In this document: piece by piece, positions 1 through 64,000 of the stretch
Position numbering within the stretch: position 1 is the first letter of the stretch
How the letters are laid out: each line of letters begins with the position of its first letter
DNA from: Theionarchaea archaeon
GTDB lineage: Archaea; Methanobacteriota_B; Thermococci; Methanofastidiosales; SZ-28-30
Reading direction: 5' to 3'
NCBI GenBank assembly: GCA_018992685.1
Contig: JACVGT010000011.1
Location: 64,001-128,000 of the forward strand
DNA length: 64,000 nt
Notes under the pieces: generated by a model
The model's database searches: none
The model's input: the letters and a program-made list of their open reading frames with translations, nothing else
Told to the model about the DNA's origin: nothing
Translations under genes and position numbers: made by a program

Positions 1-2
1 TC

Positions 3-1172
3 ACAGGGCTCGACTTTTTCCTCTTGTGGGGTGGAGCTGGTGTATCTCTGGCTGAAATACTGGCAGGGGGGATACTGGCCCCTCTCGGAGTGGTCACAGG
101 TGTACTGGTAATCCTTTGTGGTCACATCATTGGAAATACACCGTTGGCTCTCGGTGGAATCATCGGTTCAGAAGAAGGAGTCCCTACAATGGTTTCCACT
201 CGACCTGCTTTCGGTGTAAAGGGGAGCTACTTGGCTGCTGTGCTCAACATTATCCAGTTGATTGGATGGACAGCTATCATGCTTATAATCTGTGGGGAAG
301 CAGCCAACACGGTCATGGAAAGCTTTACTGGAGAGTCACACCTATCTGTATTGATCCTCATTTCTGGCATAGTCACTACTGCTTGGGCCCTCGTGGGCCA
401 CAAGAGCTGGAAGTGGCTGCAACGGATATCTGTCAGTGCGTTACTTATTCTCTGTGTGATCATGACCTATGCTGTTTTCAGACAGGGGGTACCTGAAGCA
501 CCATCGACACACGAACTGTCTGGTGCTCTAGCTTTGGATCTGGTGATTGCCATGCCCATATCCTGGCTTCCCTTGGTATCAGACTATTCCAGATATGCAA
601 AGAGTACCAGACCTGCCTTTGCTGGCACCTGGATCGGGTACTTCATCATATCCAGCTGGATGTACGTCCTGGGGTTAGGGGCTGCCATCTACACAGGAAA
701 TGCAGAACCAGTGCCCATGATGCTGGCATTAGGACTGGGTATTCCTGCGTTACTCATCGTGTTCCTATCCACCTTTACTACGACGTTTCTGGATGTGTAT
801 TCTACTGCTGTCTCTGCTTTGAATATATCGGAGAACCTCGGTGAGAGAAAAGGTGTTATCATCGGTGGTATCCTGGGGACTGCTCTGGCTCTGGTATTTC
901 CCATGGCTCGATACGAGTCGTTTCTCTTGTTGATCGGGTCCATGTTCTGCCCCTTGTTTGGCGTGGTGCTCACAGACTACTTTGTCATCAGGAAGACCTA
1001 CCGAGATGATTCGCTCTTTACGGAACGAGCTATCAACTGGATGGCAATTGCAGCCTGGGCTATCGGAGCCGTGGTTTACCAGGTACTGATACATTTAAAT
1101 GTGGGTAGTTCAATACCCAGTATGGTAGTAGCGGCAGCAATCTACTATGGATTGATGAAGGTGAACCCATGA
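3..1172 (+). CDS. cytX: Cytosine permease / NCS1-family hydroxymethylpyrimidine transporter (5'-truncated by window edge)
   Basis: Frame is open from the window start. Multiple TM helices, motif [12 protein letters not shown], stop overlaps the thiD start (ATGA). Confidence 0.85.
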
Positions 1173-2500
1173 AGGTCGCTCTGACCATTGCAGGATCTGA
1201 TTCAGGTGGCGGTGCAGGGATACAGGCTGATTTGAAGACCTTTGCCGCCTTCAAGGTGTATGGGACCAGTGTCATAACGTCGGTGACAGCTCAGAATACG
1301 GTAGGTGTTTTGGGCATACATGATATGCCTGCTGAATTTGTGGGTGCTCAGATGGATGCAGTTCTGACAGATATCGCGGTCGATGCTTGTAAAACAGGGA
1401 TGCTGTCTAATGCTGACATTATCAAGGTGGTTGCTGAAAGGCTGGAGAAATACAACATGGAGAAGTATGTACTGGACCCTGTCATGGTGGCCAAGAGTGG
1501 AGATGCCTTGCTGCAGCAGGATGCAGTCTCCTCTCTCATTCGGTTCCTGATCCCCAGAAGTCATGTCATAACACCCAACATGGACGAAGCTTCACTGATC
1601 ACAGGGATGTCTATACAGACTGTGGACGACATGAAGGATGCCGCTCTAAAGATCAAAGAGATGGGTGCTCGCGCTGTGGTGGTGAAGGGTGGCCATCTGA
1701 AAGGAGATGCTGTTGATGTCTTTTGTGGAAAAGACATAGAGTTATTGAGCTCAGAGAGGATTGATACTCGCAATACGCACGGAACAGGGTGTACCTTCTC
1801 TTCAGCTATTGCAGCAGGGTTAGCCAGGGGAGATGATTCCCTTACGGCTGTGAAGAGAGCAAAACAGTACATTACCGATGCCATCAGGTATTCATTCCCC
1901 ATAGGGGAGGGACATGGACCTACTAACCATTTTGCTGTATTATACAGGGAAGCAGAGAAGTTTTCGATTGTGAATCAGTTGAGAGAGGGATTCAACCTGG
2001 CTAAATCTTCCGAGATTGCAGATGTCATACCTGAGGTGCAGTCAAACTTGGTGATGGCCCTGTCTGATGCAGATTCTGTTGAGGATGTGGCAGGATTTCC
2101 AGGGAGAATCGTACGATACAAAGAGACTGTAGAAACAGTTGGATGTCCTGAGTTTGGAGCTTCATCACATATGGCGCGAGTGGTCTTGGCAGTCATGACG
2201 TATGATCCTACCATTCGATCTGCCATGAACATTCGTTATGGAGACGATGTCGTGGAAGCAGCTGAAAGAGCAGGGTATACTCTGGGGAAGTTCTCCAGAG
2301 AGGACGAACCACAGCAAATCAGAGAAAAGGAAGGATCTACCTTGGACTGGGGAACCATCACGGCAATACAGGAGTTGGGAAAACCTCCAGATATAATCTA
2401 TGATCTGGGTGGAATTTCTAGGGAAGCCATGATGCGGGTGCTGGGGAAGAACCCATTGGATGTGGTTCAAAAGGTGATAAAAATATCACAGGGTTTGTAA
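1169..2500 (+). CDS. thiD: Bifunctional HMP/HMP-P kinase with C-terminal ThiN thiamine-phosphate synthase domain
   Basis: [22 protein letters not shown] and HGTGCT motifs; C-terminal IPEVQSNL...FGASSHMAR ThiN signature. Confidence 0.95.
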
Positions 2501-2571
2501 GAAGGACGTTCCTGCGTTCTTTTCCCTATTCTCTTCTGGATTTTGTATTTCTATTTTGATCTCACTGTGAG

Positions 2572-2698
2572 CTGGGTCATGAATGTGGACGGGACTAATC
2601 AGGAGAACGTGTTGGTACTACGTATTGCCCGTCAAGGAAATTCATGCGTGGAACATCAAGAGGTGCATGAAACCCCTGGGGTTCACACCCATGACCAG
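2572..2698. other. Multi-stem structured intergenic element between convergent terminators (ncRNA or MITE-like relic)
   Basis: Pairings GGTCATG/CATGACC, TGTG/CACA, GACGGG/CCCGTC, TTCATGC/GCATGAA and AACCC/GGGTT. Confidence 0.35.
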
Positions 2699-2742
2699 AG
2701 AATATGGGTAAATGAGAAAGAGAAAAAAATGAGAAAGAAATG

Positions 2743-4107
2743 CTACCAGTACATGCGCACTGTGTAGGTCAGAGTGACCTCACCATCTGCAGCAACTGCT
2801 ACATACCATACTGCAGAGTAGGCATCTTCCTGCTTCCAGTCAAGAGAGGATTCAGTAATCCTCCACTCTCCCCAGAAGTGATCCAGAACAGTGACAGTGA
2901 TGTCTTCGGTCTTGTGATTTCTCAGAGACACCTCATAACTGATCTCTGCCCCACGGGTTCCCAGTTGATTGTACTTGGTCTGCTTCTTCTCTACCACCAC
3001 ATCAAAGGCATCTCCCACGTAGATGCGCACCTTTTCATCTTTTGGTGTGTGGTCAATGGAATCCTCTCCGATAAACTGTAGCTGTCCTTCAGAATCTTTC
3101 TTGTACACTCTGACAATCCCTGCAGGAAGGGGCATCCCCATGTTGTTCTCCGCAGTGTTCTCAAAGACCAGCATGACTTTCACTGCTCCAGCGTTCTGCT
3201 GGTATCCGTATGTATATCCTGGGTCGAACACATACTCTTTCTTCACTGATATGTTCTGCGTTTCGAACAAGGTTACCTGCTTCTGCTGGTTGTCCAGGAC
3301 GTCAGTCTTCCTGTCAAGGGTGTACATGTGGTATTCGAAGAAAGCCTCCTCCTGGAACTGGTCAGGAGCTTTGGCAGCTCCTCGTTCTTCTTCAGCATAG
3401 GCGACCGTTACCTGTGTCTGCACTCTGTGGACTTCACCTGCTATGAGTTTCAGTCGGGCATTCTTGTATGATGCACCACTGTAGTTGGTAAGGGTAACCC
3501 AGCTCATTAAGTCCAGTTCAGTATCATCACTGTTCACCACGGCCACATAGTACGCTTCCCAGTCCAGTCCTGATGTCATGTAGGAGAGCTGCATATCATG
3601 TGCACCTGCCTTCTCTGCATCCAACAGCCATTTCAGGGTGGGTTTGGTGATCAAGCCTTCAGGCAGCTCAGGAAGAGATACCTGTTCTCCTTTCACAATG
3701 TGCACCCCACTATCATTCTGAATGATCAACTCATCTCCAGAATAGCTGAGAAGAGCACCTTTCAATGTATTCCCTTCCTTGTCCAGAACGGTAATATCCT
3801 TTCCCAGGTACTTCTCGTAGATTTTTTCCTTGTTCACGAGATCAAACAGGTAGTTCTGTTCCAGGACATAGGACGCTCCCGTTAGGTCCCTGATGGACAC
3901 TGACGTGGGATCAATGAGTTTTGCGACATCCTGAATCATCACCGTGTTCAACCCCTCCTCCAGGTCGATAGTCCGTACGTCTTTGACTACTCCAAAGTTC
4001 TGGTTGTAGACTGTGATCTCCAATGATGACTGAGCATCTCCGGATACCAGAGTACTGGCCAAGATTACTGCTATTACTCCTGTAATGAGAATGATTCTTT
4101 CTTTCAT
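2743..4107 (-). CDS. Secreted DUF4139-family protein
   Basis: Signal peptide; ITVYNQNFGVVKDVR, LSYMTSGLDWEAYY and GMPLPAGIVRVY motifs. Confidence 0.8.
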   Translation of the reverse strand: MKERIILITGVIAVILASTLVSGDAQSSLEITVYNQNFGVVKDVRTIDLEEGLNTVMIQDVAKLIDPTSVSIRDLTGASYVLEQNYLFDLVNKEKIYEKYLGKDITVLDKEGNTLKGALLSYSGDELIIQNDSGVHIVKGEQVSLPELPEGLITKPTLKWLLDAEKAGAHDMQLSYMTSGLDWEAYYVAVVNSDDTELDLMSWVTLTNYSGASYKNARLKLIAGEVHRVQTQVTVAYAEEERGAAKAPDQFQEEAFFEYHMYTLDRKTDVLDNQQKQVTLFETQNISVKKEYVFDPGYTYGYQQNAGAVKVMLVFENTAENNMGMPLPAGIVRVYKKDSEGQLQFIGEDSIDHTPKDEKVRIYVGDAFDVVVEKKQTKYNQLGTRGAEISYEVSLRNHKTEDITVTVLDHFWGEWRITESSLDWKQEDAYSAVWYVAVAADGEVTLTYTVRMYW

Positions 4108-4421
4108 GTAATCACTCCCTTTTCTTTTGGTTCAGGATATATAAGGGTTTTCATATGCTTCAAATCATCTTGAAGTTATAACTGAACTGTATTGTGTCGA
4201 AGAATCAAAGAATCAAGGAAGAAAAAGAGGACACACAACCGATCTCAAGAGGCAGCAGCCCGAAGAATCAGATTTACTGCCCGCTGTGTAGGAACAGCAT
4301 GAATCGCTTATTATTCTCAAGCGGAATTCCTAATCGAACACGGTGAAAAAAGAGACGCATGAATGACTCTTCAGGACTGACCTTCAGATTCCATTACCTT
4401 TTTCTATTACGATTTCCTATC

Positions 4422-6680
4422 ATGCTCATGCGTTCCACATGGTTCGGTATCTTCTTCATATCTGCAGGAGCCCTCCTCTTTGAAGTTTCCCTGACCAGGA
4501 TCTTTTCCGTATCCCGCTGGTATCATTTTGCATTCATGGTAGTAAGCATCGCTTTGCTGGGATTTGCTGCCAGTGGTTCTCTGCTGAATCTCTATCCCAC
4601 CCTCAAGAGGAACAGGAATGCTCCCTTTATCTTATCCGTACTATTTTCTCTTTCTGTGGTGGTAAGTTTCTATGTGTCAGACAAGGTTGAAATGGATCCT
4701 TACAGGATCATGCTGGACCCCCTCCGTATCTCATACATCAGCATCTACTACGTGGTGCTGTCACTGCCATTCCTGATGGCGGGCTTGGTTATCAGCCTGT
4801 ATTTATCCACGCATTCTCAGAATGCAGGACAGATCTATGGGTTCAACCTGGCAGGCTCTGCAGCAGGGTGTTTACTGATTTTTGCCTTTTCTGCTGCAGG
4901 CTCAAACATCATCCTGGTAAGTTCTGTACTCGGTGCTGTGGGTTCCCTTTTCTTTGCCAGGAACGTCCAGAAACTTGCCTCACTTCTCGTCATTATTGCG
5001 TTGATTGGTTTACCCGGATCCCTGTTTGAGATCACCATGTCTCCGTACAAGTCGTTGTCCCTGGCTCTGAACTATCCCGAAGCCAGAATTCTGGATACAG
5101 AATGGAATGCAGTCTCCAGAGTGGATGTGGTGGAAAGCCCTTTGCGTCAGGCACCCGGACTCTCTCTGAAGTATGGTGAAGGGCTGGAACCAGCCCTGGG
5201 GACAACCATAGATGGAGATTCCATGTCTTCATTGTCAGAACCGGGTGCATTCGTAGAATATCTCCCCACTGCGGCAGCATACCTGAAAGGCCCCAATACA
5301 ATCCTCATTATTAACCCCCAGGGGGTGGATATCGCTGCGGCCAAGTATTTCAGTGCAGACATCACAGCAGCAGAAGGAAATCCGTTGCCCGTGAGAGCAA
5401 TACAACGATTCAGCAGCCTCTACGATGGCGTGACTGTCATACATGAGAACGGAAGAACGTATCTAGCTTCCACTGATGAACTGTTTGATATAATTCAGAT
5501 CTCCCTATCAGAGAGCATATTTGCCAGCTCTGTTGGGCTGTATGGGTTTAATGAGAGCTATTCCTTCACGGTGGAAGCATTTGAAGAATACTATGCTCAT
5601 TTGACTGAAGAGGGTATGGTGGTCATCACGCGGTGGCTGGTGATTCCTCCTCGAGAATTGCCCAAAGTGATCTCGCTCGTCATAGACACAGTACCTGAAC
5701 CTGAAACCCATCTTGCGGTATTCAGATCGTACTCCACTGTCACAGTACTGGTGAAGAAGACCCCCTTCGCTGAGTATGATGTAGACGGTCTTGCAGCATT
5801 TTGTAGGGATAGAGGATTTGACATGGTGTGGGCACCAGGAATTACTGCAGATGAGGTAAATGTGTATAACCGATTTCCTGAACCATACTTCTATCAGCTA
5901 ACCAAAGAACAACTCGATAACAACGCACAGGTGAAAAAGGACTATCTTTTTGCAGTTGAATCTCCCACTGATGATTCTCCTTTCTTCTTCAATTTCTTTC
6001 AGTGGAGAAAAGTGAACCAGGTAGTGGACTCTCTACAAGGGAAGTGGCAGCCCTTGTTTGAGGGAGGGTTCATGGCTGTGGCCATACTGGGACAGGCTGG
6101 CATCTTGTCTCTGGCCCTGGTTTTCATTCCGGCAAAAAGAGTCGCCTTTTCCCGGTTTACGCTGAGGTACTTTGGGTTAATTGGACTGGGCTTTATGTTC
6201 GTAGAGATCTCGCTCATGCAGCAGTTGATTCTCTTTCTGGGACAGCCGGTGTTCTCTGTCGCTATCGTCTTGTCCTGCATCTTGTTGTTTTCTGGATTGG
6301 GAAGCGTTGTGTCAGGGAGAATCGGGTGGAACAGGGGGTTTGTGGGGCTCTTGGGACTCCTGGCCGTTTTTGCTGTTGGGCTGTCAGCGGGCATTCATGA
6401 GCTGCTGGGAGTCTCCATGGGTTGGAAGATACTCATGACTGTGGGAATTCTGGGGCCTCTTTCTGTCTGCATGGGGATTCCGTTTCCTACAGGCATTGTC
6501 ACCGTTGGCGAGAACCAGGTTCCCTCAGCCTGGTGCATCAATGGATGCGCTTCTGTGTGTGGTTCAGTTCTGGCAATCATTGTGGCTCTGTCATTCGGGT
6601 TCCAGATAGTCTTGGCGTGTGGGGGAGTGTGCTACTTTTTCGCTTTCCTAGTACGGATGATACAGAAGGGCCAGACTTAG
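4422..6680 (+). CDS. Membrane protein with spermidine-synthase-like SAM-binding domain
   Basis: N-terminal TM block (FEVSLTRIFS...YHFAFMVVSIALLGF), central WNAVSRVDV / PTDDSPFFF, C-terminal TM block (GLGFMFVEI, AWCINGCASV). Start codon uncertain. Confidence 0.75.
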   Translation: MLMRSTWFGIFFISAGALLFEVSLTRIFSVSRWYHFAFMVVSIALLGFAASGSLLNLYPTLKRNRNAPFILSVLFSLSVVVSFYVSDKVEMDPYRIMLDPLRISYISIYYVVLSLPFLMAGLVISLYLSTHSQNAGQIYGFNLAGSAAGCLLIFAFSAAGSNIILVSSVLGAVGSLFFARNVQKLASLLVIIALIGLPGSLFEITMSPYKSLSLALNYPEARILDTEWNAVSRVDVVESPLRQAPGLSLKYGEGLEPALGTTIDGDSMSSLSEPGAFVEYLPTAAAYLKGPNTILIINPQGVDIAAAKYFSADITAAEGNPLPVRAIQRFSSLYDGVTVIHENGRTYLASTDELFDIIQISLSESIFASSVGLYGFNESYSFTVEAFEEYYAHLTEEGMVVITRWLVIPPRELPKVISLVIDTVPEPETHLAVFRSYSTVTVLVKKTPFAEYDVDGLAAFCRDRGFDMVWAPGITADEVNVYNRFPEPYFYQLTKEQLDNNAQVKKDYLFAVESPTDDSPFFFNFFQWRKVNQVVDSLQGKWQPLFEGGFMAVAILGQAGILSLALVFIPAKRVAFSRFTLRYFGLIGLGFMFVEISLMQQLILFLGQPVFSVAIVLSCILLFSGLGSVVSGRIGWNRGFVGLLGLLAVFAVGLSAGIHELLGVSMGWKILMTVGILGPLSVCMGIPFPTGIVTVGENQVPSAWCINGCASVCGSVLAIIVALSFGFQIVLACGGVCYFFAFLVRMIQKGQT

Positions 6681-6833
6681 AATGTGCCAGAATGGGTTCC
6701 GTTCATGCAGTTTTCCGGATATGTCGTTTCGGTTTTGAGACCAGAAACAGCATGTCATAGCAGCAGCGTACCCGGGGCCTCTTGGCTCGCATCCAGCCAA
6801 AACCTTTTTCTGCCTCTACAATCAGGAACCCCC

Positions 6834-7310
6834 ATGAGAGAAGCCATCGAAACTGGACTGAGCTTTGGACTGACCTCTGGGATCATAACTACCCTGGGGC
6901 TGATGGTTGGACTGCACTCAGGTACTGGATCAGAGGCTGCTGTCATAGGAGGGATCTTGACCATTGCCATTGCAGATGCATTCTCTGACGCTCTGGGCAT
7001 TCACATGTCTGAAGAGACAGAAGGCGACCATACATCTCTTGAAATTTGGGAGGCAACTGTTTCCACGTTTACTTTCAAGTTCTTGTTTGCATCAACGTTC
7101 GTTGTCCCTGTCCTGCTGCTGGAGCTTTCCACAGCAGTTGAAGTCAGTGTTGCATATGGACTGCTCTTGCTGACGCTCCTGAATTTCAGGCTGGCTCGGA
7201 ATCAGAAGATCAGCCCTCTGAAGCCGATTGTGGAGCACTTGACCATAGCCCTGGTGGTGGTTGTACTCACTCACTTTGTGGGAGACTGGATATCTGGGTT
7301 CCTTGGCTGA
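6834..7310 (+). CDS. VIT1/CCC1-family membrane transporter
   Basis: SFGLTSGIITTLGLMVG and IADAFSDALGIH motifs; start at ATG 6834. Confidence 0.75.
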   Translation: MREAIETGLSFGLTSGIITTLGLMVGLHSGTGSEAAVIGGILTIAIADAFSDALGIHMSEETEGDHTSLEIWEATVSTFTFKFLFASTFVVPVLLLELSTAVEVSVAYGLLLLTLLNFRLARNQKISPLKPIVEHLTIALVVVVLTHFVGDWISGFLG

Positions 7311-7411
7311 TCAACGATCACGTGGCCTGTGGGCTTTGCGAGAGATCAGAGACCGCGTGACCTCACCCGTGATGTGGCAACGTTTAAGTAATAGAAAGTA
7401 ATTCCCGGTAC

Positions 7412-8434
7412 ATGACTGATGAAGAACCAGGAGAGACTATTCCAAAATTGGATTCAATAGAATTCTGGTACGTAAATGTGAAGATTTCTATCCTCAGAGC
7501 TGCTCTTGAACTCCACGTATGGGACAAGATAGCCGAGGGCACTACCAATGTAAAGCATATGGCTTCAGAGGAAAAGTGGGATCCTGTTGGTACAACCGTA
7601 CTCCTCGATGCGCTTTGTGGCATGGGGCTGCTTGACAAGAATTCAAAAGGATATTGCCTGACTCCTCTCTCAGATTTCTATCTCGTCAGAACGAGATCTA
7701 CCTATATGGGTGATGTGAGAATGGCACAACTCACGTGGGAGCATCAGGGACGTCTCGCAGACGCCATAAGAAAAGGAAAGAGACCAATAGTGAAAAAATG
7801 GACAGATTCTGAAATGGGAGGAGTATGGGCAGGTCATTCAATTCCCTTTCGTCTTTTTCCAAATCACTACATGGAATACTATGAGACCCTCTGGCAAACG
7901 TTGGGATTTGAAAAAACCCAGACCATGAAGGTACTGGATGTTGCCTGTGGTCCTGCAGCTGAGACTCTGTGCCTCGCTCTTCAAAATCCTTCATCCAAGA
8001 TTACACTTCAGGACTGGCCCAAGGTAGTTGAAGAAGGAGCTCGAATTGCAGACAAATTTGGTGTTGGACCTCAGGTGTCATACGTGCCAGGTGACTGGGA
8101 ATTGGTGGACTTTGGTAGAGACTATGATGTTGTGGTCATGGGGAGTATCGCCCACTTTTACGGTCCTGACGGCGTAGCAAAACTCTTTTCAAAGGCAAGG
8201 GAAGCACTCCGGCTAGGAGGAACTGTCATAGTCAGCGGTCCTTTGCCTGATGAATCCCGATGCAGAGAAGAATTCCCGCTTGTTTCTGCAGTGTGGGTCT
8301 ACGCTACCAGTGAAGAAGGAGCTATGTATACATTCTCAGAGTACAAGGAGTTCTTGGAAAGTGCACAGTTTGAGAACGTAGAATTGCTTGAATACAAGGG
8401 AAACAAGTACATACGAGCACGAAGCCCTCAATGA
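7412..8434 (+). CDS. SAM-dependent O-methyltransferase-like protein with N-terminal dimerisation domain
   Basis: RAALELHVWD dimerisation helix; VLDVACGP SAM motif; GGTVIV. Confidence 0.8.
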   Translation: MTDEEPGETIPKLDSIEFWYVNVKISILRAALELHVWDKIAEGTTNVKHMASEEKWDPVGTTVLLDALCGMGLLDKNSKGYCLTPLSDFYLVRTRSTYMGDVRMAQLTWEHQGRLADAIRKGKRPIVKKWTDSEMGGVWAGHSIPFRLFPNHYMEYYETLWQTLGFEKTQTMKVLDVACGPAAETLCLALQNPSSKITLQDWPKVVEEGARIADKFGVGPQVSYVPGDWELVDFGRDYDVVVMGSIAHFYGPDGVAKLFSKAREALRLGGTVIVSGPLPDESRCREEFPLVSAVWVYATSEEGAMYTFSEYKEFLESAQFENVELLEYKGNKYIRARSPQ

Positions 8435-8675
8435 TTCTCGTGGAAAACCTCTCATAATATTCCTCATCCTCTGTCGCGCTTTCATGAGATCGTGTTAGAG
8501 CTAAAGTGTTTTCCAGATGGTATTTTTTGACCAGATATTCTTCTTACTGAAGCTGACATCTATCGTAGGTAATATGACAGAAAACTCACTTCAAAGCAGG
8601 GATCATCTTCATGAAGGCTTTTCTGATGCTCAACATTAATTTTACTGTGGTATCTTGGATTTCTCCTTTCAAAAT

Positions 8676-8726
8676 AGTGAAACTGGTTTCACTGTTTTTT
8701 TCATATAAACATATAATCAGTGAAAA
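8676..8726 (+). promoter_or_regulatory. Palindrome plus putative promoter of Roadblock-V4R copy 1
   Basis: AGTGAAAC-TG-GTTTCACT followed by T7-CATATA-N9-TCAGTGAAAA; same layout at 40702-40752. Confidence 0.55.
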
Positions 8727-8758
8727 TCCCCGTTAACACAAAGAGCAGGTGATAAGAA

Positions 8759-9133
8759 ATGACTGGAAAATCCAAAGTAGAGAAGATGACCGACCTGTTG
8801 AAAGACCTGGAAGGTACAACCCCTGACATCGAAGCATCTGCTATCGTATCAGTAGATGGATTGATGATTGCATCTGCTTTACCTCGAGATGTGGAAGAAG
8901 ATAGAGTGGCTGCCATGTCAGCTGCCATGCTGTCACTGGGTGAACGAACTGCTGGTGAATTGGCAAGAGGTGCGCTTTCTGAAGTGTATGTGAAAGGAGA
9001 AAACGGGTATGTGGTGTTGATGTCTGTAGGAGAAAATGCTGTGTTGACAGCTCTCGCTCGAAAAGATGCCAAACTAGGCCTCGTCTTTCTGGATATGAAG
9101 CGAACCGCTGGAGATGTCGTCAACCTGATATAA
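8759..9133 (+). CDS. Roadblock/LC7 (MglB-like) protein, copy 1
   Basis: VSVDGLMIASALP...DRVAAMSAAMLSLGER and KLGLVFLDMKR; RBS GGTGA. Confidence 0.92.
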   Translation: MTGKSKVEKMTDLLKDLEGTTPDIEASAIVSVDGLMIASALPRDVEEDRVAAMSAAMLSLGERTAGELARGALSEVYVKGENGYVVLMSVGENAVLTALARKDAKLGLVFLDMKRTAGDVVNLI

Positions 9134-9142
9134 GGTGATACA

Positions 9143-9778
9143 ATGGTTAAAGGTAGAAAAACCGACAACCTCACTATGCGGATCTGCCTCGAGGTGGTGG
9201 AGAGAATTGCTGGGCCCAATGGACTAAAATCAGTTCTGAACTATGCACATCTGGAGAAATACATCGAAAACCCTCCTCCTGACAATGATGAAATAGTTGT
9301 TCCCGTTGAAGACGTTAAGACCCTTTACATGTCTCTCATGGAGCTGTTTGGCCAGAAAGGTGCTCGCGGCCTCCAACTTCGTGTTGGAAGAGAGTTCATG
9401 TGCATTGGTCGTGATAAACGCCAAGAGATATCAAAAGATCTCAATGCTTCCCTTCAATCTGCTTCTGCAACAGAAAGGATGAAGTTCACTCTCAAGGTGT
9501 TCACGGAGCAGTTTGAACAGAGATGGACCTCTGGATCAGGCAAGCCTCGCTTTGAATTGCAGGAAGATGTTGACCATATCCTTGTTGTTGACAAGGACAA
9601 TCCTCTGACTGAGGACATTGAGTCTCAAGCCCCCATGTGTTTTGCCACTGTGGGTATGCTCCAAGAGTTATTGAACCGCGCCATGGGGAATCTGCATGAT
9701 GTAGTAGAGGTTGAGTGCAGAGCCATGGGGCATCCGGCTGACGTTTTCAGGATTTCCAAAGCCTGCAATGCGGATTGA
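9143..9778 (+). CDS. V4R-domain protein, copy 1
   Basis: GPNGLKSVLNYA N-terminus; PMC...GML...EVECRAMG V4R motif. Confidence 0.8.
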   Translation: MVKGRKTDNLTMRICLEVVERIAGPNGLKSVLNYAHLEKYIENPPPDNDEIVVPVEDVKTLYMSLMELFGQKGARGLQLRVGREFMCIGRDKRQEISKDLNASLQSASATERMKFTLKVFTEQFEQRWTSGSGKPRFELQEDVDHILVVDKDNPLTEDIESQAPMCFATVGMLQELLNRAMGNLHDVVEVECRAMGHPADVFRISKACNAD

Positions 9779-9820
9779 ATTGCAGGAAGAGGACTGCAGG
9801 AAGAACTCGGGATAGGCCAT

Positions 9821-10180
9821 ATGAGTCTGAATCTTCTCCTGTCTGGAAAAGAAGGCCTCGTCTTTCTGGATATGAAGCGAACCGCTGGGAAAATTGAACT
9901 GGAGAAATTCATGGAGTAGATGAAGAATAGGCAGATCTCTTCAGGTGACAATCGGATGAAACTGCAGGAAGAAGATGACTGCTTCTTGCTCATTGACAGA
10001 GACTACTTTGAGAGCTCCAGCAGGACTTCGCCGCAGCCACGCTGTTACATGTATATCGGAATGCTTGAAAATCTTATGGAATGGGTCATCGGACACCGCC
10101 ACAAGGTCACCGAAATCAAGTACAGAAGCGTGAGTGATGACGCAGACATCCTTAAGATCTCAAAAAAAGCAGAGAAATAA
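9821..10180 (+). pseudogene. Collapsed Roadblock-tail / V4R C-terminal relic
   Basis: 36-bp exact copy of the Roadblock 3' end (9853-9888 = 9076-9111), in frame with a V4R C-half; TAG at 9917-9919. Confidence 0.75.
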
Positions 10181-10255
10181 AACATGTCACTCTTTTTTTC
10201 TTTATTGATTCAAGGGATACAAATGGGGCCAGCAAGAACGATGTCCCAGAATGGG

Positions 10256-10777
10256 TTAAGGATAATAATCCGGCACAATGAAAGGTGCCATGGCAAGAAT
10301 AATGCTATGCTCAAGAGCTGCCTGCCGGGTGACGAGATTCCCTGTAAGAGTGCCCACAGCGCCCGCCTTCTGTTTCGTATTGCATTCACCCCGTAGTCGA
10401 TCTATTGTGGGGCCCAGTTCCTTTCCCCTTCTGACTTCGGCAGCTACTGCTTCAGGCAGCAGGAGCTTCCCTCCGCCTCCAATGCCTCTCCGTCCTTTTC
10501 TGTCCTGTATCACAACCCAGCACGAAGCAAACATTCCATAATCAGTATCTACGGTAAACCCTTCTAGTCCAACCCCCATGTCAGCATCCACGTACTCCCG
10601 AGCTTGTCGTGCTCTCTGGTGAGCACCTATGATAGCTTCTTGATCAGAGGTCGGTTGATCATTAATTCCAGAGGAAACTGCAACTGGCAATACCCTGTAA
10701 TCATCCCATATCTGGTTCACCACCACTGAGACTGCATTCACCTTGACAGGATTCTTTGAACCAACTGAAACCAACAT
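10256..10777 (-). CDS. yjjX: Inosine/xanthosine triphosphatase (DUF84)
   Basis: VGSKNPVK, SSGINDQP, GVGLEG and KQKAGAVGTLT motifs. Confidence 0.9.
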   Translation of the reverse strand: MLVSVGSKNPVKVNAVSVVVNQIWDDYRVLPVAVSSGINDQPTSDQEAIIGAHQRARQAREYVDADMGVGLEGFTVDTDYGMFASCWVVIQDRKGRRGIGGGGKLLLPEAVAAEVRRGKELGPTIDRLRGECNTKQKAGAVGTLTGNLVTRQAALEHSIILAMAPFIVPDYYP

Positions 10778-10933
10778 ACTCTCACATATCTTCCTCACTT
10801 TAAACCCTTTTCTTTTCACATCACCACATGAATAGGCACCCCACTACCACTTTCTTGGAGCAGAAACATCCCCCCAAGACATGGATTGGAATCTGGGAGA
10901 ATCATATCTCATCGGGTGGAGGACCAGTTTTCG

Positions 10934-11269
10934 TCAATGAGAGCGTATCATGGTAAGAATCATCTTAAACTTGGTGACCGCCTTAACAGCATGGGGTTCA
11001 TGGGCAGGCATGATGATCATTTCGCCTTTTTTCAAGTAGACAGCCTTGCCAGAAATGATGATTTCTGCTTCCCCGTCAGTCACCCAGACCAACGCATCGA
11101 AGGGCGTAGTGTGTTCGCTGAGTTTCTGGCCTTCATCGAATGCGAAAAAGGTCACTGTTCCTGTTGGCTTTTCCATTACTATCCTGCTAACTACCGCACC
11201 TTTCTGGTACACAGCAAGTTCATCTACTGGTAGTGCTGTTGCAGGAACTATTTCAATGTCTTCTTTCAT
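10934..11269 (-). CDS. Cupin-domain protein
   Basis: FAFDEGQKLSEHTTPFDA...MPAHEPHAV; RBS AAGGAG. Confidence 0.88.
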   Translation of the reverse strand: MKEDIEIVPATALPVDELAVYQKGAVVSRIVMEKPTGTVTFFAFDEGQKLSEHTTPFDALVWVTDGEAEIIISGKAVYLKKGEMIIMPAHEPHAVKAVTKFKMILTMIRSH

Positions 11270-11534
11270 TTTTCTCATCTCCTTGCTCGCGAGGCCCCTT
11301 GCGGTCTGTAATCCTGTTGTTCTCCATCTTCTGCATTGGGGAAACCACTGGATCGTAGCCGCTTGGATTCTGCCTGAATGGTTCCTCATTCACTGCGAGG
11401 GTTTCTTCCTTAATCATTATGTTTTGTTGCTCTTGGGAGAACATAAGTGTTGTCGTTCCGGTTGAGTCAATATACAAGAAGATTTGCGGAACTGAGTTTC
11501 TCGTGGTTCAGAACTCTGCATGACGCAGAACCTT

Positions 11535-11640
11535 GAAAAAAAGAGTCAGTCCAGAGAAGTGCAAGAGAAATGAAAAGTGCAGAGGACCTGACGGAGGGGT
11601 GAAAGGAGGGCGAAAGATCGTGCATTTACAGGCCCTCTGC
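11535..11640 (-). other. 12-bp hairpin with C-rich loop followed by an oligo-T terminator (sRNA candidate)
   Basis: Minus strand GCAGAGGGCCTG / CAGGTCCTCTGC, then TGACTCTTTTTTTC. Confidence 0.3.
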
Positions 11641-12293
11641 TTGAGGCCATCCGGCGCAGTATAGTGGGGAAGCGTTTGCTTGGTTTGTTGACAGCCTGTG
11701 ATAGGTGCTGTAGATGGAGACAACAAAGAGAATCGTAGCTTCCTTTCTACATTCTCTTCCATAGTACCAGCATCAAATCACTTCCATGTTTCTTTTTGAG
11801 GAAAGAAGTCCCGTTCTTGGAACCTGTACCGGGGGGCATGACACCACAGCGATACAACGTGTTTCTAGCCGGAATTGGACTGTTCTCTCACTGCTGTAAT
11901 CATGAGGAACGGTGTCCATGCCTGGAGTATAGCGCAATTATTTCTGACGAAATCTAAGGGCAGACTGCTAGTTCTGATCCGGGCTATCATTGCCTTCATG
12001 GAAGAGACCGGTTCAAAACCTAACCTCTTTTCACAGCACCAAACAGTCATAGTCTTATTCGCAAAAATACTATTTAAGAGTCTTGTGGTGTACAAGTGTA
12101 CACGTCAGGAAGTGCTGTTGAGGAGCTGGCATGCAGTGAGGTGGAAGGAAAGCACATAAACCACACGATTAGTAACGAAATGTTTATAAAGAAGACTACC
12201 TCTACTATGGGCGGTGCTGCAGATGATTGTGTTTTGACGTGTAATCTGGCATTTCTCTTCGGGTCGTAAAGCCCAACCCTTTTAGGTGATTTC

Positions 12294-15224
12294 ATGATTA
12301 AAGAATTCCACATTGAAGATGCCCAGAAGCTGGCTGACATGTTGAATAGGAGTGACGAAGCGTGGCCAGGGGGACTCACCCACGGCATAGACTTCACGGC
12401 AAAAAGCGTAATGGAAGATCGAAAAAGAGAGAGTATTCTTGCGACGTACTGTGCATGGGATGATGACAATATCGTGGGACTTACGGAAATCATCGAGTTC
12501 TGGAGAGATACCAATGTCCTGTATATCGACTTTCTCAACGTTGAACCCACCCATCATGGTCGAGGATATGGAAGAGATCTCCTCAAGACCTGTGTTGAGA
12601 AGGCTACTGAGTTGAAAAGTAAGAGACTGGATCTTCATACATGGTCAGGTAACATGAAAGCAGTTCCCCTCTACAAGAAGACAGGGTTTTTCTGGGTTCC
12701 TAAAACGTCTGTGCACATGAAGAATTTCCTCCCCTTGATCCTGAGCCTTCAGGCTGCCAAATTCTTCTTCGAAAAGCACAATTGGTATACTACCTTCAAG
12801 AGAGAACTGAAGGTTGAAGAAGATGACTATGATGGCATATATCCCTACCACTGGGAAGAAGCGGAGGATATCCTCTCTGTGGTGATAGATGCAGAATCAG
12901 GGGGGGTAATCCAGTTCGAAAACAACGATTTTACAGTCTACCAGAAGGTGGAACCCGTATTCGTGGGAGAAAAAGCTTCTGTGACATGGGAGATTAAGAA
13001 TAAGACCCCCACTCCCCTGGAGGTTGCATTGATATCTAGAGGAGAAGACGGTATTGTGATGGATTTCAGGAAATCCTTCACCGTTCAGGATGTCGAGACA
13101 GTGACGGCCACAGTCTCTGTTGACCCAGACATTGAAATCAGGAAAAAAGAGGAGCCTCCTCATCAGCTCTCTACCGACGTCATCATCAATGGAATACTTC
13201 TCCCTCTTGTTTCAGGATTGCGGGTAACTCATGGAGTAGAGGTCTCTACATTTCCCGAGTTTGTGGTGGTTCCTCCAGGCGAGCAGTCTATCATGGTGAT
13301 ACTCAAGAACAATAGGCAGAACCATGTTGAAGGGGTGATTACGTGCCAGAATACCGGTGAATCCCACGAGTTCAGTATAGAACCTGGATACAGCGAAGGT
13401 ATCCCCTTTACTCTGCGTTTGGCACGAGACTGTGAGCTGCGATTTTCCATAGAGGGCGCCCTGCCCATCCACATAGTACCCGTACGGGTGACGACGGGTG
13501 GCGCAGTACTAATGCAGAAAGGGAGAGACGTCATTCTTGAAAATGCTCACGCCAGAATGATTGTTTCGCTGGCGGGAGGGGAAACTTCCATCTTTGTGAA
13601 GAACACTCAAGAAATGGAGATCAAGTACGCCGGTGACGAACTGGGACCTCCGTACTGGCCATCAGAGTTGTTTAAAACATCGTACACGGTAAGAATGAAG
13701 CAGTGCACTGGCAAAGTTAGTGCAGAATTCACTGCCTACTCGAAAAAGTATGACACCACAGTTGTTCGTAAAGTTGAAATGGACGCTGGTCCTTTGATCA
13801 AAATCGAGTATTCCTTCACCCCACAAAGAGATCTTTACGTGCAGTTTGGCGGAGAGGCCAGTTTCGCCGGAGGGCTCTTAACTCTTCCGCTCACAGAGGG
13901 ATTCATTTCAGAACCTACTGTTGATGAGGATTTTCCTCTGGGTCATGGAGACCTTCCTGAAGACTCCACAGCATATGAAGAACAGTGGGCGTGCCACCAG
14001 ATGGGTGACGCAGTCCTCGGTGTCATATGGGAGAAATGCGTGAAAATGAACGTGAGTAGATATTCATTCCCCGGGATCATCCTGGACACCCGGAATCCGC
14101 GTCCATTCTACCTGTACGTGGGAAGAGGGACCTGGAAGGATGTGAGGAACAGCTGGTCTTTGCTGCACAACGTGGCGGTACCACCTGCGGAACCTAAAAG
14201 TGTGTGGGATGTCAGCCCTTCCCTGGTGGTGACTGTCGACGATATGATTACTGAGCAATTCACTCTCAGTAACAGGAGAAAAAGAACTCTGGAAGGGAAC
14301 GTAACCGGGATCCCTTTTAAAGCGGCGAGAGGGTCACCCTTTACCTTTGAAGCTGCCCTTGAGGCTCCAGACGTTGGCATCCACGAACGAGTTCTGCACA
14401 TGGAGACAGATCTCTTTTCCAGAAATATTCCCGTGATGGTTGTCAGAGCAGGAAAAAGGAGTAACGTCGTCGTCCTTGAAGAAGGAGATACCATACAGGT
14501 TAATAATGGATTATACCGGTTTGAAGTTGCTCCATCGTACTATGGATCAGTGGTCTTCTGGGGGGATAACGTGAACCACCTGCTGACCCCATATCCAGAG
14601 ACCACACAGCTTGCCTGGTTCCGCCCCTGGTATGGGGGGATCCATCCAGTCGTCTTTGCTGAAAAAAGAGATTTCCCTGGTCGAATGCATAAAGAAGCTT
14701 TCAGCTGCGCTATTGCAGAAAGAAAAACACACGGTATTTCATGGAAGGGCGTTACCGTGACATCTACCCTCCAGGAGATTAAGGGAATCGGCCTGGAAAC
14801 TTCCTACCTGACAGCAGGACACAGCAATCTTCTGGTCATCTGCCACACACTGAAGAATCTGACATCTGCCCCCCGTTCTGTGTATTCAGGAATGACATTT
14901 TTTGTACAGCCAGACGGTTCTCTAACAGATTCCACCTTGTACTACCGCAGCCCTCAATTGGTTCAAAGAAGACGAACCTCCTATGGAGGGCTATCAGCGG
15001 GCAGGGAATGGGCTGCGGTCCAAGGAACATCAACATTCCTCACCGTTGTGGCAGACAGTATTCATGCACTTGATCTGGGAAGAGAGGGCGCTCATATATT
15101 CAGCGCCAGAAAACGGGACATTCCCCCACACGGTTCTGTCACTGAATTCCAGTATTTAGTGGCAGCACACTCTCTGGAAGAATCGCAGGCATATAAGAGT
15201 TTGAGGGGATTGCAGTGGATCTAG
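12294..15224 (+). CDS. Large protein with N-terminal GNAT acetyltransferase domain
   Basis: LNVEPTHHGRGYGRDLL acetyl-CoA motif and NMKAVPLYKKTGF; long beta-rich C-terminal region unassigned. Confidence 0.8.
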   Translation: MIKEFHIEDAQKLADMLNRSDEAWPGGLTHGIDFTAKSVMEDRKRESILATYCAWDDDNIVGLTEIIEFWRDTNVLYIDFLNVEPTHHGRGYGRDLLKTCVEKATELKSKRLDLHTWSGNMKAVPLYKKTGFFWVPKTSVHMKNFLPLILSLQAAKFFFEKHNWYTTFKRELKVEEDDYDGIYPYHWEEAEDILSVVIDAESGGVIQFENNDFTVYQKVEPVFVGEKASVTWEIKNKTPTPLEVALISRGEDGIVMDFRKSFTVQDVETVTATVSVDPDIEIRKKEEPPHQLSTDVIINGILLPLVSGLRVTHGVEVSTFPEFVVVPPGEQSIMVILKNNRQNHVEGVITCQNTGESHEFSIEPGYSEGIPFTLRLARDCELRFSIEGALPIHIVPVRVTTGGAVLMQKGRDVILENAHARMIVSLAGGETSIFVKNTQEMEIKYAGDELGPPYWPSELFKTSYTVRMKQCTGKVSAEFTAYSKKYDTTVVRKVEMDAGPLIKIEYSFTPQRDLYVQFGGEASFAGGLLTLPLTEGFISEPTVDEDFPLGHGDLPEDSTAYEEQWACHQMGDAVLGVIWEKCVKMNVSRYSFPGIILDTRNPRPFYLYVGRGTWKDVRNSWSLLHNVAVPPAEPKSVWDVSPSLVVTVDDMITEQFTLSNRRKRTLEGNVTGIPFKAARGSPFTFEAALEAPDVGIHERVLHMETDLFSRNIPVMVVRAGKRSNVVVLEEGDTIQVNNGLYRFEVAPSYYGSVVFWGDNVNHLLTPYPETTQLAWFRPWYGGIHPVVFAEKRDFPGRMHKEAFSCAIAERKTHGISWKGVTVTSTLQEIKGIGLETSYLTAGHSNLLVICHTLKNLTSAPRSVYSGMTFFVQPDGSLTDSTLYYRSPQLVQRRRTSYGGLSAGREWAAVQGTSTFLTVVADSIHALDLGREGAHIFSARKRDIPPHGSVTEFQYLVAAHSLEESQAYKSLRGLQWI

Positions 15225-16225
15225 CACCAGAGCATGCTATAATAGCAAAGGGTGTTGTAAAGACATTCAGGAAAAAGGGACGTCGGAAATATGGGATAGG
15301 TCCGAAGATAACCCCGGATGAACTCATTTATGCAGTGAACGGTGTTGATCTTACCGTACGCAGGGGAGAACTTTTTGGGTTGTTGGGCCCCAATGGTGCG
15401 GGGAAAACCACTCTCGTAAAGTGTTTGTCCACCCTTCTCCTTCCCAACAAGGGGACTGCCATCATCAGTGGGCATGACATTATCAATGATCCTATTGCTG
15501 CCAGGGAGTGCATAGGGATTACCACAGGGGGAGAAAGGACATTGTACTGGAAGTTGTCAGGAAGAGATAATCTCAGATACTTTGCTGCCTTGTATGGACT
15601 CTCAAGCGAGGAAGCAGATAGGCGGATCAGCTACCTCATGAAGATCATGGGCCTGGAAGATAGGCAGTATGAACGCATTGAAAAATATTCCACAGGGATG
15701 CGCCAGAAAGTGTCCATTTCAAGAGCTCTGATCCATGATCCACCTGTTCTGCTGCTGGATGAGCCAACTCTGGGCCTTGATCCCTCGTTTTCTCGGTTCA
15801 TACGTTCTTTCATCAAGAAAGATTTGAACCAGAAGCAGAAAAAGACCATTATTCTTACCACGCACTATATGGACGAGGCAGATCAGCTGTGTGACCGTAT
15901 TGCCATTATGAATGAGGGGAAAATAGTGGCTGTGGATACACCCGAAGTCCTGAAGAGAAGGATACCCCAAGACGAGGTCCTGGAGGTCAGATGTCTGGGA
16001 CATGCTGATTTCTCCGGGATTGGACAGAGAGTGTATGCAGATTCTGTAGAAGGAGTGACCATATACCGAATTCATGCAGAAAATGTGGAAGATATCATGT
16101 CACAGGTGATACAGGCTGCTCACTCAGCAAAGATTCTCTCCATGAATGTTACCAAGCCCACCTTGGAGGATGTATTCATACATCTGACAGGGGCACGCCT
16201 GACAGGTGAGGACAATGAGCAGTGA
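15215..16225 (+). CDS. ABC transporter ATP-binding protein (DrrA-like)
   Basis: GPNGAGKT, YSTGMRQK, LLLDEPT, TTHYMDEAD. Confidence 0.92.
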   Translation: MDLAPEHAIIAKGVVKTFRKKGRRKYGIGPKITPDELIYAVNGVDLTVRRGELFGLLGPNGAGKTTLVKCLSTLLLPNKGTAIISGHDIINDPIAARECIGITTGGERTLYWKLSGRDNLRYFAALYGLSSEEADRRISYLMKIMGLEDRQYERIEKYSTGMRQKVSISRALIHDPPVLLLDEPTLGLDPSFSRFIRSFIKKDLNQKQKKTIILTTHYMDEADQLCDRIAIMNEGKIVAVDTPEVLKRRIPQDEVLEVRCLGHADFSGIGQRVYADSVEGVTIYRIHAENVEDIMSQVIQAAHSAKILSMNVTKPTLEDVFIHLTGARLTGEDNEQ

Positions 16226-17036
16226 ATTGTTTCTGGTGAAAGAAGAAATCAAGAAAAATATTAAGATACTGTTGTGCTACCCAGTGGAGATCATGTTCTG
16301 GGCCATTTTTCCCATCCTGTGGGTTATCCCCTTTATTTTTCAGGGCGAGGCACTGGTGGGAGGTTCTACCAGTTCTCAATTCAAGGAATTGGCAGGGACG
16401 GAGCAATTCATCCCTTTTGTGTTGATAGGAGCTATCATATCTACATATTTGTTCTCCTCTCTGTATGGGATGGGAGGAAGTATTCGCATGGAATCGTACT
16501 GGGGTACCCTGGAGTACATTCTGGGGAGCCCTGCTCGCAAGATCTCTGTGCTCATGGGGAAAGCTCTCAGCGAGTCGATTTCTTCCACGTTCTTTGTGGC
16601 CACCCAGGTTCTCATATGCGTATTCGGGTTCGGGCTGAAACTAACGGTAGCAAAGGTTTTGCCGATCCTCCTGGTGCTGCTTCTGCTGGTGGCGGGATTG
16701 TACGGGATGGCTATTGCCCTTGCAGGAGTGACGCTGCAGATAAAGGAAAGCAGATCACTGGTCCATACCATAGAATATTTATTCTATCTGTTCTCGCCCA
16801 TCAGGTATCCCGTGGGAATAAACCCAGTGATTGCCACTGTTTCACTGGTGATACCCCTGACGTATGCCTTGATTGCAATCAGAGGGATATGGCTCCTAAA
16901 CCAGCCTATGTCAACCTTGTGGGGATACGTTGGGCTGCTGGCTCTCTTAGATGTGATATTCATTGGCGTGGGATATACAATCTTTTACTACATGGAAAAA
17001 AGGGTGAGGAAAAGTGGATCTGTTTCCCAGTACTAG
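16215..17036 (+). CDS. ABC-2 type permease
   Basis: ESYWGTLEYILGSP motif; about six TM helices. Confidence 0.88.
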   Translation: MSSELFLVKEEIKKNIKILLCYPVEIMFWAIFPILWVIPFIFQGEALVGGSTSSQFKELAGTEQFIPFVLIGAIISTYLFSSLYGMGGSIRMESYWGTLEYILGSPARKISVLMGKALSESISSTFFVATQVLICVFGFGLKLTVAKVLPILLVLLLLVAGLYGMAIALAGVTLQIKESRSLVHTIEYLFYLFSPIRYPVGINPVIATVSLVIPLTYALIAIRGIWLLNQPMSTLWGYVGLLALLDVIFIGVGYTIFYYMEKRVRKSGSVSQY

Positions 17037-17865
17037 CCGGATTCTGCGGTATCTGCGCGGCATGAATGCTGAGAATGTAAAAGAATGGAAGATTGAGCTA
17101 ACGTACAGGGCAGATTTTATCAGGGGAATGCTGGAGCCCTTGATTTTTGTATTTCCCTTCGTGCTATTTGCCATGTCGCTCATGGGTGGAAGGACATCCT
17201 CCGTTCTGGAAGGGCTGACTGGCGTGTCTGATGGTATCACCTACACCATCATTGGATACATCTTCATGGGATTTCTGAATACTGCAGTCTGGGGCATGGG
17301 ATTTGCCCTCAGGAAGGAACAATGGTACGGGACCCTGGAGTCTATATTTGTTGCCCCTGTTCCCAGATGGGTATATGTTCTGGGAATGGCCCTCCATTCT
17401 ACTGTCCATCAGGGGATCATATTGTTCTTCCAGATCCTGGTAGTCTACGTCTTATTCGGTGTGATACTCAATGTCCAGGGAGTTCTGCCTGTTCTTGTGT
17501 TCATTGCTCTCATGTTGATATCGTTGGTGGGGCTGGGGCTCATGGTTTCTGGGCTGGCCCTCATATTCAAAGAAGGATGGATTGTCTCAGAAGTCTTGTA
17601 CTCTTTGATTACTATTGTGACACCAATTGCATATCCTCTGGCCGTGCTTCCCCCTTTGCTCCAGAAGATATCTCTGACCATGCCCACGACGTATGCCATT
17701 ACGGGGATCCGTCACTTCTTGATTGATGAGAATATGGGAGTGGGATTGTTGGATTCATACTCCCGGCTGATTATCATCGGAGTGTGCTGGATTATCACGG
17801 GATTGCTTATATTTCAGATAGTGGACAGAAAAGTGAGAAGGGAAGGGACTCTGGCAGAGTACTAG
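17014..17865 (+). CDS. ABC-2 type permease
   Basis: EQWYGTLESIFVAP and YPLAVLPP motifs. Confidence 0.88.
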   Translation: MDLFPSTSRILRYLRGMNAENVKEWKIELTYRADFIRGMLEPLIFVFPFVLFAMSLMGGRTSSVLEGLTGVSDGITYTIIGYIFMGFLNTAVWGMGFALRKEQWYGTLESIFVAPVPRWVYVLGMALHSTVHQGIILFFQILVVYVLFGVILNVQGVLPVLVFIALMLISLVGLGLMVSGLALIFKEGWIVSEVLYSLITIVTPIAYPLAVLPPLLQKISLTMPTTYAITGIRHFLIDENMGVGLLDSYSRLIIIGVCWIITGLLIFQIVDRKVRREGTLAEY

Positions 17866-18019
17866 TGGAACAACGACCACGGTTCTCCTTCTTTCAGTAC
17901 TGGATGTTCACCATCAGCCAGACATATTACCCCCTTCTTGTTAATTATTTGCTGCCCTTGAGATTATCAACAGTGGACTTGAACAATAATCTTATATATG
18001 ACTGCATGATGGTACCAGT

Positions 18020-19123
18020 ATGGCAGACATAAGAATGGAACGACTGGCAGATCTCATTGTCAATTATTCGGTGAGTGCACAGAAAGGACAGGAAATTTTC
18101 ATCATTGGGCCAACCATCTCCTACCCCATGATTGAACAGCTGTACAAATATGTTCTGCTGGCAAAAGCATATCCCACCGTGATTTTCCTGGATGAACGGC
18201 TGGATGATATTCAGTTTCGTTACGGGGAGGATCACCAGCTGCAGCATGTTCCCTTGCTTTCCAGGCATGCAGTGGAGGAAGCAGACATTCTGATCAGGGT
18301 AAAAGCAGAGCGGAACCCCAGACACTTGGCGAATGTGGAAACAGGGAAAATAGCTAAAAATGTTGCATCAAGGAGGGAAATTTCTGACATCATGTCGGAA
18401 CGAATTAGAAAGGGAGAACTGTCCTGGAACCTGGTGCCCTTCCCCACGGAATCAATGGCACAGGAAGGTTCCATGAATCTTATGGACTATGAAGACTTCG
18501 TTTATAAGGCCTGCTTTGCTCATGTCGATGAACCCAAGAAGGAATGGATGAAAGTCTCTGAACATCAGCAAAAAATCGTCGACTACCTTGGCAGGAAATC
18601 AGAACTTCGATACGTAGGAGAAGACACAGATATTACCTTTGCCATCAAGGGACGCATCTGGATAAATGCAGACGGGAAAAAGAACATGCCTGATGGCGAA
18701 GTGTTCACTGGTCCACTTGAGGATTCAGCAGAAGGTACCATCAGGTTCACATATCCTGCAATCTATAGCGGCAATGAAGTAGAAGACATCAGATTGACCT
18801 TCAAGAAAGGAGTAGTCACAGAGGCCAGAGCCAGGAAAGGCGAAGAACTGCTTCGCCAGATGGTGGGACTGGACGAAGGATCAAACAGAGTTGGCGAAGT
18901 GGCTATCGGAACCAATTATGAGGTTACTCAGTTCACCAAGGACATGCTCTTTGACGAGAAGATGGGCGGAACCATCCACATGGCGCTAGGAAGAGGAATA
19001 CCAGAGACCGGCAGTGAAATCATGTCAGCCATACACTGGGATATGTTGAAGGACATGAGAAAGGGCGGGAAAATCTTTGCCGACGGAGAATTGTTCTACG
19101 AAAATGGGAAATTCCTAATCTAA
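18020..19123 (+). CDS. Aminopeptidase, M29 (AmpS/AmpT) family
   Basis: NMPDGEVFTGP, GEVAIG, LFDEKMGGTIHMALG, SAIHWDM. Confidence 0.92.
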   Translation: MADIRMERLADLIVNYSVSAQKGQEIFIIGPTISYPMIEQLYKYVLLAKAYPTVIFLDERLDDIQFRYGEDHQLQHVPLLSRHAVEEADILIRVKAERNPRHLANVETGKIAKNVASRREISDIMSERIRKGELSWNLVPFPTESMAQEGSMNLMDYEDFVYKACFAHVDEPKKEWMKVSEHQQKIVDYLGRKSELRYVGEDTDITFAIKGRIWINADGKKNMPDGEVFTGPLEDSAEGTIRFTYPAIYSGNEVEDIRLTFKKGVVTEARARKGEELLRQMVGLDEGSNRVGEVAIGTNYEVTQFTKDMLFDEKMGGTIHMALGRGIPETGSEIMSAIHWDMLKDMRKGGKIFADGELFYENGKFLI

Positions 19124-19231
19124 TCATTGTCATGGTGGTTCACTCACTACAGAGTGCGTGGTCTCTCTGCCATGCACTCACCTTTTTCTGCTTGGCTTTC
19201 CATGAAGTAATTCGTGTACGGAGGAATTTGT

Positions 19232-19891
19232 ATGGCAGATCAAACCTTGGAGATAACCTACTGGGAATCCGCCGGAGAAGTCAACACGGATAACCTCCTC
19301 AAAATCGTCAGAGAATGCGCCCTCCAACGTGATATTCCAGTAATAGTAGCCTCAGAAACTGGAAAGAGTGCATTGAGAGCACTCCAAATATTCAAAGACA
19401 CATCAATTCGCATGGTGGTGGTCACCCATTTCCCCGCCACGACGTGGGGGCCCAAGGGGAATATTCCTATTGGGCTTTTGAGAAATGAATACACAGAAGC
19501 AAGGAAAACGCTCCTGGACCACAATATTACCATAGTCCAGGGCACAAGGCCTTTTGCTCCCCCTTCCCGATCCATTGAGTGGGGATATCCAACGCCCGAA
19601 GCTGTAATGGATAAGACACTTGAACTCTTCGGGGCGGGAACTAAAATCGCTATTGAAGCTGCAATCATGGCTACAGATTCTGGAGCGGTCACTGACGGAG
19701 AGGAAGTCCTCTCCTGTGCAGGAACGTTCAAGGGATTGGATTGCGCTCTCATAGTAAAGACTACCTACAGCATGAATGTCTTCAGTCAGTTTGAAGTGCG
19801 GGAAGTCCTTGCCAAGCCCCGATATAGAGTAACGCAGCTTCCTGAATACACCTTTGACCATTGGAAGGGTGATCTTGAGCAGTATTACTGA
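19232..19891 (+). CDS. Stand-alone pyruvate-kinase C-terminal-like domain protein
   Basis: VIVASETGKSA, FGAGTKIAIEAAIMATDSG and GLDCALIV motifs. Confidence 0.75.
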   Translation: MADQTLEITYWESAGEVNTDNLLKIVRECALQRDIPVIVASETGKSALRALQIFKDTSIRMVVVTHFPATTWGPKGNIPIGLLRNEYTEARKTLLDHNITIVQGTRPFAPPSRSIEWGYPTPEAVMDKTLELFGAGTKIAIEAAIMATDSGAVTDGEEVLSCAGTFKGLDCALIVKTTYSMNVFSQFEVREVLAKPRYRVTQLPEYTFDHWKGDLEQYY

Positions 19892-20151
19892 CTATTATTA
19901 ATCGGCGTGAATGAGGTATGTCAGTCTTCAATAAAAAAGAGAAAGGAGGATGATATGGCGCAATACTATTATTAATCAATAGTATATAAAGCTTTCGGTT
20001 CATGACTCATATTTCGTCCTGATCACTTCACTTCATAAGCACATTCATTCAACCATTGCACGAAGTGGGACCTTCTCCTATGGAAAAACTCCTGAAATCC
20101 CCTCTTATTTTTTTCATCATCCATTCTCATTATTACACGACAGTTTAAATA

Positions 20152-20167
20152 GAAACCTTTTTAAATA
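20152..20167 (+). promoter_or_regulatory. BRE/TATA promoter of the RiPP precursor
   Basis: GAAACCTTTTTAAATA about 45 nt upstream of the ATG; RBS AAGGAGGTG at 20196-20204. Confidence 0.6.
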
Positions 20168-20210
20168 ATCCATATCATAAGTAATAGATAAGCTAAAGGA
20201 GGTGTAACAA

Positions 20211-20351
20211 ATGATAAATGTGCCTATGGTATTTGAGGGTCCTGCCCTGCTGGCCAACACAATGGTTCCGTTAGGGCGGGGGACTAATGTCTGCTGCTAC
20301 AATGATACTGATGGAGACTACTACTGCTGCATCAAGACTGAAGTCCTATAA
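20211..20351 (+). CDS. Putative RiPP precursor peptide, 46 aa (MINVPMVFEGPALLANTMVPLGRGTNVCCYNDTDGDYYCCIKTEVL)
   Basis: Translated by hand; below the ORF-track cutoff. Strong RBS, own promoter and T-rich terminator, Cys/Asp/Tyr-rich C-terminal core, directly upstream of rSAM/SPASM and RRE genes. Confidence 0.85.
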   Translation: MINVPMVFEGPALLANTMVPLGRGTNVCCYNDTDGDYYCCIKTEVL

Positions 20352-20358
20352 AGAATTG

Positions 20359-20382
20359 TTTTTTCTCTTTTTTTGTCTTTTT
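20359..20382 (+). terminator. Oligo-T terminator after the precursor
   Basis: TTTTTTCTCTTTTTTTGTCTTTTT. Confidence 0.6.
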
Positions 20383-20591
20383 CCGATTTGGGAAATACGT
20401 TGTGAATGGGGAGGTTGTGCTAGTGTCATTCAAAAGTCGTCTATCTTGTCAGGGTGAGATTATACATTCATATGCAATCAGACGGTCATGTGATTGCCAT
20501 GGAAGCAGAATCAGAATCGTACCTTGTGTCATAAGAGTCCAGTGGTTCTCTTCGTATCCCTTTTGTCCCCTCTCCACAGAGACGTGGTAGC

Positions 20592-21680
20592 ATGCTGGCA
20601 AAAGTGGAATTGACGGCCCGCTGCAATTTGAACTGTATGCACTGCAGCGCATCCATTTATAGACCCTCTCCAGAATGGAAGACAAGCCAATTACTAGGGC
20701 TACTTGAACAGCTCATAGATAATGGATATGATAGCTTCGATCTCAAAGGGGGTGAACCGTTTATCCGTTCTGACATATTCGAGATATTGGATTTCCTGGA
20801 ACGACACGATGCTTCATTCTTTCTTTCCACCAATGGACTTCTTCTTGATGAAGAAAAGATACGCAGGGTGCTCTCCTATCAGAGGCTTTCGACCTTCACT
20901 GTCAGTCTTGACGGCGCAACGAAAGAGACACACGAGGCCATGAGAGGAAAGGGCACATTTCATCCAACTCTAGAAATCATTAGGAGGATCGCTGAAACAA
21001 GAGAAATGCTAGGTTCACAGATACGGTTTGGTCTCAACTATGCCCTGACAAAGGTCAACTACCAGGAAATCAAAGATGTCTTTCACCTTGCAGATGAGCT
21101 TGGATTCAGTGCAGTGTTTGTTCTCTGCCTGTCTCTTATCGGCAACGCTCTTGAACATAAGGGTGACCTGTTCTTGCTAGAAAGAGACGAGCTTGCTGCG
21201 CTGAAGGAAGGAGCCACTGTTCTGAGGAAGATAGATATTGCTCGTCAGATCAGAGGGCTGTCTCCACTCGAATTCAACGTTGAGTTGTTCCCCTATAAAT
21301 GGAAGTGCCGGCTGATGAAATGGTCAGGACATTACAAAGGTTTCATAACAAAGAACCAGTGTAGTGCTGGGGTCAGCGAAATATATGTCGGAGCCGACGG
21401 TACAATCTATCCGTGTGAAGGAGTGAGAGTCTTTCTGAAGATGGTGGAAGAGGAAGTTGGACATTACACACGACCAAGTGTTTGGAATTATACAATCAAT
21501 GAGGCGAGACAGGAGGAATCTTTCAAGAAGATTGTAGACTTCCTCCATGATTACGACCGATTGTTTGAGTCCATAGAGCCCTGCAACACATGCGAACACC
21601 TCAGAAAATGTACAATATGTCCCCTGTTTGCCCGGGCAGACGGAAAGGTGAATAGATGCACAGAAGAGGTGTTGATTTGA
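20592..21680 (+). CDS. Radical SAM/SPASM-domain peptide maturase 1
   Basis: CNLNCMHC, GGEP, STNG, SLDG; SPASM CSAG...GTIYPC and CNTC...CTICP...C. Confidence 0.9.
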   Translation: MLAKVELTARCNLNCMHCSASIYRPSPEWKTSQLLGLLEQLIDNGYDSFDLKGGEPFIRSDIFEILDFLERHDASFFLSTNGLLLDEEKIRRVLSYQRLSTFTVSLDGATKETHEAMRGKGTFHPTLEIIRRIAETREMLGSQIRFGLNYALTKVNYQEIKDVFHLADELGFSAVFVLCLSLIGNALEHKGDLFLLERDELAALKEGATVLRKIDIARQIRGLSPLEFNVELFPYKWKCRLMKWSGHYKGFITKNQCSAGVSEIYVGADGTIYPCEGVRVFLKMVEEEVGHYTRPSVWNYTINEARQEESFKKIVDFLHDYDRLFESIEPCNTCEHLRKCTICPLFARADGKVNRCTEEVLI

Positions 21681-21771
21681 TGTATTATTTCGAGATCTTT
21701 TCACGCGAGCAAAGACGTTGGATGAATGGAGCTGGAGTACTCTTCAGAAGATCTGGAATCTGGGTGACGTC

Positions 21772-22893
21772 ATGAAGGTGAGACTTGACATTACAACTCG
21801 GTGTAACCTCAATTGCCTCCATTGTGGAGCGACGGAATTCAAGACAGAGAGAGAATGGACAACTGAGGAAGCACTCCAAGCTTTTGAGAGCATGATTTCT
21901 TATGGTATAGACCACTTTGATTTTCTAGGCGGAGAGCCATTTATTCGCAAGGACATCCTGGAACTTTTCTCCCATTTGAGTGATCAAGGCGCGAGGATTC
22001 TCGTGGTTACCAATGGTCTACTCCTGAATGAGGAAATTATTGATTTTCTGGCCAATCTGGAAACCTTCTCCGGAATTTCTGTGAGCATTGATGGGGCATC
22101 AAGAGAAGTGCATGAGACTATTCGCGGCAAAAATACATTTGACCGTACTGTAGCGAATGTACAGGCCCTGTTATCCAGAAGAAATAGGAGAACCCCATCG
22201 TTCACTGTTGGCCTTACCTGTGTTTTGAATCGGATGAATGTTCTGGAATCTGGCGCAATGATGGAACTGGCGGATCAGATTGATGTGGATAGTGTTTCAT
22301 TCACACCTATGGGATGGATTGGCAATGCCAGGAAAAACAAAGATGACCTGTATATAGACCCCCAGGAAGAGTTCACCGCCTATGATAAGGCAATTCGCAG
22401 AGTAATCCAGATTAACAGAGTTCGTGCAATTAAGGGAAAACATCCTTTACGGTTTCCTATCGATAGCATACCTTTCACCTGGAAATATCACTTTGTGAAA
22501 AAGTATCCCTTGGTTCACCAGATAAGTGGTAAATTCAAGTGCTTGGCTGGAACGGGGACATTTCACGTGGACGGTTCAGGAGTGTTGTACCCCTGCGAGG
22601 CTGTCAAAATTCATAGAGCATCAATAGAGTCTGAGATCGGGGAGTACAGGAGCATGTCTCTGCCCGAGTACACCTTTGAAGAGATTGTCAAGAGTGGATT
22701 TTTCAAGAAAACTGTAGCATACATAAGAGATAGACATCATCTGACCGAGAACGTTGTACCATGTAAAGACTGCAAGTACGGTGATGGATGCAGCGTCTGC
22801 CCACTTCATGCGAGGTCTGAAGGAATCGTCCGTAATTGTGTGGAAGATACCATGAAGGGTGTAGTTGAAAGAGGTGATCTGCTTGAATCCTGA
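21772..22893 (+). CDS. Radical SAM/SPASM-domain peptide maturase 2 (paralog of maturase 1)
   Basis: CNLNCLHC, GGEP, VTNG, SIDG; SPASM CLAG...GVLYPC and CKDC...CSVCP...C; RBS GGTGA. Confidence 0.9.
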   Translation: MKVRLDITTRCNLNCLHCGATEFKTEREWTTEEALQAFESMISYGIDHFDFLGGEPFIRKDILELFSHLSDQGARILVVTNGLLLNEEIIDFLANLETFSGISVSIDGASREVHETIRGKNTFDRTVANVQALLSRRNRRTPSFTVGLTCVLNRMNVLESGAMMELADQIDVDSVSFTPMGWIGNARKNKDDLYIDPQEEFTAYDKAIRRVIQINRVRAIKGKHPLRFPIDSIPFTWKYHFVKKYPLVHQISGKFKCLAGTGTFHVDGSGVLYPCEAVKIHRASIESEIGEYRSMSLPEYTFEEIVKSGFFKKTVAYIRDRHHLTENVVPCKDCKYGDGCSVCPLHARSEGIVRNCVEDTMKGVVERGDLLES

Positions 22894-23497
22894 AACAACA
22901 TATGTACACTTAGGTGAAGACGTCTACTGGCACAGGGATGTTTCAAGAGTGTATATTTTCTCTGAGAAGACAGGAGAATCCATGCAAGGAAACATGACAG
23001 CAGGTAGAATCATGGAGCTCTCCGATGGAACCCGCTCTGTTGAAGAGATCGGGAAAACACTCCTGAGAGAGTTCACAGAAGGTCCGAGCTTTGAGGAGAT
23101 TCTAGAATTGGTCACTGACTTCCTCCTAGAATGTGAAAACAGAGGGTTTGTAGAACTACGAGCATCCCCGGCAGAGAAGCCTTCCTCCAGAGATCTCAAG
23201 GAATTTACACACGCTGATGTTGAAAGACTTCTCGAGGACAATGCTGTTCTGATCATAGATGAGACGGCATCTTTTGAGCTCAAAGAAGACGACAGTCTGA
23301 TTACGTACAGCGCCAGGGATGGCGAGTACCTGAAGCTCAGTAAAGAAGAGAAAGAAATCCTCACAATAATGCTGGAGGAGAAACCACTTCAGGAGGTACT
23401 CTCCGATTTTTCACAAGAGCACAAGGAAGGGTCCAGAGATATTCTCGTGGAATTCGCAACACAGTTGCTTAACAGGGGATTGGCAAGAATACAGTGA
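22883..23497 (+). CDS. Tandem PqqD/RiPP recognition element (RRE) protein
   Basis: GNMTAGRIMELSDGTRSVEEI...FLLECENRGFV is PqqD-like; second repeat LSKEEKEIL...FATQLLNRGLA. TTG start after RBS GAGGTGA. Confidence 0.8.
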   Translation: MNPETTYVHLGEDVYWHRDVSRVYIFSEKTGESMQGNMTAGRIMELSDGTRSVEEIGKTLLREFTEGPSFEEILELVTDFLLECENRGFVELRASPAEKPSSRDLKEFTHADVERLLEDNAVLIIDETASFELKEDDSLITYSARDGEYLKLSKEEKEILTIMLEEKPLQEVLSDFSQEHKEGSRDILVEFATQLLNRGLARIQ

Positions 23498-23634
23498 AGG
23501 AGTGTGTTGTGAACTGCTCTCTTCTCAAGTCTCGGTTATCACCTCCAAGTCTCGGAAAGAACAGATGGACCGGCTTAACCGAAAGATTCTTAAGATCTCA
23601 CACAACCCTTCTATAATGAGAAGGAGGCTGCCCC

Positions 23635-25455
23635 ATGATCCTGCAGAGCACAGTACCTTATAGAGAAGACATTCCTAATGCTGCATTAGGATATCTCAAA
23701 GGGTTTCTCACAGCAGAAGGCATTCCTGTCACTGCTCTTTACTGGAACCTCATTCTGGCCCGCAAGATTTCGGAATTTTACAGAGTACTGGCAGATTATT
23801 CGAAGGAGATGGGATTGTTTCATCCCGAGTCCGTTGGGCTATATATTTGCAGGAATCTGCTGACTGACCATTCTGATAATTCCAACCCAACAAAATTTGA
23901 TCTGATTTTCTCATCGATTTTTTCAAGAGAAGAGAGATCAGAGATGATCAGCTCAATACAGGATGAGATTTATCAGTATATCCAGAGGAACAGATTGCAT
24001 GAGGTACCTGTTGTTGGATTCACCTTGAAGACATATCAATGGATGCTGGGTTCCTACTTGATCCAGTGTTTCAAAGAGATGAACACTGATGTCACTATTG
24101 TGATAGGTGGGATTACTGATGAGTCCCAGGCAATCACCTACATGAAGATATTTGAATTGGCTGATTTTGCCATCTGGGGAGAGGGTGAATTCCCACTGGT
24201 GCACCTCGTGAGAACTCTGGAAGAAGGTACAGACGTTTCCGGAGTGCCTAACCTTGTATATCGGAGTGATAAGACCATTCTTTCGACAAAAGTATTTGGT
24301 GACTCGTACTCCCTCCTTGATTCATATCCTTTTGCAGATCACTCTGATTATTTTGAAACTGTGAGGAGGTTCGATCCTTTCAGGAAATACGTCACTATTC
24401 CCATATGGGGAAGCAGGGGCTGCCCATGGGACAGATGCAAATTCTGCACTTCGAGCGGAGGATACAAGTATCGCTTCCGCTCACCGGAAAACATTGTTGA
24501 AGAGATAGAGGTCCAGTCAAAAAAACACCGTGCGGACGACTTCATTTTCGTGGATACTGAACTTGCAGGCAACAAGAAGAGATTCTTGAGTCTTCTGAGA
24601 CTGCTCATGCAGAGTATCGTCAGTAGAAAAAGACCATATCGACTGAGTGGGGAAATATCTCCTCTTTCAATAGACAGAGAGACGGCGCAATACATAAAGC
24701 GTGCGGGATTCGTCAGCCTGCAGATTGGATTTGAGGCAGTCACTGACACACTCTTGAGAAAGATGCAGAAGAGGCAGATGATTGTTCACAACATTGAGAC
24801 ACTAAAGATCGGAGGTCAACATTCGCTACCTCTGAGAGGTCTCAACATCATTAGGGGAATTCCAACAGAAACCGCAGGCGATGTTCTGGAAAGTTGTATT
24901 AATTTGAAATTTTGGCGGTTCCTTCTATCTGATTTTCGTATCAGGCCCACTTTCTTCTTGCTGCACAAGAGATCTCTCTTTGACAGAGAGATGGCAGAAG
25001 AGGAAAAAGAGAAATGGAAGGCGGATTCACTCTGGGATGAGATTGTTCCAGCCCGTCTCGTGCCTGAATCTGATCGATTTGAATTCTCAAGTTTTCGAAG
25101 GGATCGGTTTGACCACCATCACCTGTGGGATATTTTTGAAGATCTCTTGATGTTCTATACAAAACAGAAAAGTTCCTATGAATGGATTGAATACCCAGAT
25201 GGTTCTCTTGTCGAAGAAAAAGGATTCAGAACCCACAAGCTCGCACTCAATCGAGAGCAGACAGATATTTTGGCTTTCTGCGATTCAGTAAAATCACTGT
25301 GTGATGTGGAAGAGAAATTCTCTCACTTGTGTGAGAATGAACTCTTTGAACTTTTAAATGGTCTGAAGACTTTGGGATTACTCTATTACGATAAGGAAAG
25401 CGGCAAGGCCATTTCGATTCTCGACACATCTAAAAGAAGAACTGAAGCGGGCTGA
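23635..25455 (+). CDS. B12-binding radical SAM enzyme (class B methyltransferase-like) with possible C-terminal RRE
   Basis: PNAALGYLK...VIGG...GEGE cobalamin domain; SRGCPWDRCKFC; QIGFE; C-terminal EQTDILAFCD...LNGLKTLGLLY. Confidence 0.85.
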   Translation: MILQSTVPYREDIPNAALGYLKGFLTAEGIPVTALYWNLILARKISEFYRVLADYSKEMGLFHPESVGLYICRNLLTDHSDNSNPTKFDLIFSSIFSREERSEMISSIQDEIYQYIQRNRLHEVPVVGFTLKTYQWMLGSYLIQCFKEMNTDVTIVIGGITDESQAITYMKIFELADFAIWGEGEFPLVHLVRTLEEGTDVSGVPNLVYRSDKTILSTKVFGDSYSLLDSYPFADHSDYFETVRRFDPFRKYVTIPIWGSRGCPWDRCKFCTSSGGYKYRFRSPENIVEEIEVQSKKHRADDFIFVDTELAGNKKRFLSLLRLLMQSIVSRKRPYRLSGEISPLSIDRETAQYIKRAGFVSLQIGFEAVTDTLLRKMQKRQMIVHNIETLKIGGQHSLPLRGLNIIRGIPTETAGDVLESCINLKFWRFLLSDFRIRPTFFLLHKRSLFDREMAEEEKEKWKADSLWDEIVPARLVPESDRFEFSSFRRDRFDHHHLWDIFEDLLMFYTKQKSSYEWIEYPDGSLVEEKGFRTHKLALNREQTDILAFCDSVKSLCDVEEKFSHLCENELFELLNGLKTLGLLYYDKESGKAISILDTSKRRTEAG

Positions 25456-25560
25456 TCCTGGCTGGCTGGAACCTTTGAGTCAGAATACACAGAGTCTGGA
25501 AAGAGAGTCTGGAGGCGCAGAAAGGAAAAGAGGTATGAAGTAGTACTGCGGTATTGAAAG

Positions 25561-27411
25561 CTATTCGGGTGCGATTTTTCTTATTTCTGCTGTTAGAATA
25601 TCGTTAATCAGCTTTCCATCCGCCTTCCCTCTTAGTTCTTTCATGCATACTCCCATCAGAGGAGCAACTGCTCGCATACCCTTCTCTTTTATTGTATCTC
25701 TGTTTTCTGCTACTATCTTCCGTACTATGTCTTCAACATCTTCTCGGGAAACTGGTTCCACTGTAATATCCTTGATCTTCTTTCCTTCTGCTATTTTTAG
25801 AAGAATATCATCCAGTGCTTCTTTTACTATTTGATGGTTGGCCAGTCTCTCGAGACAGAGTCTCAATTCATGTTCATCTTCAATGTATTTTCCCTCGTGT
25901 TCCAGTGCCTTGAGGATGTCAACCACTTTGATGAAGAGTGTTGGCTTGAGGTTCATGGTCTGGGTTTCTTCAAATACGTTCTCATATCCAGAATTGAGTA
26001 TTTTTTCTGCATGCTCCGGGGTCAGTGCGTACTCAGTGATGAACCGCTTGAGTTTTACATGAGGCAGCTCCGGCAGCTCTTTGTGGATACCTTCAATCCG
26101 TTCTCCTGAAATGACCAGTGAAGGGATATCTGTTTCTGGATACATTCGTTCTGCTCCCGGAAGAGGACGGGCATATCTGGTGTTCCCATCAGGGAGTGGT
26201 TCTCTGGTTTCTTCAGGTACTCCGGTTAGAGCCTCCTGAGCTCTGACTAACACTTCTTCAAGTGCTCTCCTTGACTTTTCTTCTTCATCAACTACCAGCA
26301 CAAAGGCGTCTTCTCCTTTCCTGTCCAATCTCTGACTGACTGCCGAAACCTCCTGGTCTGTAATTCCGTATGCGGGGAGTTCATCCGAATGGAAAATCCC
26401 TCCCACCCCCACCACTTTCGCCCTGTCAGAAAACTCGGTACCAAGCCGGCGACCTGGCTGTATCTCCTGTCCTACCAGGCCGCAGAATCCAGGAAGGATG
26501 ATACCAAGGACTCTTCCTCCTCTTTCCAGGATATTCTTGATGATTTTTGCCTTTGTGTCTGAGAAGCAGTCAGTCACATCTATAATTCCTTCATGTACAG
26601 AGGCTTTCCTCATTTCCAGCTCTCTCCGTATTTCTACAAGAGCAAGCTGCCTCTGCACTTCTCTTTCAATGTAAACAGCAATCAGATCCAGCTGCTGGAC
26701 ACCCTTGATCTCGCAGCGGGACCCCTCTTTTATAGAGATATTGAGGTCTTCCCTGATGGTGCCAAGTCCCCGCTTCACCTTGAGGGTGGCTCTCAGTACC
26801 TGTCCAATGGCAAGAGCAATATCTCTGGCTTCTTCTGGAGTTCTAATATCAGGATCTGTGGCCACTTCTATCAAGGGAATTCCCAGACGATCTAGCCTGT
26901 ATACCTTCTCTTCTCCCCTTGTTTCTATGATGCGGGCTGCATCTTCCTCTAGACAGACGGTAGGTATCCCATACTGCTTTCCTTCTACGTGCAGGACCCC
27001 ATGAGTGGCCAGGAGCAGTGTTCTTTGAAATCCAGAGGTGTTGGACCCATCGATGACAATCTTTCTCATGGTGTGCACTTCGTCTACAGGGCGTGCTCGT
27101 AGCAAGAGAGAAACTGCAAGACCTGTATCAACAGCTTCATTGCTGAGAGGGTGAGGGGGTTCTTCATCCAGTTCCACAAGGCATACGCTGTCATATCCCT
27201 GGTACACGAATGTTAGTCCCTTCTTGACCTCTGCTAAGGCTGCCTGATCGATTTTCCCTTTTTCGGAGAAAGATGGCCTTAATCTCCTTTTAATTTCGAA
27301 TTGAGGCTCATCTGTACGGAGTACTGTCGGACAGTGGCAGAAAAGCTTTCTCCCTGTATCCAACTGTTGATGGATTTCCAGCCCTACCTTCAATCCAATC
27401 TCCTCATACAT
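25561..27411 (-). CDS. gatE: Glu-tRNA(Gln) amidotransferase subunit E
   Basis: GLKVGLEIHQQL, MRKIVIDGSNTSGFQRT, LDRLGIPLIE, RMYPETD. Confidence 0.97.
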   Translation of the reverse strand: MYEEIGLKVGLEIHQQLDTGRKLFCHCPTVLRTDEPQFEIKRRLRPSFSEKGKIDQAALAEVKKGLTFVYQGYDSVCLVELDEEPPHPLSNEAVDTGLAVSLLLRARPVDEVHTMRKIVIDGSNTSGFQRTLLLATHGVLHVEGKQYGIPTVCLEEDAARIIETRGEEKVYRLDRLGIPLIEVATDPDIRTPEEARDIALAIGQVLRATLKVKRGLGTIREDLNISIKEGSRCEIKGVQQLDLIAVYIEREVQRQLALVEIRRELEMRKASVHEGIIDVTDCFSDTKAKIIKNILERGGRVLGIILPGFCGLVGQEIQPGRRLGTEFSDRAKVVGVGGIFHSDELPAYGITDQEVSAVSQRLDRKGEDAFVLVVDEEEKSRRALEEVLVRAQEALTGVPEETREPLPDGNTRYARPLPGAERMYPETDIPSLVISGERIEGIHKELPELPHVKLKRFITEYALTPEHAEKILNSGYENVFEETQTMNLKPTLFIKVVDILKALEHEGKYIEDEHELRLCLERLANHQIVKEALDDILLKIAEGKKIKDITVEPVSREDVEDIVRKIVAENRDTIKEKGMRAVAPLMGVCMKELRGKADGKLINDILTAEIRKIAPE

Positions 27412-27420
27412 GAGAGTCAC

Positions 27421-28437
27421 CTACATTGACAGTAAAAGCCAGAACACTGCACCCAGGGCAATGCTTCCGATGCCGATAAGCCCGTGATACACTGATCTCT
27501 TTTCTGAGCCTACTGCATACATCACCATCAATGTAACACCTGCAGCCCCGTTGAATGCTGCCAGATACGCAATCCTGTGCACAAAGCCCAGGGACAGAAT
27601 GTTGAACACTGCCAGAAGATAGATCCCCAGACTGAATGCCAGTGATGCCAGACAGCTCCCGACCCCTGCAAAGAATAGACTGATTCCATCACCTTCTGCA
27701 GTCAGGTCATCGAGCGCAGTCCTGATTTTCGAGGGCACAGGGAGTCTGCTGACCACCCCAGTTCCAAGAGAGAGTACTCCGAGGGCTACAGCCACCACTG
27801 CCAGTGGGAATTCCAGAGGCACTATCATATTGGCCAGAAACACTACCGTTGACAGAGCTGTACAGAAGATGAGGCTGGTGATTATGTACGCTCCGAAAAA
27901 CGGTACACCTTTCCCTTTGACTCGTGAAACAATGTGTGAATTCAGAGGCGTTAGCCCAGATATGAGTCCTGCAATCATCAGAAAAGGGAGCAGAAAAGTC
28001 TTTCCCGAAACCTGAGGAGTTGCCGTATGATCATACACGACAATGCAATCCCTGTGCTCACACAAAGCGATGTTGCAGCCACTTTCAGAACACGTTTCAA
28101 TCTTCTTCCTGATTAGTTGATGGGAGGTAGGCCCATACCCCCCAAAGTGATCCTTCCCAATGAATACCATGGGAGTGCTGTACCCTTTGAAATCCAGGTT
28201 GTACACCTGTTTGAAGAGATCATAGAGTTTTTTGCTCTCCTCTTCTGAGATCTCGTACCGGTGAATCACCATGGTAGGATACTCCAGAGATAGTTCTTGT
28301 AAGAACTCATTCATGGAGCTGCATCCTCCACAGTATTCTGATTCAAAAATAAATACATCTATGAATTTTGTGGGGATTCCGTACAGCAGAGGTACTGCAA
28401 TGATTGCCATTAACATAATAAGTACGACTTTTTTCAT
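27421..28437 (-). CDS. Thioredoxin-like (CGGC) domain fused to a CcdA-like membrane domain
   Basis: Signal/TM segment, YCGGC, cis-Pro motif STPMVFIG, multi-TM C-terminus (AGLISGLTP). Confidence 0.65.
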   Translation of the reverse strand: MKKVVLIMLMAIIAVPLLYGIPTKFIDVFIFESEYCGGCSSMNEFLQELSLEYPTMVIHRYEISEEESKKLYDLFKQVYNLDFKGYSTPMVFIGKDHFGGYGPTSHQLIRKKIETCSESGCNIALCEHRDCIVVYDHTATPQVSGKTFLLPFLMIAGLISGLTPLNSHIVSRVKGKGVPFFGAYIITSLIFCTALSTVVFLANMIVPLEFPLAVVAVALGVLSLGTGVVSRLPVPSKIRTALDDLTAEGDGISLFFAGVGSCLASLAFSLGIYLLAVFNILSLGFVHRIAYLAAFNGAAGVTLMVMYAVGSEKRSVYHGLIGIGSIALGAVFWLLLSM

Positions 28438-28438
28438 T

Positions 28439-29716
28439 CTACCACCTCTCTAGGAGAGAACGCATCGTTATCTCTCCAGCATAGTTGTGTAGCATCATCC
28501 GGCGAATCTCCTCTTCATTCTCTGTGTGACCTAAGACCCAGGCCAGTTTCAAGAACGCAACTTCGGGCAGCATGTCTTCAGCATATAGTACCCCTAGGTT
28601 GAACATTATTCGGCCGTTGGTGTATACATATGGGTTGACCCTTCCATACAGGCACTGGGTGGCAAAGGCGATGGCTACTCCCTCTTCCCTAGCCCTCTTT
28701 ATAGCTGAAATCCACGAATACTCTGGATTCACAGTATCTGTGGGCAAATGCCCCAGGGCGGTGGCTTCAATCAAGACTCCTTTATAGTGGTTATCCACCA
28801 GATAGTTCAGCAGTTCAGGGTTACAGTTGGGGTGCGCTTTAAGTAGAGCCACTTTCTCCTGGAGAGCAGTGTCTGCATGAACATCAGTGTCCTCCCGGGC
28901 TCTGTAGTCGGAAAGGTATTCAATACTGCCTGAGGGCCACACCCTGCCCAGCTCTCTTCCATTTATGGGCTGAAATGCATCCCTTCGAGTGGTGTGCATC
29001 TTTCTCACCTTGGTTCCCCGCAGCACGGAGCAGTATGTATCAGATGTTTCTCCATGCATGACGATGACCACTTCACCAATGTCAGAGAATCCTGCAGTTA
29101 TTGCTGAACAGATCAAGTTCATGGCGCCATCAAAGCTCCCTCTATCGGGAGAGCGTTGAGCACCCACCAGACACACTGGTTTCTTCAGGCCCTGGAGCAT
29201 GAAAGACAGTATGGCAGCAGTGTAGTGAAGCGTGTCTGTGCCATGTGTAACCACGACTCCTGCGACTCCCTCATTTAACTCTTTGGCCGCCAGTTCTGCT
29301 ATGATTGGATATTCCTTGAAGGTCATGGATTCAGACCCTACTCTGAAGGGAGACACCACTTTCTTGAGGGAGACGAGTTCTGCTAGCTCAGGGGTGGTGA
29401 AGAATATTTCCCTGGGCTCCATCAACATATGTACTCCGCCTGTCCTGTAATCTAATCGGGATGCTATAGTTCCCCCAGTGGCGATCATGGAAATTTCAGG
29501 AAGACCTTCTTTCTTCTCCAATTCGATCTCAGGAAAAACCTGCAGGTGTTCTTCTTCTCCCAGAACTTCAGTTCGTCCTCCCCTGAGGCCGATGTTGTAG
29601 CCATTGTCCAGTTTTATGGTAATGTGATCTTCATCTTCCAGTTCAGATCGAGGAAGGAGGATGCCCTCAAATGTCTGTGTTTCAGTTGTCACTCTGATGC
29701 GGTCTCCTGGATTCAT
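28439..29716 (-). CDS. gatD: Glu-tRNA(Gln) amidotransferase subunit D
   Basis: KLDNGYNIG, TGGTIASRLDYRTG, HGTDT, GAQRSPDR, RKMHTTRRDAF. Confidence 0.97.
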   Translation of the reverse strand: MNPGDRIRVTTETQTFEGILLPRSELEDEDHITIKLDNGYNIGLRGGRTEVLGEEEHLQVFPEIELEKKEGLPEISMIATGGTIASRLDYRTGGVHMLMEPREIFFTTPELAELVSLKKVVSPFRVGSESMTFKEYPIIAELAAKELNEGVAGVVVTHGTDTLHYTAAILSFMLQGLKKPVCLVGAQRSPDRGSFDGAMNLICSAITAGFSDIGEVVIVMHGETSDTYCSVLRGTKVRKMHTTRRDAFQPINGRELGRVWPSGSIEYLSDYRAREDTDVHADTALQEKVALLKAHPNCNPELLNYLVDNHYKGVLIEATALGHLPTDTVNPEYSWISAIKRAREEGVAIAFATQCLYGRVNPYVYTNGRIMFNLGVLYAEDMLPEVAFLKLAWVLGHTENEEEIRRMMLHNYAGEITMRSLLERW

Positions 29717-30597
29717 GGTACCACCCTGTAGGTCGGGGGATCTATCCATTCAGAATTGCAGTTAGGGCACTTGCTGGGTTCTTTAATGACGGTCAGCTTA
29801 AAAGTAAATCCACAGTGGTTGCACACGGGCATTTTCACTGTGAGGTCTCCATTTCTGTTCCGGAGACTTCTGCTAATGTGCTGCAAATCTGATAGAACAG
29901 TCTTCTTGGGGATCTTGAAATGATGAGCGAGCTCCAGGGAAGTCATCTCAGCATCCTGGAGAAGCTGGACGATTTCTTCACGTCTGGTCATACAATTCCT
30001 CCTTTTCGATTCTGAAAGTTGAATCTCGGACTTTGAATGTTGAATTCTGAACACAACCAATTCCTCAAAAAACAACCGTGTCCTGACTAGTATGGTGCAG
30101 TCAAACTTCCTGGCCTCAAGATATGTTCTGGTCTGAGCGAGGTTTGAGAGAGAGGATTGAAGAAGGTAAACCCTCCCTTCAGGACTCAGAAACCCATTGA
30201 ACTGGGAAAGAAATGCATCAATGGTGTTTCTTCCGTCAGGTCCTCCATCACAGGAAAAATCCTGGATTGAAAGTTCGTCTGAGGGGCAGTAGGGGGGGTT
30301 GAAAATGATGACGTCAAAGGCCCCCGAGACTGATGAGAAGAGATCACTGCAGTGAAATTGTACATTGGTTACACCATTTTCTTCTGCGTTGTATTCAGCC
30401 AGAGCCACAGCCCGAGGGTCGATATCCACGCCCACCATCTCCTGGAACCGGTGGGCCAGGTTCAGGGTGATCACTCCTGTACCCACTCCTATCTCGAGTG
30501 CCCGTCCTGACAATTCCTCATCAACCAGAGCATCCAGCAGGAGAAAGGTATCTTCCCGAGGACCATACACCTCAGGATCAGTGGTAATGGTGAACAT
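29713..30597 (-). CDS. HemK2/PrmC-like methyltransferase in frame with a COG3357-like HTH + Zn-ribbon regulator
   Basis: VYGPREDTFLL, LEIGVGTG, FNPPY; second domain MTRREEIVQLL...CNHCGF...CPNC with its own RBS AGGAGG and ATG at 29991. Confidence 0.8.
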   Translation of the reverse strand: MFTITTDPEVYGPREDTFLLLDALVDEELSGRALEIGVGTGVITLNLAHRFQEMVGVDIDPRAVALAEYNAEENGVTNVQFHCSDLFSSVSGAFDVIIFNPPYCPSDELSIQDFSCDGGPDGRNTIDAFLSQFNGFLSPEGRVYLLQSSLSNLAQTRTYLEARKFDCTILVRTRLFFEELVVFRIQHSKSEIQLSESKRRNCMTRREEIVQLLQDAEMTSLELAHHFKIPKKTVLSDLQHISRSLRNRNGDLTVKMPVCNHCGFTFKLTVIKEPSKCPNCNSEWIDPPTYRVVP

Positions 30598-30673
30598 TGG
30601 TGTTCTCTCTTCTGCTGGTTATAAAGACTTTGTGGTCCTGGGGGGCATGTCTGTCGGGCAACAAGAGAAACAG

Positions 30674-31057
30674 CTACTGGTGGATTGTCATGAAATGAAC
30701 CTTCCGTTTCCGCGGACCATCAAACTCACAGAAGAACAACCGTTGCCAGGTTCCCAGACTCAGCCTACCGTTTTCCATGGGGATAATGGCAGAGTTTCCA
30801 ATGAGGATTGCCTTTAGATGTGAGTCTGCATTGTTGTCCACCCTATCATGTTTGTACGACCCGTGAGATACCAGGGTTTCCAGCAACACCACGATGTCTT
30901 CCTTCAATCCCGATTCGTTCTCATTGACACATATTCCTGCAGTTGTGTGGGTGCAGTATACCGCAAGCAGTCCTGTATTATTCTCCAGAATGCTCTGTGC
31001 CCTCTCTGTAATATCAATCAGTTCAACTCTTTGGCTCGTCCTTATCTCAATTTCCAT
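30674..31057 (-). CDS. yjbQ: YjbQ/UPF0047 family (secondary thiamine-phosphate synthase)
   Basis: HTTAGICVNE, NADSHLK, LGTWQRLFFCEFDGPR. Confidence 0.9.
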   Translation of the reverse strand: MEIEIRTSQRVELIDITERAQSILENNTGLLAVYCTHTTAGICVNENESGLKEDIVVLLETLVSHGSYKHDRVDNNADSHLKAILIGNSAIIPMENGRLSLGTWQRLFFCEFDGPRKRKVHFMTIHQ

Positions 31058-31231
31058 ACGGAAGACTATGTGTAACCTATAAAAGAATTTTCTGTGGCGT
31101 GAGAGTAGTATGTAATAGGTGATGCCTCTCCTGGCCCGCCTAGGAAATATTCTGTACAAAGCCTGTATTGTCATAAGAGTTTCAAGGTGTGAATAGCTTG
31201 GAAAGGAACCTCCCAAAAAAAGGGAGAGGAA

Positions 31232-32653
31232 TTACTTTTTCCTCATTCCAACAAAAATTCCAGTTACTATCAGTCCTGCTAGAATTAATGTTCCCAGGCA
31301 GGGTCCATCCACCTCAGGCTCTTCCTGCTGTTCTTGTTGTTCTCCACCTTTTTCTTGTTCTTGCTCTTGCTCCTGTTCACATGTGGAAATCCATTCTTCA
31401 CATTCTCTGATTCTCTCTTCATCTCCCAGGTCTCTGTACAAGGCGAGGGCTTTCTCGAAGCTGGCCTTGGCACTCTCGTAGTCCTGGAGTTCAAGGTATT
31501 CAATTCCCTCCTTCAAGGCGATGTCAGCATCAACTGCCTTCATGCAGGCATCAATCATGTCCTGGGCCTTTTGAGAGCCCGCAGCATCGTTTATTTCATC
31601 GTACAGTGTCTTGCTGTTCTTGAATTGTTCCAGAGCCTTTTCGTAGTCTCTCTCTCCGTAACGTTCTGTACCATTGATATATGACATGCCTGCTTCAATG
31701 CCCTTCTCACACTGAGCAATTGGGTCCTCCATGTCAGACACTCTTGTTTCAATGCCTAAATCCTTGTAGGAATCCAAAGCTTTCTCAAAGGCATCTTTCG
31801 CACTTGTGTATTCTCCCTGAGAGAAGAGGTCGTATCCCTGTGAAGCCAATGCATCCGGCTCAGATGTATCAACTTTGGGAATATACGGCTGGGCAGCCCA
31901 CATGAACATGTTCAGCGCCAGTCTCCTGTCGTCTTCGTAGGAAAGATAGCTCATGTCCTCAATGGCCACGAGAAAGTCGTAGTCTCCCATGGCTACCACT
32001 CTTCCTCTTCCGGATTCAGCAGCAGCCAGAACCACAACCTCTTTTCCCTTTTTTTCATTGGCATAACTTGTAGGATTCCCGAATGCCAATGGTATGGCGG
32101 GAGGCTTCAGAGTGAGTGAACATCCCCAGAGAAATGCAATGGTCTCTACGCCCTCTGTCACAGGGTGGCTAGCAAAGACCCGAATAATCGGATTGCTGTC
32201 CAGTGCTCTCAGTTGATCCACAGGGTCATTCACTTCATCCTGATTAAACTGAATCCCGAACATTGTAGACACCTGGTTTATGGCCCTTGTTATTCCAAGT
32301 TCACGCATCCTGTCACCGCCGTCTGAGAACATGATCAGGCCTCCTCCTTCTTCAACAAAGGTTCTGATGGTTGTTATTTCCTCATCAGAGTATTCGTTAC
32401 GAGGGGCAAACAACACCAGAGCGTCATAGTTCTCCTTTGAGAGAGTGAGAGGATCTATGCGTTCTTCCAGAAGTTCAATGGAAAACCCTTCTTTTTCCAG
32501 CTCCGCAACCAACTCAGAGAATTTACTTGCTTTTGCTGATGCATGGTATTCATCAATGAGCAGTCTTCGTTGCTTTTCACTCGATATTTCGGTGGGGAGA
32601 AGACACACCAGGAGGCAGATGAAACAACAGACAATTGCCATTCTATTCCTCAT
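31232..32653 (-). CDS. Secreted DUF4350/GATase-like + TPR protein with C-terminal membrane anchor
   Basis: Signal peptide; LIDEYH...FVEEGGGL...GRGRVVAMGD; three TPR-like repeats; EQ-rich linker; GPCLGT-TM-RKK tail. Confidence 0.75.
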   Translation of the reverse strand: MRNRMAIVCCFICLLVCLLPTEISSEKQRRLLIDEYHASAKASKFSELVAELEKEGFSIELLEERIDPLTLSKENYDALVLFAPRNEYSDEEITTIRTFVEEGGGLIMFSDGGDRMRELGITRAINQVSTMFGIQFNQDEVNDPVDQLRALDSNPIIRVFASHPVTEGVETIAFLWGCSLTLKPPAIPLAFGNPTSYANEKKGKEVVVLAAAESGRGRVVAMGDYDFLVAIEDMSYLSYEDDRRLALNMFMWAAQPYIPKVDTSEPDALASQGYDLFSQGEYTSAKDAFEKALDSYKDLGIETRVSDMEDPIAQCEKGIEAGMSYINGTERYGERDYEKALEQFKNSKTLYDEINDAAGSQKAQDMIDACMKAVDADIALKEGIEYLELQDYESAKASFEKALALYRDLGDEERIRECEEWISTCEQEQEQEQEKGGEQQEQQEEPEVDGPCLGTLILAGLIVTGIFVGMRKK

Positions 32654-32900
32654 AGCACAGCACCTCAGCTCTTGACTGAATCCAGCCATAAATACCTTTG
32701 GTATTGAGGTGTTTTTTGTGGTGACGGAAATCTTGAGTTAGCAGGAAAAGACCACCGGGAATGCAGATCCTTCGATGGGCTCTGAAACCAGAATGTACCC
32801 AAATGAGAAATGAGACCAGAATGTTGATATCCATATTCTTCCAGATACTCTGGATTTCAGGAGAAGAGAAATGATTGAAAGGAGTATGTAGGGAGTCAAG

Positions 32901-33566
32901 GTGACTGTTCTTGTCAAGGATATGCCACTGAATACCTTACATCCCACTGAGATGACAAAAATCCTTTTAATAGACTACCCCCATGTCTGTGGTATGGCTG
33001 AAGGACTGTGGACCTGGAACCAATGCGGGTCGCAAATACTCACTCTAAAGCACAGGCTCGGGTTTGGTGACACCATAGAATTCCTCAAGTATACCGTGGA
33101 AGATACTGGCATTATCCGCGACACCATGACTGACACTCACACTGAGGATATAGAGCTCATGTACTGGATTTTGGCTACCTATTCCAGAGCTACACAGATC
33201 ACACTAAATCACGAACTGGTCCCCTATGACAAACTCCCTGGTGGGTATGCCTTTTTTGGGGCATTTCGGAACCTGGCAATCAATCCTCTCTTACCTGTTT
33301 TCGGCAGTAATACTGACATATTTGAAGAATGCTGTTCGTATTTTGAAGGAGAAAGACAATCCTTTGGAGATGCGTCATTCACGATACGTGCCCTTCCCTT
33401 GGTGCCCATTACTCTTGTTTTGTGGAAAAGGAGTGACGAGTTCCCTCCCCGCTGTTCAATACTGTATGACACATCTGCCTCACAGGTTCTGGCCACCGAA
33501 GCCCTGGCCCACCTGGGGGAACTTCTGTCCCATCGGCTGATACAAGCATCTGAGGTGATCCTGTGA
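32901..33566 (+). CDS. DUF3786-family protein
   Basis: LPGGYAFFGAF, GDASF, ALPLVPITLVLW..DEFPP motifs; start uncertain. Confidence 0.75.
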   Translation: MTVLVKDMPLNTLHPTEMTKILLIDYPHVCGMAEGLWTWNQCGSQILTLKHRLGFGDTIEFLKYTVEDTGIIRDTMTDTHTEDIELMYWILATYSRATQITLNHELVPYDKLPGGYAFFGAFRNLAINPLLPVFGSNTDIFEECCSYFEGERQSFGDASFTIRALPLVPITLVLWKRSDEFPPRCSILYDTSASQVLATEALAHLGELLSHRLIQASEVIL

Positions 33567-33814
33567 TTGAAATCGAAGTGGTCAGAATCCTGGAAGGCGG
33601 GGCTTGTCCTTTTGGATTCAAGCCAGGTGATATCTTTCAGATTGACGAGAACCCACCCGCTGAATTATGCCATTGGGCATACCTGGTTATTCTGCCTTTC
33701 GCTACGGCATTGCGATTTGGTGGAGATATTCCCTGGGAAGAAAAGGGTATATGCAGTGTATGCTGCCCGGATCCCAAGAATCCTGTAGTATTTGAAATTC
33801 GAAGGGTGAAATAA
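33563..33814 (+). CDS. TIGR04076-family small Cys protein
   Basis: CPFGFKPGD, LCHWA, CCPDPKNPVVFEI. Confidence 0.8.
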   Translation: MIEIEVVRILEGGACPFGFKPGDIFQIDENPPAELCHWAYLVILPFATALRFGGDIPWEEKGICSVCCPDPKNPVVFEIRRVK

Positions 33815-34518
33815 TGTTAGAAGATGTTGAGAATCTATTCCATGAGTTAATCAAGGGGAAAGAAGGAATAATTGGAGCCTGCCCCTATGATGCTGTTCTT
33901 GAAAGGTTAGTGCCTGTACAGCAGAATGTCCTGACTTCCTTGGGTACAGGGAAATCTCTGATTGTTTTCGGTGTCTTTCACTCTCCTCACGCTCTCTCCT
34001 CCATCAACCTGAAGAAAAACGGAAAGACCGATTATGCCTCCTGGAATATCTATGCACGGGAATACCGCCAGCTGAACACGCTCTTGAACAGCATCGCAGA
34101 CGCAATAGCCAAATACGTAGAAGGTGTTCCTGTTCCGGCTACCACGCAGGGTGTGGCCACCACCATTGACCGGGTGGAAGACTACTATACAGGGTGTGTC
34201 TCCCACAGGGTGGGTGCTGAACTGGCAGGACTGGGGTGGAGGGGAAAGAATGAGCTCATTGTTACACGTGACAAGGGGTGCGCTGTCCGGTTTGCTTCCG
34301 TCATCTGCCCTTCCAGTCTAGAGTACGGAAGCAGAGTGGAAAACAACTGTCATGATTGCACTTCCTGCCTGGACGTGTGCTCTATCTTGAGAAAAAAGAC
34401 TATTCTCAAAAACTACCGTGAACAATGCAGACGTTTTATTGTGAGGTTAAACCTTGAAGGAGATGTGTGCGGGAAATGTGTCAAAGCATGTTACAATCAT
34501 TGGACTCTCCAGCGCTAA
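33814..34518 (+). CDS. Epoxyqueuosine-reductase-like Fe-S/cobalamin protein
   Basis: SHRVGAELAGLGWRGKN, VRFASV, CHDCTSCLDVC, CGKCVKAC. Confidence 0.7.
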   Translation: MLEDVENLFHELIKGKEGIIGACPYDAVLERLVPVQQNVLTSLGTGKSLIVFGVFHSPHALSSINLKKNGKTDYASWNIYAREYRQLNTLLNSIADAIAKYVEGVPVPATTQGVATTIDRVEDYYTGCVSHRVGAELAGLGWRGKNELIVTRDKGCAVRFASVICPSSLEYGSRVENNCHDCTSCLDVCSILRKKTILKNYREQCRRFIVRLNLEGDVCGKCVKACYNHWTLQR

Positions 34519-34768
34519 TCGTCAACAACACTGGAATCTCTCTGTAATAAATGTAAGAAGGGGCCAGGGGAAAGTCCCCAGGCCGTTCAAAGAAGGGGGG
34601 GGTGAAAGATCGCATTCCGGACACAAATGCACTCAAGCTTTACTACAACTTTCTACTATATAAACTTTGGGCTTTTTAAAGGCCCATACTCTCCGAAGTT
34701 TCCATCTAATCTCATTCCTTTCTGTGTTTCTTAACAAAGGCAGAGACAACCCTTTCCAGGAGGGCTCT

Positions 34769-35773
34769 TCAGTCTTCCACAATGCTCTTCAGAGTCTTGA
34801 TAATGTACGTTTTCCCATGTTTAGTACGGGATATAATTCGTTTATTCTCTAGTTCACTTATGATTCGAGTAATTTTCGGTCTTGAGAATCCAGTAATATC
34901 TGGAAGTTCCTCTTGCTTAATACCTTCTCCAATGGCTTCCATCACCTTTTGCTCATCTTCATCCAGCACAAAAATGGGAATCTCCCTTCTCTGTACTTTT
35001 TTTACTCCTTTAAATAGGAAATACCCAGCTACCAATCCCACCAGTGCCCCCACAGTGAGAGGGACGGGTCTATATATGAGGGGAATAACAGGCTCTTCCC
35101 TGATTACAGGGATCTCCTTGATCTCAATATCTTTGCCCACTCTCCTGACTTCCAACCCCTTTTCCTGCAGGATGGTTTCTATTTCTCCAGAAATCTTAGG
35201 GCCTACGAGGTACGCTTTCTGCACCTGCAGAACTTCCAGAGCCTGTATGGTGGTTGCTGGCAGTTCATCTTCCTTTGTCAGAAGGATGGGGGCCTGTAAA
35301 TTGATAGAAATACTGGAGGCAATCAAGTACGACTCAGTTACATCTGCATGAGCGATGACTGCAGCTTCAGAAGAGTCCCACAACTCAATAGCCACCCTGG
35401 CAGCTGTACCGATTCTATCCCAATCCCACAGCCGATTCACCTGGAACCCCATCTCTTTGAGCTCCCCTTCCACGTCAGCAGAAATAGCTGTATCTGCTCC
35501 GCCAATAATGAGAACAGTGGCTGCACCCTGTCCCCTGTAGCCCAGAAGTTCTCTGCGTACTGTTTCTGTCAGGAAGAGAGGATCAGTTGTAATAATTGGT
35601 ATTCCTTCCTTGTGAGAATATGCCTGAGCTATAACATAATCGATGGGCAGATCTGCTCTGACAAGAATCACATCATAAGACTTCTCAATTGCGTCTGCCA
35701 GGAAAACCATGGGAATGGCTGTGACTGCAACCGCCAGTATGAGAAAACTCCGCTGAAAAAGGGTGGTTTTCAT
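34769..35773 (-). CDS. Cell-wall-binding-repeat-2-like extracellular domain + TM + cytoplasmic HTH
   Basis: IIGG..AIS..VE..L...RLWDWDRIGTA and APILLT motifs; TM helix; IKQEELPDITGFSRPKITRIISELE HTH. Confidence 0.7.
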   Translation of the reverse strand: MKTTLFQRSFLILAVAVTAIPMVFLADAIEKSYDVILVRADLPIDYVIAQAYSHKEGIPIITTDPLFLTETVRRELLGYRGQGAATVLIIGGADTAISADVEGELKEMGFQVNRLWDWDRIGTAARVAIELWDSSEAAVIAHADVTESYLIASSISINLQAPILLTKEDELPATTIQALEVLQVQKAYLVGPKISGEIETILQEKGLEVRRVGKDIEIKEIPVIREEPVIPLIYRPVPLTVGALVGLVAGYFLFKGVKKVQRREIPIFVLDEDEQKVMEAIGEGIKQEELPDITGFSRPKITRIISELENKRIISRTKHGKTYIIKTLKSIVED

Positions 35774-35975
35774 GTATCTACATACAAAGCACCACAATTT
35801 AAGTGTTTCCACTATCTTTCCTTTTCTTCTACTTTCTTAGAGTTGATTTCTCCTAAAAACGATAGGAACGAAAATACAAGAAATGGGGATACTGAAGTGA
35901 GCACCTACTCGATTCACTGTGCACTGAACCATGCGTGAGTAAACCTTTTAAGCGCATCATAGACATTCTGTACAC

Positions 35976-36221
35976 ATGAGCGAGGAACCACCGAAAAAGA
36001 AGATTCAACTGGTGCTTCAGTATTATTCTGCATGTGACATCTGTCAGAGGGACAAGACCAAGCTTTGCGAGCAACGGATTCCCGAAGACGTCAGGCAGAC
36101 GTACTTCATGACCATTCTTCCTCGGTGGGAAGACGATATTACAAAACGGTGCAAGCATTTTAGACTGCACAAAGGTAGAATGGAGAAACTCCTGGAGAGG
36201 ATCAGTAGGAGTGAATGGTAA
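35976..36221 (+). CDS. Small hypothetical Cys-containing protein (CDIC)
   Basis: TATA-like CTTTTAAG about 25 nt upstream (leaderless); four Cys. Confidence 0.5.
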   Translation: MSEEPPKKKIQLVLQYYSACDICQRDKTKLCEQRIPEDVRQTYFMTILPRWEDDITKRCKHFRLHKGRMEKLLERISRSEW

Positions 36222-36263
36222 CCTGCGAGAAAGAGGGCTTTTAAGTTCTCATATCAGAGTCTT

Positions 36264-37070
36264 TCACCGAACGCTGACATCGAACACAATGTGCCACACA
36301 CCGGGCGAATATTTCTTTATCCTTCGCATGCCCTCAATGGTTATTTCTTTTCCTATTTTTCCGGCCGTGTCTGCCAGTCTTTCCGTGGCTCTGTCGATTC
36401 TCCCCTCCGGAACAAATTCATGGTACACAAGGACCCCGCGATCCACCAGGGTAAATGCCTTTTCGAGGTATGTATGTGCCTTGGGATGGCCCATTATCAC
36501 CCTGTCTGCTGAACCTTCGTATTCATTGCAGTCTGTGAGATGCGGAGTCACCAGATGAGTTACTCTGTTCAGAGCAACGTTCTCACACAGAAAATGGTAG
36601 GCATGTTCGTTCTTCTCCAGAGCTTGAACCCGGGAATGGCAGTACTTGGCTATGGGTAGTGTAAAATATCCTATCCCTGCAAACATGTCCACCACCTCTT
36701 CATCCCGAGGGAAGGTGGATACTCGAATTCTCTCATGGATATTTCCCGAACAAAACATGACCTTTGATAGGTCCAAGTGGTACAGAATATTGTTTTCCTT
36801 GTGAATCGTCATCGTTTCAGTGCCAGCAATAATCTTGAAGTCTGGAATACGATATTCGCCATGAATTCTTCCTTTTCGCAAGACTGTCTGTACGCCAAAA
36901 GCGCGTTTGTACGCCTCTCCGATCTCGGACTCAAAGGGTGTATGGTGAGACTTCAAGTGTATGACAAGGATGTCTCCGATCTTCTCAAAGGATTCAGGAA
37001 GATCTTGGAGTACGGGGACAGGAAGAGAACTCAAGGAGTGACGGATGGTTCTCCTCGTTTCAGGCTCCAT
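36264..37070 (-). CDS. Met-10+/Trm5/TYW2-family tRNA modification enzyme (wyosine pathway Taw2-like)
   Basis: HKEN...DLSKVMFCSGNIHER, VDMFAGIGYF, IKKYSPGVWHIVFD. Confidence 0.8.
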   Translation of the reverse strand: MEPETRRTIRHSLSSLPVPVLQDLPESFEKIGDILVIHLKSHHTPFESEIGEAYKRAFGVQTVLRKGRIHGEYRIPDFKIIAGTETMTIHKENNILYHLDLSKVMFCSGNIHERIRVSTFPRDEEVVDMFAGIGYFTLPIAKYCHSRVQALEKNEHAYHFLCENVALNRVTHLVTPHLTDCNEYEGSADRVIMGHPKAHTYLEKAFTLVDRGVLVYHEFVPEGRIDRATERLADTAGKIGKEITIEGMRRIKKYSPGVWHIVFDVSVR

Positions 37071-37358
37071 ACCAGACCTGAAGATTCAGTATAAAAAAGG
37101 TTTGGACATGAGCGCCAGCGGTGCATCCGCCCACCAACAGGGTGTGCACCTCTCCTGCAAACATACCAAAGAAGATATTCTTCTTCCCGTATTCTGGATT
37201 CTAAACGATTTAGAGTGAGCTGAATAGAGCCCATGACAAAAGGAGAGGCCTTGGGACGAATGGATTCGCAAGATACGATCTTAAATCCTTGCCACACTTC
37301 CACTAAAAGTATTTAAGAACCAATAAGTATAAATACGATACTGTAGCAATGAGGCCGA

Positions 37359-37432
37359 GGGCCTGTAGCTTAGTTTGGTAGAGCGCCTGGCTCATAACCA
37401 GGCGGTCAGGGGTTCAAATCCCCCCAGGCCCA
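37359..37432 (+). tRNA. tRNA with CAT anticodon, most likely tRNA-Ile2 (agmatidine type)
   Basis: GGGCCTG/CAGGCCC acceptor stem, CCTGG-CTCATAA-CCAGG, TTCAAAT T loop. The GGGCC start is unlike initiator tRNA (A1-U72). TATA at about 37328. Confidence 0.9.
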
Positions 37433-37929
37433 TTGAATTCTCCAGAGTTCCTCTCGGGTTTTGACTCTAGTCTTCCAGATTGGATTGTCCAGAGGGATGG
37501 CTGCGCGCTGTAGAAGGACACCTCCCCTTCTTTTCATTCCACCAATCCTCTTTCCTCTGGTTTCCAGCGTCGAGAACACGTAGCACATTCTGGAGGAATC
37601 TGTGACGCTGCCCACATTTAACCCACATGGAACCCCTCTTTGCCTTAGAACCTTCCACATTTCGTGCAAGTTTCTCTTCCTGGGTGCGAGACGACTTTCT
37701 TACCAGATCGTCAATGACGGTTATCCGATTCACTCTTCTGTCTACACATATCACGTGCTTTTTCATTTTGCTTTTCAAGATTCTGCGGATATTGGCACTC
37801 CTCCATTCCTGAGTCTCCCACGAAGAACATTCAGACATGTTGGTTACATAACCAGTCTCAAATTTTATATATATAGGAAAGAGAAGGAATCTGGAGTTAG
37901 CAGGCCATTTCTGACTGAAAGGTGAAACC

Positions 37930-40635
37930 ATGTCTGGAATGCTAGAAAGATTGGACATGAAAGAAATCATCGATATCCTGAAGAGTATGGATGTCATACC
38001 CCAGGAGTCACTGGCCACGGGAGAACACAGAAATCCCTCTTTAGACCTTGATCACGGTTTGAATGAGACACTTGGAGATCTGCACAAGAATATTTTTGGA
38101 ACGTTGGAAAATGCAAAGATTGGCATTTCTGTCATTGGGAGGGACAATCTTGTTCTGTACCAGAACGAAACGGTGAAGAGAGATTTCGGTGACGTCGTGG
38201 GGTGCATCTGTTACAGTGCTTTCGCAGATTCAAGTGAACCGTGCCCCTCATGTCCTGTATATGAGTGCATGGATGAAGGTAGAGTAAGGACTGGCTACAT
38301 GTTGACCAAGAGCCAGAAAAAAATGGAGCTGATTGCAGTTCCCTTCCCTATTGGCGGGCCTGCTGACAGAGCTATTGTCGTTATGATTGACACGGCCTAT
38401 CGATTCAAGGCTGAAGATGCAGCCCAGGAATCAGAGGAGAAATACCGCTGCCTTTTTGAAAGTTCCATAGAAGGAGTATGTGTGGCTAGGGGCTACCAGA
38501 TTGTCTCTGCCAATAGATCAGCTCTTGACATTCTGGGCTATGAGACACTGGAAGAATTGGCTAAAATATCCTTACTGGACCACGTAGCTCCAGAATGCAG
38601 ACACACAATAGAAGATAGAAGAGTAAAGAGAGCACAAGGAAAAGAGCTCTCAACTTCTCTTGATATTCGTGTTCTATGCAAGGATAGAAGAAAAAAACAT
38701 ATTGAAGTATCTACCACAACCCTCATGATCGGAAATGAAACCTATACCATGGCTTCCTTCAGGGACATTACAGAACGCACAAGAATGGAAAGAGCATTGC
38801 GAAAGAGCGAGGAAAAGTACAGGACTCTTGCAGAGAACATTAATGTGGGAGTGTACAGAAATGCAGGGTTCGATGGCAGATTCATTGAAGTGAACCCTGC
38901 CATGCTGAGAATCTTTGGCTATGAAACAAAAGAAGAGTTCATGGAACGAAATATCATAGAATTGTTCCAGTATGTGCCTGACTGCATACGATTAATCTGC
39001 CAAATGGAACAGAATGGATTTGTGAAAGATGAAGAACTGAGATTGAAAAAGAAAGATGGAACCCCCTTTTTTGCATCAATGTCTGCTGTGGCAGTAACAG
39101 ACAGCATGGGCATTTTCAAGCATTTTGATGGGATTGTTGAGGACATAACTGAACGTAAAAGGGCAGAACAGGAACTAAGAGAGTCAGAAGAGAAGTACAG
39201 GAACATCCTGGAGAGCATCGAGGATGGCTATTTTGAAGTTGATCTTGCTGGCAATTTCGTTTTTTTCAATGATTCATTGAGCCACATTCTAGGATATTCT
39301 GGGGCAGAACTGGAGGGTATGAATTACAGAGAACTCCTGGATGAGAAAACAGGAAGAGCAGTTTATGAGGGATTCAACAGAGTTCTCACAGGGAAAACCT
39401 CTGAAAGGGCACTTGATTGGGAGGTAACCAGGGGTGATGGGGAGAAGAGATCCATTGAGGCTTCCATGTCCCTCATACGTGATTCTGAAGGGGACCCTGT
39501 TGGATTTCGAGGCATAGCTCGCGATGTCACTGAACGGAAAGAAGCTGAACGAGAGTTGACCCTTCTATCCACAGCCGTGAAAATGTCAAATGAATGCATT
39601 TTGATTACCGATGCAACAGGGAAGATTGTGGATGCTAACGACGCCACTTTGAAACTGTACGGAGGGCTTCAGAAGGGGGACTTGCTGGACAAGAACGGAC
39701 TGATATTTGTCGCGCCTGAGGATCGTAGAAAAGTACAGGCCGCCTTCAATGAAATGCTGGAGGACGAATTTCAAGGAACACACGAATTCGATGTAATTCT
39801 GAGAAACGAAAACAGAATTACCCTTGAAACAAACATTACCATTCTGAAAGATGATCAAGGAGCCATAAAAGGAGTCATTATTACAGCACGAGATATTACT
39901 GAACGAAAGAAAGCCGAAAGAAACATGAAAAGGAGGCTGATGAAGTATGACCTGGAAGAAGGGAATTTGTATTCTTACCAGGAGGATGCTCCTGAAATCA
40001 CACTTGAAGCCTTCAAGGATCTGCTCAAGGTAGGTTACCATGGGCTGATCATTTCCAGAGACCCCCGTGCCAGATTTGAAAACAGAATTGAGAATGGATT
40101 CGACTACTTGTGGCTTGCAGAGAGGAATCACGAAGCTGTAATGACCCATAACCTTGAAGATATCAAGAAGAGAATTGGCTCATTAAGAACGGCCAGTACT
40201 GTTCTGATAGATAGGGTTGACTATCTCATTTTCAAGAATGGATTTGAGAAAACCTTCTCGCTTGTGTGTGATCTGAGAGAGATGGCATACCTTCACAACC
40301 ACGTCATCATATTTTCTGTTGATCCTTCAACTATGGCTGAGAAGGAATTGAAGCAATTCATGAAGGAGACCATGAAGATTGTATCCATCGAGAAGGAAGA
40401 AATCCCTGAAAATCTCTTCGAGTTCCTAAGGGCGATTCGTAGGGAAAACATTGTTGGAAAAAACCCTTCCTATACTGAGGCAGGAGAAAAGGTCGGTGTC
40501 AGCAAACCAACGGCCAGAAGGAGGATCAGAATCCTCTTGAACAGGGGGTACTTGAGGGAACTGAAAAGAGGCAGAAAGAAAGTTCTTGAACTGACAGAAA
40601 AGGCGAGAGCTACTTTGGGAATTCCAATACCATGA
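37930..40635 (+). CDS. Multi-PAS sensor with DUF835-like domain and C-terminal winged HTH
   Basis: Repeated SEEKYR...RDITERK PAS/PAC units; GYHGLIISR...YLWL...VLIDRVDYLIFKNGFE (DUF835-like); VGVSKPTARRRIRILLNRGYL HTH. Confidence 0.8.
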   Translation: MSGMLERLDMKEIIDILKSMDVIPQESLATGEHRNPSLDLDHGLNETLGDLHKNIFGTLENAKIGISVIGRDNLVLYQNETVKRDFGDVVGCICYSAFADSSEPCPSCPVYECMDEGRVRTGYMLTKSQKKMELIAVPFPIGGPADRAIVVMIDTAYRFKAEDAAQESEEKYRCLFESSIEGVCVARGYQIVSANRSALDILGYETLEELAKISLLDHVAPECRHTIEDRRVKRAQGKELSTSLDIRVLCKDRRKKHIEVSTTTLMIGNETYTMASFRDITERTRMERALRKSEEKYRTLAENINVGVYRNAGFDGRFIEVNPAMLRIFGYETKEEFMERNIIELFQYVPDCIRLICQMEQNGFVKDEELRLKKKDGTPFFASMSAVAVTDSMGIFKHFDGIVEDITERKRAEQELRESEEKYRNILESIEDGYFEVDLAGNFVFFNDSLSHILGYSGAELEGMNYRELLDEKTGRAVYEGFNRVLTGKTSERALDWEVTRGDGEKRSIEASMSLIRDSEGDPVGFRGIARDVTERKEAERELTLLSTAVKMSNECILITDATGKIVDANDATLKLYGGLQKGDLLDKNGLIFVAPEDRRKVQAAFNEMLEDEFQGTHEFDVILRNENRITLETNITILKDDQGAIKGVIITARDITERKKAERNMKRRLMKYDLEEGNLYSYQEDAPEITLEAFKDLLKVGYHGLIISRDPRARFENRIENGFDYLWLAERNHEAVMTHNLEDIKKRIGSLRTASTVLIDRVDYLIFKNGFEKTFSLVCDLREMAYLHNHVIIFSVDPSTMAEKELKQFMKETMKIVSIEKEEIPENLFEFLRAIRRENIVGKNPSYTEAGEKVGVSKPTARRRIRILLNRGYLRELKRGRKKVLELTEKARATLGIPIP

Positions 40636-40701
40636 GTGAGGGATTGGGGTAGGAGAGTTGAAGTTTCTCTCAGGCTCAGAGTCCTTTTCTGGTCAACAAT
40701 G

Positions 40702-40752
40702 GTGAAACCCTCTTTCACTCTTTTTTTCATATACCTATTTATTCAGTGAAAA
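40702..40752 (+). promoter_or_regulatory. Palindrome plus putative promoter of Roadblock-V4R copy 2
   Basis: GTGAAA-N5-TTTCAC-TC-T7-CATATA-N9-TCAGTGAAAA, matching 8676-8726. Confidence 0.55.
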
Positions 40753-40785
40753 CCCGGTCGAATGCAAAGTGCAGGAGGAAAAAAA

Positions 40786-41160
40786 ATGGCAGGGAAATCA
40801 AAAGTGGAGGAGCTGACCACCGTATTAAAGGATCTTGAAAGTACCACTCCCGACATTGAAGCGTTTGCTGTGGTTTCAGTAGATGGGTTGATGATTGCTT
40901 CTGCTCTACCACGAGACGTGGAAGAAGATAGAGTAGCTGCCATGTCAGCTGCCATGCTGTCACTGGGTGAGAGGACAGCCAAAGAACTGGCCAGAGGAGA
41001 CCTATCAGAGGTGTATGTCAAGGGAGAGACTGGATACATCGTGTTGATTGCTGCAGGTGAGAATGCAGTACTGACAGCTCTTGCCAGAAAAGACGCGAAA
41101 CTGGGATTGGTGTTTCTCGACATGAAAAGAGCAGCTGAAGCAGTGGCAGTTTTGGTTTAG
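40786..41160 (+). CDS. Roadblock/LC7 protein, copy 2
   Basis: Same motifs as copy 1; RBS AGGAGG. Confidence 0.92.
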   Translation: MAGKSKVEELTTVLKDLESTTPDIEAFAVVSVDGLMIASALPRDVEEDRVAAMSAAMLSLGERTAKELARGDLSEVYVKGETGYIVLIAAGENAVLTALARKDAKLGLVFLDMKRAAEAVAVLV

Positions 41161-41796
41161 GTGGGCTCAATGACTGAAAAGATGATTGACACCTTCCTCA
41201 TGAGAACCTACTTGGAGACCGTCGAGAACATTGTGGGACCTAATGGTCTCAAATCGGTTCTAAACTTTGCCCACCTTGAGAAGTACATTGACAATTTCCC
41301 TTCAAAAAACGGAGGATTGACAGTTCCTGTTAAGGATACCCAGGAACTGTTTCATGCTCTGAAAGAAGTATTTGGTGAAAAGGGGACCCGCAGTTTCTCA
41401 CTTCGAGTCGGTAGAGGATTTGCCCGCTTAGCAACCGAAGGGCTGTCTGACATGGCAAAAGCCCTGCAGGTGGTGGCTCGCCTCCTCCCTGAAGGTAAGA
41501 AGATGCGTGTGATGTTGGAAAAGATAATAGAACAAAATTACAAAATGTATACCGTCACCCCAGGTACTCCGACCATTACTATTGAGGAAACCGAGGATTC
41601 GTTTCTATTCATTCATAGGGATCGCTTTGAGAGCGAAGGAATGCACTCTGAAAAGCCCGTCTGCAACATCTACGTGGGTATGGTTGAGTATTTCATTGAG
41701 TGGATTACTGGACACCGTCATGAAGTCAAGGAAATCAAATGCAGGGCAATGGGACACCCTACTGATGTGTTCAGAATCTCAAAACAGAAGCAGTAG
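41161..41796 (+). CDS. V4R-domain protein, copy 2
   Basis: GPNGLKSVLNFA; PVCNIYVG...EIKCRAMG. Alternative start at ATG 41170. Confidence 0.8.
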   Translation: MGSMTEKMIDTFLMRTYLETVENIVGPNGLKSVLNFAHLEKYIDNFPSKNGGLTVPVKDTQELFHALKEVFGEKGTRSFSLRVGRGFARLATEGLSDMAKALQVVARLLPEGKKMRVMLEKIIEQNYKMYTVTPGTPTITIEETEDSFLFIHRDRFESEGMHSEKPVCNIYVGMVEYFIEWITGHRHEVKEIKCRAMGHPTDVFRISKQKQ

Positions 41797-41956
41797 TCCA
41801 TGAATGAAATCACTCTTTTTTTCTTTGAAGCAGCAATTGACGGTCCATAATGGAGCGAATCCGTTGTGCATGATCGAGGATATTGGGCAACCTACCGTCA
41901 CTAGATTGCCCAAACCTTTATAAAGTATAACAGTGTTATATTTTCAGGAGATCGTC

Positions 41957-42331
41957 ATGTACTCACAACAGGTTATAGATCATTTTAACAACCCGCGTAA
42001 CCAGGGTCGCATGGAGAATCCAGACGGAGTGGGAAAAGTGGGAAACCCTGTGTGCGGAGATGTCATGTATATCTACATTAAGGTAAAGGATGATGTCATA
42101 CAGGACATTTCTTGGGAAACGATGGGGTGTGCTGCGGCTATTGCAACTTCCTCTATGATCAGTGAACTGGCCAAGGGCAAAACACTGGATGAAGCAGAGA
42201 AGATCACTAGGGGTGACGTGGCAGATGCGTTACAGGGATTGCCTTCAGTGAAGATGCACTGTTCAAACCTGGCGGCTGATGGTCTCCGGAAAGCAATTGA
42301 GGACTACCGGAACAGGAGGGGAATGGCATGA
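41957..42331 (+). CDS. iscU: Fe-S cluster scaffold IscU/NifU
   Basis: DHFNNPRNQG, GNPVCGD, GCAAAIA, KMHCSNLA. Confidence 0.95.
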   Translation: MYSQQVIDHFNNPRNQGRMENPDGVGKVGNPVCGDVMYIYIKVKDDVIQDISWETMGCAAAIATSSMISELAKGKTLDEAEKITRGDVADALQGLPSVKMHCSNLAADGLRKAIEDYRNRRGMA

Positions 42332-43500
42332 GACAGGTTTATCTGGATCATTCTGCAACCAGTGCAGTAGATCCCCGGGTCATTGAAGTCATGATGCCTT
42401 TCTTCGACGTGAGATATGGGAATGCTTCGTCTCTGCACACAATGGGACAGGAAGCCAACAGAGCATTGGAGGATGCCCGAAAAACTGTGGCCCAGAAGCT
42501 GCACTGTACCCCTGAAGAGATAATTTTTACCTCAGGCGGGACAGAATCCAATAATGCAGCATTCAAAGGCGCAGCCTTCACTCGGTTGAGAAAAGGGAAG
42601 AAGGGGCACATTATCACCTCTACCATTGAGCATGATTGTGTGCTGAACACATGCCAGTGGCTGGAGAGTCTGGGGTTTTCTGTCACATATTTGCCGGTGG
42701 ATAACTATGGATTGGTTTCTCCTGAGTCTCTGGAAGATGCCATCACGGGAGACACCATCCTGGTCTCCATCATGCACGCGAACAACGAAATTGGAACCAT
42801 ACAGGATATCAGAGAACTGGCCCACATTGCTCATGAACGCGACGTCTTGTTCCATACTGATGCAGTCCAGAGTGTTACTAAGGTGCCTGTTGATGTACAG
42901 GAGATTGGTGTAGACCTGCTTTCAGTGTCCTCTCACAAGATTCATGGACCCAAGGGTGTGGGTTGCCTCTATGTTAAGAAGGGGACGACTGTTGATCCTC
43001 TACTGCACGGGGGAGGGCATGAAAAAGGGTTCAGATCTGGAACGGAAAATATCCCCGGTATTGTGGGATTTTCAGAGGCTCTTGCCATTGGTGAAGAGGA
43101 AAGACCCAGAGAGATGCCCAGAATTGAAAGATTACGCGATGAGCTGATAGATGGTGTTTCAATCATAGAGAATTCCTGGTTGAATGGACACCCGAAAAGG
43201 AGACTCCCAATCAATGCACACTTCTGCTTTAGATTCATTGAAGGGGAGAGTCTTGTTCTTCGATTGAGCGGGAAGGGTATTTATGCTTCTACAGGCTCAG
43301 CCTGTTCCTCAAAATCGCTGAAGCCCAGTCATGTACTTCTGGCCATTGGGCTCCCGCCTGAAGATGCGCACAGCTCTTTGCGGCTAACTCTGGGGAGAGA
43401 CAACACTGAGGGCGATATTCAGTATACACTGAAAGTATTGCCTGAAGTAGTAACTGATCTGAGAAAAATCAGTCCATTCAAGGCTTCATTTCAAGAGTAA
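42328..43500 (+). CDS. iscS: Cysteine desulfurase
   Basis: YLDHSAT, FTSGGTESNN, SSHKIHGPKG, STGSACSS. Confidence 0.95.
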   Translation: MRQVYLDHSATSAVDPRVIEVMMPFFDVRYGNASSLHTMGQEANRALEDARKTVAQKLHCTPEEIIFTSGGTESNNAAFKGAAFTRLRKGKKGHIITSTIEHDCVLNTCQWLESLGFSVTYLPVDNYGLVSPESLEDAITGDTILVSIMHANNEIGTIQDIRELAHIAHERDVLFHTDAVQSVTKVPVDVQEIGVDLLSVSSHKIHGPKGVGCLYVKKGTTVDPLLHGGGHEKGFRSGTENIPGIVGFSEALAIGEEERPREMPRIERLRDELIDGVSIIENSWLNGHPKRRLPINAHFCFRFIEGESLVLRLSGKGIYASTGSACSSKSLKPSHVLLAIGLPPEDAHSSLRLTLGRDNTEGDIQYTLKVLPEVVTDLRKISPFKASFQE

Positions 43501-43575
43501 CACGATCGTATTTTTGGTGAAAATCACAATTAACAATGAAAATATTACAATCAATTCGGAAAAAAATGATGACAA

Positions 43576-43591
43576 CCGAAAAGTTTATATA
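43576..43591 (+). promoter_or_regulatory. Consensus BRE/TATA promoter with no downstream CDS
   Basis: CCGAAAAGTTTATATA. Confidence 0.7.
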
Positions 43592-43611
43592 GGGGTATAC
43601 CTGTAGTAGAT

Positions 43612-43799
43612 CATAGCACAGCCAACACTGCAAGCAGGAGCCAACATTTCCTCCTTGATCGTTGGTTCTTTCGCCACCCCCGAATTGGCTAACAAGAAGA
43701 GCATTTGAAAACACGATCCAGCCAATCTCTGAAGGGGTGGTGAAAGACCAAGAAGTCGTGGCTCAGAACCTCCGGGCCACGACTCAACTTCCTTTTTTT
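43612..43799 (+). ncRNA. Unassigned structured ncRNA candidate (about 190 nt)
   Basis: Promoter upstream and T7 terminator at 43793-43799; long helix 43662-43680/43734-43751; inner ATTGGCT/AGCCAAT; 11-bp hairpin 43754-43784; no ATG ORF on this strand. Confidence 0.6.
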
Positions 43800-44415
43800 C
43801 TGAACGATTGAATTTTATGTGATTGATCTTTGCGAGAATAATTTTCAATACACATTGTCTTGTCTGACATGAATGGAACTCTGGAGAATTCTATGTTGCT
43901 CAAAATTCCTTTGTCAAAACTCAGACATCTCCCTAAATAGGGAAGGTGAAAGAGATTTATAAACAGAAAAAGAACGTGGGCCGTAACAGAAGGTTTAAAT
44001 GCAAAATGAGAGAAAAAGAAAACTGAATCCCATTTACCTTAACTGAATCTGTGAAATCACCATCTGAAAGTACTGGAACAACATTTCCGCTCCCTCTTCT
44101 GGAATCTTCTTACTTGGATATGGTGAAGCTCAAGAGATTGAAATAACAAGGTCATGACCTAGCGTGTCACCTTGGATACGAGAGCTGGATTGAGTGGATC
44201 GAGGTGCCGGGAAACATTATTGATGTTGATGTCCTAGAGAGAAGGGTCAAATGCCCATATAGCCACATGAAACGTGTTAAAGGACGAAAGTAGATGTAGC
44301 ATCTGGGAGATGGGTTTCTGAGACTGTGGGCCCTGCAAACAGAGATACTGGCGGCTTCATGGACATGGTTTCGGAGAGTGCAGCGGAAGATTTGCGGAAC
44401 TAGAGAAAACTGTGG

Positions 44416-46056
44416 TTAAACCATATAAGCCAGCCATTTGGCTGTTTCGGCGTCTGTAATCAGTGTTCTCACCAATCCTCCTCTAATAGCACCAAGTATT
44501 GCTTCCTTCTTTTCCTTTCCTCCTGCAATAGCGATGAGATTGACGCCAGGTCTTTCTGCAACTTCCTTCAGATCTTCAGCACTAAACGCGAAAAACTGAT
44601 CATAGTACTGTCCCAAGTACTCCCTCTGATCCTCTGATAGACTGTCTTTCATGAGGAACTGGCCGTCTTTGTTATACAGATGGAAGTTGATTTCTCCGAC
44701 AACGTCCATTTCCTTTAGCTTGTCTGGAGTTAGATTAGCCTTATCAAGAACGTAGGCAACGTTTGCACTTGTAGTAGTCGGCTGTCCAATTCCAAGGAGA
44801 AAGATGTCAGATCTCTTGGCCAATTCGAACGTCTTGCTGGCTTCCTTTCGAGCTGCATCAATGACCTTCCCACGGATTTCAGGCTCGAATACAGTAGGAT
44901 CAAGGTTAGGAAGGCGGTGAGCAAGAATGTTATCTCCAGTTATCTTTATCCTCAGCGGATCTGTCAACATATTGGCATCTATAGGTTGGGCAATATCGGA
45001 GAGGAATGCATTTAGTGGAAACACATCGATGTTATGCAATTCGCTTTTGTTCATCTGTGATATCGTATTGTACAAAGTTCTTCCGCAGCTAATCGAAATC
45101 TTGAAACAATTCTTGAGCTGCTGGTCTAAATACCTTGCTGCCTCAAATGCAAGGCTTTCAAAAGATGAGTCATTGGCAATTCTGACCACTTGAAGTCGGT
45201 AATTCGAATATTTCTTGGCAAGATCACTTTCAATTTTCTTCTTTTTTTCTTCAGTGAGAATTTCGACTCCCGAATGGGTCAAAGCAAGACTCGGTCCTCT
45301 CAGCCAACCTATCAGGACTGGATGCTGTTCATCATTGGATATTTTGGGAATTTCATTTGACAAGTAAAGCCAGAGTTCGTCTAGATCAACGGCTTCGTCG
45401 TCTCGAAGATCTGCTTTGCCCGTGAGTCCCTCAATCAAACAATGGCTTAGAATCCCATGGCCAATTCTACTGCTTTCTTTTGCCAGTTCATTGCACTCGC
45501 ATGCGGTAATAATTGCTCTTCCAACTCCAAAGGCATCCCGAAGGAATGATTCTCCAACTGGGTATCTCTCAACTTCCCTATACCCATCTTTTAGGAAAGT
45601 TCGTCCGCCAGCTGCACCACTATAACAGCAATCAAGTGTTACAATCGTCTTTTCTGATCTTATTCTGTCGAGTTGAGCTGCAAAGAACTTGAAATCTATT
45701 GCAGACGCAATGAGATTGTCAACATCTGTGTCACAGGGCGCAAGATACTTTGAAAGGCGATCATCTTGATATCCCTGAACTTCATCATGTTCATGGCAAC
45801 CGTGACCTGAAAAATGGATCAAGACTGTGTCGTTTTCTTGTACGCTACGTTGCATTTCTCTAATTTTTCTCAGTATGTTCCCCCTTGTAGCATTTTCGTC
45901 CACAAGAAGCGTAACATTTTCTGGAGAGATGCGCCAATAGCTCAAGTCATTAAGTACCTCATGGAGCATCTTGGCATCCTCTCTCGCCCAACTAAGAGAA
46001 GGAATTCTCTTATCTTTGTATTGATCTATTCCTATGATTAAAGCATATTCTCCCAT
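44416..46056 (-). CDS. Caspase-family (peptidase C14) protease fused to a SorC/LsrR-type sugar-binding domain
   Basis: YALIIGIDQY, HFSGHG (His), LDCCYSG (Cys), QHP; C-half ISCGRTL, FLLGIG, VGEI, IAIAGGKEKKEAILGAIRGGLVRTLITD. Confidence 0.85.
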   Translation of the reverse strand: MGEYALIIGIDQYKDKRIPSLSWAREDAKMLHEVLNDLSYWRISPENVTLLVDENATRGNILRKIREMQRSVQENDTVLIHFSGHGCHEHDEVQGYQDDRLSKYLAPCDTDVDNLIASAIDFKFFAAQLDRIRSEKTIVTLDCCYSGAAGGRTFLKDGYREVERYPVGESFLRDAFGVGRAIITACECNELAKESSRIGHGILSHCLIEGLTGKADLRDDEAVDLDELWLYLSNEIPKISNDEQHPVLIGWLRGPSLALTHSGVEILTEEKKKKIESDLAKKYSNYRLQVVRIANDSSFESLAFEAARYLDQQLKNCFKISISCGRTLYNTISQMNKSELHNIDVFPLNAFLSDIAQPIDANMLTDPLRIKITGDNILAHRLPNLDPTVFEPEIRGKVIDAARKEASKTFELAKRSDIFLLGIGQPTTTSANVAYVLDKANLTPDKLKEMDVVGEINFHLYNKDGQFLMKDSLSEDQREYLGQYYDQFFAFSAEDLKEVAERPGVNLIAIAGGKEKKEAILGAIRGGLVRTLITDAETAKWLAYMV

Positions 46057-46570
46057 TTCAATGCCTCCTTTGGGACCAATCTGTTCATATTTGCGTTGCT
46101 TTGTGCACTACTCTGAATTCTGGAAACAGATTTTCCCTCATACCCAACAACCTTTTCATCACTTCTCGAGTATCGAGAATTGATTTGGCGCATTCTTTGT
46201 TTTGCTCAAGATTCTACTTCTTCGTGTTTTTAGGCGTCTTTTTTGCCCTGTTCTTATTTGAATGTATTGTCTTATAAGGCTTTCTATGCACTTCCTGCAG
46301 ATTTTTTGAGTGTCTTTTTATCTATTCAATGATCTTAGATCTTACATCGATATGAAAGAATAATCCTCAGGTACCAGAAACAGCTTTAGGATATACAAAG
46401 CAGACTGAACGAATAGAAGACAAATAGAAATGACAAAAGGAAGAATTTTGATCCAGATGGTGCCAAAGAAGAAGAAAACAAACAAGTTCCTTCAGCACGA
46501 GATCTCTTGAAATTTTCGCCCCTGTCTGTTCGTCTGAACTTGCTGGGTTACCTCCCTATCTTTTCAGCTT

Positions 46571-47419
46571 TTACTTCTTGATAACCAGATATATCCCCAC
46601 AATTACCAAAGTGCCCCCGACACCAATGAGTAGTGTGGGAACTTCTTTCAAAAACATCACTGCCAACAGGGTAGCTCCCACAGGCTCTCCCAATATTGCC
46701 ACACTTACTACACCTGCCTTCAAATACTTCAGACAGTAATTGTACAGCGTATGCCCCAACCCCGAAGAGACCACTCCCAGCGCTGCAAATACGACATACT
46801 GCCACACGGAATATCCCGTCAGGGCATGTCCAAATCCCAGTGAAGTGACCAGTAGGAATCCAAAAGAAATGCAGTACACCCCGGACACGTAACTGAATGT
46901 GTCCAGATTCCTTCTCAAATCTCTTCCGATCACCAAATACCCCGCAAGCCCTACAGCGCCCACCAGAGCCAGTAGAATCCCCATCATGTTCTGTGAGACA
47001 GGGTTATTCAGTCCAATCAACACCGCACCTATCATGGAGATGATAATTCCAGCTACTGCTCTTCCGCTCAACGTTTCCTTCAAGAACACATACGATAACC
47101 CAGCCACAAATAAGGGAGAAGAATCCACAATGATGACGCTGGTGGCTACTGTCGTATAGAATAGTGAGGTGATCCAGGTGGCAAAGTGTACGTACAGAAA
47201 GAACCCTGACAGTATCAATGCAACCATATCCCTCTTGCCCAGCCCGAAAAGCTGATGGATCTGACCCCGGCCTACTGCGAGCACAACCATGCACATACTG
47301 GCAATTCCCAGTCTGTACGTAGCAATTACCAGAGGAGGCGCCTCACTCATTCTGATGAGAATAGATGCTGAGGACACAGCACAAATAGCCGTAAGTAGGG
47401 CCAGACGTGGGGACAGCAT
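46571..47419 (-). CDS. DMT/EamA-family transporter
   Basis: SSASILIR, HFATWITSL.YTTVA, GHTLYNY, LGEPVGA. Confidence 0.9.
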   Translation of the reverse strand: MLSPRLALLTAICAVSSASILIRMSEAPPLVIATYRLGIASMCMVVLAVGRGQIHQLFGLGKRDMVALILSGFFLYVHFATWITSLFYTTVATSVIIVDSSPLFVAGLSYVFLKETLSGRAVAGIIISMIGAVLIGLNNPVSQNMMGILLALVGAVGLAGYLVIGRDLRRNLDTFSYVSGVYCISFGFLLVTSLGFGHALTGYSVWQYVVFAALGVVSSGLGHTLYNYCLKYLKAGVVSVAILGEPVGATLLAVMFLKEVPTLLIGVGGTLVIVGIYLVIKK

Positions 47420-47503
47420 TACATACCATCTTAGAATGTCCATAAAAAGGTGTCGCACTCCCCTTTCAGTACGCAACCATCTCCTCAAAAAAGGAAGAAG
47501 AAA

Positions 47504-48625
47504 TCATTCCTTTTTTTTCTTTTCAATAGTCACCAATTCGTACTCCAGTTCTCCAACCCCCAGATCAGCCGCCGCTGTCACATGGATATATGGATTCCGT
47601 TTTGTCACCCGTTCAAGCAGCCCTTTCCCAGGCTCCATGCCTTCTGCTGCAGAATCAGCCAGAGGGTTCTTACTCTCGATGATGTCTAATGCAGCCTTGT
47701 CAATTGCCACAGGATCATCTCCCGCCAGTATCCCCTGATCATTGATAATGGCTGTATCTGCGTGAGGATGGCAGTCACAGTGCGGCATGATATCAGTCAT
47801 AAAGGATATATAGAAGATCTTCCCCTTTTCAAAGGTTGAAATGGCAGCTTTAGCAGCCTCTGCCAGTCCTCTTTGCATTCTCTCCTCATCCTGTTCCATT
47901 CCTAACGCTTTATTCTCGCATGCTTCAACACACCGTCCGCATTTGACACACTTTGCACCGTCCAGTTCGAAAGTATCTTCAACTGTTATAGCACCGTGAT
48001 CACAGGCTTCAGCACAGTTCCCACACAGAATGCACTTATCCTGGAAGTGGATAATTGACACTCTGGCTAGGGCATGGATTTTTCCCCTCTCAGAGGTACC
48101 CTCCCTGTTCCGTGAAGATATGGCACCCATTCCCAGGTTCTTGATGGCTCCTCCAAATCCAGCCTGAATATGTCCCTTGCAATGTGTAACAACAATCATG
48201 GCCTGGGCGTCGTAGATCTCAGCAGCAATACCAATCTCATTCAATGACTCTCCTGCAGGAACCCGCACGTAATTCCTCCCGAAGAGCCCGTCAGCCAGCA
48301 CCACCGGGCACCCCACAGATAAGTGATTGTACCCCTGCATGTTGGCAATCTCCAGGTAATCCAGTCCCTTGGGTCTTACCGTATCCGTCAGAAAAGGGTT
48401 TCCACCCGCGGCTTTCACCGCCTCTACAATTTTCCTCAGGAAAATCGGCCGTAACCCTTTGTGTCCTCCCCGTGATCCAAAGTGGATTTTAATGGCGACG
48501 TAATCTCCTTCTTTGATGTAGTGAGAAAGATCTGCCTCTTTCAGGATTTGCTCCAATTTGGCCACCATAGAAACTTCATAACTAATCTCACGAGTACGTG
48601 CATCAGCAAAATACAACTTCTTCAT
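47504..48625 (-). CDS. DUF362 / 4Fe-4S dicluster protein
   Basis: VAIKIHFG, HCKGH..AGFGGAIKNLGMG, two CxxCxxC...C motifs, CDC, DPVAID. Confidence 0.88.
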   Translation of the reverse strand: MKKLYFADARTREISYEVSMVAKLEQILKEADLSHYIKEGDYVAIKIHFGSRGGHKGLRPIFLRKIVEAVKAAGGNPFLTDTVRPKGLDYLEIANMQGYNHLSVGCPVVLADGLFGRNYVRVPAGESLNEIGIAAEIYDAQAMIVVTHCKGHIQAGFGGAIKNLGMGAISSRNREGTSERGKIHALARVSIIHFQDKCILCGNCAEACDHGAITVEDTFELDGAKCVKCGRCVEACENKALGMEQDEERMQRGLAEAAKAAISTFEKGKIFYISFMTDIMPHCDCHPHADTAIINDQGILAGDDPVAIDKAALDIIESKNPLADSAAEGMEPGKGLLERVTKRNPYIHVTAAADLGVGELEYELVTIEKKKKE

Positions 48626-48891
48626 AGGAAAGCATGGCACATGAGTTATTTAAAAGTTGTTGTCTGAATTGCACAAGATATCCAGCAGCGTTTCATTCCC
48701 AGGATATGTCCTCCTCTTCCTTTCTCCTCTTTTATACTCTGAATACGTCTGTAGGATATCCCATAACTTTGCATTCTCTCTTCTACCTTATGATTATGCC
48801 CCATAATCATTTTCAGTGGACATCGCAGTGGTCGCCTCGTCAAGAATACCAGATCTTCATGGGCCAATGCTGAGTCCCTTCTGAAGAATTG

Positions 48892-49584
48892 TTATACTGA
48901 CAGATCTTCTGGCTTGAGATCGTCAACTTTTCTTCCCTGGGAAAGCAGCACCTGAAGCATTTGGAGCCTCTGTACTATAGTATTTCTGTGACTCATGAGA
49001 AATGTACATTTCTCGTCACCCTGTGCCTTGCACGTTACTTCTCTGGCTTCCAAGGGGACACCGAAAGACTCCGCACACCATCCTGCAGAATACCCTGCGT
49101 TGATATGGCAGATAGGTCTGTCTGTTTTCTCCTTTGAAGCCAGAAAGTGTTCCGCTTCAAACGAGCCAGGATGGTGGTATGTCAAGAGATAGGATTCATC
49201 TGAACTCGGTGCAGAAGCCGGAAGGATATTGACGAAGGCCCATCCACTATACGAGAAGTATACAGGGCCTGCTGAGAGTTTCTCTAGAGGATCCTTAATG
49301 CCGAATTTCCTGTGAAACTTCCTTGCTTCTTGTTCACCCACAGCCTTTCCGAGTTTGTAGAGGATCTGATCGGCTCCCTTCTCTCCATATACCTCTTCAA
49401 GAACATCCCTGAAAAACGCCAGGGAATCTGCACGCACCCACATATATCGATCTTTGTCTATTTCAATTCTTCCTCTCTCAGGAAGGTATGTCACATTCCC
49501 AAAGAATTCAGAAATGGTGACTTCTGCCTTTTTGAATGTGTCCACCATTTCTGGTGGGACTCCCGCCGCTTTGAATTCTGTCAT
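48892..49584 (-). CDS. Stand-alone XylR-N/V4R sensor protein (copy 3, divergent)
   Basis: AGPVYFSYSGWAFVNI; PICHINAGYSAGWC...EVTCKAQGDEKC. Confidence 0.8.
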   Translation of the reverse strand: MTEFKAAGVPPEMVDTFKKAEVTISEFFGNVTYLPERGRIEIDKDRYMWVRADSLAFFRDVLEEVYGEKGADQILYKLGKAVGEQEARKFHRKFGIKDPLEKLSAGPVYFSYSGWAFVNILPASAPSSDESYLLTYHHPGSFEAEHFLASKEKTDRPICHINAGYSAGWCAESFGVPLEAREVTCKAQGDEKCTFLMSHRNTIVQRLQMLQVLLSQGRKVDDLKPEDLSV

Positions 49585-49593
49585 TTGCGCACC

Positions 49594-49965
49594 TCATACC
49601 ACGGATGCAATCTCATGAGCAGTTCGCTTCATATCCAGGAAGACCAGGCCGAGCTTTGCATCCTTTCTTGCCAGAGCAGTCAGTACTGCATTCTCGCCTG
49701 CAGCCATTAAGACAACGAATCCAGTCTCTCCCTTGACATACACCTCTGATAGGTCTCCTCTAGCCAGTTCTTTGGCTGTCCTCTCACCCAGTGAGAGCAT
49801 AGCAGCAGACATAGCAGCAACCCTATCCTCTTCCACGTCTCGAGGTAGAGCGGAGGCAATCATCAATCCATCCACAGAAACAACGGCAGACGCTTCAATA
49901 TCGGGAGTAGTCCCCTCCAAGTCCTTTAACAGAGCGTTGAGCTCTTCAGTCTTCGTTTTCGCCAT
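49594..49965 (-). CDS. Roadblock/LC7 protein, copy 3
   Basis: Same conserved blocks as copies 1 and 2; RBS GAGGTG. Confidence 0.92.
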   Translation of the reverse strand: MAKTKTEELNALLKDLEGTTPDIEASAVVSVDGLMIASALPRDVEEDRVAAMSAAMLSLGERTAKELARGDLSEVYVKGETGFVVLMAAGENAVLTALARKDAKLGLVFLDMKRTAHEIASVV

Positions 49966-50450
49966 TTTCAAGACACCTCTCATCTCTATATCAAGTGCAC
50001 TGTTTTCTTCCAAAAAATGCGTGCATCCACCCTCTCTTTTAGAGCTATCAATCTATATAAAATCTGTCTTTGTTAATTGAAGCAGAATGTAGAATTACTA
50101 CTCCTGTCTGAAATCATATGAAGCTGAAATGACGGGACGTGCCTTTCCTAGAGAATGATTGTACTACGTGGCTTACCCTGTCTATCCACATACCCCGGTG
50201 TTTCGAGTACATTTTCAAAGTTTCCCCTGCTCTTCAAGCTCTTCTGCATCCTCTACGGATATCTCCTGCTCACAATTGTCTACTTCGTAAATCAATCATC
50301 ATATCCTGGGGCAATTTCGACCTCAGATCAACAAGAAAGGAGTTTTGATTCTGAAAACTAAGGACTTGCTAAGAATATTAGACAATTCTTACCGTGGATA
50401 CCCACTGCCATTAACAACACCTTTAAATGGATGGATGGCTCATTACTCCC

Positions 50451-52073
50451 ATGAACCCCATTGATTATGAAAAAGAAATGAAAGAGTTTCAATGGGATGT
50501 CCCAGAAACCTATGACATTGCATCAGTGGTTGATTCTCATGCTCGGGATCATCCCTCCCACCCTGCCATTTTGTACGAGGATGAAGAGGGGAAAACCCGC
50601 ACTCTGACATACCATGACCTTATGGTGCAGTCTAGCAAGTTTGCCAACGTGCTCACATCTCTGGGAGTCGGGACAGGGAACCCTGTTTTGATCATGCTTC
50701 CTCGAATTCCCGAAACATACATCGCACAGTTAGGCACCATAAAGACAGGGAGTATTATCACACCAGCAGTGGAAATGCTTCGGTCAAGGAATGTGGTTTA
50801 CAGGGCAAATGACTGCCAGGCTAGGGCTGTCATAACCAATGAGAGTGGATCAGACATTGTGGATGAAGTTCGTTCGCAGTTGGATAGTATTACGAGTTAT
50901 ATCCTGGTTGATGGAGAGAAAAAAGGATGGATCTCCTATGAACAGGAGATGAAGAAGGCTTCTTCGGAATTCAAGACGCATCCCAAGAAGAGCGAAGATA
51001 TCTTTTATATTTCATACACATCAGGAACTACAGGACTGCCAAAAGGAGTCGTACACCAGAACAGCTGGATGTATGCATTCAAGAAGATTAATGTGCCATA
51101 CTGGTATGGGGCTCAAAGGAACGATGTCATCTGGGCCACCACCTCCCCTGGGTGGGCAAAGTGGTTCTGGACACACCTTGGTGTCACCATGAATGTTGGG
51201 GCAACAGATCTTCTGTACAACGGACGGTTTAACCCTGAACGCTACTTCAGGCTGTTGCAGACGCATAAGGTCACTGTTTGCTGTCTGACCCCTACTGAAC
51301 TCAGAATCATGATCAAGGTGCCACATGTAACTCAGTATGATCTGGGCAGTATCCGCAGTTTCTTGTCTGCAGGTGAACCCCTGAATAAGGATGTTATTGA
51401 TTTTTTCAGGGAGAAATTCGGCATCACGATTCGCGAAGGGTATGGCCAAACGGAAACAGTCTGTCTGGTATGCAACTATGTGGGTATCACGGTAAAACCA
51501 GGGAGTATGGGAAAACCCATGCCCGGTCAGGATGTTAGAATTCTGAACGACAAGAATGAGGAGGCCAGCCCAGGAGAGGTAGGTGAGGTTACCACCAAGT
51601 TCGGATTGCCATCTCTGTTCAAGGAGTACTACAAGATGCCTGAGAAAATGAAAGAAGTGGTGAGGGATGGCAGGTACTACACGGGTGATCTCTGCAAAAT
51701 GGATGAGGAGGGATACTACTGGTTTGAGGGGCGAGCAGACGATGTGATCTTAAGTGCCGGGTACAGGATCGGTCCCTTTGAGGTGGAGGATGCACTGCTG
51801 ACTCATCCTGCGGTGCTGGAGTGCGCTGCTGTGGGATCTCCCCATCCGGATCGTGGTGAGATTGTCAAGGCATTTGTGGTCTTGAATCGAGGATGGACTC
51901 CATCTGAAGCCTTGAAAGCAGAACTGCAGAATCACACCAAACAGGTGACAGCCCCTTACAAGTACCCGAGAGAAATTGAGTTTGTGGAAGGTCTGCCCAA
52001 GACCATGAGCGGAAAGATCAAGAGAGCAGAACTGAAACGCATGGAATACGAGAGAAAGCAAGCCAAGGAATAA
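50451..52073 (+). CDS. Acyl-CoA synthetase (AMP-forming)
   Basis: YTSGTTGLPKG, EGYGQTE, TGD, GYRIGPFEVE, LPKTMSGKIKR. Confidence 0.92.
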   Translation: MNPIDYEKEMKEFQWDVPETYDIASVVDSHARDHPSHPAILYEDEEGKTRTLTYHDLMVQSSKFANVLTSLGVGTGNPVLIMLPRIPETYIAQLGTIKTGSIITPAVEMLRSRNVVYRANDCQARAVITNESGSDIVDEVRSQLDSITSYILVDGEKKGWISYEQEMKKASSEFKTHPKKSEDIFYISYTSGTTGLPKGVVHQNSWMYAFKKINVPYWYGAQRNDVIWATTSPGWAKWFWTHLGVTMNVGATDLLYNGRFNPERYFRLLQTHKVTVCCLTPTELRIMIKVPHVTQYDLGSIRSFLSAGEPLNKDVIDFFREKFGITIREGYGQTETVCLVCNYVGITVKPGSMGKPMPGQDVRILNDKNEEASPGEVGEVTTKFGLPSLFKEYYKMPEKMKEVVRDGRYYTGDLCKMDEEGYYWFEGRADDVILSAGYRIGPFEVEDALLTHPAVLECAAVGSPHPDRGEIVKAFVVLNRGWTPSEALKAELQNHTKQVTAPYKYPREIEFVEGLPKTMSGKIKRAELKRMEYERKQAKE

Positions 52074-52117
52074 TCCATGTCTCCTTTTCAGAAACAGCAG
52101 AGACACGATGATCAGTG

Positions 52118-53446
52118 TCAGTAACGCCTCTCGCCCTCAGGACTGACGCTGATTGATGTGGGTTCTGTAGGGCAGTGACGTTCACAAGCACCGCATCCTG
52201 CACACAGTGACCTGTTCACCGTGGGACCCCATCTTCCACTCCCATTCCGTCCTCTCCCGCCACTCTCTATGACATCCACAGCTTGGTACGGACACACCTC
52301 CTGGCACACCAGGCACGGCTGTTCATTTCTCCATTCCAGACAGGTGTTCCTGTCGACGGTAGCAGTTCCCAGTTTCATCTCTGCAGGGTCCACCTCCACC
52401 AGGGCACCTGTGGGGCACACCTGCCAGCACAGCATACACAACTGGCACTCACCGATTCTTGGGACCAAATGGGGTGTATAAAAATCGAACAATGATCCCT
52501 CCAAGAGGACTGGTCTCAGCCCCTGGGAGGGACATACCCGCATGCATTCCCCGCACCTCACACATACAGACAGGAAGTTCTCTTCTTTCAGAGCACCTGG
52601 TGGCCTGATGACCGTATTCCTGGTAGATGTTAGCCCCCCCCGGCTCAGGAGTGGTGATAACGCCAAAGCCGCTCCTGCTGCTGCTCCTGCCTTCAGAAAG
52701 GTTCTCCGTGACTCAAACCCCACATTCTGCTGGGTTCTGCCCAGAGTAAAAGTCAGTGCTCCCCGGCGGCATCTATCCACACAGAGCATACACAGGGTAC
52801 ATTCCGTGGCTTTCACCCTAGAACTCTGGATGGCGTCCATGGGGCAGACTCTGCTGCAGAGCCCGCACTCAGTGCAGGAATCTCCTGCCCGTATCCCGAT
52901 TGGCTTGAAAAAAGAAGCAGCCCCCAGTAAGGCTCCCAAGGGACACACAACTCTGCACCAGAAACGTTCTCCAAGAACCAGAACCAATATCACAATCAGA
53001 ATGAGCATCATGGGTACTGTCCTCTGAGTAACAAATGTGAGTGAACGGGTAAAAATGACCAGAGGGTCAGATATAACGAGGACCTGAATTCCAAAGATAG
53101 CAAGGACTATTGAAAAAATCAGGAAATAATATTTGATCCTATATAGGGATACGAGTCTTTTCTTTGCTTTTGGCAAGAGATCTGAAACAGTTCCCACAGG
53201 GCACATCCAGCCGCAGAAGAACCGACCCAGGAATACCGTGGCAACCAACAGGAAGAGGGCAGGAAGAAGCCGTGTAAAGACAGATCTGGTCGTTAAGGTG
53301 TTGATGATAAGTATGAAAGGAGACAACCTCACGAATACATTGGTATGGGTGAAATCCAGCGGATAACTCGTAAAGTAGAACAACGTTACGAAGAGTGCCA
53401 GAAAGAAGATCTGGCTTGTTCTCCTCCACAGTGATAAAGAACCCAT
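52118..53446 (-). CDS. Membrane polyferredoxin (NapH/MauN-like fused to NapG/MauM-like)
   Basis: GRFFCGWMCP, RFWCRVVCP, internal SRRTFLK, IRPPGA..E..F...CVRCGEC, many 4Fe-4S motifs. Confidence 0.8.
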   Translation of the reverse strand: MGSLSLWRRTSQIFFLALFVTLFYFTSYPLDFTHTNVFVRLSPFILIINTLTTRSVFTRLLPALFLLVATVFLGRFFCGWMCPVGTVSDLLPKAKKRLVSLYRIKYYFLIFSIVLAIFGIQVLVISDPLVIFTRSLTFVTQRTVPMMLILIVILVLVLGERFWCRVVCPLGALLGAASFFKPIGIRAGDSCTECGLCSRVCPMDAIQSSRVKATECTLCMLCVDRCRRGALTFTLGRTQQNVGFESRRTFLKAGAAAGAALALSPLLSRGGLTSTRNTVIRPPGALKEENFLSVCVRCGECMRVCPSQGLRPVLLEGSLFDFYTPHLVPRIGECQLCMLCWQVCPTGALVEVDPAEMKLGTATVDRNTCLEWRNEQPCLVCQEVCPYQAVDVIESGGRGRNGSGRWGPTVNRSLCAGCGACERHCPTEPTSISVSPEGERRY

Positions 53447-53574
53447 AGTCTCTATCGTCTCAAATACATATAAAGTGTTCGCTGGGCGATTGATTATGCC
53501 ATTCACTGAGTGGATTTCTGCAGCTCTGGTCGGTTTAGAGGTCTTCTTATGCTGCACCCCACGAATACGACATT

Positions 53575-54536
53575 CTACTCCAATCTCGTCAGTATTTCCT
53601 CTCTATGGAAGGTGATTGTGCTCACGTAAAAGAGAACTACATCCGCAATGGCGATAACAGCTGAAATCAACAATAAATTGGTTGTAGCAAACGGAATAAT
53701 ATTCGCATTAAACAGAATAAGAATAGTCGCAAAGGGCACCAATATAACTGATGCAAGGTGGTATGCAGTCCTTAAATCATTGACCCGTGAAGATATGACC
53801 ACACTCAATTGAGTACTCAGCATACATGTAATCGGAATAATCAACAGCAGAATAACCGTCATTTTCTCATTTGGATAGTAATAATAACCAAGTATATCGT
53901 GTGTCAGTAAATCTGCAAGGGGCATAAATATTGCTGCACCAATGTATGTCGCAGCGATGGATGGTAGAAATGTTGCAAGGCTCTTTCCAAACAGGAGTTC
54001 ACTATCTGTTATGGGGGCTGCAAGAAGTGGTTCAAGGCTTTTCTCAATCTTCTCGCCCACAATACTGTGAGTTGCGAGAGCGATGGGGAGAAGGTATGAG
54101 CTATGGCAAGCTTTTGCCTCATGCCTTTGGAAAGTGTTCCTGCTGGCTGCTCTCTCTTGTCCCAGAGCCCCATCACTTTGAGGAAGTACTCGATCCTTTC
54201 ACTCCTCAGTTCTTTGGGAGTTTTATACAGTCGTCCGGAAAAATCGAAGTTCTGATAAGCGTTCAGATTGCTATATAATCCAACATTCTCAGGCAACAGC
54301 CCGATCATTCTTCTGATCTCCTGTGAATCCGGGCTGTTTCCAACTTCGTAATCACCTATCCACGCCCTGCCACTGGTTTTCGAAATCAAGCAGCTGAGCA
54401 TCCTCACTGTGGTGATTTTTCCTGAACCATTCGGTCCGAGGAACCCGAAAACCTCTCCTTCATCAATACGCAGAGTTACATCCTCTACTGCTGCAAGAGC
54501 GCCAAATTTCTTTGTTAAATTTTCAGTATCAATCAT
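53575..54536 (-). pseudogene. Internally deleted ABC ATPase + ABC-2 permease operon
   Basis: ATPase stops matching after LSKGMRQKLAIA (no Walker B). Permease 3' half (LLPIALATHSIVGEKIEKSLEPLLAAP) begins in another frame at about 54100. Confidence 0.8.
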
Positions 54537-54642
54537 TGTACAGTGTCATCTCTGAAAAGTTATAAGAGTTTCGTTTCATGCAGGGCTGTCTCATGATTCT
54601 TACTCACACAAAACCTTTTTCTCTTATGTGCAATGTCAACTT

Positions 54643-54933
54643 ATGGAATTGCATGTATTTCAACGGTTGATGAAGGAGTTATATTTCCCTCGTGATGTGC
54701 AAAGAGGGGTGGAGAAGACATTCATGTGGTTAACTGAGGAAGTGGGAGAATTGGGAAGAGCTATCAGGACACAGGATGAAGAAGGAATCCGTGAGGAGAT
54801 GGCAGACATTCTGGCATGGCTGTGTTCTCTGGGGAATGTCCTGGACGTTGACATTGAGGAGGCAGCTCTGGGCAAATACAATGAGGTATGCCCTCGATGC
54901 GGGAAGATACCTTGTGAATGCTCCCTGCAGTGA
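54643..54933 (+). CDS. MazG-like nucleotide pyrophosphohydrolase
   Basis: WLTEEVGEL, EEMADILAW, C-terminal CPRC..IPCEC. Confidence 0.88.
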   Translation: MELHVFQRLMKELYFPRDVQRGVEKTFMWLTEEVGELGRAIRTQDEEGIREEMADILAWLCSLGNVLDVDIEEAALGKYNEVCPRCGKIPCECSLQ

Positions 54934-54998
54934 GCGTGATTGGCAACTCGGGTGCTAGCCCGCAAAGATTTATAAGGGTAGAATCTGCTTTTTTGCTA

Positions 54999-55073
54999 GC
55001 TCCGATAGTGTAGACCGGTCAATCATTCCGGCCTTTCGAGCCGGCGACCCGGGTTCAAATCCCGGTCGGAGCA
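54999..55073 (+). tRNA. tRNA-Glu (TTC)
   Basis: GCTCCGA/TCGGAGC acceptor stem, CCGGC-CTTTCGA-GCCGG, CCGGG-TTCAAAT-CCCGG; TATA TTTATAA at about 54969. Confidence 0.95.
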
Positions 55074-55490
55074 TGTTTTCCGTGGCTTTGATGCCCTTCT
55101 CTTTTTTTATGCATTTTAATGCCGTGGAGCTTTTGCAGAAAGTTTTGATCGCTTACAGAAAGTTTTACAAGCCAAAAAATGTTATAATATGATATTCTCG
55201 TATTTTTCTATTGAGAAATAGAGGGTGAAATTCACGTCGATTTTTTGATTAAGAGAAATCATATTGTCTTGATGAGATTAATTTGCTTTGATTTCATGAT
55301 CTGTTTATTATTTGAAATTCTGATATTTTTTTGACTTAATTGTCAGATACATCATTGAAAAAATAATCTTTTCTTCTTTTTATCATTCAAAATTGAAGAT
55401 GAGATCAAATTGATGGGCAGAAAAGTGGGGGGTTTGAAATTATCAACAATGCTGGGTTCGAGACAGAGAACCTGTTCGGAAAATTAATAC

Positions 55491-55784
55491 ATGAGGAGGA
55501 AATCAACCATTTCAAAGGAAGGGAGATTCATCAAACAATACGCCAAGAGAATACATGAGAAGACAGTTCTCCGCACGGAAGTATCTTCCGAAGGTGAATT
55601 TGATGATGTTGTACAAAGACTGGAAGAAAGCGTGGAAAAGGAGGAATTATGGGAAAAAATCAAATCAAAGGAGAGGATAATTGAGGAATTGAAGAAGAAC
55701 TATAGGATTTCATTGGATAGGAAACAACTGAAAAAGGAAAATCAGCAACTAGGAAAAGGGAAAGCAGAACTGAAAGGCTGTTAG
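55491..55784 (+). CDS. Hypothetical charged coiled-coil protein (possibly a remnant)
   Basis: E/K-rich ORF in an AT-rich region; no recognised motif. Confidence 0.3.
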   Translation: MRRKSTISKEGRFIKQYAKRIHEKTVLRTEVSSEGEFDDVVQRLEESVEKEELWEKIKSKERIIEELKKNYRISLDRKQLKKENQQLGKGKAELKGC

Positions 55785-55998
55785 AACGAGTATCGGTATA
55801 CTAGATGTATAGGAAACACATTTCAACAATCTCATCCTTGACAGAATGCATATTTCGACTTCATGTATTACCTTTTGACCCTTTTGTCAAAGTCTAAAAG
55901 CATTCAGCCGGCTTCACACCATCCCAGTTAAAGCGATCTTCTTGTCCAGAAATAAGTGGTCACTCTCCAGAATGACGCTGGCAAGTCTGTTGTCTTCA

Positions 55999-57849
55999 TT
56001 ATTGTTTTGAGGACTTCCCGGGTCTAAAGAAGATGATTGTAGAGGTGATAACTGCAAAAATGATGATTATTAACAGGAAAGTGGAAAGATATTCTGTCGA
56101 GGGAGTGGGTTCTGTCGAGGGAGTGGGTTCTGTCGAGGGAGTGGGTTCTGTCGAGCAAGTGAGCTCTTCTGTACTGAGTGAATAACAGCACCATGAAGGA
56201 CACCAATCGATTGCTGGGTTATTGGTTAGATTTTTTTGGTCAGTCCCGTCGGAATTCATTACATAGATTTCTTCATTTCCATCCCTATCTGAAGAAAAAA
56301 GAATTTTCTTCCCATCAGGTGACCACGTGGCATACATATCCTTAGCAGGGTTCGTAGTTAACTGCACCACATTACTTCCGTCTGCATCCATCACATAAAT
56401 ATCATAATCTCCTCGTCTAAGTGAACAAAAGAGGATCTTCTTCCCATCAGGTGACCAGGAAGGACCCCATTCGCCTGAAGGGTAATCTGTGAGTCTTTCT
56501 ACATTGCTTCCATCAACATTCATAACAAAGATGCCCTCAGCTGAAAAGGCAATCCGTGTCCCATCAGGTGACCATGCGGGACAATTCTCATAATCAGGGC
56601 TGTTTGTCAGGTTTACCAGGTCATTCCCATCAATATTTATGATATAAATATCAGAGTTTCCACTCATATTTGAAGAAAAAGCAATCCGTGTCCCGTCAGG
56701 TGACCATGCAGGGTTCAAGTCCGCTGCATTGCTGTTAGTCAGATTTACCAGGTTACTCCCATCGGCATTCATGACACAGATATCTGGGGTCCTGAACTCC
56801 CCGCTCGTATCCAGCTCAAGTGCAATTTTCGTTCCATCTGGAGACCACACTGGACAAAGGTGTGAAAGAGGGATATTGGATATTCTCATCTGATTTTTTC
56901 CATCACTATCCATTGTATACACCTGGTATCCCCAATCATTACACGAACAAAAGATAATCTTTTCACCATCAGGAGACCACGAAGGACCGAAATCCACTGT
57001 ATCAGTATATGTAAGCCTTGTTCGGTTTCCTCCATCACTATCCATGAGAAAAATATTACTACCATCCTCATTTGAATCAAAGGCAATCAGTGATCCGTCA
57101 GGAGACCAATTAGGACGAGAATCCATATGTTGATTATGTGTTAACCTTCTCACATTTTCCCCATTACTATTCATAGTATATATCCCCCAATTTCTATCTC
57201 TGTCTGATACAAAGGCAATCATTGATCCATCAGAAGACCAAGCAGGGTGTAAATCCAAGGCCGAGTTATTACTTACATTTTCTTGGCTACTACCATCAGC
57301 GTTCATGACATAGATTTCATCTTTCCAATCCCTATCTGAGACAAATGCAATTTTCGTTCCATCTGGCGACCATGTAGGTTCCTCATCATTAAATGGATTA
57401 TTGGTTACGTTCACTTGGTTACTGCCATCAGTGTTCATGACATAAATCTCCTCATTTCCATCCCTATCCGAGACAAATGCAATTTTCGTTCCATCTGGCG
57501 ACCATGCTGGAGACACATCTGAAGCAGGATCATAGGTAAGCCTTTTCACCTGTTCTCCATTATTATCCATGACATAAATTTCCTCATTTCCATCCCTCTC
57601 TGATACAAAGGCAATCATTGATCCGTCAGGAGACCATGAGGGATTCGAGTCATTAGTAAAATTATCAGTAAGTCCTCTTATATTACTTCCATCAGAATCC
57701 ATTATTTTGATTTCCCAATCACAATCTCTACTTGACACAAAAGCAATTCTTCCATAATTTTCTGGCCCCATAAGAAGAGGGGAGAGAACAACTAGAAAGA
57801 GGCATATCATCAAAGAGACTGCAACTACTCTACATTTTGTATTCATCAT
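55999..57849 (-). CDS. TolB-like PD40/WD40 beta-propeller surface protein with C-terminal TM anchor
   Basis: About a dozen P.WSPDG..IAF.S repeats; signal peptide; PTPSTE linker; TM helix; RBS GAGGTGA. Confidence 0.9.
   Translation of the reverse strand: MMNTKCRVVAVSLMICLFLVVLSPLLMGPENYGRIAFVSSRDCDWEIKIMDSDGSNIRGLTDNFTNDSNPSWSPDGSMIAFVSERDGNEEIYVMDNNGEQVKRLTYDPASDVSPAWSPDGTKIAFVSDRDGNEEIYVMNTDGSNQVNVTNNPFNDEEPTWSPDGTKIAFVSDRDWKDEIYVMNADGSSQENVSNNSALDLHPAWSSDGSMIAFVSDRDRNWGIYTMNSNGENVRRLTHNQHMDSRPNWSPDGSLIAFDSNEDGSNIFLMDSDGGNRTRLTYTDTVDFGPSWSPDGEKIIFCSCNDWGYQVYTMDSDGKNQMRISNIPLSHLCPVWSPDGTKIALELDTSGEFRTPDICVMNADGSNLVNLTNSNAADLNPAWSPDGTRIAFSSNMSGNSDIYIINIDGNDLVNLTNSPDYENCPAWSPDGTRIAFSAEGIFVMNVDGSNVERLTDYPSGEWGPSWSPDGKKILFCSLRRGDYDIYVMDADGSNVVQLTTNPAKDMYATWSPDGKKILFSSDRDGNEEIYVMNSDGTDQKNLTNNPAIDWCPSWCCYSLSTEELTCSTEPTPSTEPTPSTEPTPSTEYLSTFLLIIIIFAVITSTIIFFRPGKSSKQ
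56092..56155. repeat. 18-bp tandem repeat, about 3.5 copies (encodes PTPSTE linker)
   Basis: TTCTGTCGAGGGAGTGGG x3 plus TTCTGTCGAG. Confidence 0.9.
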
Positions 57850-58363
57850 TTCATTCACCTCGAGTTCTGATTTCATCTGAATCCACCCAGTCAAAGGAGG
57901 AAATATACTCCAAAGAACTGGTCAATTCTTCCATTACGGGACTTATATGGTTATTGGTTAGACGTTAGACGAATATTGCAGCTCAATGAGAGTCCTGAAG
58001 AGCTTCATTTATGGATATATAGATACAAAGGGATTATTCTAAAGAGATTTTATCTCCCACCTATATCCAACCAGATGTTCCACCTGAACTGGCTGTATTG
58101 TAAGTGGACACTTTCTAGTAGGTCGTATGACACCTCCGCTGTGTGTTGTGATAACAATCAGTATTGCAAGTACTAGTACTTCTTTTATCAGAGAAGTACA
58201 AAAAAGAAATATTCTTCCCAAAATAGCCACGATTGGCAAATCCAATGTTGAGAGTTGAAGAATCTCCTTCCAAGCCCTCCACAATTTCATAAAACGGTTA
58301 GAGAGACCTCCACAGAACACTAACAAACGAAGACTTTATATACCCAGTTATCTTTTCCTGTAT

Positions 58364-59005
58364 GTGAAGGACGTTAATAAAGAAGGGAAAGAAGGCCTTG
58401 TAAGGGAAATACTAGAGGGAGGCGACCTCACGGAAGCAGATATAAAGGAGCAACTGAAGAGAAGGGGGATTTCCTTCGTGAAGAGGTACAACCAAAAATA
58501 TTCAGCTCTCGTATTGGTGTCCGTTGTCGTCTGGCTTCTCCCCACCCTCGCTAAAGTTTCTGGCCTGAGCGCCTTGGAGGGCCTCTCTCAGTTGACAAAG
58601 ATACGTTTTCCCGTGCCCGTATTAGTCGTCTCTGTAGCCCTGTTTGTGATAGCACTGGTTATTGAGGTCAAGGTCGTCTCCATGAGGTCGAGGCTCGGAG
58701 GATTAGATGACGCCCACGAGTCCCTTGTCATCATCAGGGAGGGACCGTACGCCGTCATAAGGCACCCAGGGTACCTTGCGGAGGTGGTTTACTTCACTCT
58801 CTTACCAGTGGTACTGAGCGAGTGGATAAGCTTTACCATACTTGCGATCGTCCACATCGCCGTAGTCTTAGTCAGTTTCTCATACCTCATTCGCGTCGAG
58901 GACAATTTTAACGTAGCGAAATGGGGCGATGAATACCGGCGTTACATGGACGAGCTACCTGCTATTAACTTTCTCAATTGGCTATGGAATTACTTTAAAA
59001 AGTGA
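58364..59005 (+). CDS. ICMT/PEMT-family membrane methyltransferase
   Basis: EGPYAVIRHPGY; ED...KWGDEYRRY. Confidence 0.8.
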   Translation: MKDVNKEGKEGLVREILEGGDLTEADIKEQLKRRGISFVKRYNQKYSALVLVSVVVWLLPTLAKVSGLSALEGLSQLTKIRFPVPVLVVSVALFVIALVIEVKVVSMRSRLGGLDDAHESLVIIREGPYAVIRHPGYLAEVVYFTLLPVVLSEWISFTILAIVHIAVVLVSFSYLIRVEDNFNVAKWGDEYRRYMDELPAINFLNWLWNYFKK

Positions 59006-59105
59006 TGAAAACCTGAATTTCTTTTCAGAGAATTTTCTGTCGAACCCACACAAAACCGTTGATGTAGAAAAATATATTAATAAGACACTATGAAGAAGAA
59101 TCACG

Positions 59106-59900
59106 ATGTTCGGTCGACTACTTCGAAATAAAACGGGAAATGTCAGAACATATTGGAATCTGTTCATACTGGCCTTCTCCGTGTTGGCAGTAATTGTCTT
59201 GAATCGCATAATCCTGATACTGATTGGTCTACTCAATGATACCACCAGCTCGCAGATAATTTCAGGTATCATGGACCTAGTAGCAGTAATAGGGTTGATA
59301 TATGTGCTTACAACCAAGTTAGACAGAAGAGATTTCAGCTGGGCTGAAATCGGCTTGTCACGGAACCTCAACATATTCATCTTTTTCGGCGGAGGCGTAA
59401 TCCTTGGCGGGTTTCTGGAACTCTTCTCCTGGGGGCTGGGCATCGCACGAGGGGCTGTTGAAATGCCCATGATGCCAAGTATTGTCCCAATTGCAGTCTT
59501 GGCAGGAACAACCGCAGCTATGTTAAATAGCTTCTGGCAGGAAATCGCATTCAGGGGGTATCTGCAAACGAGGTTCGTGGAGAGTTATGGCGCAGTAATT
59601 GGAATTCCAGTGGTCGCTGTTTCCTTCGTCCTCCTTCATCTATTGTTTCGTCCACTGTCACCACTTGAAGTATTGACTGGCATCATTCTGTTTCTTCTCG
59701 TAGGGTTACTGTACCATCTGACACGGTCTCTTTATCTAGTTGGCGCACTACATGGAACTCTGAACTATATCCCGATCCTGCTGGAAAAATGGTCACAACC
59801 ATTAGACAGAGCAATCGTGTACGGACTCGCACTGGGGTTAGTGCTCCTGTTAGCACACGTACTGCGCAGAAACAAAGATAAAGCTAGAGATCTCAAGTAG
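59106..59900 (+). CDS. CPBP (Abi/CAAX) family intramembrane protease
   Basis: QEIAFRGY (EExxxR variant), FVLLH, HGTLN. Confidence 0.8.
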   Translation: MFGRLLRNKTGNVRTYWNLFILAFSVLAVIVLNRIILILIGLLNDTTSSQIISGIMDLVAVIGLIYVLTTKLDRRDFSWAEIGLSRNLNIFIFFGGGVILGGFLELFSWGLGIARGAVEMPMMPSIVPIAVLAGTTAAMLNSFWQEIAFRGYLQTRFVESYGAVIGIPVVAVSFVLLHLLFRPLSPLEVLTGIILFLLVGLLYHLTRSLYLVGALHGTLNYIPILLEKWSQPLDRAIVYGLALGLVLLLAHVLRRNKDKARDLK

Positions 59901-60155
59901 AGATCGAATTTCCTGATCTGCAGGGTTTCTTTTCTGTCTCCCGAACCAACTATTAGAGGTTTTTCTTTGGATCTTTTGTCGAGGATTCCGATCTTAAGGT
60001 AATCTCTGATCCCTGCCAATTTGATCTTCGACAGAACTTCTGGTAGGATAAACCCATACCAACCTCTTATTATTAGAGAGAGCTCAAAGATTCTGTTCTG
60101 ACGTTATTCTTCATTCCTCTGACAACTCTTAAGTGCGACCTGATCAATATAGAGC

Positions 60156-61031
60156 ATGAACCCTCTATCCGTAAGATGCATCCTTTTGGTCATTTTGGTT
60201 TTGGGTTGTGTGAGTGCGCCTCCTCCAACTCCAGAGTCTCCAGCACCTGCTACACCAACCTTGACTCCTGCTCCTGGGGTGAACCCTGAAAGAGCCCAAA
60301 ATGCGCCAGGTATCTTTTACTCACACACTGTTCAAGACAATTTCACAATCTATGTCGGACTCCCCAGTAACTATGATCCAGAGAGTTCTGACCAGTATCA
60401 TACCATATATTTGCTGGATGGGGACTGGTATTTTGATGGTTCACACTGGAGAATGCCTGATAATGGTGTCAAGGGGATTGTACGCACTTTAAGTTACCAG
60501 GGGTTGATACCTGAATCCATTGTCGTAGGAATTGGATACCCAGAAGAGAATAATCGGGGGAGGGACTTTCTCTGGGACTACAACAATTTTTATGTATTTT
60601 TGAAAAATGAACTCATTCCGTCCATAGATGAGAATTACAACACTGATGTCACGAGAAGAACATTAATAGGTCACTCAGATGGTGCATTCTTTACGTTACA
60701 TGCCCTTTTCCAGTGTGGTAAGCCAGACAATCCTTTCACGAATTTTATCGCTGTCAGCGGTGATTTCACCAAGGTAAATGGTGTATTGTCTGCTGAGGAG
60801 ATGGCGTTACACCAGCGGAATAGAAGTGTACCTGCTTCATTGTTCATGGCGGTGGGCGGGCAGGAAGAAGAACGGTTCATATCAAGCAACAGGCAAATGG
60901 CAGAGATTCTAGAAAAGAGGGATTACACAGATTTCAGGGTTATCTTTAGGGAGTACTACGGACTGAATCACGGCAACATTGTGAGTGTTGCTATTCAGGA
61001 TGGATTATTATGGATTTTTTCAGATGAATAA
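60156..61031 (+). CDS. Alpha/beta-hydrolase esterase, predicted lipoprotein
   Basis: LGC lipobox, Pro-rich linker, IYLLDGD, IVVGIGY, GHSDGA nucleophile elbow. Confidence 0.85.
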   Translation: MNPLSVRCILLVILVLGCVSAPPPTPESPAPATPTLTPAPGVNPERAQNAPGIFYSHTVQDNFTIYVGLPSNYDPESSDQYHTIYLLDGDWYFDGSHWRMPDNGVKGIVRTLSYQGLIPESIVVGIGYPEENNRGRDFLWDYNNFYVFLKNELIPSIDENYNTDVTRRTLIGHSDGAFFTLHALFQCGKPDNPFTNFIAVSGDFTKVNGVLSAEEMALHQRNRSVPASLFMAVGGQEEERFISSNRQMAEILEKRDYTDFRVIFREYYGLNHGNIVSVAIQDGLLWIFSDE

Positions 61032-61203
61032 TGACTGCCCCCTAGTTCTCAGCATCCTCCTGGTCATGAATGGGCTGATAGGTGACTATGAAATCAATGA
61101 GCCAGTTCTGTTGATAGAGAGCATATCGGGATCTTTTGCCTGCAATTGCCTGTACGATTCCCCAAAGAATTTATCAACGGTCATCATTAAACATTTGATC
61201 ATA

Positions 61204-63081
61204 TCACGAGATTAGAGAGGCTTCTCTGAGCTTCACTTCGACGTCTTCGAGACCAAGGTTGCGTAGTGTTTCTGGTTTTGGCACACCATTCTCGTTCCAG
61301 CCAGCGGCATTAAAATATTCAAGCTTTGACTTCTCAAATGCAGTTCTGTCCAGGGATCTTCCCTTGTCAGGTCCTGAGGGTAATGGCTCCCAGAACCGTG
61401 GCGGAAGCTCATCATCGAGGTTCGGTTTCCATGTGATGTCAGGTCCACCCAGGAGGAGCATAGCCCTCTGCAGCTGTAGAATTCTCAGAGCTTTTTCTTG
61501 ATACCATTCCTCTTCTGTCAGTTCCCATCCTGTTACTGCTTCGTAGAAGTTGAAGATGTCTCTATTATCAAGTGCCATTGCAGCAAAAAAGCAATAGACA
61601 GCTGAGTCTCCCATGATTGAGAACAACTCGCTATGCCTGTGGCCAATCGGGAGATCAGCCCCTGACGTGTGGTCTCCTGCCTGGACTGAACATGCATACG
61701 CAATTGGGTTCGTTGTTACATAGTCTCTTCCACTTCTAATGCCGTGTGCCCCAATAGCTACACCCTTTTCGTGAATAGCATATTTAAGCACATCAAGACC
61801 TTTCATTTCACTAATCTTCACAGCAGCTCGATAGATCCCCTCACTTAAAATATCACCAATTCCCTGTCTCGTGGCTATTCTCTCAGCCAGGGCTGCGAAG
61901 GCTTCAACATCCCCCCACTCAAGAGCTATTCCATCGAGATCCTCTCGTGTGAGTATTCCCTTTTGGTACAGTTCTGCTGCGAATCCGAGAACTGCTCCAC
62001 TCTGAATTCCGCACGAACCCAGCTCGTTACTTACGTAAGAAAGGTATATATTCTTTTCAGGAGTAAATATCCCGAGATTTGTTCCCAAGTAGGATTCAAG
62101 TTCATAATCTGGATTGTCGCATATTGCTCCTTCATACGTTCCATCTTTCAGCACAGAAACCTTGAGGCACGTTGTTGGGCAACCGAAATCTCCCCAATTT
62201 TTTTTGACCCAGTACTTGTCGAATTCTTCTCCTTTGTAACTCTGTTCTTGGTGCCATTCCTCTTGCCAGTTTCTGATGGGTTCTGAACTTGTTTCAGCTC
62301 CAAAATAGTAACCTCCTGCTCCTGTTCCCCAGCGTCTAAACCGTTCACGTTCAAAATTCTTTACTAGAAATTCCTGGACAAGATCTAGAGTCCTTTCTTT
62401 ATCATATACATCTGGTAATGGACCAAACCCTTTCGCCACAAGTGCTTTCAGGTTCTTTGCTCCCATGACCGCCCCATATCCGCCGTAACCTGCAGCATGT
62501 GCATACTTAGAAGTGACAGCGGCTATTCTCGCCTTGTTTTCTCCAGATGGTCCAATATAGAGAAATGAGGGCTCAATTACTTCTCCATACCCCGGTCTAA
62601 TATCTTTGATTTCTTTGAGTGATTCTTTAACAAGAAACCGTACGGTTTCTCTGGCTTTTTTACCCCAGATAGGTGAAGCTTCCTTAATTTCGACGTGGTT
62701 GTCGCATATGAAGAGGTAGCACGGCTGCTCTGCCTTTCCACGTATGATCAACCCATCATACCCTGCGCATTTCAAGTCGATTCCGAATTCGCCTGCTACC
62801 GTCGAGCCTATGACACCATTGCTTTGAGGTGACTTTCCAGAAACACAGATCTTTGTTCCAGGAAAGTATCCTGTCAGTGGGCCTGTGAGTACGAGAAGCA
62901 TGTTTTCTGAGCTGAGTGGATCTACACTTTCCCATGTGCTCCCCAGTATATCCCATAATATCCTTGTAGCCAACCCTCTTCCACCAATATAGTCTCTGAG
63001 AACGCTGTCTGGAACCTTCTTTTCCTTAATAGCTCTACTGGAAAGATCTATTTCCAGAAATTTTCCAGCGTAACCCCTCAT
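61204..63081 (-). CDS. Tungsten-containing aldehyde:ferredoxin oxidoreductase family protein
   Basis: GYAGKFLEIDLS, YIGGRGL, KSPQS, YDGLII.G, GAVMGAKNLKA, YFNAAGW.ENGVP. Confidence 0.9.
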   Translation of the reverse strand: MRGYAGKFLEIDLSSRAIKEKKVPDSVLRDYIGGRGLATRILWDILGSTWESVDPLSSENMLLVLTGPLTGYFPGTKICVSGKSPQSNGVIGSTVAGEFGIDLKCAGYDGLIIRGKAEQPCYLFICDNHVEIKEASPIWGKKARETVRFLVKESLKEIKDIRPGYGEVIEPSFLYIGPSGENKARIAAVTSKYAHAAGYGGYGAVMGAKNLKALVAKGFGPLPDVYDKERTLDLVQEFLVKNFERERFRRWGTGAGGYYFGAETSSEPIRNWQEEWHQEQSYKGEEFDKYWVKKNWGDFGCPTTCLKVSVLKDGTYEGAICDNPDYELESYLGTNLGIFTPEKNIYLSYVSNELGSCGIQSGAVLGFAAELYQKGILTREDLDGIALEWGDVEAFAALAERIATRQGIGDILSEGIYRAAVKISEMKGLDVLKYAIHEKGVAIGAHGIRSGRDYVTTNPIAYACSVQAGDHTSGADLPIGHRHSELFSIMGDSAVYCFFAAMALDNRDIFNFYEAVTGWELTEEEWYQEKALRILQLQRAMLLLGGPDITWKPNLDDELPPRFWEPLPSGPDKGRSLDRTAFEKSKLEYFNAAGWNENGVPKPETLRNLGLEDVEVKLREASLIS

Positions 63082-63620
63082 CCTAAGACCTCCTTCGTGG
63101 TTTTCTCTCCAAGAATGTGGTTGGCAACTTTTCTTGTGAGTTCTTTGGGCGTTGCAGCCAGCATTTTATAGGAAATGCTTTTTTCTCTTGGCAAGAGAGT
63201 TAAAGCGTTCCATCTACCTTCCAGGCATGCTTTGACGCATTGTGGTTCCCCATCACACAAGTCGCATATGACAATGGAGCTACCATCTGGATGGAGGTGT
63301 GGAACCTTCCCTGGGCACGCTGTTATGCATAACCCGCATGCTGTACACGTCTCCACATCTACCTTAACTGCTCCAGTCTGATGGATTACAGAAAGGGCTC
63401 CTTCTGGACAGGCTTCAACGCAGGGATAATCCTCACATTGGAAGCATAAATGGGGAATCTCTATTCCCGGAACAAGCATGAAAACTCTGATTCTTGAAGC
63501 TTCAGGCCAGATTTCCTTTTCGTGGTAGAGTGAACAGGAAATCTCACATCTTCTGCATCCGCTGCAATTCTCATAGGATCGCTCGATCCTAAATTGATCA
63601 TCCTGGTCCATAATACTCAC
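63078..63620 (-). CDS. 4Fe-4S dicluster partner subunit of the AOR-family enzyme
   Basis: CSGCRRCEISC, CFQC...CVEACP, CTACGLCITACP, CDLC..PQCVKAC. Confidence 0.9.
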   Translation of the reverse strand: MSIMDQDDQFRIERSYENCSGCRRCEISCSLYHEKEIWPEASRIRVFMLVPGIEIPHLCFQCEDYPCVEACPEGALSVIHQTGAVKVDVETCTACGLCITACPGKVPHLHPDGSSIVICDLCDGEPQCVKACLEGRWNALTLLPREKSISYKMLAATPKELTRKVANHILGEKTTKEVLG

Positions 63621-63768
63621 TTATTGGATTGAAACATGTGCATTCCACAAAGGAAGATAGGTCAGAAGTCTTTTCTCAGTTAAACCTTATAAATCTATTG
63701 CATCAGTGTCAGGGGATATCTTTAAATTGAAGCAATTCAAGTCTCATCAGAAAACATTGGTGATCTTC

Positions 63769-64000
63769 ATGATAATAGAGACAAGAGATCTGACAAAATA
63801 CTACGGGAAAATCAGAGGAGTAGAAAATCTAAACTTTTCCATTGAAAAAGGCGAAATTTTTGGATTCTTAGGTCCGAATGGTGCAGGAAAAACCACAACC
63901 ATAAGAACGCTTCTTGGATTTCTAAAACCCACGAGGGGAAAGGCTCTCATTTTTGGAGAGAATGTTGAGAAGGAAATTGTGAGGATAAAGGAGAAGACAG
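63769..64000 (+). CDS. ABC transporter ATP-binding protein (3'-truncated by window edge)
   Basis: MIIETRDLTKYYG...GEIFGFLGPNGAGKTT, translated by hand. Confidence 0.85.
   Translation, partial: MIIETRDLTKYYGKIRGVENLNFSIEKGEIFGFLGPNGAGKTTTIRTLLGFLKPTRGKALIFGENVEKEIVRIKEKT

What the first reader, a model, noticed from the sequence alone, without database searches (positions are those of the whole stretch)
20152..25455. Candidate new archaeal RiPP cluster: precursor + two rSAM/SPASM + tandem RRE + B12-rSAM
Seen: promoter, strong RBS, 46-aa peptide and terminator, then two paralogous CxxxCxxC/SPASM enzymes, a double-PqqD protein overlapping the second enzyme, and a cobalamin-dependent rSAM, all on one strand between housekeeping genes. 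Known: rSAM/SPASM enzymes with RREs install thioether or C-C crosslinks, and class B rSAMs methylate unactivated carbons in RiPPs. Inference: a multiply crosslinked, C-methylated peptide from an anaerobic archaeon. I do not recognise it as a described class.
Basis: partly seen in the sequence, partly recalled or inferred. Interest (0 to 1): 0.93.

Follow-up and report, generated by a model that had tools for sequence, protein, structure and literature searches.

The report
Archaeal radical-SAM modified-peptide gene cluster
A sediment archaeon carries a compact five-gene island that most likely turns a small cysteine-rich peptide into a cross-linked, possibly methylated product, using an enzyme set that no one has characterised.

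Summary
Window 20211-25455 (+) encodes five genes:
- a 46-aa peptide with its own TATA-like boxes, strong ribosome-binding site and T-tract
- two paralogous radical SAM/SPASM enzymes that lack a peptide-binding domain
- a separate two-domain RRE (PqqD-like) protein
- a 606-aa class-B-like radical SAM enzyme.

The decisive test passed. Orthologous enzyme sets in other metagenomes sit beside peptides with the same leader and the same CC-x9/10-CC core.

The five genes form a 5.6-kb insertion/deletion (20006-25573) relative to a syntenic genome of the same genus. The upstream ABC transporter and M29 peptidase are therefore not part of it.

The two SPASM enzymes belong to a tiny unnamed family. Their nearest structures are peptide maturases (SuiB, anSME, SkfB, CteB), not cofactor enzymes.

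The class-B enzyme belongs to a large family expanded in Theionarchaea/Methanofastidiosia. That family is only distantly related to TIGR03975, and one of the three related metagenome contigs lacks it.

Thioether formation on the four cysteines and C-methylation are inferences, not shown. I rate this a real, uncharacterised variant of a known kind (radical SAM RiPPs with a separate RRE). It is interesting but not categorically new.

The parts
20006..25573 (.). Accessory segment of 5.57 kb. It is present here and replaced by about 78 bp in the syntenic region of a same-genus genome (G001). It holds exactly the five genes of the cluster.
   Evidence: G001 has GatD, the Grx-like membrane protein and GatE directly followed by the M29 peptidase, ABC-2 permeases, ABC ATPase and GNAT protein (74-91% aa identity). 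blastn alignment stops at window 20005 and resumes at 25574.
20144..20167 (+). Two TATA-box-like octamers (TTTAAATA at 20144-20151 and 20160-20167), 44-67 nt upstream of the peptide start. Putative archaeal promoter.
   Evidence: 2 of the 4 occurrences in the 64-kb window; 1.25 expected per window. Promoter function is inferred.
20198..20204 (+). Shine-Dalgarno sequence GGAGGTG, 6 nt before the ATG of the peptide.
   Evidence: one of two such sites in the window.
20211..20351 (+). Precursor peptide, 46 aa. The leader is roughly residues 1-24/27. The core has two vicinal Cys pairs (C28 C29 ... C39 C40; CC-x9-CC).
   Evidence: Homologous peptides lie next to orthologous enzymes. Invariant in 5 sequences: M1, F8, P11, A15, L21, G22, C28, C29, G35, Y37, C39, C40. 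No Pfam or NCBIfam family.
20359..20382 (+). T-rich tract (runs of 6, 7 and 5 T), 8 nt after the peptide stop codon. Putative archaeal terminator or attenuator between the precursor and the enzyme genes.
   Evidence: read directly. Function is inferred.
20592..21680 (+). rSAM1: radical SAM/SPASM peptide maturase, 362 aa, with no N-terminal RRE domain.
   Evidence: AF2 model pLDDT 95.5. VIA Z 26.9 to SuiB (chain 107-439), 25.2 to anSME, 24.9 to SkfB, 23.3 to CteB. CX3CX2C plus seven SPASM Cys, plus C239 that rSAM2 lacks.
21772..22893 (+). rSAM2: paralogous radical SAM/SPASM enzyme, 373 aa from ATG 21772 (ORF open from TTG 21718), 35% identical to rSAM1.
   Evidence: (P0017).
22883..23497 (+). 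Separate two-domain RRE protein, 204 aa from TTG 22883. Domain 1 (about residues 1-95) is PqqD-type. Domain 2 (about 105-204) is an RRE-like winged helix.
   Evidence: Domain 1: PF05402 33.6 bits; Z 11.8 to TbiB1, 10.4 to PqqD. Domain 2: no Pfam hit; Z 8.3 to the second N-terminal domain of ThcOx, 8.0 to NisB, 7.8 to MibB, 7.7 to MccB.
23635..25455 (+). Class-B-like (cobalamin-type) radical SAM enzyme, 606 aa, a distant relative of TIGR03975. Cluster motif CX4CX2C at C263/C268/C271.
   Evidence: TIGR03975 156.3 bits (cut-off 281.85), aligned end to end (12-587 against 12-598 of 606). Pfam B12-binding only 17.9 bits.

Best explanation
The segment is a self-contained accessory gene cluster for a ribosomally made, post-translationally modified peptide (RiPP). 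The host is an anaerobic sediment archaeon of the Theionarchaea/Methanofastidiosia group.

Shown:
- The gene set and its conservation as a unit.
- Its status as an insertion/deletion.
- A conserved family of precursor peptides.
- The folds and families of the proteins.

Inferred mechanism:
1. The 46-aa precursor is transcribed from its own promoter and mostly terminated at the T-tract. Read-through, or a downstream start, supplies the enzymes.
2. The separate two-domain RRE protein binds the leader, probably through its PqqD-type first domain. It presents the core to rSAM1 and rSAM2, which have no RRE of their own and may act as a heteromeric pair.
3. Each enzyme cleaves SAM to a 5'-deoxyadenosyl radical and abstracts a hydrogen from a core residue. 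A cysteine sulfur held at an auxiliary Fe-S cluster then closes a thioether (sactionine or ranthionine type). Up to four links could form from the CC...CC motif.
4. The class-B radical SAM enzyme then adds one or more methyl groups to unactivated carbons.
5. Leader removal and export rely on genes outside the cluster.

My odds:
- It is a RiPP cluster: about 0.9.
- The SPASM enzymes act on the cysteines to make thioethers: about 0.5.
- The class-B enzyme acts on this same peptide: about 0.6.
- If it does, the reaction is C-methylation: about 0.6.
For: Precursor:
- Two TATA-like boxes, a strong ribosome-binding site and a T-tract.
- Homologous peptides with the same leader and CC-x9/10-CC core lie beside orthologous rSAM1-rSAM2-RRE sets. 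In L043/L044 there are two tandem copies downstream of the RRE gene, not upstream as here, so linkage is kept despite rearrangement.
- P0166 and P0167 were the only other proteins found by the peptide profile.

Unit character:
- The five genes are exactly the 5.57 kb missing from the syntenic site of G001.

Enzymes:
- rSAM1 and rSAM2 carry intact CX3CX2C and seven-Cys SPASM motifs.
- The rSAM1 model (pLDDT 95.5) is closest to SuiB, anSME, SkfB, CteB and ChlB (Z 22-27). It aligns to SuiB, SkfB and CteB only after their N-terminal RRE domains.
- By sequence, the best solved relatives are the thioether formers SkfB (50 bits) and CteB (38 bits).

RRE protein:
- Pfam PqqD.
- Two strand-plus-three-helix domains in the model (pLDDT 86.6).
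- Domain 1: Z 11.8 to TbiB1 and 10.4 to PqqD. Domain 2: Z about 8 to the RRE regions of ThcOx, NisB, MibB and MccB.
- Both halves are conserved in 13 homologues at 51-63% identity.

Thioether idea:
- All four Cys are invariant in 5 of 5 precursors.
- Precedent for two radical SAM enzymes acting as one complex on a sactipeptide: TrnC/TrnD (PMC12093266, abstract read).
- Precedent for archaeal SPASM thioether formation: CrpC (PMC13692751, abstract and section 8 read).

Class-B enzyme:
- Best family TIGR03975, 'RiPP maturation radical SAM C-methyltransferase', aligned end to end.
- It lies inside the same inserted segment.
- In this genome 3 of the 4 paralogues, like the cluster's own copy, lie beside other SPASM radical SAM genes; Cys-rich small ORFs were found at two of those loci (C7, C10) and none at C13. 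The fourth paralogue is on a 3.4-kb contig.
- A family member also lies next to the related cluster in L042.

Selection:
- Among the strain-variant differences that the tool displayed, rSAM1 has 6 synonymous to 5 non-synonymous and rSAM2 has 8 to 4.
Against: - No modification has been observed. No run on record as RNA was among the 15 listed.
- Homology does not fix the chemistry. The top NCBIfam scores mix a heme enzyme (AhbD 102 bits), a C-C cross-linker (WgkB 95), an unknown (ScmE 90) and a sactisynthase (StsB 88), all far below their cut-offs. The top structural match, SuiB, makes a C-C bond.
- Gly35 and Tyr37 are as invariant as the cysteines, so tyrosine chemistry is possible.
- In L043, rSAM2 lacks the last ~50 residues, which hold five SPASM cysteines. 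Two active thioether synthases are therefore not universal in the family.
- The class-B enzyme is not found in the DNA held for the L043/L044 contigs (2.5 kb upstream and about 5 kb downstream).
- The L042 copy is no closer to the window's enzyme (53%) than the window genome's own paralogue on C7 (52%).
- Among the differences displayed, the class-B enzyme shows 2 synonymous to 10 non-synonymous (small numbers, 40 of 73 differences shown).
- Pfam B12-binding is below its cut-off.
- No protease or exporter is conserved with the cluster.
Confidence: 0.6

Rival explanations
1. It is a RiPP cluster, but the SPASM enzymes do not use the cysteines. They make carbon-carbon or carbon-oxygen cross-links on the conserved Tyr or other core residues, as in streptide, PQQ, darobactin or triceptides. 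The four cysteines would then serve as metal ligands or disulfides in the product.
For: - Tyr37 and Gly35 are invariant alongside the Cys.
- The best structural neighbour is SuiB, a Lys-Trp C-C cross-linker (Z 26.9).
- WgkB (C-C cross-linker) scores as high as any thioether maturase (95 bits; also the only hit of orthologue P0015).
- PqqE is also a good structural match (Z 20.6).
Against: - By sequence, the two best solved relatives are thioether formers (SkfB, CteB).
- Four invariant cysteines in a 20-residue core beside SPASM enzymes is the usual signature of sacti- and ranthipeptides (general knowledge).
- A strictly anaerobic host makes structural disulfides less likely (inference).
Confidence: 0.2
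2. The class-B radical SAM enzyme is a neighbour, not a tailoring enzyme of this peptide. It belongs to a large, mobile archaeal family that works on another substrate, or on several peptides. The functional unit is only precursor + rSAM1 + rSAM2 + RRE.
For: - The L043/L044 contigs have the four-part core without it in the DNA held.
- In L042 it is convergent and preceded by an unrelated 46-aa Cys-rich ORF.
- Identities do not show co-inheritance with the cluster (53% to L042 against 52% to the paralogue on C7).
- The family is very large (251 proteins at E<=1e-30 among the 8000 candidates scored), whereas the RRE/rSAM1 family is tiny.
- Excess of non-synonymous differences among those displayed.
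Against: - It lies inside the same 5.57-kb inserted segment, co-directional and 137 nt after the RRE gene, with its own GGAGG site.
- In this genome 3 of the 4 paralogues, like the cluster's own copy, sit next to SPASM radical SAM genes; Cys-rich small ORFs were found at two of those loci and none at C13.
- No other small ORF with a good ribosome-binding site lies next to it in the window.
Confidence: 0.3
3. The product is not a secreted antimicrobial or signal. It is an intracellular peptide-derived cofactor or metal-binding peptide, following PQQ or mycofactocin logic, made by radical SAM enzyme plus PqqD-like chaperone.
For: - No exporter, immunity gene or leader protease is conserved with the cluster.
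- The chaperone is PqqD-like.
- PqqE and MftC models give moderate scores (65-84 bits).
- Two vicinal Cys pairs could bind a metal (inference).
Against: - The cluster is accessory. It is absent from the syntenic site of G001. The RRE profile found it in 1 of 133 genomes of the class, G000 itself. That pattern fits a dispensable specialised metabolite better than a cofactor.
- No further cofactor-finishing enzymes (PqqB/C, MftD/E/F analogues) are present.
- Scores are far below the PqqE and MftC cut-offs.
Confidence: 0.15
4. It is not a peptide pathway at all. The small ORF is spurious and the radical SAM enzymes serve cofactor biosynthesis (Ahb/NirJ-type heme or other).
For: AhbD is nominally the top NCBIfam hit of rSAM1 (102 bits).
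Against: - 102 bits against a cut-off of 500. None of the 10 nearest homologues tested reaches any named family's cut-off.
- The small ORF is conserved with the enzymes in independent contigs even though its position differs.
- A dedicated RRE protein is present.
Confidence: 0.03

Closest known systems
RaS-RiPP type operons with a separate RRE protein (StsA/StsB/StsC streptosactin; WgkA/B/C)
   Same: A short precursor, a radical SAM/SPASM maturase of about 360 aa with no fused RRE, and a separate small RRE protein that binds the leader. StsB and WgkB are among the best NCBIfam hits (88 and 95 bits). That StsC is an RRE binding the StsA leader comes from passages of PMC12710340.
   Different: - Scores are far below the family cut-offs (625, 650).
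- There are two paralogous maturases.
- The RRE protein has two domains.
- A class-B radical SAM enzyme is added.
- The host is an archaeon.
- The precursor family is unrelated.
Thuricin CD pathway (TrnC/TrnD)
   Same: Two radical SAM/SPASM enzymes are encoded together and act on Cys-containing precursors. In thuricin CD they form a tight complex, and only one needs radical SAM activity (PMC12093266, abstract). This fits the L043 variant, in which rSAM2 has lost its SPASM cysteines and two precursors are present.
   Different: - I know of no separate RRE protein in the Trn pathway (recalled, not checked).
- Here there is one precursor in the window.
- A complex between rSAM1 and rSAM2 is untested.
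- No sequence-level family membership was shown.
Ranthipeptides/SCIFF (CteA/CteB) and sactipeptides (SkfB, AlbA)
   Same: About 45-aa precursors with a Cys-rich C-terminal core. SPASM or twitch maturases. SkfB and CteB are the best solved relatives by sequence and are strong structural matches (Z 24.9 and 23.3).
   Different: - Those maturases carry a fused N-terminal RRE; the model aligns only after it.
- The peptide hits no NCBIfam or Pfam precursor family.
- The core has four Cys as two vicinal pairs rather than spaced single Cys.
- The type of link is unknown.
SynChlorMet cassette (ScmD PqqD-like, ScmE and ScmF radical SAM/SPASM); NCBIfam families, uncharacterised as far as I recall
   Same: The same architecture of two radical SAM/SPASM paralogues plus a PqqD-like protein. 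ScmE is the top hit of rSAM2 (95.8 bits), and ScmD is a weak hit of the RRE protein (19.7 bits).
   Different: All scores are far below the equivalog cut-offs (400, 400, 100), so it is not a member.
TIGR03975 'RiPP maturation radical SAM C-methyltransferase' (the proteusin methyltransferases PoyB/PoyC are, from recall, of this kind)
   Same: About 600 aa, aligned end to end to the model (12-587 against 12-598 of 606). 28 of 28 family members tested hit it best. It sits in a RiPP cluster.
   Different: - 156 bits against a cut-off of 281.85.
- It belongs to an archaeal clade with a CX4CX2C motif.
- Its substrate and reaction are untested.
- No solved relative by sequence.
ThcOx (cyanobactin oxidase) N-terminal double RRE-like domains
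   Same: It is the top Foldseek match of the whole two-domain model (E 9.4e-4). The model's residues 5-204 align to ThcOx 3-200, and domain 2 aligns to ThcOx 104-200 with Z 8.3.
   Different: In ThcOx the domains are fused to an oxidase. Here they form a free-standing protein serving radical SAM enzymes. Sequence identity is 8-10%.
CrpA/CrpC of Methanococcus voltae
   Same: An archaeal SPASM radical SAM enzyme that installs thioethers on a Cys-rich ribosomal substrate (PMC13692751, abstract and section 8).
   Different: - CrpC has a fused RRE and belongs to TIGR04463.
- Its substrate is a large repeat protein.
- That survey excluded proteins under 100 aa, so it could not have found this peptide.

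Membership tests
Radical SAM/SPASM peptide maturases (RiPP type) | CX3CX2C radical SAM cluster motif | tested here: met
   C11/C15/C18 in rSAM1 and rSAM2. Invariant in 45 aligned homologues.
Radical SAM/SPASM peptide maturases (RiPP type) | C-terminal seven-Cys SPASM motif and fold | tested here: met
   - Cys 257, 275, 331, 334, 340, 343 and 356 in both enzymes.
- The model aligns through residue ~358 to SuiB, anSME and CteB (Z 23-27).
- Pfam SPASM itself is below its cut-off (19.0 against 21.5; no hit in rSAM2).
Radical SAM/SPASM peptide maturases (RiPP type) | A precursor peptide encoded nearby that co-varies with the enzymes | tested here: met
Radical SAM/SPASM peptide maturases (RiPP type) | An RRE, fused or separate | tested here: met
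   Separate protein; PF05402 33.6 bits; structure matches.
Sactipeptides / ranthipeptides | Cys sulfur to alpha- or beta/gamma-carbon thioether links in the product | not testable with these tools
   Needs mass spectrometry or NMR of the modified peptide.
Sactipeptides / ranthipeptides | Maturase or precursor reaches a named family model (AlbA, StsB, other maturases; precursor models) | tested here: not met
   StsB 88 and 86 bits against a cut-off of 625. The peptide has 0 NCBIfam and 0 Pfam families.
SynChlorMet cassette (ScmD/E/F) | Equivalog scores for ScmE, ScmF and ScmD | tested here: not met
   ScmE 95.8 and 90.3 (cut-off 400); ScmF 70.4 and 56.3 (cut-off 400); ScmD 19.7 (cut-off 100).
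Cofactor radical SAM enzymes (AhbD, NirJ, PqqE, MftC) | Equivalog score | tested here: not met
   AhbD 102 (cut-off 500), NirJ 80 (515), PqqE 65-79 (381), MftC 73-84 (265). The 10 nearest homologues also fail every cut-off.
PqqD/RRE domain | PF05402 above its gathering score | tested here: met
   Domain 1: 33.6 bits against 23.4. Domain 2: no hit at E<=10.
PqqD/RRE domain | Winged-helix fold of three strands plus three helices, in both halves | tested here: inconclusive
   - Domain 1 is clear (Z 11.8 to TbiB1, rmsd 2.0 over 84 residues).
- Domain 2 has Z 7.7-8.3 to the RRE regions of ThcOx, NisB, MibB and MccB, but similar Z to unrelated winged helices (YcfD, NO66).
- Leader binding is untested.
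TIGR03975 RiPP maturation radical SAM C-methyltransferase | Score at or above the curated cut-off (281.85) | tested here: not met
   156.3 bits. The best E among 28 relatives is 1.6e-55.
Class B (cobalamin) radical SAM enzymes | N-terminal B12-binding domain | tested here: inconclusive
   - PF02310 17.9 bits against 32.1.
- The L042 relative reaches 26.4 bits.
- Precomputed PF02310 hits are listed for many of the listed family members.
- NCBIfam class-B families align from residue ~110.
Class B (cobalamin) radical SAM enzymes | Methyl transfer to an unactivated carbon | not testable with these tools
   Needs an enzyme assay or co-expression.

The most novel reading that the evidence does not exclude
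The free-standing two-domain RRE protein is a bivalent adaptor. It assembles two RRE-less SPASM enzymes into one maturase complex on a single leader. The product would be a new RiPP class native to Archaea, in which two vicinal cysteine pairs (CC...CC) become four thioethers that staple a 9-10-residue loop, further C-methylated by a lineage-specific cobalamin radical SAM enzyme. The same lineage would then hold a large untapped set of such peptides: at least four more clusters in this genome, and more than 250 relatives of the class-B enzyme in public data.
Probability: 0.25. Interest if true: 0.75.

Novelty: new variant of a known kind. Interest (0 to 1): 0.55.

Why it matters
In the papers I read, the archaeal RiPPs described as characterised are lanthipeptides (passages of PMC12144867) and the large-protein Crp system (PMC13692751). 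I found no characterised small radical SAM RiPP from Archaea.

This cluster is a clean, minimal, experimentally tractable case:
- Five genes in 5.6 kb, bounded by a natural insertion/deletion.
- A conserved precursor family whose natural variants can guide mutagenesis.

It could give the following:
- new cross-link chemistry on vicinal cysteines
- a test of how one RRE protein serves two maturases
- an entry into a large family of class-B radical SAM enzymes, specific to this archaeal group, with an unusual CX4CX2C motif.

If the chemistry turns out to be ordinary sactionine or ranthionine formation, the finding is still a useful new family, but not a surprise.

Tried and rejected
Tried, with no usable result:
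- Complex prediction of the RRE protein with the precursor gave no verdict: score 0.57, but 0.53 with an unrelated protein replacing the RRE. It counts neither for nor against binding.
- The look-up of sequencing runs listed no RNA holder. The 15 runs listed are DNA runs from 6 studies, labelled marine sediment, sediment, mangrove, estuary or plain metagenome, plus four with a coded organism label.
- Read laying laid contigs only. 33 of 73 differences were not listed, and none listed falls in the peptide gene, so I could not test selection on the small ORF.
- The genome-contig scan with the RRE profile matched 169 pattern stretches, none confirmed.
- The genome search found no orthologue of the RRE protein in 60 relatives. 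rSAM1 had matches at E<=1e-20 in 4 of 61 genomes, the best outside this cluster at 29% identity. The RRE profile hit only G000 among 133 genomes of the class. Several of these genomes are incomplete, so this means 'not found in those searched'.
- hhalign of the class-B family against the RRE family was not significant (probability 0.17). I dropped the idea that the class-B enzyme has a recognisable C-terminal RRE.
- Pfam on the C-terminal 117 aa of the class-B enzyme gave no family.
- The 46-aa ORF of L042 (3311-3451) has no homologue in G000 or in the loci held.

Considered and rejected:
- That the upstream ABC-2 transporter and M29 aminopeptidase are the exporter and leader peptidase. They are conserved next to GatE in G001, which lacks the cluster.
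- That the PK_C-like ORF 19214-19891 belongs to the cluster. It is a separate insertion/deletion and is not present near L042, L043 or L044.
- Membership in AhbD/NirJ, PqqE, MftC or the SynChlorMet cassette (scores).

The contigs of about ten of the 13 RRE homologues therefore could not be inspected.
- Supplements of papers are closed. The supplementary cluster lists of PMC13692751 and PMC12144867 might include this cluster; I could not check.

Literature searches for this family found nothing specific.

Full report
WHAT IS THERE

On the + strand of window 20144-25455 lie five genes.
- A 46-aa ORF at 20211-20351: MINVPMVFEGPALLANTMVPLGRGTNVCCYNDTDGDYYCCIKTEVL.
- Two radical SAM enzymes: rSAM1 at 20592-21680 (362 aa) and rSAM2 (ORF from 21718; probable ATG at 21772; ends 22893).
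- A PqqD-like protein (ORF from 22865; probable TTG start at 22883 behind GAGGTGA; ends 23497).
- A 606-aa radical SAM enzyme at 23635-25455.

The small ORF has its own expression signals.
- Two of the four TTTAAATA octamers in the 64-kb window lie at 20144 and 20160.
- One of only two GGAGGTG-N4-9-ATG sites is at 20198.
- Three T-runs at 20359-20382 follow the stop codon.
Each signal alone is weak statistically. Their co-location is what counts.

WHO THE HOST IS

- The window is contig C3:64001-128000 of a 3.03-Mb assembly in 45 contigs, 91% complete.
- Homologues of the cluster proteins are labelled by NCBI as 'Candidatus Methanofastidiosia archaeon' and 'Theionarchaea archaeon'.
- No MCR alpha subunit was found in the assembly. 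I therefore do not call it a methanogen.
- Near-identical DNA occurs in DNA runs of 6 studies, labelled marine sediment, sediment, mangrove, estuary or plain metagenome.

THE ENZYMES

rSAM1 and rSAM2:
- They are 35% identical.
- Each has CX3CX2C at C11/C15/C18 and seven SPASM-type cysteines at identical positions: 257, 275, 331, 334, 340, 343, 356. rSAM1 has an extra conserved C239.
- Pfam gives Radical_SAM (E 4.5e-21 and 2.5e-25) but SPASM only below its cut-off.
- No NCBIfam model comes near its cut-off: AhbD 102/500, WgkB 95/650, ScmE 96/400, StsB 88/625.
- An exhaustive HMMER search of 1.84 billion cluster representatives found 35,441 radical SAM relatives, but only 16 at E<=1e-30. The top four are an orthologue at 52% (P0015), a fragment at 57% (P0016), rSAM2 itself (P0017) and one protein at 30% (P0018). 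After these the scores fall to 160 bits or less.
- None of ten near homologues reaches a named family. The family is tiny and unnamed.
- An AlphaFold model of rSAM1 (pLDDT 95.5), compared with 48,161 solved chains, is closest to SuiB (Z 26.9), anSME (25.2), SkfB (24.9), CteB (23.3) and ChlB (22.4). PqqE follows at 20.6.
- The alignment to SuiB, SkfB and CteB begins after their residues ~94-107, that is, after their fused RRE domains. So rSAM1 is a peptide-maturase-type SPASM enzyme that lacks its own RRE.
- By sequence, the best solved relatives are SkfB (50 bits) and CteB (38 bits).

THE RRE PROTEIN

- Pfam PqqD matches residues 31-96 (33.6 bits). The second half has no Pfam match.
- Thirteen homologues (51-63% identity) conserve both halves.
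- The AlphaFold model (pLDDT 86.6) shows two strand-plus-three-helix domains joined by a low-confidence linker (residues 101-104).
- Domain 1 matches lasso-peptide RREs and PqqD: TbiB1 Z 11.8, rmsd 2.0 over 84 residues; PqqD Z 10.4.
- Domain 2 matches the second N-terminal domain of ThcOx (Z 8.3) and the RRE regions of NisB, MibB and MccB (Z 7.7-8.0). It also matches unrelated winged helices at similar Z.
- The whole model's best Foldseek hit is ThcOx.
- 'Tandem RRE' is therefore well supported for domain 1 and reasonably supported for domain 2.

THE PRECURSOR TEST

A scan of metagenome contigs with the RRE profile gave three loci.
- L043 holds rSAM1-rSAM2-RRE. These are followed, not preceded, by two tandem small ORFs, each behind GGAGGTGA: MIDTPMSFVKPLLFGGSGAGSLASLGYGYCCNGKYIFGLVNCCNDEPPPE and MMDTPMSFVKPLLFGGSGASPLASLGFDYCCNGKYMYGTGTCCNDKPPPQV.
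- L044 is the same arrangement from another contig.
- These peptides share with the window peptide the N-terminal M-x-x-x-P-M-x-F-x-x-P motif, an L-G before the core, and two vicinal cysteine pairs 9-10 residues apart.
- A profile of the three peptides, searched in 5.8 billion proteins, returned four proteins, all family members. Two were new: P0166, MMDTPMSFVKPLLFGGSGAGPLASLGFDYCCNGKYMYGYGTCCNDKPPQE, and P0167, which from its likely start reads MMDAQLSFAKPLFLGGGGAGPLASLGWETCCNGKYMYGYSTCCNDKPPPEV.
- P0166 comes from an NCBI contig of the same length (10,912) as the contig of RRE homologue P0011. That is consistent with, but does not prove, the same locus.
- In five sequences the invariant positions are M1, F8, P11, A15, L21, G22, C28, C29, G35, Y37, C39 and C40.
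The peptide is therefore a real member of a precursor family that is kept with the enzymes despite rearrangement.

BOUNDARIES

- A same-genus genome (G001) has the same neighbourhood (74-91% protein identity): GatD, Grx-like membrane protein, GatE, then directly the M29 peptidase, two ABC-2 permeases, the ABC ATPase and the GNAT protein.
- Nucleotide alignment stops at window 20005 and resumes at 25574.
- The five genes are thus exactly a 5.57-kb insertion/deletion.
- This removes the transporter and the peptidase from the cluster. It argues that all five genes, the class-B enzyme included, travel or are lost as one unit in this genome.
- The PK_C-like ORF (19214-19891) is a separate insertion/deletion.

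THE CLASS-B ENZYME

- It aligns end to end with TIGR03975 ('RiPP maturation radical SAM C-methyltransferase') at 156 bits, below the cut-off of 282. It matches other class-B families from residue ~110.
- All 28 relatives tested behave the same way.
- Pfam B12-binding is weak (17.9 bits).
- The cluster motif is CX4CX2C and is invariant in the family.
- The family is large: 251 proteins at E<=1e-30 among the 8000 candidates scored, the best 120 at 43-58% identity.
- This genome has four paralogues: C7 52%, C13 49%, C10 49%, C39 35%.
  - Three of them lie beside other SPASM radical SAM genes; Cys-rich small ORFs with strong ribosome-binding sites were found at two of these loci (C7, C10) and none at C13.
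  - The fourth is on a 3.4-kb contig.
- Against a fixed partnership with this peptide:
  - L043/L044 have no such enzyme in the DNA held.
  - In L042 it is convergent and preceded by an unrelated 46-aa ORF.
  - The L042 copy is no closer to the window's (53%) than the C7 paralogue is (52%).

MECHANISM

What is shown: genes, folds, conservation and boundaries.

What is inferred: the RRE protein binds the leader and serves both RRE-less enzymes. The enzymes cross-link the core, most likely through thioethers from the four invariant cysteines. The class-B enzyme then methylates.
- Thioether chemistry is favoured by the invariant cysteines, by the best sequence relatives (SkfB, CteB), and by precedents: TrnC/TrnD acting as a complex (PMC12093266, abstract) and CrpC in a methanogen (PMC13692751, abstract and section 8).
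- It is not fixed by homology. SuiB and WgkB (C-C cross-linkers) match equally well, and Tyr37 and Gly35 are also invariant.
- In L043, rSAM2 has lost its last ~50 residues, which hold five SPASM cysteines. This fits a model in which one paralogue can be mainly a partner or scaffold.

COMPARISON AND NOVELTY

The cluster works like RaS-RiPP, sacti- or ranthipeptide systems with a separate RRE. It fails every tested family threshold (StsB, WgkB, ScmD/E/F, TIGR03975, AhbD, NirJ, PqqE, MftC).

Its distinctive points:
- the CC...CC precursor family
- two paralogous RRE-less maturases with a two-domain RRE protein
- a class-B enzyme specific to this archaeal group.

Archaeal radical SAM RiPP clusters are known from genome mining, and the paper treats them as still unexplored (passages of PMC12144867). 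I found no description of this family (supplements closed).

I rate it a new variant of a known kind, interest 0.55.

Noticed in passing
G000 contigs C7:54555-60695; C10:13956-23286; C10:29291-37407; C13:52535-57062; C39:938-2779: The same genome holds at least four more radical SAM clusters that look like RiPP clusters.
- Each has SPASM enzymes and B12-type radical SAM genes.
- On C7, C13 and C10:13956-23286 the B12-type gene is a paralogue of the 606-aa class-B enzyme. C10:29291-37407 has shorter B12-type radical SAM genes of about 445-497 aa.
- Some have an 89-91-aa PqqD-like ORF.
- Small ORFs behind strong ribosome-binding sites lie at C7:54555-54665 and C10:13956-14156 (both Cys-rich) and at C10:29291-29377, which has no cysteine; none was found at C13.
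   Followed up: partly
window 20423-20590 (+): A 55-aa ORF (62 aa from GTG 20402) behind GGAGGT fills the gap between the precursor's T-tract and rSAM1, and ends 1 nt before the rSAM1 ATG. It has five Cys. I found no counterpart upstream of rSAM1 in L043. Whether it is coding is unknown.
   Followed up: partly
window 19895-20005: A 111-nt intergenic element is 92% identical to G001, more conserved than the flanking DNA (84% and 77%). It contains a hairpin-capable inverted repeat and a GGAGG-ATG mini-ORF of 6 codons. There is no Rfam hit in the window apart from two tRNAs.
   Followed up: no
window 19188-19894: The PK_C-like ORF (19214-19891; Pfam PK_C 23.2 bits, below its cut-off) is a second, separate insertion/deletion relative to G001.
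   Followed up: partly
L043:3480-4466: In this related cluster, rSAM2 ends about 50 residues early and lacks five of the seven SPASM cysteines. The RRE gene starts 8 nt later, so this is a real deletion and not a frame error.
   Followed up: yes
L042:3311-3451 (+): A 46-aa Cys/Trp-rich ORF behind GGAGGTGA lies between the RRE gene and a convergent class-B radical SAM gene. Its leader is unrelated to the CC...CC family. No homologue was found in G000 or in the loci held.
   Followed up: partly
window 23635-25455 and family alignment A6: The class-B family has an invariant CX4CX2C motif instead of CX3CX2C. Among the strain-variant differences displayed, this gene has 2 synonymous to 10 non-synonymous, against 14 to 9 for the two SPASM genes together (small numbers).
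   Followed up: partly
database proteins P0019-P0027 and others: Many of the next-best relatives of rSAM1 are very long proteins (760-1444 aa) with 2-4 separate radical SAM matches, that is, fused multi-radical-SAM proteins.
   Followed up: no
G000 whole genome: No MCR alpha subunit (PF02249) was found in this 91%-complete assembly. The same search hit both methanogens among the 14 control genomes. The host may not be a methanogen.
   Followed up: partly

Follow-up and report, generated by a model that had tools for sequence, protein, structure and literature searches.

A short open reading frame preceding two radical-SAM genes in the genome of a Theionarchaea archaeon raises two questions: whether it encodes a peptide that these enzymes modify, and which residues of the peptide would be altered. 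The frame resides in a 64,000-nucleotide stretch of DNA that was analyzed as a whole (the window), and coordinates are positions within this stretch. A preliminary description had interpreted the frame as a precursor peptide gene. Its parts are as follows.

20211–20351, + strand: precursor peptide gene, 46 amino acids (open reading frame, Shine-Dalgarno site, alignment, motif scan, profile search)
20211–20279, + strand: leader, approximately residues 1–23, with invariant F8 and P11
20280–20348, + strand: core, G24–L46, which follows the leader
20280–20297, + strand: core motif 1, G24-T-N-V-C28-C29 (G-x3-CC); G24, C28 and C29 are invariant in the aligned members, and the motif is present in 13 of 13
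20313–20330, + strand: core motif 2, G35-D-Y-Y-C39-C40 (G-x3-CC); G35, C39 and C40 are invariant in the aligned members, and the motif is present in 13 of 13

The frame translates to MINVPMVFEGPALLANTMVPLGRGTNVCCYNDTDGDYYCCIKTEVL. The patterns listed in the preliminary description, namely C28C29-x9-C39C40, C28-x3-D32, C40-x3-E44, Y30-x-D32 and D32-T-D-G-D36, can all be confirmed. Calling the peptide unannotated was not accurate, since the identical 46-amino-acid protein is already deposited, though without a name, in NCBI, nr and Logan. No NCBIfam family matches it at E values up to 10. A literature search found no paper describing this precursor family, and the supplements of two articles (PMC13692751, PMC12144867) could list related archaeal clusters.

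When the precursor was used as a lone query against 5.8 billion proteins, it recovered only itself; relatives were found only through a profile. In this manner, 12 further distinct homologous precursors were identified beside orthologous enzymes, on metagenome contigs and in protein collections, bringing the family to 13 members. Some of the homologue source records are labeled Theionarchaea. All 13 members share F8 and P11 in the leader and the doubled core motif G-x3-CC-x5-7-G-x3-CC. The preliminary description had called for an alignment of homologous precursors, and when nine members are aligned, the open reading frame proves to be conserved with nine invariant columns (M1, F8, P11, G24, C28, C29, G35, C39 and C40). 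The only invariant core residues are those of the doubled motif.

The motif is also highly distinctive within the genome. By itself, the arrangement CC-x9-11-CC is found 27 times in the six-frame translation (6.05 million residues), and the complete doubled motif occurs once, in the window frame. Likewise, a hidden Markov model (HMM) built from the 12 other members, without the window peptide, identifies this frame as its sole significant match (E 4.3e-6, next best 0.18) among 89,032 stop-to-stop frames of the genome.

The supposition that the gene is a genuine conserved precursor is borne out by these homologues, by the GGAGGTG heptamer upstream of all nine family precursor genes available as DNA, and by a pN/pS ratio of 0.21 in one orthologous pair (11.5 synonymous versus 8.5 nonsynonymous differences). 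Because the frame, the Shine-Dalgarno site and the motif are conserved across 13 members beside orthologous enzymes, the 46-residue gene is a real precursor peptide gene, belonging to a small family that is undescribed so far and whose members carry two cysteine pairs. The same conservation speaks against a chance or regulatory small frame whose product is not modified, an explanation that we consider hardly credible. The locus has the attributes by which RiPP precursors are recognized: a short gene whose leader is conserved and whose core varies, adjoined by modifying enzymes and an RRE/PqqD protein.

A contig with a depth below 5 (X11) has 8 listed differences (9 counted) relative to the window over positions 19950–20516. 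None of these is located within 20212–20351, and one at 20211 converts ATG into GTG. This pattern was dropped as evidence for selection, given the low depth and a chance of ∼0.3 that at most one of nine differences would be located inside the frame. A loose-end consensus common to three other contig sets (X7, X12 and X14) was not found in the window. Portions of the window left uncovered in X7, X12 and X14 were given no weight, as this comparison was made with contigs alone.

Several candidate expression signals surround the gene.

19968–19999, + strand: promoter-like repeated element ATTnnTAATCAATAsTATATAAAGCT TTCGGT with a TATA-like box, 243 nt upstream of the ATG and pointing to the precursor
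20144–20151 and 20160–20167, + strand: two TTTAAATA boxes, candidate archaeal TATA boxes, 44–60 nt before the ATG
20198–20204, + strand: Shine-Dalgarno sequence GGAGGTG, 6 nt before the ATG
20359–20382, + strand: T6, T7 and T5 runs after the stop codon, read directly, a possible archaeal oligo-T termination signal

The distal element has eight copies in the genome when up to 4 mismatches are allowed in its 26-nt core, and similar CAAnCGATACATTTATA elements are located upstream of precursors and rSAM-1 in two related loci (L095/L096). Judged by sequence, it is a putative promoter. The terminator that had been proposed to follow the peptide is not a hairpin (0 terminator-like sites; fold z-score +1.05). 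The T-runs are present, and oligo-T runs are the kind of signal at which archaeal RNA polymerase terminates. T-rich tracts also follow three other family precursors that end their units (L094 5157, L094 5571 and L095 636). It is possible that the T-runs permit precursor to be made in excess of enzyme. Between the precursor and rSAM-1, the intervening sequence shows little conservation. A 55-amino-acid frame at 20423–20590 is without homologues at the other loci and was not counted as a gene.

Downstream reside the two radical-SAM/SPASM enzymes that had been reported, followed by a PqqD protein and by another radical-SAM enzyme, this one of the B12 type.

20592–21680, + strand: rSAM-1, radical-SAM/SPASM enzyme, 362 amino acids (Pfam PF04055, E 4.5e-21; CxxxCxxC at residues 11–18)
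21772–22893, + strand: rSAM-2, paralogous radical-SAM/SPASM enzyme, 373 amino acids (start ATG 21772; alternative TTG start 21718)
22865–23497, + strand: PqqD/RRE protein, 210 amino acids (PF05402, E 4.9e-8 on residues 31–96, a clear N-terminal PqqD domain)
23635–25455, + strand: B12-binding radical-SAM enzyme, 606 amino acids (TIGR03975, 156.3 bits versus a cut-off of 281.85)

These four genes and the precursor, which comes first, constitute a five-gene cassette. The gene for GatE adjoins the cassette, as observed in this archaeal genome. Precursors are located beside rSAM-1/rSAM-2 orthologues in four of the four loci with enough flanking sequence, with one precursor in the window, two in L094, four in L095 and two in L097. 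Orthologues of the RRE protein (54%–61% identical) are present in the window, L094 and L097, and the B12-radical-SAM enzyme is present in the window and L097 (53% identical). Tblastn did not find the latter on the L094 contig, which reaches 2.5 kb past its RRE gene, or on the L095 contig. The rSAM-2 orthologues of L094 and L097 are 58% and 60% identical, respectively; in two of four relative loci the gene is damaged or absent, with an in-frame gap in one and an almost complete deletion in the other, which may be real or an assembly artifact. A division of labor between the two paralogues, as had been suggested, is a tentative reading.

The distribution of the cassette is patchy. In class- and phylum-level searches of the same 133 species genomes, only the window's own genome was positive, and two genomes of the same genus, 88% and 84% complete, gave no match. 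A collection of genome contigs yielded no orthologue, the best match being 38% over the core. A repeat search revealed no convincing flanking direct repeats of the kind left by an insertion. In a crude scan around 19 further rSAM/SPASM genes of this genome, no small, Cys-containing open reading frame preceded by a Shine-Dalgarno site was precursor-like. PADLOC gave only partial viperin matches to the radical-SAM core of both enzymes and a weak PDC-M51A match to the B12 enzyme (E 2.1e-5), and a known defense system was therefore rejected.

SPASM-domain radical-SAM enzymes are characterized by CxxxCxxC and by a seven-Cys motif near the C terminus, C-x9-15-G-x4-C ... C-x2-C-x5-C-x2/3-C ... C. Both enzymes carry CxxxCxxC and the seven SPASM cysteines (C257, C275, C331-x2-C334-x5-C340-x2-C343 and C356), although the Pfam SPASM match of rSAM-1 is weak (19 bits versus a cut-off of 21.5). 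An extra cysteine, C239, is found only in rSAM-1, which thus has eight auxiliary-cluster cysteines compared with seven in rSAM-2. The enzymes are 35% identical to each other, and neither has a fused N-terminal RRE. The 19 relatives of rSAM-1 are 52%–65% identical. In a quick tree, rSAM-1 (19 rows) and rSAM-2 (3 rows) each form a supported clade, and the tree leaves their sisterhood undecided. A sub-threshold Rfam match to a snoRNA inside rSAM-2 (21.6 bits versus 40, E 0.48) was dismissed.

Neither enzyme reaches an NCBIfam cut-off among the best 25 of 66 and 77 matches. The best match of rSAM-1 scores 101.9 bits against a cut-off of 500; the top match is the heme b synthase AhbD, and the mixed low matches include WgkB, ScmE, StsB and MftC. 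No SkfB or AlbA model is among the 25 best matches listed. The nearest relatives outside the family are likewise below every family cut-off (10 of 10), and the enzyme clades are isolated. Among solved proteins, the closest by sequence are SkfB (E 2.1e-15) and CteB (5wgg, E 3.5e-10), both of which form thioethers, with Tes and PqqE also matched; these matches span only the radical-SAM core (about residues 4–170) and include enzymes that do not form thioethers.

Very probably, the neighboring radical-SAM enzymes modify the precursor. To decide where, the preliminary description had relied on Cx3D/E and aromatic motifs and on maturases of the PapB and triceptide types. PapB is reported to work on Cys/Asp or Cys/Glu pairs (PMC9413430). 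A PapB-like ranthipeptide would have C28–D32 and C40–E44 links (S to C-beta or C-gamma), with the second enzyme making aromatic cyclophanes. The window peptide does contain both Cx3D and Cx3E, at least one Cx3[DE] is found in 7 of the 13 cores compared with 3.5 expected from shuffles, and in five cores that have a single acidic residue, this residue is located exactly at C+4. However, the 13 peptides represent about six related groups, and the enrichment is hence weak. Cx3D/E is not a family motif: it is missing from 6 of the 13 cores, its position varies, it occurs twice only in the window peptide, and one core has no D or E at all. Aromatic-x-x cannot be a common target either, as 2 of the 13 cores lack aromatic residues altogether and the positions of aromatics vary in the rest; the conserved aromatic-x-x that defines triceptides and other three-residue cyclophanes is not found in these cores. 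The enzymes also remain below the curated ranthipeptide, sactipeptide and cyclophane cut-offs among the best 25 matches listed, and they have no fused RRE. Such a ranthipeptide is therefore quite unlikely.

Ranthipeptides (PapB/freyrasin) and SCIFF/CteB do resemble this system in having a small Cys-rich core after a leader, an rSAM/SPASM maturase and possibly short Cys-x3-acceptor rings, and CteB is among the closest solved sequences. Besides the unconserved Cx3D/E and the enzyme scores far below curated cut-offs, several differences set them apart. The CxxxCxxC motif of rSAM-1 begins at residue 11 with no N-terminal domain, in contrast to PapB/SCIFF maturases. The conserved motif is G-x3-CC, which places a possible acceptor on the N-terminal side of the cysteines. 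Finally, the window peptide has four cysteines rather than the six in forty-five residues of SCIFF peptides, and no NCBIfam precursor model matches it at E values up to 10. CrpC of Methanococcus voltae is reported to be an archaeal rSAM/SPASM enzyme that installs ranthionine links on the Cys-repeat substrate CrpA (PMC13692751). According to the same article, CrpC is a member of TIGR04463 for which an RRE is predicted, and its substrate CrpA is a large protein that carries a C-x-x-Q/D repeat (PMC13692751). The cassette described here has a 46-amino-acid substrate, a separate RRE and a different motif.

Because the core conserves only glycine and cysteine, and not D/E or aromatic residues, cysteine is indicated as the target of modification. 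Cleavage after GRG, as had been suggested, finds little favor in the alignment, where only its last glycine (G24) is invariant. This residue is part of the G-x3-CC that recurs at G35, so that a role in recognition or modification seems more plausible than one in cleavage. In the reading preferred here, the invariant glycines and Cys pairs would be the sites of modification, most likely through thioether rings. Radical-SAM thioether formation on Cys-rich substrates is reported, archaea included (PMC13692751, PMC9413430).

If the C-alpha of glycine is the acceptor, then the link would be a sactionine. Among the sactipeptide maturases (SkfB, AlbA and StsB), SkfB is the best PDB match, within the radical-SAM core. 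In contrast, the two enzymes score 87.6 and 85.5 bits with the StsB model, for which the cut-off is 625, and the symmetric CC...CC layout is unlike the donor-half/acceptor-half hairpin of known sactipeptides.

Another possibility is that the enzymes perform different chemistry at G-x3-CC, such as conversion of Cys to an aldehyde or thioaldehyde, C–C or C–N cross-linking, epimerization, or cross-linking of one Cys pair to the other. The low and mixed curated-family scores and the isolated clades are consistent with this possibility. So are the eight auxiliary cysteines of rSAM-1, which fit fully ligated clusters, as in SPASM enzymes that do not form thioethers, no less well than an open site like that of CteB. 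Furthermore, many reaction types are catalyzed by rSAM/SPASM enzymes (PMC10114670). In opposition, cysteine is the usual sulfur donor in Cys-rich cores modified by radical-SAM enzymes, and among solved proteins the nearest in sequence is a sactisynthase. We consider such chemistry unlikely but credible.

The architecture of the cassette offers a further comparison. The SynChlorMet (SCM) cassette also has two rSAM/SPASM paralogues without fused RRE and a PqqD-like protein, and ScmE is the top NCBIfam match of rSAM-2. The scores nevertheless are low: ScmE (TIGR04250) gives 90.3 bits for rSAM-1 and 95.8 for rSAM-2 (cut-off 400), ScmF (TIGR04251) gives 70.4 and 56.3 (cut-off 400), and ScmD (TIGR04248) gives 19.7 (cut-off 100). 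According to its family description, the SynChlorMet cassette is found in archaea and bacteria and its precursor is unidentified; a literature search on it returned nothing relevant.

PqqE/PqqD and MftC/MftB similarly use a discrete PqqD-type peptide chaperone for an RRE-less rSAM/SPASM enzyme, and PqqE and MftC are among the matches noted above. This layout, together with a cassette that encodes no protease, exporter or transporter, would suit a peptide that stays inside the cell as a cofactor or metal binder, by analogy with PQQ and mycofactocin, rather than an exported natural product. The window and the vicinity of L097 each contain an ABC ATPase, but the two share only 29% identity and thus are not conserved partners of the cassette. 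Moreover, vicinal Cys pairs are good metal ligands. However, PqqE and MftC modify Glu/Tyr or Val/Tyr residues in one cofactor precursor, whereas the proposed targets here are Cys pairs and the PqqD protein has double the length. The 2–4 divergent precursor genes per related locus, with their variable cores, are typical of diversifying natural products, and the occurrence in 1 of 133 species genomes, with no match in the two same-genus genomes, also argues against a cofactor. A cofactor or metal-binding peptide is therefore very unlikely.

The two halves of the PqqD/RRE protein align weakly (BLASTP E 0.025; hhalign E 0.024, with a probability of only 2%), and Pfam matches PqqD in the C-terminal half of one of three orthologues. 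From these comparisons, the C-terminal half may be a second, diverged PqqD-like domain. The B12-radical-SAM enzyme aligns with almost the full TIGR03975 profile (12–587 against 12–598 of 606). By its score it is related to RiPP C-methyltransferases and is not a member of TIGR03975 by the curated rule.

On balance, we lean toward the view that the frame encodes the precursor for an archaeal family of radical-SAM RiPPs that is undescribed to date and whose products contain thioether rings formed as follows. The PqqD/RRE protein would bind the leader (approximately residues 1–23, with invariant F8-x2-P11) and present the core to the RRE-less radical-SAM enzymes. Within each G-x3-CC unit or immediately beside it, these enzymes would remove a hydrogen atom from a carbon and bond that carbon to a cysteine sulfur, creating small thioether rings. 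The invariant glycine four residues upstream of each Cys pair would most likely be the acceptor, or else a required turn residue. In this scheme, rSAM-1 would be the core enzyme and rSAM-2 an accessory, and the B12 enzyme would add C-methyl groups. An unlinked protease is proposed for leader removal because the cassette encodes no protease or exporter. The T-runs after the precursor gene could yield more precursor transcript than enzyme transcript. A more elaborate version of this model, which we regard as speculative and doubtful, is a new RiPP class of Theionarchaea-like archaea, founded on these members and marked by a previously undescribed kind of cross-link, in which each G-x3-CC acquires a reverse (acceptor-first) Cys-to-Gly C-alpha link, possibly with both sulfurs on one carbon, through two RRE-less rSAM/SPASM enzymes and a double-RRE chaperone, followed by C-methylation by the B12-radical-SAM enzyme.

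Few archaeal radical-SAM RiPPs have been characterized so far, and a survey of archaeal RiPPs states that functional characterization of predicted clusters remains limited (PMC12144867). The five-gene cassette is compact and testable and has a sharply defined substrate motif, G-x3-CC present twice. The 13 natural core variants, together with natural variants that lack rSAM-2, provide a ready experimental design for isolated rSAM/SPASM clades. If the chemistry is new, then the RiPP toolbox would gain both a kind of cross-link and a mode of recognition through a double RRE. If the product instead is an ordinary sactionine or ranthionine, then those classes would be extended into an uncultured archaeal lineage.

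The precursor peptide gene lies in a cassette with two paralogous radical-SAM/SPASM enzymes (rSAM-1 and rSAM-2), a PqqD/RRE protein and a B12-type radical-SAM enzyme. The features of this region are as follows.

19964-20005: promoter-like element of ~45 nt, TCATT-ATTGnTAATCAATAsTATATAAAGCT-TTCGGT
20144-20151 and 20160-20167: two TTTAAATA boxes upstream of the precursor ORF
20198-20204, forward: complete Shine-Dalgarno sequence GGAGGTG, 6 nt before the precursor ATG
20211-20351, forward: precursor ORF, product MINVPMVFEGPALLANTMVPLGRGTNVCCYNDTDGDYYCCIKTEVL
20359-20382: T6, T7 and T5 runs after the precursor stop codon
20592-21680, forward: rSAM-1, 362 aa (Radical_SAM E 4.5e-21, SPASM match weak)
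21772-22893, forward: rSAM-2, 373 aa, 35% identical to rSAM-1
22865-23497, forward: PqqD protein, 210 aa (PF05402 E 4.9e-8)
23635-25455, forward: B12-type radical-SAM enzyme, 606 aa

As the preliminary description held, two radical-SAM enzymes accompany the precursor, both downstream on the same strand, and the residue features claimed for the peptide are all present (CC-x9-CC, C28-x3-D32, C40-x3-E44, Y30-x-D32 and DTDGD). The terminator proposed to follow the peptide was not recovered: there is no hairpin terminator, with 0 predicted sites and a fold z-score of +1.05. Nor is the ORF unannotated, since the identical protein already sits unnamed in public collections; earlier gene calling had picked it up without any interpretation. 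In one sediment contig (run X11), the start codon at 20211 is GTG rather than ATG, with no other difference in the ORF; depth is <5, and the GTG start may be an error. The next gene past the cassette, on the opposite strand, encodes GatE (829 bits versus a cut-off of 456), which identifies the host as an archaeon.

As a single query against 5.8 billion proteins, the precursor peptide retrieved only itself. For rSAM-1, 19 relatives were found at 52-65% identity, including one 248-aa fragment, and the next matches are at 37% or less. Metagenome contigs were scanned with an alignment of these relatives, yielding four relevant loci (L094-L097). Small-ORF scans of the loci revealed eight homologous peptides adjoining the enzymes, with L094 and L097 contributing two each and L095 four; none was seen in L096, where the upstream flank is only 250 nt. 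A nine-peptide profile then pulled 10 proteins out of the 5.8-billion-protein collection, of which four had new sequences, for a family total of 13 distinct members.

The invariant positions of the alignment are M1, F8, P11, G24, C28, C29, G35, C39 and C40. Conservation in the leader centres on M-x6-F-x2-P, and the core, conserved only at Gly and Cys, uses G-x3-CC twice. The double motif G-x3-CC-x5-7-G-x3-CC is present in 13/13 members and occurs once in 6.05 million six-frame residues of the window's genome, where CC-x9-11-CC by itself has 27 occurrences. Built from the 12 remaining members, an HMM ranks the window frame first of 89,032 frames at E 4.3e-6 (runner-up, 0.18). GGAGGTG precedes the ATG by 5-8 nt in all nine family genes available as DNA, and pN/pS is 0.21 for the sole equal-length orthologous precursor pair. 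The alignment check thus bears out the earlier view of a real precursor, with frame, motif and Shine-Dalgarno site conserved across homologues beside orthologous enzymes. The window ORF very probably encodes a precursor peptide, and it is extremely improbable that the ORF is not a modified peptide.

The precursor family is rare: of 133 species genomes in the class/phylum set, searched with rSAM-1 and with the peptide profile, only the window's own was positive. No match came from the two congeners (88% and 84% complete) or from the one genome of the same taxonomic family (91%). NCBI names the source of the enzyme and peptide orthologues 'Theionarchaea archaeon'. The window system is the family's outlier, its peptide sharing no more than 48% identity with the other members and its rSAM-1 forming the earliest branch of its clade in a quick tree. 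Sequencing runs that contain at least half of the cassette's sampled words are labelled, for example, marine sediment or sediment metagenome, and some may be the source sample. The window's lineage is rSAM/SPASM-rich: at E up to 0.001, rSAM-1 has 30 matches in the window's own genome and 40 and 33 in two congeners, several of them in adjacent pairs, and 2-8 in other genomes of the class.

The gene orders of three relative loci are as follows.

L094: rSAM-1, rSAM-2, PqqD protein, two precursors
L095: two precursors, rSAM-1, two precursors
L097: rSAM-1 (cut by the contig end), precursor, rSAM-2, precursor, PqqD protein

L094, L095 and L096 each carry one rSAM-1 orthologue (59-61% identity), and L097 has an rSAM-2 orthologue and starts with the 3' portion of rSAM-1. 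A B12-type enzyme 53% identical to that of the window lies ~0.8 kb beyond the L097 genes on the opposite strand. In L095 (2433-2886), rSAM-2 is nearly all deleted, with the first ~80 and last ~57 nt remaining, and no PqqD gene was found up to the contig end. In L094 (3480-4466), an in-frame 34-residue gap in the rSAM-2 orthologue removes the C-x2-C-x5-C-x2-C cluster motif. These defects may be natural loss variants or assembly artefacts. Provided that the metagenome assemblies are faithful, gene content and defects in L094, L095 and L097 therefore make rSAM-1 the constant partner and rSAM-2 one that is sometimes lost. Directly upstream of rSAM-1 in L095 (1044-1163) and L096 (118-237) we observed a 39-aa ORF with an GGAGGTGA site and three Cys, beginning MVQIQGESLCY. 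The window and L094 have no conserved counterpart; this ORF could represent a further type of precursor.

Across the relative loci, the cassette has no conserved protease or transporter; an ABC ATPase close to L097 shares just 29% identity with the window ABC ATPase 4 kb upstream. Upstream of the cassette, window positions 12294-17865 and 18020-19123 encode a 976-aa protein with an N-terminal GNAT domain, an ABC ATPase, two ABC-2 permeases and an M29 aminopeptidase. These genes are probably unrelated, since they are not conserved beside the cassette in relatives, although the aminopeptidase could trim the leader.

The promoter-like element has eight occurrences in the genome, before unrelated genes, and could act as a strong promoter or an operator common to them. 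The copies beyond the window's lie on contigs C1, C10, C14, C21 (two), C24 and C27, and many short contigs of other samples match this element alone. Contigs of 11.9-19.6 kb from runs X7, X12 and X14 match 19950-20005 without difference and then share one unlike sequence, which the window lacks. This is a hint of different content right of the element in close relatives, so that the cassette may vary between strains. A repeat search turned up no convincing repeats flanking the cassette. Beside the B12-type enzyme of L097, a 328-aa ORF (5570-6556, reverse strand) without a Pfam hit recurs at 63% identity on contig C8 of the window's genome. Judged from its sequence, it is a suspected transposase, which would fit a mobile cassette.

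No cassette protein reaches a curated NCBIfam cut-off (for rSAM-1 and rSAM-2, among the best 25 of 66 and 77 matches), and the precursor has no NCBIfam match. Among the matches listed, rSAM-1 scores best against AhbD (101.9 bits; cut-off 500) and rSAM-2 against ScmE (95.8; cut-off 400); the B12 enzyme scores 156.3 against TIGR03975 (cut-off 281.85). None of the enzymes' ten nearest non-family relatives reaches a curated cut-off, and the best non-self representative for rSAM-2 is an rSAM-1 family member (35%). The solved structures nearest by sequence are SkfB (E 2.1e-15), the archaeal lipid synthase Tes, CteB and PqqE, all matched across the rSAM core only. Both enzymes open directly with CxxxCxxC at residues 11-18, with no N-terminal RRE, and share C257, C275, C331-x2-C334-x5-C340-x2-C343 and C356; rSAM-1 has an extra, almost invariant C239 with no counterpart in rSAM-2. 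With seven Cys, one auxiliary-cluster iron stays available to a substrate thiolate, as in CteB, and eight allow full ligation; the counts here give only a hint of cluster ligation. At 210 aa, the PqqD protein has double the usual length; the accessible text of PMC7470986 describes discrete RREs as under 100 residues. Its halves align whole-length (BLASTP E 0.025; hhalign E 0.024, but probability 2%), and the C-terminal half of one of three orthologues matches Pfam PqqD at 2.2e-4. By these alignments, a tandem RRE is the likely but tentative assignment.

The layout of the cassette resembles the SynChlorMet cassette and PqqE/PqqD, and the system would work like those of thioether RiPPs. Membership criteria were run for ranthipeptides, sactipeptides, SCIFF, triceptides, SCM and TIGR03975, and the window system failed each of those run. 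No description of this precursor family was found in the literature searched, and the accessible text of an archaeal RiPP survey does not mention Theionarchaea (PMC12144867). That of PMC13692751 describes an archaeal SPASM enzyme that installs ranthionine links on a large protein; this is the nearest archaeal precedent, yet a different system.

Three motif assignments of the preliminary description do not extend to the family. In GRG, proposed as a possible cleavage element, conservation is confined to G24, the opening residue of the repeated G-x3-CC motif. Aromatic-x-x targeting fails because 2/13 cores are devoid of aromatic residues, which rules out aromatic cyclophane chemistry as a reaction common to the family. 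Cx3D/E was noted in the window peptide by analogy with PapB, which acts on Cys/Asp or Cys/Glu pairs (PMC9413430, accessible text). At least one Cx3[DE] is found in 7/13 cores versus 3.5 expected from shuffles with Cys held in place, and five cores with a single acidic residue place it exactly at C+4. However, six cores lack Cx3[DE], one has no acidic residue at all, and the enrichment is mild in 13 sequences that form about six groups rather than independent samples. A PapB-like linkage thus appears unlikely, and a D/E acceptor is possible in some members.

We slightly favor a mechanism in which the PqqD protein would bind the leader and the core would be presented to rSAM-1, and to rSAM-2 where present, for hydrogen abstraction and C-S coupling through the four invariant Cys. 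The invariant Gly four residues upstream of each Cys pair would serve as acceptor or obligatory turn, the B12 enzyme would C-methylate, and an unlinked protease would cut off the leader. Other radical chemistry at the same G-x3-CC motif is conceivable but doubtful. A product with a cofactor or metal-binding role is quite improbable: relatives carry multiple divergent precursors per locus, which speaks for a diversifying natural product and against a cofactor.

Follow-up and report, generated by a model that had tools for sequence, protein, structure and literature searches.

Does the DNA downstream of nifS in this Theionarchaea genome contain an RNA gene of its own, or does it belong to one of its neighbors? 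The initial annotation of the window (the whole stretch of 64,000 nucleotides that was analyzed) had listed a promoter, hairpins, helices, and a run of seven T residues (T7) at positions 43576–43799, and all of these elements were found in the sequence. Upstream, on the plus strand, lie genes for a PAS/DUF835/HTH protein, a Roadblock/LC7 protein, and a V4R protein, followed by those for NifU (41933–42331) and the class-V aminotransferase NifS/IscS (42328–43500). Downstream, on the minus strand, lie a gene for a fusion of Peptidase_C14 with a SorC sugar-binding domain (44416–46056), which is convergent with the RNA as had been claimed, and one for an EamA transporter (46571–47488). The reading favored here, with a probability of roughly 0.6, is that 43576–43799 constitutes a stand-alone gene for a structured noncoding RNA (ncRNA) of ∼185 nt, which is the long form (form A) of a new, lineage-specific family of archaeal sRNAs; that a genuine ncRNA gene from a new family is present, whatever its further properties, is highly probable.

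The BRE/TATA promoter AACCGAAAAGTTTATATA occupies positions 43574–43591 of the plus strand (CCGAAAAGTTTATATA corresponds to 43576–43591) and is conserved in all homologues. When one mismatch was allowed, the promoter pattern occurred twice in the window, compared with 0.01 expected matches; exact matches numbered 30 in the 3.03-Mb genome, compared with none for the reversed control. According to a crude call, an open frame of at least 60 aa lies within the 200 nt past 22 of these 30 consensus promoters but not past the other eight, form A included, and no tRNA was found downstream of any of the 30. The promoters at C8:23 and C27:57414, downstream of which lie GGUGAAAGAC-like motifs, proved to belong to 5′ leaders of paralogous protein genes and not to the family. 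The BRE of the form A/form B unit resembles the rRNA promoters of a congener.

The promoter is preceded by a control region (43514–43573, plus strand) common to the genes of form A and of its shorter paralogue, form B. It contains GTGAAAATCAC, the palindrome-like TTACAATCAATTCGGAA (43545–43561), and ATGATGA (43566–43572) 5′ of the TATA box. Across nine form A and form B loci, the 60 nt upstream of the BRE aligned without a gap and held GYGA...TCRC, a palindrome of the type TTACAAT-N3-ATTGTAA, and ATGATG adjoining the BRE. A hidden Markov model of this region recovered only the two sRNA loci from the genome (E-values of 6e-10 and 1e-10; next best, 0.86), and a search for a wider regulon in this genome, which combined a strict palindrome search with the same model, likewise returned the form A and form B loci only. 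A control region so private to the two genes speaks in favor of a dedicated DNA-binding regulator and of A and B being co-regulated; because promoter and 60-nt upstream region are common to both, they are probably controlled by one DNA-binding factor.

The predicted form A sRNA (∼185 nt) extends over 43615–43799 of the plus strand, its start being placed by the distance from the TATA box and the onset of conservation, its end by the T-run. Transcription would thus start ∼24 nt past the BRE/TATA, with the TATA box at −31 to −24, and would end at the conserved hairpin and U-run; conservation starts at AGCACAGC in every copy. A BRE/TATA of its own on one side and an oligo-T run on the other flank a conserved noncoding segment, which is the layout of a stand-alone archaeal sRNA gene. 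The plus strand folds with −68.6 kcal/mol (z = −4.35; none of 200 shuffles was as good), compared with z = −3.30 for the minus strand.

In the predicted fold, two 5′ hairpins carry AGCCAACA in their loops (43620–43627 and 43639–43646, plus strand, as are all elements of the RNA). The first of them, H1 (43619–43630), has only 3 bp and the loop CCAACA; it is weak, one pair being broken in one of five form A sequences. The second, H2 (43631–43657), pairs CAAG-C-AGGAG with UUCCU-C-CUUG and is part of a nearly invariant 5′ domain. Next, according to both the fold and the consensus structure, the long helix H3 encloses everything within 43662–43751, that is, an internal loop, an inner helix, and an apical loop. 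H3 is formed by TTGGTTCTTTCGCCACCCC (43662–43680) and GGGGTGGTGAAAGACCAA (43734–43751), with U43667 bulged. The internal loop has CGA on one strand and CUCUGAA (CTCTGAA in the DNA) on the other (3 nt versus 7 nt), and the inner helix H4 joins ATTGGCT (43684–43690) to AGCCAAT (43720–43726), of which the consensus retains the pairs between 43684–43689 and 43721–43726. The apical loop of ∼30 nt (43690–43720) contains the conserved AUUUGAA. The 3′ end unit (43755–43799) consists of the 3′ hairpin, CAACUUCC, and T7 (43793–43799); the 11-bp hairpin is built from AGTCGTGGCTC (43754–43764) and GGGCCACGACT (43774–43784), and in the consensus it comprises 13 pairs (43755–43767 with 43771–43783), two of them with compensatory changes. 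Hairpin and T7 presumably serve as terminator and stabilizer. A scan for bacterial-type terminators missed the 3′ hairpin owing to the distance of 9 nt between its stem and the T-run.

The RNA was then placed among its relatives. When 61 related genomes were searched at the DNA level, full-length homologues were found in only two congeneric genomes (94% and 78% identity), and contig 18 of this genome proved to contain a further, incomplete copy; nhmmer, in agreement, counted two copies here and no more. A match of 24 nt between the T-rich tail and another genome (G010; E-value 2.6e-4) was judged spurious. A covariance model built from five form A sequences and run over 34 genomes of the order gave strong matches in three genomes only, each with one form A (E-values of 3e-66, 7e-47, and 1e-62) and one form B (1e-8, 1e-7, and 1.5e-4). 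All other matches had E-values of at least 0.019 and, upon inspection, were without family features; those from another genus (0.02–0.5; model positions 62–124) were A-rich stretches. A pattern scan of genome contigs gave 49 matches, two of which are members (titled “Theionarchaea archaeon” and “uncultured Thermococci archaeon”), and the same kind of scan of metagenomes gave 30, with five members (L060, L068, L074, L085, and L086) and 25 unrelated matches, mostly to GC-rich sequence. Close variants were present on contigs of four further public runs (sediment, sludge, and marsh metagenomes and one with a coded organism label), one of which also had contigs with a form B-type 5′ end. Plasmid and phage collections gave no match in a BLAST search with the region, and viral contigs gave none with the family pattern. 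In those parts of the literature on Theionarchaea, Thermococcales, and archaeal sRNAs that were accessible, the RNA is undescribed, although it may be mentioned without a name in a supplementary table. Members thus occur only in one genus of uncultured sediment archaea and on a few metagenome contigs, and the family may be of recent origin and little importance.

Form B (∼130 nt) resides at another locus in each of the three genomes. The promoter, the 3′ hairpin, AUCCAGCCG, and the purine-rich GGGUGGUGAAAGAC are all retained, as is the segment AAGAAGG...AUUUGAA (the apical loop in form A); the first hairpin persists with alterations, and neither H2 nor the 5′ strand of either helix is present. 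In two genomes, its gene is located between those for an MFS transporter and an FMN reductase-like protein, with no nifS there.

The alternative that survives best, albeit an improbable one, is that no independent gene exists and the segment is an appendix to nifU-nifS acting in cis, be it a 3′-UTR element, an sRNA derived from the 3′-UTR, or, between nifS and EamA, a terminator active in both directions or an insulator. Its position would fit this. NifU and NifS are encoded upstream of form A at all six loci with enough flanking sequence, the RNA following directly past nifS, and at six loci a convergent EamA gene lies on the far side, converging on the 3′ hairpin; in the second congener, the EamA stop codon is only ∼40 nt away from the end of the RNA. 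Against it stand the conserved BRE/TATA and 60-nt upstream region that the RNA has for itself, and the paralogue B, whose locus has this promoter but no nifS. Moreover, the RNA does not accompany nifS as such. NifS orthologues are present in 28 of the 34 genomes of the order; when the 520 nt past nifS were compared in 12 genomes, the RNA was found only in the congener, and the 11 genomes of other genera had nothing comparable there. The covariance model, applied with filters off to 14 nifS loci, gave a best E-value of 0.31.

It is less probable still that the segment is a nonfunctional relic, that is, a duplicated or decayed piece of, for example, a gene of the Lrp/AsnC-TRASH type, in which hairpins are incidental. 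The notion derives from two Lrp-TRASH-like coding regions of archaea (L030 and L044) that contain TCCAGCC-N11-AGGGTGGTGAAGGA in frame, the remaining 45 of the 49 genome-contig matches being bacterial records outside this comparison. No extended similarity was found, neither in this comparison nor to any gene in the genome, and an origin from Lrp-TRASH is regarded as a coincidence or, at most, as remote. A relic is also at odds with the retention of two syntenic paralogues in all three genomes, and with the signs of purifying selection on RNA and promoter and the compensatory changes. Among four species, identity was 78–90% over the whole RNA and 94–100% over its first 47 nt, the 5′ domain, but 40–62% over the 60 nt past the T-run; for comparison, the NifS proteins share 72–90% of their amino acids. 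As far as can be judged from the sequences, RNA and promoter are under purifying selection.

The compensatory changes came from an RNAalifold consensus of five form A sequences, all at least 78% identical, with 49 pairs in six helices. Standard pairs filled 96.1% of the cells, compared with 35–50% when the partners were slid by one to three columns, and six pairs had changed on both sides, compared with zero to three in the slid versions. The covariation score was reached by none of 500 shuffles and the number of such two-sided changes by 16 of 500, a control that flatters related sequences. In H3, the pair 43673:43741 is G.U, G-C, or A-U depending on the species; the second pair of H4 is U-A or C-G; and in the 3′ hairpin, C-G is exchanged for U-A and A-U for G-C. 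Single-base changes at 43668, 43741, 43762, and 43763 (H3 and 3′ hairpin), found on contigs of one to four runs, all maintain pairing. H1 and H2 displayed no covariation in the five sequences, all nine pairs of H2 being invariant. The search for homologues with covariation, which the initial annotation had called for, thus returned both homologues and compensatory changes, within a set of five form A sequences, and the structured ncRNA candidate is upheld by conservation, covariation, paralogy, synteny, and the lack of a conserved ORF.

The family does not correspond to a known one. At the gathering score of Rfam 15, the window contained two tRNAs only; the region itself had no match at that score, and at E ≤ 10 nothing beyond two chance-level matches (15.4 and 14.5 bits, with cut-offs of 90 and 112). 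The form B loci and one form A homologue gave no match at E ≤ 1. As had been judged by eye, the RNA is neither SRP RNA nor RNase P RNA, both of which are encoded elsewhere in the genome and scored above their cut-offs (archaeal SRP RNA at C5:176995–177308, 170.9 bits; RNase P RNA at C6:13482–13785, 143.1 bits). Nor is it a box C/D guide, which would be 50–70 nt long, with guide regions, box C (RUGAUGA) close to its 5′ end, and box D (CUGA) close to its 3′ end: ATGATGA lies outside the predicted RNA, CUGA (43729–43732) is internal, and the RNA is ∼185 nt long.

A K-turn, which consists of tandem sheared G.A/A.G pairs beside a bulge of 3 nt, flanked by a canonical stem and a noncanonical one, would raise the possibility that the RNA binds L7Ae and is part of an RNP of the box C/D, H/ACA, or RNase P-like kind. 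Tandem G.A/A.G pairs beside a bulge can indeed be drawn in this genome and in the nearest congener, where GA is present on both strands. The motif is missing, though, from the other three of the five form A sequences, where the 5′ strand of the loop reads AAA or AAAA; on contigs of two runs it is altered on both strands (G43682 replaced, and UGAA at 43730–43733 changed to CUUU), and the bulge comprises 4 nt, not 3. What is conserved of the internal loop is YCUC on its 3′ strand. The K-turn-like motif of the initial annotation is, therefore, not a feature of the family. In an archaeal H/ACA sRNA, the hairpin would contain a pseudouridylation pocket, its upper stem a K-turn or K-loop, and ACA would follow immediately 3′ of the stem. 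This assignment was rejected by eye, as the loop is small and asymmetric, AAGAAG follows the stem in this genome, and the K-turn is unconserved. With ATGATGA outside the predicted RNA and neither terminal C/D pairing nor a pseudouridylation pocket, an L7Ae-binding RNP is very unlikely.

Just as unlikely is a small-protein mRNA or a dual-function RNA. Two ORFs exist in this genome, one of 49 aa in sense (43662–43811) and one of 87 aa in antisense orientation (43585–43848), and SD-like motifs are present. Their conservation was one of the points on which the initial annotation could have failed, yet the frame was conserved on neither strand. Homologues are separated by indels of 1, 2, and 4 nt, which shift the frames, and the longest open frames on both strands differ between species in frame and sequence. 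The antisense frame would, in addition, run through the TATA box, and three local ORFs gave no match in Pfam. Least probable of all is a functional tie to the convergent caspase–SorC fusion gene, such as antisense or 3′ regulation of that gene by the RNA, because the co-occurrence that had been proposed as a check did not materialize: the fusion was matched at one of the 10 loci tested, that of this genome, where a 600-nt gap separates it from the RNA, whereas EamA follows the RNA at six. The presence of the fusion only here, together with the ∼40-nt distance of EamA in the congener, points to the caspase gene being an insertion of ∼2.7 kb.

If the segment is thus taken as a stand-alone sRNA gene, the difference between its two forms becomes informative. 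Common to A and B is a purine-rich, Shine-Dalgarno (SD)-like motif, GGGGUGGUGAAAGA (43734–43747). Since form B lacks the pyrimidine strand that pairs with the motif GGUGGUGAAAGA in form A, the motif would be open in B and masked in A; its computed probability of being unpaired was 0.00–0.03 in four form A RNAs versus 0.42–0.54 in three form B RNAs. The most divergent form B, that of the third genome, has three SD-like motifs, one of them a perfect AGGAGGUGA. The motif resembles ribosome-binding sites of the genome, for instance GGTGGTGAAAGATG before an ORF on contig 12.

The 3′ tail of 16S rRNA was compared with the RNAs using the 16S of a congener, as that of the organism itself is absent from this assembly. 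In all seven RNAs, the SD-like motif was the best pairing site for this tail (−11.0 to −15.5 kcal/mol), which is a weak result and only a hint because 2 to 53 of 300 mononucleotide shuffles equaled it. The usual archaeal 16S 3′ region could pair with AUCCAGCCG over 9 nt; the 16S of the congener reads GGCUAGAUCA, which introduces a central mismatch.

Searches for target RNAs in this one genome gave no candidate that stood out, with accessible conserved segments being present in the RNAs. Short-query BLAST of A and B yielded only matches of 12–18 nt with E-values from 0.07 upward, a duplex scan of 5,369 crude ORF starts (rough start calls) gave no clear outlier, and the sites complementary to the 3′ strand of H2 were ordinary, RBS-like sequences.

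The mechanism that seems most likely can nevertheless be sketched, for which transcription, action in trans, and the masking logic are all inferred from sequence. A and B would both act in trans as riboregulators and form a co-regulated pair. The effector would be their common 3′ half, that is, the loop AUUUGAA, AUCCAGCC, and the purine motif, and it might contact a pyrimidine-rich partner RNA, the anti-SD end of the 30S subunit (as a decoy), or a protein. The 5′ half specific to A would then serve as an intramolecular mask or as a sensor for a signal. This masked/open effector mechanism is tentative, and the odds are rather against its being right. That the 5′ domain of A is invariant hints at a separate, sequence-specific contact made by this domain; also, as the proposed effector motif is almost fully paired in the modeled form A, A may work quite unlike B.

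As to the process involved, the fixed place of form A after nifU-nifS suggests a tie to Fe–S cluster metabolism, and this position, taken together with that of form B near a flavoprotein gene, suggests Fe–S or redox metabolism more generally. A bolder version, which we consider a long shot, would be a two-part device under one shared operator: B would display the SD mimic constitutively, A would hold the same mimic locked by an anti-SD-like strand, and translation would be tuned via titration of the 30S anti-SD or via pyrimidine-rich targets, with Fe–S supply as the signal.

To our knowledge, hardly any regulatory RNAs of uncultured archaea have been described, and comparative structural support exists for very few archaeal sRNAs. 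The gene analyzed here is a clean case, with a promoter, body, 3′ end, covarying helices, and private upstream control region. The natural pair of a masked and an open paralogue points to the part of the RNA that may be its effector, the place behind the Fe–S assembly genes nifU-nifS provides a concrete and testable hypothesis, and the family would be ready for use, in the manner of an Rfam entry, for the annotation of Theionarchaea-like genomes.

Like K-turn/L7Ae RNAs, the form A RNA has a helix on either side of an asymmetric loop, and tandem G.A pairs are possible in the copy of this genome; in contrast to them, the G.A pairs are unconserved and C/D or ACA boxes are not in the right places. 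RyhB-type sRNAs are iron-responsive bacterial sRNAs linked to Fe–S genes. There is no homology to them, and the analogy, which is drawn from gene position only, lies in a small RNA gene beside, or an RNA acting on, isc (Fe–S assembly) genes; AT-rich, palindromic, putative operators upstream of the promoter are a second likeness. If the two-part device were true, it would be an archaeal functional analogue of these RNAs, built on the principle of an SD decoy. For Haloferax volcanii, untranslated, ribosome-associated sRNAs are reported (PMC12482152). The Theionarchaea RNA would have in common with these that it is noncoding and may contact the ribosome, its SD-like motif being the best anti-SD site, but it is not homologous to them, and its anti-SD match is computed only and statistically weak. 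A parallel in kind is sRNA162 of Methanosarcina mazei, which is reported to be intergenic, to act in trans, and to mask a ribosome-binding site via a single-stranded linker (PMC3510493). The predicted Theionarchaea RNA differs in that it has no relation to sRNA162 by sequence or Rfam, comes as a masked/open paralogue pair, and belongs to a different archaeal class. Both are intergenic with a promoter of their own, and both combine a structured body with single-stranded segments, the lack of a conserved ORF, and elements related to ribosome-binding sites.

The RNA, a predicted non-coding transcript encoded after nifU-nifS, borders a segment of ~2.7 kb (window 43800-46570) that is delimited on its other side by EamA and holds, on the minus strand, a gene for a fusion of a caspase (Peptidase_C14) with a SorC sugar-binding domain (44416-46056). 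When the neighboring genes of the RNA were compared across 10 loci, the caspase-SorC protein found a match in one only, that of this genome. No flanking repeats of the mobile-element type were found around the segment. Its first 600 nt (43800-44415) lack any ORF of at least 40 aa. Within this ORF-free stretch, 206 nt downstream of the purine-rich, Shine-Dalgarno-like motif of the RNA (43733-43747), lies a second copy of that motif (AGGGAAGGTGAAAGA; 43939-43953; 13 of 15 positions identical), which may be due to chance. The assembly of this genome includes SRP RNA and RNase P RNA but lacks a 16S rRNA gene (whole-genome search with the archaeal SSU model: 0 matches); the 16S rRNA of a congener ends in ...GCGGCUAGAUCACCUCCA.

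Eight consensus promoters of the genome, i.e., matches to the BRE/TATA pattern of the RNA gene, are immediately followed by similar copies of an AT-rich palindrome of the type TATTGATTA-N-CAATAATGA. One is located in the window (19983-19998, minus strand), the others at L089, L097, L102, L110, L113, L114, and L115. This common palindrome suggests a gene set under the control of one repressor. Near-identical leaders were observed within each of three groups of strong consensus promoters: L106 and L112 (GGATGGGTCTGT...), L099, L109, and L117 (...GGTCTCGAAGGGA), and G000:C7:36639 and C18:7694 (AAGTACCGGCTAAATG...). Several of these promoters have no nearby ORF, and the groups may represent additional paralogous ncRNAs or conserved 5′ leader regions. 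A pair of paralogous genes (MRKDIVVIEIRTVQDTD..., in which SGLVRDA units are repeated; G000:C8:23-130 and C27:57320-57429) also has consensus promoters, and their long leaders bear GGUGAAAGAC-like motifs.

The genes directly upstream of nifU-nifS, on the same strand (37930-41796), encode a protein of 901 aa that combines multiple PAS domains with DUF835 and an HTH, followed by a Roadblock/LC7 and a V4R-domain protein; together, they could serve the nifU-nifS locus as a sensory or regulatory module.

Lastly, TCCAGCC-N11-AGGGTGGTGAAGGA is common to the RNA and two archaeal coding regions (L030:6680-6711 and L044:6222-6253), which reflects either coincidence or a trace of the origin of the RNA. 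In both coding regions, SSxVVTRVVK(D/E) precedes a CDYC...C motif, a combination that presumably resembles an Lrp/AsnC fold terminating in a TRASH-type metal-binding element.
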